Source: Trichodelitschia bisporula
Taxonomy: Eukaryota
DNA length: 20,000 bases
Direction of reading: 5' to 3'
NCBI GenBank assembly: GCA_010356995.1
Contig: ML996692.1
Span: forward strand, 238,362-258,361
Shown here: positions 1 to 20,000 of the stretch, in pieces
Position numbering within the stretch: position 1 is the first letter of the stretch
Layout: each line of letters begins with the position of its first letter
The notes under the pieces: model-generated
Databases searched by the model: none
The model's input: the letters and a program-made list of their open reading frames with translations, nothing else
What the model was told of the DNA's origin: nothing
Made by a program: the position numbers and the translations under genes

Positions 1-2508
1 CGCCGCAGTCTGCCGCCAACGCAGCCCTCGGAACCGCAGGACACGCAGGAGAGCGCGCAAGAGGAAAGCCTCAAGGAACTGACGGAGAAGCTGGACAAAC
101 TGCGTGCCGAGGTCGACTCGTGTGACCAGACGATTGAGCGCGAAGACGACGAGTTCCAGATCAACCACTCGACGCTGCTCGAGCAGTTCAACGAGCTCAA
201 GCAGGCCGTCGCCGACAAGGAGAACACGTCCAAGGCGCTGAAGAAGCAGGTTGTCGATCTTTCGAATCAGAACACCACGGCACAGAACCGCCGCGTCGCC
301 GCCGAAAAGAAACTCGAGCAGAAGCTGGCCGAACAGCAGAAGCTACGCGACGATGCCGAACGCTGGAACCGCGAAATGTCCGAGATCCACGCCGAATGCA
401 AGCGACTTGAATTCGAGCAGGCCAAGGCCACTCAGGAAGCCGAGGAGGAGATTGCGCGGCTACGTGAGGAACACTGCGCCGAGACAACGGCCCACAGGTC
501 CCTCGAGGAGTCACTTAAGCAGTCACGAACCACGATTGAGGACCTGAAGCACGAGACCGAGCGTCTGCAGGGCGACGACGTACCATACACCGGCTACTTC
601 ACCACCGCCGAAGAAGAAGAGTGGAGCGTCAAATTCTCGCACCTGCAGCACTGCTACAACGCCGCCTTCCAGGAACTCACCCAAGCCAAAGCCATCCAGC
701 AGCAAGCCTCCATGAAACTAGAAGAGTGGCAGCAACGCCGCGCTACAAACCCGCACCTCTTCGCGACCACACCACCCGTCTATGACGCCGCCCCCACCCG
801 CCGCCAGTCCCAGCGCCGCTCTCGCACTCTGAGCCTCCGCGGCGAAGCCTCTGCGCAACCGAACTACGACAACGCGTCCGTGCCCACTTACCCCAACACC
901 ACTCTGTCGCCGCCTTTCGCCTCCGCGTCCCCCTTCTTTAATATCAACAACGGCATGACCATCCCCGCCACCATCAACGCCTCCGCTCATGATATGGACT
1001 TCGCAGGCGCCGCCCCACCCACCTCGCCCTCCGTCACCGGCGTACTCCTCCCATCCGGTCTCCTCGGCGACGACACCGACACGCGCTTCGGTCCCCCCAA
1101 CCCCTCCGCCCGCTCCTCCCCCCTCAACGAGCCCCTCCTCCCCGGCCTCGGCGCCCCAGGCCTAGAAACCTACGGCCCTTCCTCCCCCATTTCCAACCCC
1201 TCCCGCAGTCCCTCCACCTTCGCTTCGCCACGCGCCTCCACCACGCACCTCCCCTTCTCAAACCCGGACTCGCTCATCGACGCCGATAGGCGGAGCGTGC
1301 GCAGCGCGGCGAGCAGCATGCAGACCCGCGGCGGGAGCACCACCGGGACGCGCTTTGCTGGTTTATTCGGCTTCAGTCGGCAGCGCGGAAAGACGTTCAG
1401 CGATGAAGGCCCGACGTTGGGCAGTTTGCGCCCGCAGGAGAGCCAGTCCTTCCCTCGCGAGGCGGGCGATTTAGATCCGATTGGCACGCGCAGGAGGGGG
1501 AGTCATGCCGGTACTTGGCGCGAGCAGATGCACATCGTGCTCCGCGGCTCCCAGCCCGGCACTCAATCGGGTGCGCAACCTACCGCGCAGCCTACCTCGC
1601 AGACTGAGCACGCTCTCGAGGCCCCCGCGCAGCAGCCGAAGAGGAAGTGGACTGTCTTCGGGTCTAAGAACGACCCCTGGCCCCCCGCCAGCATGCTCGA
1701 GCGCCCCTCCTCCCCGCGTCCTGCAAGCATGCAGTCTGGTGAGCCGGCGTTTGGGCGCGCGTTCGCCGATTCAAGATACGGTTGGGCCACACCGGGGGAG
1801 ATACGCGGGCCGCTGGGCGTCGGCGCGCCGGACTGGGGCTCAGGCCGCGGCGGCGGCGCATGGAGTAGACTCCCCAGTCGGAGGCCGAGTGTGCAATATG
1901 GCTCTGGGTCTGGACAGCACGGACTCGATGGAGCTCATGAGATGGAGTACGAGGACGAGCCTAGGGCGCTGCAGGCACCGATTGGTACCCGACCGGTGTC
2001 GAGTAGTCAGAGCAGTTTGAGGGGGGGTGCAGGGGGTAGTGTGACGGGGATGGGCAGGTTGAATCCTGCGGCGCCGAGTTTTAAGATGTTGTTTGGGGCG
2101 AAGGGGCGCGGGAAGGGGAGGGGTGGGGAAGAGGAGGAGGTTGAAGGGGAGGAGGAGGAGGGGCTGGAGAGGACGGCGACGGCGGAAGGTAAGGAGAGTT
2201 TCATGCAGAAGTTGACGCGCAAGAGTAGTGCGAGTATGTTTGCGTTTCCGGGGTTTGGGAAGGAGAAGGCGCGCAGGGTTGAAGAGGGGGGTGAAGAGGG
2301 GAGTGGGGAGAAGGGGAGCTTTGAGAGTGAGAAGGGGGCGCCGAGTCCGTTGTTGGGTGGTCCGGAGGGGAAAGGTGAGGGGAAGGAGGGAAAGGAGGGG
2401 AAGGGGAAGAATGTGTTCAGTTTGAGGGGGTTGAAGGGGAGGAAGAAGGGTGCGGTGGTGGAGAGTGTGGCTAGTGATACGGGGGAGGAGGATGGATATC
2501 GATCGTGA
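1..2508 (+). CDS. acrB: AcrB-like ubiquitination-network signalling protein, 5'-truncated by the window edge (coiled coil plus disordered C-terminal half)
   Basis: Frame 1 is open from base 1 (RRSLPPTQPSEPQ...EESLKELTEKLDKLRAEV...) into the 376..2508 ORF, ending at TGA 2506-2508. Motifs match my recollection of Aspergillus AcrB: LFGFSRQRGKT, GPTLGSL..ESQSFPR, DLDPIGTRRR, SRRPSVQYGS, LQAPIGTRP, LNPAAPSFK, KESFMQKLTRKSS. Confidence 0.85.
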   Translation, partial: RRSLPPTQPSEPQDTQESAQEESLKELTEKLDKLRAEVDSCDQTIEREDDEFQINHSTLLEQFNELKQAVADKENTSKALKKQVVDLSNQNTTAQNRRVAAEKKLEQKLAEQQKLRDDAERWNREMSEIHAECKRLEFEQAKATQEAEEEIARLREEHCAETTAHRSLEESLKQSRTTIEDLKHETERLQGDDVPYTGYFTTAEEEEWSVKFSHLQHCYNAAFQELTQAKAIQQQASMKLEEWQQRRATNPHLFATTPPVYDAAPTRRQSQRRSRTLSLRGEASAQPNYDNASVPTYPNTTLSPPFASASPFFNINNGMTIPATINASAHDMDFAGAAPPTSPSVTGVLLPSGLLGDDTDTRFGPPNPSARSSPLNEPLLPGLGAPGLETYGPSSPISNPSRSPSTFASPRASTTHLPFSNPDSLIDADRRSVRSAASSMQTRGGSTTGTRFAGLFGFSRQRGKTFSDEGPTLGSLRPQESQSFPREAGDLDPIGTRRRGSHAGTWREQMHIVLRGSQPGTQSGAQPTAQPTSQTEHALEAPAQQPKRKWTVFGSKNDPWPPASMLERPSSPRPASMQSGEPAFGRAFADSRYGWATPGEIRGPLGVGAPDWGSGRGGGAWSRLPSRRPSVQYGSGSGQHGLDGAHEMEYEDEPRALQAPIGTRPVSSSQSSLRGGAGGSVTGMGRLNPAAPSFKMLFGAKGRGKGRGGEEEEVEGEEEEGLERTATAEGKESFMQKLTRKSSASMFAFPGFGKEKARRVEEGGEEGSGEKGSFESEKGAPSPLLGGPEGKGEGKEGKEGKGKNVFSLRGLKGRKKGAVVESVASDTGEEDGYRS

Positions 2509-2776
2509 TGAGGAGGATTGATATCAATCGTCATGAGAGACGGCATTTGTGGTGTTTGGGTAGATTGGGCAAATGCATTAGTAGACTTGTTCGCTCTTCA
2601 TGATACGCTGCAAGGTGTGTGCTTTTTCACGGTGCTACTACGACTACCATCGCTGCGCAGGTTTACAGGGCCATCGCACATCTCATCGGCACAGTATCTC
2701 ACAGAAATCGATTAGGCTAATAATTACTCCCATCGCGCCTCAGCACCATCTCCCCATCAACACCTCCCCCCTACGC

Positions 2777-4761
2777 CTACCCATAAACCGAAAACCCAGG
2801 CACAGCCCCCACCAGCCTCTCCCCATTACTCGGCCTGAACTTCTTCTCCTTATACCACTCCTGCGCCGTCTTGCTCAACTCCTCCACCTCGCCGAACTCG
2901 AACTTCTTCTCGGGGAGCAGGTCGTACACGCCGCGGCTGTACTCTGGCGCAATATTAAATATCTGCGCCAGGTACTTCTTCTGCGGGGGGGGGGGGTTAG
3001 CGCACGGTCAGAGAAGAGACTTCACGCTGTGAGACTTGCCTGGATCTGCGGGTACTTGACCAGTTTGAGAAGGCGCGCGGTGTTAATGCACGTGTTGTCG
3101 CGCTGTTGTTGGGACATGACTTTCGACCAGAGCGCAGTGGCCTGCGCATAATCGCTCTTCTTCCCCTCGTGCCAGTAGTGGCTCTTACGGGACACGATAT
3201 TATCCCCCACTGCGTACGGCGCCTCCGCCGTATCCGGCCTGAACTTATGCGCGAAAGAATTCGGCGCGTACTGTTTATTCCCCGCATGGTTCGCATCGGT
3301 CCTCAACGGGCCGTCGAAGTTAAGCGAACTGAAGGAATTTGCCATGAACGGGCAGTTGACAGGCACCTGGTGGAGATTGACGCCGATGCGGTGGTACTGC
3401 GCGTCCCTATAGAAGAACATGCGGAACTGGAGCAGCGGATCGGGGGAATCTTCGACGCCGGGCACCATGCTCCCGGGCGAGAAGGCCGCTTGCTCGACGT
3501 CGCGGTGGAAGTTCTCCGGGTTCTTATTCAGGACCAGACGGCCGAATTCATGCATCGGGAACTGCTCCCTCGGCCACACCTTCGTGACATCAAACGGATC
3601 GAAGCCTAGCTTCTCCGGGTCCGCGTCTTCGGGATTCATGACCTGGACCTTGGCCGTCCATTCGGGTGTCTCGCCCTTCTCAAGCGTCTCCCAGAGGTCG
3701 CGTTTTGAGTAGTCTGGGTCCTCGCCGCACATCATCAGGGCTTCTTTGTCGGTGAATTGTTTCTGCCCGTGCTTGGCGATGAAGTGGTACTTGATGTACA
3801 CGAACTTGCCCTCGGCGTTGACCCACTTGAAGGTATGGCAGCCGTACCCGTGGTTGAACCGCCACCCGACGGGCGTGCCGTGGTCGGAGAAGAACATCAA
3901 GCCCGCGTGATTCCCCTCGGGCGTATTGGCGAGTAAATCAAACAGCGCATCCGTATCCAGCAAAAAGTTTGCCGGATTGCGGCTCTGGCTGCGAATAACA
4001 TCAGGTCCCTGAATCGGGTCGCGGCAGAAAAACACGGGAAAGTTGAGCCCCACGATGTCGTAATTCCCCTCGCGCGTGTAGAACTTGATCGCGAAGCCGC
4101 GCGGGTTGCGCGCTTCGTCGGGGAATTCGCGGCCTAGGGTTACGGTGCTGAAGCGCACGAAGACGGGGGTTTTTTCGCCGACGCGGCTGAGGAAGTTGGC
4201 TTTTGTGAGGGGAGTGACGTCCTGCGTGCACTCGAAGTAGCCGAAGGCGCCGCTGCCGCAGGGGTGGACCATTCCTGTTGTCGAGTTAGTTAGGGGGCAT
4301 TTGGGGAGGTGGGGACACGAACGCTCTAAAGGCTTTGAGCGGTTGAAGTGCTGCTGCTTCTGGAAGAGGAAGGTGTCGCTGGCGACCGGGATGCCGCCGA
4401 CGGTCTTGCTGTGGGCACTGCTCGGAGTCAGCTTGAGATTCCTAACTAGACCGATGCGGGAGGCTTACGGGTCGGGAAACGGGATGCCCTCATTGTTCGT
4501 AAAGTACGGCCCGTCATCCACGCGCTTCCCGCCAGTCACAGTGCCGGATACCTTGCCGATGATATCGGCCGGGCCCTCATTCGCACTATTCATGTGGCTG
4601 GCGCGGGTACCGCGGTGCTCCCCCATGAGCGCACCCTGGATGCCCGTAGCGATCGCCTCAAGCGGGTGCTTGTTCAGATCCATCTGGTTGCTGTTGGAAG
4701 ACGACATGGCTCCGAGACGCGATTTGATATCCTCTGTGATTTTGGCGCCAGGAATCTCCAT
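2777..4761 (-). CDS. Monofunctional heme catalase (small-subunit type), 4 exons: 4761-4469, 4417-4323, 4274-3040, 2980-2777; 608 aa
   Basis: Splicing gives a continuous frame: ...NNEGIPFPDP/AHSKTVGGIPVASDTFLFQKQQHFNRSKPLER/MVHPCGSGAFG...RFSTV...RNPRGFAIKFYTREGNYDIVGLNFPVFFCRD...VEQAAFSP...DPLLQFRMFFYRDAQYHRIG...YPQIQ/KKYLAQIFNIAPEY...VPGFSVYG*. Distal His, Asn and the proximal RxxxY are present. Alternative start at 4707 (gccATG). Confidence 0.93.
2981..3039 (-). other. Catalase intron 3, non-canonical GC-AG (59 bp)
   Basis: Minus strand: CAG|GCAAGT...GCTAAC-polyC-GCAG|AAG. Removal restores the frame into 67 further catalase-like codons; unspliced, the frame stops after 5 codons. Confidence 0.85.
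4275..4322 (-). other. Catalase intron 2 (48 bp, GT-AG)
   Basis: Minus strand GTTCGT...CTAACTAAC...ACAG; joining gives ER-MVH, matching the catalase ERVVH motif. Confidence 0.9.
4418..4468 (-). other. Catalase intron 1 (51 bp, GT-AG)
   Basis: Minus strand GTAAGC...GCTGAC...GCAG; frame-preserving join CC|T (Pro). Confidence 0.88.
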
Positions 4762-5030
4762 TGACGGGGGAAATGGGAAAGGAGAGGTGGTGCAAGGAAG
4801 GGTTTTAAGCTTGCTTGCCAGTGGGGGAATTGCTGGCGGTTTGCCTTCTTGCTTTCGCTGGAGCGGGGTCGCGCTTCCTGGACCCGTCGCCCCTTCCTCC
4901 CCATCGCTGCCGTTGCATCATCGTGACGAGTACAGCTGCTCGCCTAGACCTCGACTCAGGCAACGACCTTGTTTCCGCTCGGCCTCCATTATGGAAGCAG
5001 CGCATTGCACGGGGAATAGAGTCTGTATCG

Positions 5031-5049
5031 TGACGTCGACCTGACGTCA
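5031..5049. promoter_or_regulatory. Tandem CRE/ATF (bZIP) sites upstream of the catalase
   Basis: TGACGTCG at 5031-5038 and the perfect palindrome TGACGTCA at 5042-5049, about 280 bp upstream of the catalase ATG. Confidence 0.55.
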
Positions 5050-6313
5050 ATAACTCAAGCTCGGCGCGGCGCGGTGGGGAGCTTTAAGCTTTGCCCCACC
5101 GCGGGACGGCCTGCTTGATTCTTTAGCCGCGACGGGACGGCATATGTTGGCGTAATGGGCGATGCTTGATTGGACCATGGTATGCGGCTTCCAGCATCGA
5201 GCCCGAGCGGGTGGGTGGAAGTGCGGCAGCCATCCCGCTTGCTGGGGGGAGGTGGGGCGTGAGGCTCGGCGGCGTGGGCCGAGGAGTCTTATTTCGGCAA
5301 GGTAGGCGGCGATCGACGATGGTTGGGCATGGTGGGGCAAGGATCGTGGTTCATTTGGGGATTTTTGAGACGGCGATTGGATGGAGGAAGAGCTGCAGAT
5401 CGGCAGGGCGGCTCGGTTTCATGTGAGCTGCGTGGGCTGGAGAACAGGAAAGTCTTCAGGATGGGATTTCCTGGCTTGAGATGGGAAAGTTGGTGGGCCT
5501 GCGAGGGCCCCTTAGGTGCTAAAGTTGTCGTGGATGTCTTCGTGATGGGATTCCTGGCGAGATACGAGCATGACGAAAGGAGGAAGTGATCGGCTAGTGC
5601 GCTAGAGCTACCCGGATCTGGAAGTGCAGTTGACCGTGTTGGGAAATCTGAAGTCTACCGTACTAGGCGACGTAAGTTGCTTAGCGATATCGCCGCAATG
5701 GATGAGGTTTAGCATATCCGGTATTGCCTTCACCGACAACTATCAGGACTCGTACCATGATGTCAAGTACCGTGACAGCGCACCTTTGGGTAGCGCCATG
5801 ACTCTTTCACATACAGTAGCTCCGATGCCCCTTCTACAGAACCAAAGCCATACTCAAGCGTACGGGATGTGTGGCGTCTTTTTTTTCCCTCGCCCTTGGA
5901 GTATGATGCGTAAGATTATGATGCTGGCTGATGGGGTGAATAATGTGGATGTTGGTGTGTGAGGCTGGTGAAGCCACATGCGGGCGGGCTACCAGTACCT
6001 CAAAAAGTCATGGCCGCCCCGTCAGGGTACTTTTGCGGACGTGCCAGCCACAAACTTTTCACATGGCCTCGGAGGCTGTCGCTATCCATCGGAGAAAGGT
6101 TCTCCGACGGACCGTAGGAAAAAGTTGAGCTCCAGACTTCCGCGATCTTTTGTCCCCGACTTCATGCAAACCGTTTTACGTGTTGTTGCACCCTTTTCAT
6201 CTCACAACATCCGAGCACTGCAAGGACGGTCTGATCACCTGTTGCTGCTCACTTGCTCTCCACCATCACTCAGCTTCGGCCGCACTCCGCGCGAACTCTT
6301 CTCTCCGAACCCG

Positions 6314-6332
6314 CTCTCTCTCTCTCTCTCTC
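6314..6332 (+). repeat. (CT)9 microsatellite in the pyrimidine-rich leader upstream of the TMA23-like gene
   Basis: Direct reading: ctctctctctctctctctc. Confidence 0.9.
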
Positions 6333-6450
6333 GAAGCCAGCAAATTCTCCTCCCCAAACCAGCTAACTCCCCTCACTGAACGAACAAGCCGCTCCTGAAT
6401 CAACAAATCTTTCCCGAACCAACGCGTTCTCCCCCGCAAACCCCACCACC

Positions 6451-7722
6451 ATGGACGCCCGCGCCCACCTCACCCGCCATGGCTGGCGCGGCGACGGCCA
6501 CTCCCTCGACCCTTCAAACAGAGGCCTCAAGAAACCCCTCCTCATCACGCACAAAACCGACCAGAAGGGGCTGGGGACTAAAAAGGCGGCCGAGAATCTG
6601 AGCGACCAGTGGTGGCTCCGCGCCTTCGATGATGCGCTGCAGCAGGTTGGCGCCGAGGATAGGAAGGTTACGGCATTGGATGGGGTTAGGGAACATGGGG
6701 CCAAGGTTGGGGGGTTGTATGGGTTTTTTGTGCGCGGCGGGGTGCTGGGGGGGACTATTGGGGAGGATGATGAGGTTAGGCCTGGGGATAAGGATGGCCG
6801 GGGGGAAGGGGAGAAGCGGTCCGATAATGCCGATGCCGACGCTCCTGCGGCTGTTGATGTCCTTGCAAAGAAAATCTTGAAGCGCAAGCGCCGTGAGGCT
6901 GCCATCGCTGATGACGCGAGCAGCAAAAGGGCCGCCCGCTTGACGCTCGAGCAGTGGGTGGAGATCGGAGTCGCGTGCCAGCCGGAGTTGGACAAGATTG
7001 ACGAGAGGATTAGGAGGAAGGTGCTGAACGAGCGAAGCGCGCCGGAGTTGGGGATTACGGTCGACCGGGCTAGGGACAAGCTCGAGAGGCTGGTGAAGCT
7101 ACGAGACAGGGTGAGGAGGAGGGCGGACAAGGAGAAACACAGAGCGATGAAGGAGGAACGTAGGGCGGATAGGGAGGAAGCTAGGGCGGATAGGGAGGAA
7201 GCGAGGGCGATGAGAGCAGCGGAGGAGGGGAATGAGGGTAAGACGGTTGAGGAGAGGAGAAAGGAGGAGGGAAAGAGGCGAAGGAGGGCAGAGAGGGCGG
7301 AGAGGAGGGAGGAGAGGGCGGCGGAGAGGGAGGCGAGGGAGGAACGGAGGGCGATGAAGGACGAACGTGTTGCGGCGAAGGCGGAACGTATTGCCGCGAA
7401 GGTGGAACGGGGGGAGGAGAGAGCTGAGGCGAATTCGAGACGTTGGGAGGAGAGGTTGCTGGCGAAGGAGGAACGCGAGGCGAGGGCGGCGCAGGAGCCG
7501 AAGAAGAAAAAGAAGAAGGGAGTTGAGGCTGGTTCTGCTGATGCGGATGACGACGCGGCAGCGTCACCTGGGTTTGAACCGATGCTGCCAGCTATTGGCG
7601 GCACGATCAACTCGGCGGAGGAGGAGGAGGCGGAATTTACGCGGAAGGGGGAGAAGGATGCGAGGAAGAAGGGGGAGAAGAAGAAGAAGAAGTCGAAGAA
7701 GGGTCGTAATGGAGAGGTTTAG
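6451..7722 (+). CDS. TMA23: Tma23-like nucleolar/ribosome-biogenesis protein with G-patch-like N-terminus and long E/R/K-rich tail (423 aa, intronless)
   Basis: N-terminus MDARAHLTRHGWRG...GLKKPLLITHKTDQKGLG...DQWWLRAFDDAL parallels yeast Tma23 as I recall it (MD..YL...GW...GLKRPILVKHKRDKKGLG...WWERLFDGHL). Good start context (accaccATGG); poly-Lys tracts near the C-terminus. Confidence 0.8.
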   Translation: MDARAHLTRHGWRGDGHSLDPSNRGLKKPLLITHKTDQKGLGTKKAAENLSDQWWLRAFDDALQQVGAEDRKVTALDGVREHGAKVGGLYGFFVRGGVLGGTIGEDDEVRPGDKDGRGEGEKRSDNADADAPAAVDVLAKKILKRKRREAAIADDASSKRAARLTLEQWVEIGVACQPELDKIDERIRRKVLNERSAPELGITVDRARDKLERLVKLRDRVRRRADKEKHRAMKEERRADREEARADREEARAMRAAEEGNEGKTVEERRKEEGKRRRRAERAERREERAAEREAREERRAMKDERVAAKAERIAAKVERGEERAEANSRRWEERLLAKEEREARAAQEPKKKKKKGVEAGSADADDDAAASPGFEPMLPAIGGTINSAEEEEAEFTRKGEKDARKKGEKKKKKSKKGRNGEV

Positions 7723-8093
7723 GGCAGGATTGGGGAGGTGGTATCGCGTTTCTCTTGTAGGCTCCTTCGGCGCTGCTGCGTGTAGCTAATTGTGGTGGTA
7801 CGAATGGACGGGCTTGAGTATGCGATTGCGGTATCTGGCGATGTGCTTTCTTCATTTTTGGATGCTTCTTGCGAATTGGATGGCTGAGATGGCAAGCGGA
7901 TTGTGAGTTGAAGCTCCTTGCCCTTCTCAATGGCGGCTGACGAAGGCCCATTCCCCAGACAGACCACCTCACCTGCCAGCCACAGCACGACAGCTTCCCA
8001 GCCCCTTTCAACTCTCCTACCCATATCCACCGGGTGTTCATCCCCTCCTCCCCTCCCCGGCCGGACATACCCACGTCCCCATCCCCAGCCTGA

Positions 8094-8107
8094 GGGTTAT
8101 ATAACCC
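8094..8107 (+). promoter_or_regulatory. Candidate TATA box within a perfect 14-bp palindrome
   Basis: GGGTTATATAACCC is self-complementary and contains TATATAA (8098-8104). It is followed by ~220 bp of C/T-rich leader-like sequence and then the repeat array. Confidence 0.45.
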
Positions 8108-8344
8108 CCCCTCCCTCCCACCCATCAACTCATCATCATCAGTCAACACAATCCACTCCGACGTCCACTCCTCTCCACTCACCTCGACTCCACTTTGTGT
8201 TTCGCTCATCTTCACTTTACTTACGCACACTTTCATTCGAATTTGCTTTCCGCTCATCTCACACCACTTCCCCTTCCACTCCTCTTCCCATCATTCCCCA
8301 TCATTCATTCTGTTCGCACTACGCATATCCTCGTACTGTGCGCA

Positions 8345-8615
8345 CCGTTCCCGGCCTGCCTTCAGACCACGAGATGCCCAGTCGGGCCTCATTCTTGCCC
8401 GTTACATTTCCGGTCCGCCCCCCCCCTGGCCTATATCCAGACCAGGCGATGCCCGGTCGGGCCTCTTTTCTACCTCTCTCATTTCCGGCCCGCCCCGCCC
8501 CTCGACCTGCCTTCACGGCGTGCGATGCCCGGTCGGGCATCCATCCTTCGCCTCCCATCTTCGGCCCGGCCTGCCCCTCGGCATCCGTCCCCTCTCCCCT
8601 ATGTCCGGTTCCAGC
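8345..8615 (+). repeat. Tandem repeat, 75-76 bp period, about 3.5 copies
   Basis: GATGCCCRGTCGGGC at 8373, 8448 and 8524, with a degenerate tATGTCCGGT at 8600; each full copy is followed by CATYTYCGGYCCG. Confidence 0.85.
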
Positions 8616-11600
8616 CTCCGTCCCCGGCGTGCACGGCATCGATCCCATTCTCGGTCCCGCCGCTGTTTCGGCGCCAACATTCCCCCGCCCCGGCGACTTC
8701 CCAGCCAGCCTCGAGGCAGCCAGGGCGTCTTTGAATGGTTAGGATCTTTTGCCGCGCCGCCGGTCTCCCCCGATCGTCCCTCAACGAGCATTTCTACGTT
8801 TCCATTCACGCTCCGGCCCGTCCTCGCCATCCCACAGCAGCTTGGGATGTCCGGTCCGGATAGCCCACGCTCGTAATGATTCCCTCGCCCCGGCAGCGTC
8901 ACAGCCCGCCCAGGGCTAGCCAGGATCCTCATCCACAAAAGGCATCTTTTGCTGCGGTGACGGTCAGGTGACAATCTCCCCCACTTAATTCCGCTGCCGC
9001 GCGGGCGGTTCCTCGGCATTTGGTGAGGCAGGGCTAATCTCTGGTCTGGGGCTCGACTCTGGACTGCTATTTCCCCGGCGAGCCGGCGGGGGCGGCTCAT
9101 CGTAGGCCAGTCAGGGGTCCAAAACCGTCCGCATAATCTTTTGCTGCGGCGGCGGTCGGGCCATCCTTACCACCATTCAATTCCGCTGCCGCGGCGGCGC
9201 TTCCCACCGCGCGTTGCTCGGCATTCCGTCAGGCAGCGCTCTCTGTGGTCTGGGGCCCGACCTTCAACTGCTATTCCCCCGCCCCGGCCGCGGTCCCGGC
9301 TCATCTCGGGCCAATCAGGCCCCCCATACACATACAGTATCTTTTGTCGCGGTTCGCGGTTCCCAGCCCGCCACTTAGCATCGATAAGATAATGAAGCAC
9401 ACCATGTGCGGTGCGGCGTCCGTCCCTCCGTATTTTGCCGATAGTTTGGATTCCCGGCCCGGCCGGCAACGCCGGCATACTATTCCTCCGCCACGCCCGC
9501 GGCTCTAGGTTATCTCGGACCAGTCAGGGGCGGAACCCACCCCTGAAATCTTTTGCCGCGGCGGCGGTCTCCACCAGTCGTCCCTCGGCATTTTGCCGAG
9601 ACTTTAGATACCCGGCCTGGCGGGCGACTCAAGCATACTATTCCTCCACCGCGCCCGCGGCTCTAGGTCATCGCGAGCTAGTCAGGCGCGCAACCCATCA
9701 TTCACATTTTTTGTCGCGGGAGTCGGTTCCCAGTCCGCCCCTTTACATCGACAAGATTATGAAGCATACATGCCCCGGTCCGACCGCCGTCACCGGCACA
9801 CAGCGCGTGCATTCTCTTCTCGGTGACGCTGCCTTCGCGCTCATTCCCCTGCCGCCGCGCCGGTGGTCCCAGCCCACCTACGGCTCGGCCTGGCGTCACT
9901 TCGACCGCCTCGATTCCGCTGCCACGGGACGGTTCCTACCGACCGTTCCTCGGGCCGCTTCATGAGCGTTGCATTCTCCGTCCTGCCCGTCCTCGGCATC
10001 CCACAGCAGCGTTGGATGCCCAGTCCGGCCTGCCTCCCAAGCACCCCGGCGGCCCAGGCTCCTCAGCCGGTCGGGCGTCCATTCCATCAGCATCATTCCG
10101 CCGCCGCGGCGGCCGTTTCAGTCCGTCTCGGGTTAGTCAGGGCCAGAAGCATCATCACCCATTGTCTTGCTGTGGCTGCGTTCCTAGCCGGTCTCTGGCC
10201 TATCCGGTCTCCGTCTCCCACGTCGAATTCTGCTGCCGGAGTGGCGGTTCCCACGGCCCGTTCTCGGTAAAATTCAAAACTCTGCTATGTCTGGTCGGGC
10301 AGTGTACACTTCGCCCTCATTCTCTCGCCGCGGCGGCGTTTCTGACCCGTCTCAGGGCAGTCGGGCAAGGCTCTAACAAATTCTCCTCCAGCCGCGGCGG
10401 CGTTCCAAGTCCGTCTTCGAGCTAGTTAGGGCGGGCAATCACTAATCCAGAGTAATTCGCCGGCGGCGGCGGCGGCTTCCACGCCGACCTCGGTATCACC
10501 GACACGACATCGGCATACCCTGTCCGGCCCTCTTCGCCTGAACGTGATTCTCCGGCCCCGGCGGGGCTTGCAGCCCGTTTCTGGACCTGTTTAGTTTTTT
10601 TCAACTTTCACTCCATTCCGCCGCCGCCGCCGCGTTCTGGCCCGTCTTTAGGCTAGTCGGCGGCAATCCAATTGTCCACAATTCTGCTGCCGCAGCGGGG
10701 GTCCCCACCGCCTGTCCGTCGGCGGCCCGTTGAACATTGGCACGCCCGGTCCGGTGCTCCACCTTCTACCGCCATGTCCGGTCCGGCCTAGAAGCGGTTA
10801 TAGGTATTCTCCTATCTCGTAGGCGCTTCTAGCCCGTTCCCCGGCTAGTTACGCTCCGATACGCCATCCCCCATTTTCCTGCCGCGCCGGCGGTCCCGAC
10901 CCGTCTCAGGCCAGCCAGGCGTTGCTACCTGCAGCCAAATTCCGCTGCTGCGAGGTAGTTTCCACCGGCCATCCCTCGGCGCCCCATCCGACCTCACCAT
11001 GCTTGGTTCGGCACCCTATCTCCACCCATAATGTCTGGCCTGGGTCCTGTGCCGGCAGCTCAATCGCCTTGCTGCAGCAGAGTTGTCATTCCCCTCGGCC
11101 AGGTCAGGGGCGTTTGACCAAAGAAGTTGTCTTTGGCAATGAGGGCTCCCACTACGCACCCCTCGGAGCTCTATGCTCCAGATCCATGGCCGTCCGGCAC
11201 TCTACAAACCTGCTTCATGACCGGTCCGGCGCCCCGCCTTTTCTTGCTACGTCTGGTTCGGCCTTGGACGGGTTGAAAACACTCTCCTACCGCTACGGCG
11301 TTCCCACCCCATTCGTAGGCCAGTCAGGGACTATATCCGAGTCTGAACATTCTCCGTAGGCGGCGGCGCTCCCACTGCTGATCCCTTGGTACCCCGTACA
11401 ACATCGGCATGCCCGGTCCGGCGTGTTCTTACGAGCTATCAGGCCCCGTTCGGCCTTCCAACCTATTGCCAGTATTCTCCTGCCTCGGCAGAGTCCCCAT
11501 CCTCCCCACGCCCAGTCAGGATCGTCGAAGTCATCAAACATTCTCTGCCGGCGGTCGCGTTTCCTACCGCCCGTTCTCGGCATATGCTACAGCCATGCCC

Positions 11601-13276
11601 TGTCTGGTCCGGGTCCCTCGGTAGGAGCGCCATTTCCCTGCCGAGGTGGCGTTTGCCAAGCTCCTCGCAACCCGGTCAGGTAACCGCACACACCGTTGTG
11701 TTCTCTCCCGGCGGTCGCTTTTCCCACTGCCTAATTCCTCGGCATATGACACGAAATCTTCATCTCCGGTCCGGGGCATGCCGCTTCCGACCCATTTCCC
11801 TGCCGCGGCGATGCTCCCATACGCATCTTCGGGCCGGTCGGGCCCGTAATCATCTGGAAACATTCGCCGCCGGCAGTAGCGCTTCCTACCACCCGTCCCT
11901 CGGCACCTTTCACCACGTCCCCATGCCTGGTCCAGGTTCTCAAATAGCAGCTCAATTGTCCTGCTGCGGCGGCGTTTCCCCCCATCTCGGGCATGTTCGG
12001 CGTGACTCGCCTCCCCCGTATTCCGCTGCCGCGGCGCCGTTGCTACCATTCAGGTGCCCGGTTTTGGGCCAGTCCGGAGTTACTTTTATAAACATCCTTC
12101 TCCTAGCGGCAGCGATCCCACCCGTATTCGGCCCGGTCAGGCGTCTGACTGATACACGGCATTCCGCTGCTGCGGTGGTAGTCCTAGCTCGGCCGCCACC
12201 CGGTCAGGAGAAAGAGGAAGAGCCGGAATTTGGCCGCTGGCGGTAGCGCTCCAAGCCCCTCATCGGGCCAGTCCGGCCGGAAATCATGCGCAAGCTTTCT
12301 TCTGCCGTGACGGCGTCCTCACCCTCCTCAAGGCAGTTTTGCCATGCCCCTCTGTCTGGTCCGGGTACGGATCTGAATTATACATTCCTTTGCCGCGGCG
12401 GGGTTCCTACCCTCTCCGCGCCTAATTCAGGGGTGGTACTCTGAAGGATTTCGGCGGTCCGGTAGCGCTCCCTCACCGCCTATTTTCTGGTGGCGGCGGC
12501 GTGCCCTACTCCCTCGGCCCGGTCAGGGGCTTGCACACGCTGTTCTATTCTCCTGCTGTGGCGAGGTTCCCACGCGTCCTCCGCCAAGTCAGGGACGCTG
12601 GCCTCCCGATCAGTTTCGCTGCCGTGGCGGCGCTCCCAGCCCGCCTCAGCGGCAGTCAGGGCCGGCACGCACGCAACGTCAATGATTCGCCGCCGCCGTC
12701 GGCGTTCCCACGCGTATCCTCGGTGCCTTGGTCCGGTGAGCATCCAAACCGCAACCCATACTCGCCGGCGTGGGCGGCGATTCCCACACTCCCTGCGGCC
12801 GATTTCGGGACCAATTCATGACGACACATTCTCCGCTGGGAGCGGCGCTCCCAGCCCCTCAACTGCCTGATCGGGAGCCCCAACCGGACTCAAAATCCGG
12901 CCACCGGCAGCGGTCTTCCCACTTTCTTCGGCCCGGCTAGGCGGGCCATTCGTGAGGCGTTTTAGGCCGCTGTGAGCGGTGTCCCCACGCACGTCTCCGC
13001 CCCGGCCAGGAAAATCTTTTCCATCTACTATTCTCTGCCGCCGGCGCCCTTTCTTACTCGGTTCTTAGCCGACCAGCAACCAAACCCATGTATTCACCGT
13101 CGGGAGCAGCGGTTCCCAGGCCCGTCCGCGGTCCGGTCAGGAACGGAATCTGTGTGCTTGATTCTCCGCCGGCGGTGGCGTCCCCCACCGTCCATCCTCG
13201 CACCAGTCAGGCTCACCACCTACGAAAGAGAACTGAACGGCGTTCCCACTCTCGCGCGCCCCGGTTCCGGGCATAA

Positions 13277-13415
13277 ATCATTGCCTCCGAACGAGATGAT
13301 TGAAATGATGGCTACAAAGCTTCCACTTCTTGAGGTGCTCTCCATCGGTGGATACAGGCTCACAGATAAAGCGTTGAAGTCCTATCCGTAAAGTCAAGTA
13401 TTTAAGAAGTATTCC
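13277..13415 (+). pseudogene. Fragment of a leucine-rich-repeat (F-box/RNI-like) gene embedded in the array
   Basis: AT-richer non-repeat island translating EMIEMMATKLPLLEVLSIGGYRLTDKALKS and, after a frameshift, PIRKVKYLRSI. Fits the LxxLxxLxLxGxxLTDxxL pattern. Confidence 0.6.
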
Positions 13416-14076
13416 CTGTCACTCACGGTCCTTTTTCCCTTTCGACGGATTCCCCTGCTGCGCCTGTGTCCCCCGGCGCCCGTTTTCGGCCCGGTCAGGA
13501 GAAGTCCAGCCAAGCATATTCGTCGCCGCGAGCGGCGTTTTCCAGTTCGGCTTCGGGCCCGTCCTACACCCTTCACGAATCCTACATTCTCCCCCCGCGG
13601 CCGCATTCCTACCCTCCCCGCGCCCGGTTTTGGGCGTAGCAACCAGAGCGATCATTTGCTGCCGACAGCGGCGTCCGGTACCGCCTGTCCTGGTGTTGGT
13701 CAATGCGTGCGAGAGCGACTGCAATTCTTCCCCAGCAGCGGCGGTTTCCACTTCCCCGCGCCCGGATCTGGGCGGACGAACAACAACTGGCATTTGCGGC
13801 GGTCCGGCCCGAGCGCCTTCCGGACGATTCCTTGGTGGCGGTACCGTCGGCATGCCGCGACGGCTTTTAGGAGAAGGCCTATCTACGATTATTCGTCGGT
13901 CCCGGGCCGGTTCAGTATACTCCATGCCCTGGTCACGACGGCGCTCCCAACTTGTCCTCGGGTCGGTTAAGGTCCACAAACCACAATCCAAATTTGCCGC
14001 CGGCAGTGGCGTTCTCATCTCACATACGTCCGATTTCGGGATTGGAAGACCCGGCCAGATTCGGCGGTCCGGCTGG

Positions 14077-14192
14077 ATGCCTTGTCGAAGCATTCGAGAC
14101 TTTTGCGCATCGAGGGAATCAACTTTCGCAACTGCGAGAGCTGCGACTAGATGTGATAACACAGTTTTCTGACGAGCACATGGAAAGGCTGG
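14077..14192 (+). pseudogene. Second LRR-like gene fragment embedded in the array
   Basis: Non-repeat island translating LVEAFETFAHRGNQLSQLRELRLDVITQFSDEHMERLA (LxxLxxLxL....FSDxxMxxLA). GGCTGG occurs at both junctions (14071-14076, 14187-14192). Confidence 0.55.
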
Positions 14193-14963
14193 CACTGGTG
14201 GTGGCGGCGTTCCCAGCTCGTCCTCGTCCCGGTTATGGTCCCGAACCGCGGCCCGAATTCGCCGCCGGCAGCGGCGCGCTCACTTCACCAGCGCCCGGTT
14301 CCGGGCCGACGTGAGCCTCCAGGCATTTCGGCGGTTCGGCGCCAACGTGTGGTAGAGTTATTCTCTGTTAGCGACGCCATCAGCACGCCGCGACGGCTTT
14401 CGGGAGATCCCCAGTCGTGGATTATTCGTCGGTCTGGGGCAGTACCCAAGTCTATCATCTCTGCCGTCCCTGGTTGTGGCGCCGTGCCCATGCCGCGCAC
14501 CGGCTTTCGGGGATGCATCTACGACGGTCTATTTCGTCGGTTCGGGGCCCTATTCGCGGCCAGCCATGTCCTGGTGGTGCCGGCGCCCCCGGCATACCGA
14601 CGGCTTTCTGGCCTTCTTCGCCACCCTCATATTCCTTGGCCGGGTCCACCGTCCAGCAGGATTATTTTCCGGCGTCGGTGCTGTTCCTATTTCGCGTGCC
14701 GACCGTCCCACGCCGCGCCAGCAGCGCGCTCATCGGCCTGGTCCGGACCCTCCTCAGCCATTTCTCGGTGTCGGTGGTGTTCCTATCCCACCGGCCGGCG
14801 TACTGCCATCGTCCAACTGACTCGGAAATCTTGAAATGCTAATATTTCACGCCTTGCGTGATGCAGCCGATCATACGCCGTCGGCGCGCTCAGTAACCGA
14901 GAACACGCTGAGGAGTTCCCGACCCCTTCAATCTCCGACGACTGTTATCAACTTTCAACCGAG

Positions 14964-15040
14964 ATGCCGTCCGATCTTCGCCTAACGGTGTTCCGGGGTC
15001 ACCCCGGTGAGGATGTCATACAATGGACCACACGCTGTCA
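14964..15040 (+). mobile_element. Possible 5' fragment of a retrotransposon gag-like ORF
   Basis: MPSDLRLTVFRGHPGEDVIQWTTRC resembles the FxGxxxEDVxxW motif at the start of Ty3/gypsy-type capsid proteins; the similarity ends abruptly. Confidence 0.4.
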
Positions 15041-15124
15041 TTCTCTTGTTTTGCCCCTGCACCCTGCACTTACTTCCCAACAACGCCCATTTCCCATCTT
15101 CGGATCAGCGGACCTGCGGGGAAG

Positions 15125-15131
15125 AAAAAAA
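15125..15131 (-). terminator. Pol III oligo-T terminator of tRNA-Asp
   Basis: A7 on the + strand equals T7 on the minus strand, 2 nt downstream of the tRNA discriminator base. Confidence 0.8.
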
Positions 15132-15133
15132 GT

Positions 15134-15205
15134 CTCTCCCGCCGGGAATCGAACCCGGGCCGTCCGCGTGACAAGCGGAAATCATGACCACTAGACTACG
15201 GAAGA
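15134..15205 (-). tRNA. tRNA-Asp (GTC), intronless, 72 nt
   Basis: Minus strand TCTTCCGTAGTCTAGTGGTCATGATTTCCGCTTGTCACGCGGACGGCCCGGGTTCGATTCCCGGCGGGAGAG: acceptor TCTTCCG/CGGGAGA, anticodon arm TCCGC-TTGTCAC-GCGGA, T arm CCGGG-TTCGATT-CCCGG, discriminator G. Confidence 0.97.
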
Positions 15206-15355
15206 TGGGCGAGCTGTGCTCGTCGTAGTGTGGTGACGGGTTGCTCCGGAAGGCTGCTTATATATCAACGATGACGGGACGTATTGCCGGATGCATCGAC
15301 AGCTCACCTTGGATGATCCTAATGGCTCCTCCGCGCACCCCTCACATTTCAGTCA

Positions 15356-15556
15356 CTATTTTCATCTGACGAGCTCGCAATACATTGTGGGCTGTTCACG
15401 GCTACGTCTTCGATATCCGGAAGCACGCGGAATATCATTCGACCTGGTGGTGCCATGGAAGGCTCACCAACCACGCCAAATATCCGGCCGCCCCATTTCA
15501 TGTGCGGCACCACCTTCGGTCCTGGAATATGCGCCAAAATTGTGGCCGAGACGACG
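15356..15556 (+). pseudogene. Degenerate cytochrome b5-like heme-binding domain fragment
   Basis: Across frameshifts: LFSSDELAIH / WAVHGYVFDIRKHAEYH / PGGA ... NCGRD, matching the order of cyt b5 motifs FTxxEVxxH, WxxIHGxVYDxTxFxxxHPGG and AGxD. Confidence 0.55.
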
Positions 15557-15628
15557 AGCCAACCGACGAATTGGGTTGGGTCAGCACCTTCGGGTAACGA
15601 CGTGAGGAGGCGGGGTGCTCCTGTACGG

Positions 15629-15676
15629 GTAAGGCCACTTATATCTCACTCCCTCAAGCCTAACCCGCGTGTCCAG
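15629..15676 (+). other. Orphan intron-like sequence (48 bp)
   Basis: GTAAGG donor, CCTAAC branch site and CAG acceptor, with the same size and spacing as the catalase introns, but no intact flanking ORF. Confidence 0.5.
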
Positions 15677-15914
15677 AAATTGATATCAAGGCTTGCCGGC
15701 CTCTGAAATCATCTGACTTTAATCCTCCTCATGGATTTCTTCCCCGTTGTCCTTCGGGGCGCATCGAATCGCTGATAACGTCTCTCGGGAACTACGGTTC
15801 AGAAAGGCGCACGTCGTTCTCTTCAGAATATTATCGTGAGAAACGCCGTCGACGTATCTCAGCGCCTCTGACTTCGCAAGTTTGGGTCGGAATGTGATGG
15901 AGATATAATCTTTT

Positions 15915-16079
15915 GAGCTCTGGCATCGCAGGATGGGACACCCCGTCATCGAGGTCGTGAAGAAGCTACCGAACGCAGCACATGGCGTTGGCGTTATCCT
16001 TGAGGACGAAGACCAAGCTGAGACGGCTACCGGCAAGTGTGAGACGTGTGTCCTCACGAAAATGACCAGACAGGTCTCC
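15915..16079 (+). mobile_element. Ty1/copia retrotransposon fragment: GAG-pre-integrase HHCC zinc-binding region
   Basis: Translates ELWHRRMGHPVIEVVKKLPNAAHGVGVILEDEDQAETATGKCETCVLTKMTRQVS (LWHxRxGH...CxxC..K). No integrase core, RT or LTR adjoins it. Missed by the ORF track. Confidence 0.85.
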
Positions 16080-16825
16080 TGGGTTCAAATGGATCGCGGC
16101 ACATAATCCGGGCAGCGGGACGAGAGCTTTCATTTGGCTGCCTGGGCGCCCCTTTTGCCACCAAGGCGGTCACCTGGCGCCGCTGTCATCTTGAGATGAT
16201 CTCAGACCTATCGATGCTACCCGTAGTTTCCCAGATAGGCCAACTTCCCCTTTTTTGGGCCGCCGAAGCTTCCATGTCATGTTCCGCTCGAAGGTTGGCG
16301 TCGCACACCTAGTCCGGATCCCCATCAGCGCGACGTATGTGCCCGTCCCGGAGTCAACACTTTGCCTAGCCGCCACGTCGGGTATAACGTACAACCCAAC
16401 TGCGGCGGTCGAGGGCCCCGAGAGGCCGATTATTCGGCCCTGCGCGGGTGACGCCCGGCTCGCCCCAGCCCATCCCCATTCGGCGGACCGTGGTGCATCT
16501 GGAGCGCATCACGCCCAGCATCTTGTTCCTGAATGCTCAGACCAGTCGGATCGAATACCGAACCGGGCCCTCGGATTTGAAAGAAATGGCACTATTTTTT
16601 GGCTGGAAACTCAGGGCGACAATGGCTTGCTCTCGGGGGGCATCGCACGGCTAGCCCGGCGCACGGAGATTTTCAGGCATGTGCCTGCGCGGGCGTCCCA
16701 GACTCGATGATTTGCCCGGCCTCTACGTCCGGTAGGATGTCCAACATGACTGCTGCTCGCGGCAACCCAACGAATCCGAATATGAAGCTGCGCGGGCGGT
16801 GGCCGGCACCACCACCTTCCGTTCC

Positions 16826-17385
16826 ATTCGGGTGCCAGGCACCACAAAGTTCCCCATGATTCGGGCTGCCGGTGCAGCAACCGAACCGATCATTACTGCG
16901 AGAATCGTCCTCCCAAACTCACGCCCCCAATTGCATCTTACGACCTCGCTCCTCTTTTTCGCAAACGCAGTGCCAACCGTCCACCTGCTGGATTATGTCA
17001 CAGGCAACGTCCGCTCCCTCGTCAACGCCATCGAGGCGCTTGGTTGGATGTAACTTCAACTTCTGCATGACGGATATGGGCAACCGGATCTGGACGCCTA
17101 GCTTTCTCGTTAGCTCCGGTTTAAGACCCGCGTGGTCGCCGTCCGCACCACTTTTAGGGAAACGATAGGCCAGGACTTCCTACAGGCCATTCGGTACCAC
17201 AACCCCTCCTTCTACTCGGCGGCCGGCGCAAAAACCGAGCCCACGATTCGGGTGCCCGGCGAAGAAGCCGAGGCCTACATTCGGATGCCGGGCATAGCAC
17301 CTTACCGCGTCATTCGGGTTCCCGGCCAAGCAACCCAGCCAATCATTTCGTCGGCCGTGGGACGTCCGGACCCTATCACACCGGA
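16826..17385 (+). repeat. 33-bp / 11-aa tandem repeat in two blocks (16826-16900 and 17213-17385), probably a decayed coding repeat
   Basis: Unit starts at 16826, 16859, 16892 and 17213, 17246, 17279, 17312, 17345 (exact 33-bp steps): IRVPGTTKFPM, IRAAGAATEPI, YSAAGAKTEPT, IRVPGEEAEAY, IRMPGIAPYRV, IRVPGQATQPI, ISSAVGRPDPI. Confidence 0.8.
16970..17047 (+). pseudogene. HIS7: 5' fragment (~26 codons) of imidazole glycerol phosphate synthase hisHF
   Basis: (V)PTVHLLDYVTGNVRSLVNAIEALGW matches the fungal His7 N-terminus (MPTVHLLDYVAGNIRSLVNAIE..G). The start is GTG instead of ATG, ~65 bp of 5'UTR-like pyrimidine-rich sequence precedes it, and TAA at 17051-17053 truncates it. Confidence 0.85.
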
Positions 17386-17698
17386 ACCGTCGCCGCTATA
17401 TCTCGGCTGCCAAAGCCAACAACGCATGTCGCCCGCTGTGCTTACGGAAAGGGACGCCATGGCCGGTTCCGCGGCGGGGTGATTGGTGAAGCGGTGGTGG
17501 AACTGAGTTGTGTGTGCTCCGTCGCTGTTCTCTCGTTGCTGTTTTTATGTTCCCGTCGCTGATCCTGCCCGCGTATGTGGAGGGGTGGGGGAGAGTAGTG
17601 CAGTGGGAGACACAGATGGGTTATGGCTCCGGGGATAGGAGGGAGACAATGAAGCGTGATCGTCCAGCCGTGTAGACCTGAGGCTTACTGTCACTTCG

Positions 17699-17982
17699 TG
17701 TTAAAAGGTGATGCGTGATCAATGGAAATATCACTCCATCACAAGTTGGACCGAAGGTCTGTCCATGAACGAGTTGCTTGATTGACTAGCAGTGGGAAGT
17801 GAGCTGACTATATACCTCGCCAGGAGACGACCCCTGTCTCCACTCCAGCCACCCCAGGTTGCCGCCACAAATTCAACACGCCCTAGCAGCGATGACCCTC
17901 TGGATGTTGAAAGGGTGATGCGTGATCAACAGAAACGTCACTGCATCACAAGTTGGACCGAAGGTCTGTCCATGAACAAGTT
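17699..17982. repeat. Direct repeat pair, ~77 bp (17699-17775 and 17905-17982), each with an internal inverted repeat
   Basis: GGTGATGCGTGATCAA..GAAA..TCACT.CATCACAAGTTGGACCGAAGGTCTGTCCATGAAC.AGTT occurs twice, offset 207 bp. Confidence 0.9.
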
Positions 17983-18054
17983 ACTCTTTTTGTCAAAGAG
18001 GTGGGGACCCGAGTGTACTTATACTCGAGCCCTGTGGCTGAAACTGGGTAAGGC

Positions 18055-18705
18055 TGAACACAGCCACCGCATTCCAACAACCTTCTCTTGCTCCAGGCGC
18101 ACCTCAGGAGTTGGACTATGATCTGAGGCAGGACTGATACTTGCTGGCCTCAGGGCCGAGAATGGCACGTATGGTAAGACGACATGTGGCCGCATTTAGC
18201 TGAATCAGGCTTACCGCCTTCGGCAGAAAATGAAGATTAATATGGAGACTGCGCTACAGTGACAATTCCCGACCTTGTGAGGCTTATGTACATTATGGCA
18301 CTGAGCAAAACGCGGTGCGGCGGTGTGTGAGCTAGGTATCAATATGCTATTTCCGCGGCTAGGTTGACTGGTATGTTTTCTCCTTTTATTACATGAAATC
18401 ACGTGCGGAAGCTGAATGCTCTCCCCTAATTCAAGTCATTGTCCTGCCTCGTCGGAGCTTCGCAAAAGCAGATCAGCTGATTATGTCGTCATAGGCTTAT
18501 TTGTAGGGCGTTCCAAGGCGTGTTCAGACTACGGCGGGCGGCGGGGGGAAGGTAAGACAAGTTGAAGCCGTGGCAGAGGTGGCGCTGGTGGGATTGGTGG
18601 CGCCGGTGGAGGTGGCGCTGAAGAATCGGGCTCTCTTTGTGGGGTCTCAGATGACGGAAACAGGATTATCCAGCTCGCACCATTGAACACAGCCACCGCA
18701 TTCCA
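18055..18705. repeat. Dispersed exact 22-bp direct repeat (18055-18076 and 18684-18705)
   Basis: TGAACACAGCCACCGCATTCCA occurs twice, with partial similarity (cttctct) extending ~12 bp further. Confidence 0.85.
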
Positions 18706-20000
18706 TCACATCTTCTCTGCGCAGTGAAGGAATAGTTAATTCAAGATGTTTCCAAATCCCCACTGCATAAAAGCTATGCCAGGGGCGCACAAATCACTGG
18801 TTGCACAGCATTGGTTGTGGAATAACATTCATTGAAAGCTTGAAGAACTATGTAAGGGTTTCGCGTGTGAATGTGGAGTGTGGGGGAGCTCAGGGTGCTA
18901 GCGCACAGCCAGCGCCAAGTTCTCACCCCTGCAAATCCAGCCGGGCTGAAATTGCAGGGATCGAGCTTACCGAGTCATGTGACCAGCACAGGGCATGTGG
19001 CGATTTGACATGGGAGAGATGGTATCCTCTCATGACAAGCTACTACATCACTGATATGGCGATATTTTATGCGCCGCTGTTATTATTTGTGATTGGAGAG
19101 TTCGATTTCAAAGCCGTCATGTTGAATATATAATTCATTGCCACTTTTGCTCTCAAAAAGGTACAAAAAGACAATGGCCGCAATGGAGGTGGTTGGGGAA
19201 GAGGTTAAGAGACACTTCAGCAAATAAATTCCATACACAGCACTCAACCAGACAAATACCCTAAGTCAATCTTATCCCTCTGAATGGCGACGACACCCGG
19301 ATTGCGATACTCGAGTGGAAGCCAGAGACTTTATTCCGCGCCTATGGTTTCCATTCCCTGAATTCTGAAACGTGGAGGATCCGGTGCGGAACCTGGCGAC
19401 TGCTTGCCGTCCGGCAAGAACGTCGCCCGAACTATGCCGGGCTGCAGATACTAGATGAGTGATTGGACGACTGGACGTTGACCTATGCCTCAAAATCTCA
19501 CCCAGTCGCTATGGAAAATTCCTACTGGTTTCTACGACCCGGAGTTTATTGTCACTCCGCTGCACTTCACTCAAAAGAAGCAAAATATTCAGTTGCGCCT
19601 GGCTTGGCGTTTTGTATCCCGGTCCCGGCTAAGTTAAATAAAGCCTCATTGCTAGGCCCACTCCCCACTTTCCATCTAATTTTCAGCTTTATCACGGAAA
19701 AATAGTTCAGTTTTTCAAGCAGCGCTAAGATGCCCGATATTCCAGAGAATATGAACATGAAATTGGAGCGCCTTCTTACTACCAGATGGGGCCAAGAAGC
19801 CTTCATTGTATGCATGAAGTTTAAGTCGAAGATAAAATCCTGGATCTGATTCAGATTTAGGAGGTATGCGCACAGTCGATGAAAATTGGGCTGACTCGTT
19901 GATCTTGACTGCCGATATAGGAAGTAGGTGGGCCTACCTGATATGGACGAGATGCGATGATTGCTGACCGTAGGCTGTTTGCTGGTGTAGGATGTGAGTG

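Follow-up and report, generated by a model that had tools for sequence, protein, structure and literature searches.

Layout of the Locus

What occupies the interval from 8.1 to 17.75 kb in a window of 20,000 nt of the Trichodelitschia bisporula genome, and does it represent a single element? The first-pass annotation treated it as one locus, in which a promoter-like leader, a repeat array, and a mosaic of gene fragments follow one another. The interval comprises two things: an array transcript (8.1–15.2 kb) and a separate downstream region (14.85–17.75 kb). The proposed leader and array were both recovered, but the array ends near 14.85 kb rather than reaching 17.5 kb.

Coverage was read from assembled contigs, with runs X1 and X2 representing RNA and runs X3 and X4 representing DNA. 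X1 and X2 are assigned to RNA because four intron-skipping joints were found there that are missing from X3 and X4; the catalase gene holds three RNA-only joints (2980>3040, 4273>4322, and 4417>4469). Catalase is also the flanking gene whose earlier name was confirmed; no confirmation was obtained for the remaining names.

Promoter and Array Transcript

The core promoter, read in the sequence at 8095–8106 (+ strand), is a palindrome, GGTTATATAACC, that holds TATATAA at 8098–8104. It is followed by a C/T-rich leader at 8106–8340 (+ strand; 74% pyrimidine and 7% G by base composition), so that the palindromic TATA element and pyrimidine-rich leader reported previously are both borne out. A single contig spans 8129–15160 in X1 (7032 nt, depth 53.3) and 8137–15160 in X2 (7024 nt, depth 20.3), each with 0 mismatches and no joint; these starts and lengths are read from contigs that carry no strand, 3′ end, or local depth. 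The contigs begin 25–33 nt past the end of the TATA box and cross 7 kb of array, in agreement with the earlier suggestion of a transcribed locus, and represent a discrete transcript far longer than the 200 nt used to define long non-coding RNAs. We infer that transcription starts near 8129, upstream of the first ATG (8374).

RNA depth in the bin 8005–8671 is 43.4 (X1) and 16.3 (X2). Because these values equal contig depth multiplied by the covered share of the bin, positions 8005–8128 (124 nt) are without RNA cover; therefore, the array transcript is not read-through from the gene upstream. Array RNA depth is about 15% of that of the neighboring genes, which lie at 270–330. The region from 8.1 to 15.2 kb is thus very probably one RNA polymerase II unit, with a TATA box, a C/T-rich leader, a start near 8129, and an unspliced non-coding RNA of at least 7.0 kb, the body of which is a single-copy, old, degenerate tandem array.

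Structure and Age of the Array

The array runs head to tail over about 6.5 kb (~8341–14850, + strand) and is defined by profiles of a 47-nt core, ATTCCCCTGCCGCGGCGGCGTTCCCAGCCCGTCTCGGGCCAGTCAGG, together with single-copy DNA depth and the RNA contigs. Its base unit is about 66 nt (spacing 64–71 nt) and its higher-order unit about 160 nt (spacing 158–163 nt), with spacing lags that peak at about 66, 75, 160, and 367 nt; units of 75 nt occupy 8338–8563, and variant units extend from about 13.8 to 14.8 kb. The single polarity claimed for these core and linker units was upheld: among the 58 rows given by the core profile at E<10, 54 fall within 8343–14791 on the + strand, with one on the − strand and three outside. 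All matches to the iterated core profile at E<0.05 (33/33) and to a 138-column higher-order profile (34/34, from 8569 to 14791) are likewise on the + strand. The motif ATTCYNNNGCNGNGGCNGCG (≤3 mismatches) has 59 matches compared with 7.1 ± 2.6 in shuffles, 47 of them on the + strand inside the array, and SRGTCMGG has 31 matches compared with 9.1 ± 2.8, including 26 exact copies on the + strand inside the array. Same-strand, head-to-tail copies are therefore present above chance, as in a minisatellite-like tandem array.

The array region is single copy and well assembled (DNA depth 407 vs. 390–430 in the flanks), and no related array was found elsewhere. Its units are 60–80% alike, a figure that reaches only about 80% even for the youngest duplicates. 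Unit spacing is irregular, and profile matches weaken towards 13–14.8 kb, such that the distal third is strongly decayed. The array is 59% pyrimidine. CpG observed/expected is 1.07, and there is no repeat-induced mutation or CpG loss.

Coding Capacity of the Array

In 300-nt windows, the spread of GC content between codon positions is at most 0.17 from ~7801 to the window end, compared with 0.2–0.5 in most such windows of three flanking genes; the earlier observation that the locus contains no intact protein gene is supported by this missing coding signal. Within array ORFs GC1, GC2, and GC3 are flat (0.55–0.74), whereas the genes have GC3 of 0.72–0.80 and GC2 of 0.40–0.53. Array stop codons number 109, compared with 109.7 ± 9.8 expected from composition, and the longest array ORF (299 aa; mean of 303 aa in simulations) reads the core in all three frames. 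No Pfam family was found in 26 array ORFs, and no array homologues were found among the 5.8 billion or 1.84 billion proteins searched. By codon GC, stops, Pfam, and homologues alike, the array has the lack of coding capacity expected of a long non-coding RNA gene. A 220-aa gene model from the array is already present in a protein collection.

The first-pass annotation had also considered a giant decayed repeat-protein gene turned insertion hotspot; such a gene would have been of the leucine-rich repeat (LRR) or proline-rich type. The promoter and leader are gene-like, the ATG at 8374 opens an ORF of 123 codons, the initial units of 75 nt are a multiple of three, and the distal end carries a tRNA gene and the foreign pieces that found support, all of which would fit such an origin. 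We nevertheless consider it very unlikely, and no trace of it was detected: codon-position signal is gone, stop counts and ORF lengths match chance, the spacings of 64–71 and 158–163 nt break frame, the core appears in three frames within a single ORF, and neither Pfam families, LRR matches, nor homologues were found. An LRR or other repeat-protein gene was rejected as a class assignment, with no LRR match at E≤1 and the two pieces previously labeled LRR drawing a blank.

The Downstream Region

The region from 14.85 to 17.75 kb borders a high-copy repeat and contains a tRNA-Asp gene together with a spliced non-coding transcript, which crosses old debris: a fragment of copia and a duplication of the HIS7 5′ end. 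The tRNA-Asp (GTC) gene (15134–15205, − strand; ARAGORN, and Rfam at 59.7 bits) is multi-copy in the genome, and every DNA and RNA contig breaks there (15160/15207), where DNA depth is 2644 compared with 407. The second transcript (15207–17757, + strand) is represented by RNA contigs 15207–17030 (depth 416/162) and 17011–17757 and is more abundant than the array RNA. It contains no ORF longer than 171 aa, its codon-position GC is flat, and TATATAT occurs within it at 15259–15265. A GT..AG intron of 48 nt (15629–15676, + strand), in which CTAAC is the branch site, is removed from it, with the joint 15627>15676 present in X1/X2 and not in X3/X4.

A copia-type gag-pre-integrase fragment (Pfam PF13976, E 3.3e-8) lies at 15909–16103 (+ strand) and is single copy (DNA depth 433/189, as in the flanks). 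No other retrotransposon domain was found beside it, and the other ORFs at 14.7–17.7 kb have no Pfam family above the curated cut-off; this 65-aa piece alone is a fragment, and assignment to a copia LTR retrotransposon was rejected. A duplicate of the HIS7 5′ end (gene for imidazole glycerol phosphate synthase) at 16970–17050 (+ strand) extends for ~27 codons before a stop, and aligns weakly to residues 4–29 of yeast His7 (E 0.074). Contigs of a second locus overlap 16963–17030 and differ at 16962 and 17000, and DNA depth corresponds to one more copy. Around the HIS7 piece are two blocks of ~33-nt repeats (16797–16873 and 17217–17326, + strand; family D17), with TRF reporting a period of 33 at 17223–17293. 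The locus is bounded by a high-copy repeat at 17758–20000 (no strand assigned; DNA depth 31,000–76,000 vs. about 400), in which 31 of 32 ORFs have no Pfam family at E≤0.1, and the sole match, Lenti_VIF_2 (E 0.02), is below the curated cut-off.

Proposed Captured Fragments and Mobile Element

The lead idea for the locus had been a fragment-capturing mobile element, Helitron or Pack-MULE like, carrying six captured fragments. Two of the six, the copia gag-pre-integrase and the HIS7 5′ end, were substantiated; for the other four (two LRR, a gag-like, and a cytochrome b5 piece) there was nothing in Pfam or PDB sequences (both at E≤1), and a large protein search with the gag-like piece and the first of the LRR pieces was equally negative. 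As in Helitron or Pack-MULE carriers, the two supported pieces are co-oriented fragments of unrelated genes (+ strand, 15.9–17.05 kb), and a second locus in this genome is nearly identical to the HIS7 piece. Unlike such carriers, the region is single-copy in the DNA runs, and both fragments lie outside the array, downstream of it in the debris beside the tRNA gene. The first-pass annotation had itself noted no transposase, helicase, or clear termini. In line with this, none of 51 + 26 ORFs gave a Pfam match to a transposase or helicase domain, and terminal inverted repeats were not found: the sole pair is a weak one of 26 nt (77% complementary) inside the array. A Helitron was rejected for want of a Rep/helicase domain in those ORFs and given the single-copy DNA depth, and a Pack-MULE or other TIR element was rejected given that one weak pair. 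A mobile element is thus highly improbable, and the reading can be dropped whether or not the array motifs are under selection.

Possible Function of the Array

The proposal that we tentatively favor is modeled on repeat-rich architectural or decoy long non-coding RNAs. The array would be kept since about 50 copies of short linear motifs (ATTC, GCCGCGGCGGCG, TTCCCA, CTCGG, and GGTCMGG) are presented in fixed order, and its RNA would serve as a multivalent platform or sponge for a putative sequence-specific binding protein. The array does have a high density of one short motif, as do scaffold or sponge RNAs of the PNCTR, NORAD, and hsr-omega type. That the array is a repeat-built long non-coding RNA showing a short conserved motif many times is plausible, if somewhat short of probable. 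The more specific version is rather unlikely: the array RNA would be the equivalent, in a fungus, of the architectural or sponge RNAs that animals build from repeats, with about 50 conserved GC-rich motifs titrating or concentrating one factor. Candidates for such a factor would be an RNA-binding protein or a regulator of the zinc-cluster type that recognizes CGG-rich blocks.

In the main rival, to which we give a substantial minority chance, a surviving upstream promoter still drives transcription of a relic, either of an old expansion of minisatellite type or of a dead gene, and the RNA and its motifs are inert. The divergence of the units, including the youngest duplicates, and the low RNA depth relative to neighboring genes favor this. 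The irregular spacing and the decay of the distal third are also as expected of a neutral relic and count against a platform or sponge. So does the lack of RNA structure: over 13 higher-order units no consensus structure was found (−0.98 kcal/mol, 3 pairs), folding energies are near those of shuffles (mean z −0.58, 28 windows), and no Rfam family matches the array, the tRNA being the sole match. A structured RNA family was rejected on these results, and the lack of structure, family, and relatives also favors the neutral relic.

Against inertness stands the contrast between motifs and linkers. Columns at least 80% conserved in 24 distal copies have 75.8% pairwise identity among 10 proximal copies, compared with 39.3% for variable columns, near saturation (composition alone gives ~27% by arithmetic), although profile alignment favors conserved columns and linker indels may exaggerate the difference. 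Because all columns of a unit share an equal genealogy, equal decay would be expected of a neutral relic, and the contrast counts against it. Furthermore, a compact region has kept both an unbroken 6.5-kb array and its intact TATA promoter, and the array is free of transposon insertions despite the debris just downstream.

Short, linear, and partly palindromic conserved blocks, together with the missing RNA structure, would also suit an array acting as DNA, with about 50 CGG/CCG-rich sites (GCCGCGGCGGCG and CCGGTCCGG) for a putative DNA-binding factor, or as a chromatin boundary adjoining both the tRNA gene and the region rich in repeats, transcription being a by-product. The higher-order unit of 158–163 nt is near fungal nucleosome spacing, and a tRNA gene and then a high-copy repeat lie downstream. 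This alternative is unlikely, since the canonical promoter and discrete transcript start point to RNA as the product.

If the motifs are under selection, the favored platform or sponge would be an easily testable fungal long RNA working by valency; if they are not, the locus is a clear example of a transcribed relic that has long persisted, not to be annotated as genes. The practical assets of the array are its single copy, its one promoter, and a short motif that can be mutated or serve as bait.

Comparison With Known Repeat-Built RNAs and Arrays

The array RNA resembles PNCTR in being long, unspliced, non-coding, repeat-built, and pyrimidine-rich (59% in the array, 74% in the leader), whereas PNCTR is human, reportedly derives from a ribosomal DNA spacer, has short repeats, and has a known binding protein. 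PNCTR is a tandem-repeat-enriched RNA by which many PTBP1 copies are recruited (PMC6224606), and the working idea for the array RNA is similar, in that protein binding would depend on a short linear motif in many copies and not on a fold. Unlike PNCTR, the array is single-copy between ordinary genes, with units of 66–160 nt and GC-rich motifs, and there is no sequence likeness.

The meiRNA of fission yeast, reportedly about 1–1.5 kb with scattered hexamer motifs, differs from the array in not being a tandem array, and the two have no sequence in common. The shared trait, as proposed for the array RNA, is that of a fungal long non-coding RNA acting through binding of a regulatory protein; meiRNA is a decoy for Mmi1 (PMC4077057; PMC12566771). 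In the passages on repeats of a 2025 review of fungal long non-coding RNAs, only telomeric TERRA is named (PMC12566771); therefore, as far as the literature searched shows, a sponge or architectural array RNA would have no described precedent in fungi.

With transcribed minisatellite and macrosatellite arrays the array shares one-strand head-to-tail units, higher-order periodicity, an origin by duplication, and transcription. Typical arrays of this kind are homogenized and variable in copy number, whereas the present one is old (60–80% alike) and confined to a single locus, and, unlike typical satellite arrays, it has its own TATA promoter and a discrete start.

Transcription of the Repeat Array

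The array, a unique and old tandem array at approximately 8341–14850, is transcribed from a TATA promoter into an unspliced, non-coding RNA at least 7 kb long. Four public runs contain the full stretch: two from one sample of one study (X1 and X2), and two DNA runs that come from a different sample and study and may have supplied the assembly. X1 and X2 are identified as RNA from contigs in which three introns of catalase and one at 15629–15676 are skipped; none of these joints is present in the two DNA runs. The array is covered by one 7032-nt contig in X1 (8129–15160) and one 7024-nt contig in X2 (8137–15160), each with 0 mismatches and 0 joints. These contigs start 25–33 nt downstream of a TATATAA (8098–8104), which lies inside the palindrome GGTTATATAACC and is followed by a leader that is 74% pyrimidine. 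The palindromic TATA and C/T-rich leader described in the first-pass annotation are real features, and its suggestion of a transcribed locus is borne out. The transcript is assigned to the + strand from promoter geometry, the contigs themselves carrying no strand information.

Contig depth over the array is 53.3 (X1) and 20.3 (X2), vs. 270–330 and 82–136, respectively, in three neighbouring genes. Because the depth of the bin at 8005–8671 (43.4 in X1, 16.3 in X2) is exactly the contig depth multiplied by the covered share, it follows arithmetically that 8005–8128 has no RNA cover; read-through from the upstream gene and DNA carry-over are thus both excluded as sources of the array transcript. 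The sole reason that the contigs stop at 15160 is a multi-copy tRNA-Asp gene (15134–15205, minus strand), which breaks every graph, including the DNA graphs, and the transcript length is a lower bound. Extra depth is seen at 13341–14007 in X2 alone (48.5 vs. 20.3 for the array contig), and we therefore infer another transcript with ≥90% likeness to a short stretch of that bin; this could be the donor of a non-repeat insert at 13.25–13.45 kb.

The array is present once and its assembly is correct: the DNA depth over it (407 and 173–209) is the same as in the flanks, and DNA contigs of 7079, 3514, and 5204 nt span the array with 0 mismatches. Repeat-induced point mutation is not indicated in the array, for which the indices are normal, and there is no CpG loss (observed/expected 1.07).

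Coding Capacity of the Array

The array is not coding. Its longest frame has 299 codons (11347–12246), and successive core copies are read in all three frames; GC is flat across codon positions 1, 2, and 3 in all array ORFs. Stops on the + strand number 109, vs. 109.7 ± 9.8 in first-order Markov simulations, and the length of the longest ORF matches the simulated mean (303); the abundance of + strand ORFs therefore follows from the pyrimidine richness of that strand (58.8%). There was no meaningful Pfam match among 26 array ORFs, and a word-based search of 5.8 billion proteins returned only the 220-aa model from the window itself. An HMMER search of 1.84 billion representatives produced two matches (E 2.3e-5 and 5.2e-4), to a bacterial repeat adhesin-like protein and an animal Ig-repeat protein, both of which were judged spurious and repeat-inflated.

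Repeat Architecture

Both TRF and a repeat finder describe the array as a degenerate direct repeat. A profile of the 47-nt core, built from 12 copies, gave 58 rows at E < 10, with 54 on the + strand within 8343–14791, one on the minus strand, and three outside; after iteration (consensus ATTCCCCTGCCGCGGCGGCGTTCCCAGCCCGTCTCGGGCCAGTCAGG), all 33 matches at E < 0.05 were on the + strand. Cores are spaced at 64–71 nt or multiples thereof, and are organized into a higher-order unit of 158–163 nt comprising two related sub-units, defined by four clean units at 11.35–12.02 kb; all 34 matches to its profile, from 8569 to 14791, are likewise on the + strand. Two simple patterns matched 59 times (7.1 ± 2.6 in shuffles) and 31 times (9.1 ± 2.8), in each case above all 200 shuffles. 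The proximal end consists of 75-nt units (8338–8563), recognizable cores are sparser beyond 13.2 kb, and the last kilobase holds variant units; the end of the array is near 14.85 kb, far short of the 17.5 kb to which it had been extended. A metagenome scan with the core pattern yielded 103 loci, none with more than one profile match (56 and 59 matches in total for two profiles), and these are chance matches, so that the scan revealed no related array.

Two adjacent 367-nt super-units, 74% alike, contain an AT-richer module (…CATCGATAAGATAATGAAGCA…) at 9339–9424 and 9706–9791 that is not present in the rest of the array. The length of the higher-order unit, as seen at 11345–12020 and 9421–9719, is near the fungal nucleosome repeat length, which is close to 158–163 nt.

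Motif Conservation and Possible Function

Across the 138-column unit profile, short blocks (ATT, G..G, CCA, CTCGGCA, AT..C.GGTC.GG, and GTCAGG) are conserved in 85–100% of copies, vs. 25–45% for the stretches between them. When the copies beyond 10.2 kb (24 in all) were the sole basis for defining conserved columns and the 10 proximal copies were then scored, pairwise identity was 75.8% in conserved columns and 39.3% in variable columns, the latter close to the ~27% expected from composition alone. Since the columns of a duplicated unit all share a single line of descent, such a contrast must come from selection, from uneven mutation, or from indel turnover limited to the linkers; because profile alignment biases the figure upward, it is treated as suggestive of constraint on the motif columns. 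No conserved RNA fold emerged from consensus folding of array units, folding-energy z-scores showed no excess (mean z −0.58), and Rfam contained no family for the array at E ≤ 10. If the array RNA works, it would do so via linear motifs.

We tentatively favour, at somewhat below even probability, a reading in which the array would persist because it offers short motifs, in multivalent form, to a sequence-specific factor. Such a mode of action would resemble those of PNCTR, a repeat-built RNA (PMC6224606), and meiRNA, a fission-yeast decoy (PMC4077057). The main rival, a neutral relic in which the promoter has survived, is only slightly less probable, and a role at the DNA level, in which the array would serve as a boundary or as a bank of sites rich in CGG, appears improbable. 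The literature searched contained no comparable fungal locus; in the retrieved passages of a 2025 review of fungal long non-coding RNAs, repeats are mentioned only for TERRA (PMC12566771).

Distal Region and Gene Fragments

Beyond the tRNA-Asp gene, RNA contigs cover 15207–17757 at depths of 416–546 (X1) and 162–207 (X2), eight to ten times that of the array. They skip a 48-nt GT..AG intron with a CTAAC branch site (15629–15676, + strand), and a TATATAT at 15259–15265 may be the promoter of this second transcript. There is no coding signal by codon-position GC in 15207–17757. The DNA depth of the tRNA-Asp bin is ~2644 vs. 407, and the genome therefore has several near-identical tRNA-Asp genes.

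Six captured fragments had been proposed, of which two stand, both within 15207–17757 and hence outside the array: a copia gag-pre-integrase piece (Pfam E 3.3e-8) and the 5' end of HIS7. The latter (first ~27 codons) aligns weakly (E 0.074) to residues 4–29 of the yeast enzyme, at the exact N-terminus. Contigs from a second locus, which is strongly expressed, overlap 16963–17030 with two differences; the genome therefore also contains a HIS7 donor. For the other four pieces (two "LRR", one "gag-like", and one "cytochrome b5") there was no support from Pfam, PDB sequences, or homologues, although the negative outcome of the searches for longer proteins counts as weak evidence.

A fragment-capturing element of the Helitron or Pack-MULE kind (8094–17500), the leading idea of the first-pass annotation, is rejected: an inverted-repeat search found no terminal inverted repeats bounding the region, Pfam detected no helicase or transposase domain in the ORFs scanned, the DNA is present in a single copy, and neither of the true fragments falls within the array. 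It is nothing unusual to find debris next to a tRNA gene where a repeat-rich tract begins.

The sequence at 17758–20000 is a high-copy repeat, with a summed-contig DNA depth of 31,000–76,000 vs. ~400. Pfam gave no credible domain for it (17.7–20 kb). Its copies show many transition differences, and two direct copies of ~75 nt each lie near 17700–17775 and 17897–17972.

Flanking Genes

The DNA of the window, with GC of ~60% and short introns, is evidently eukaryotic and fungal. The left 7.7 kb contains three genes whose codon signature is clear (GC3 0.72–0.80, GC2 0.40–0.53), and from ~7800 to the end of the window the codon-position GC spread never exceeds 0.17 in any 300-nt window; the reported absence of an intact gene thus holds, over 12 kb rather than 9 kb. 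The first gene is an open frame of 835 codons (1–2508), previously called "acrB", for which Pfam found no family; an ESM Atlas search with the left flank ORF returned nothing at ≥0.9. The second is a catalase (minus strand; Pfam E 2.3e-145) and the third a GA-rich frame (6367–7722), for which the first-pass annotation proposed the name TMA23. Both strands are open over the GA-rich gene (451 codons, 6363–7722), and codon-position GC and the RNA contig agree with the + frame.

Among the three introns of catalase that the RNA contigs reveal, the one at 2981–3039 (minus strand) has GC..AG rather than GT..AG ends. Upstream of the catalase start, where the ORF tested (4241–5044) had no Pfam match, RNA depth is 164–280 over 4465–5336 and falls to 9.8 / 2.7 at 5337–6003; this RNA could represent an extended 5' leader of catalase or a separate transcript.
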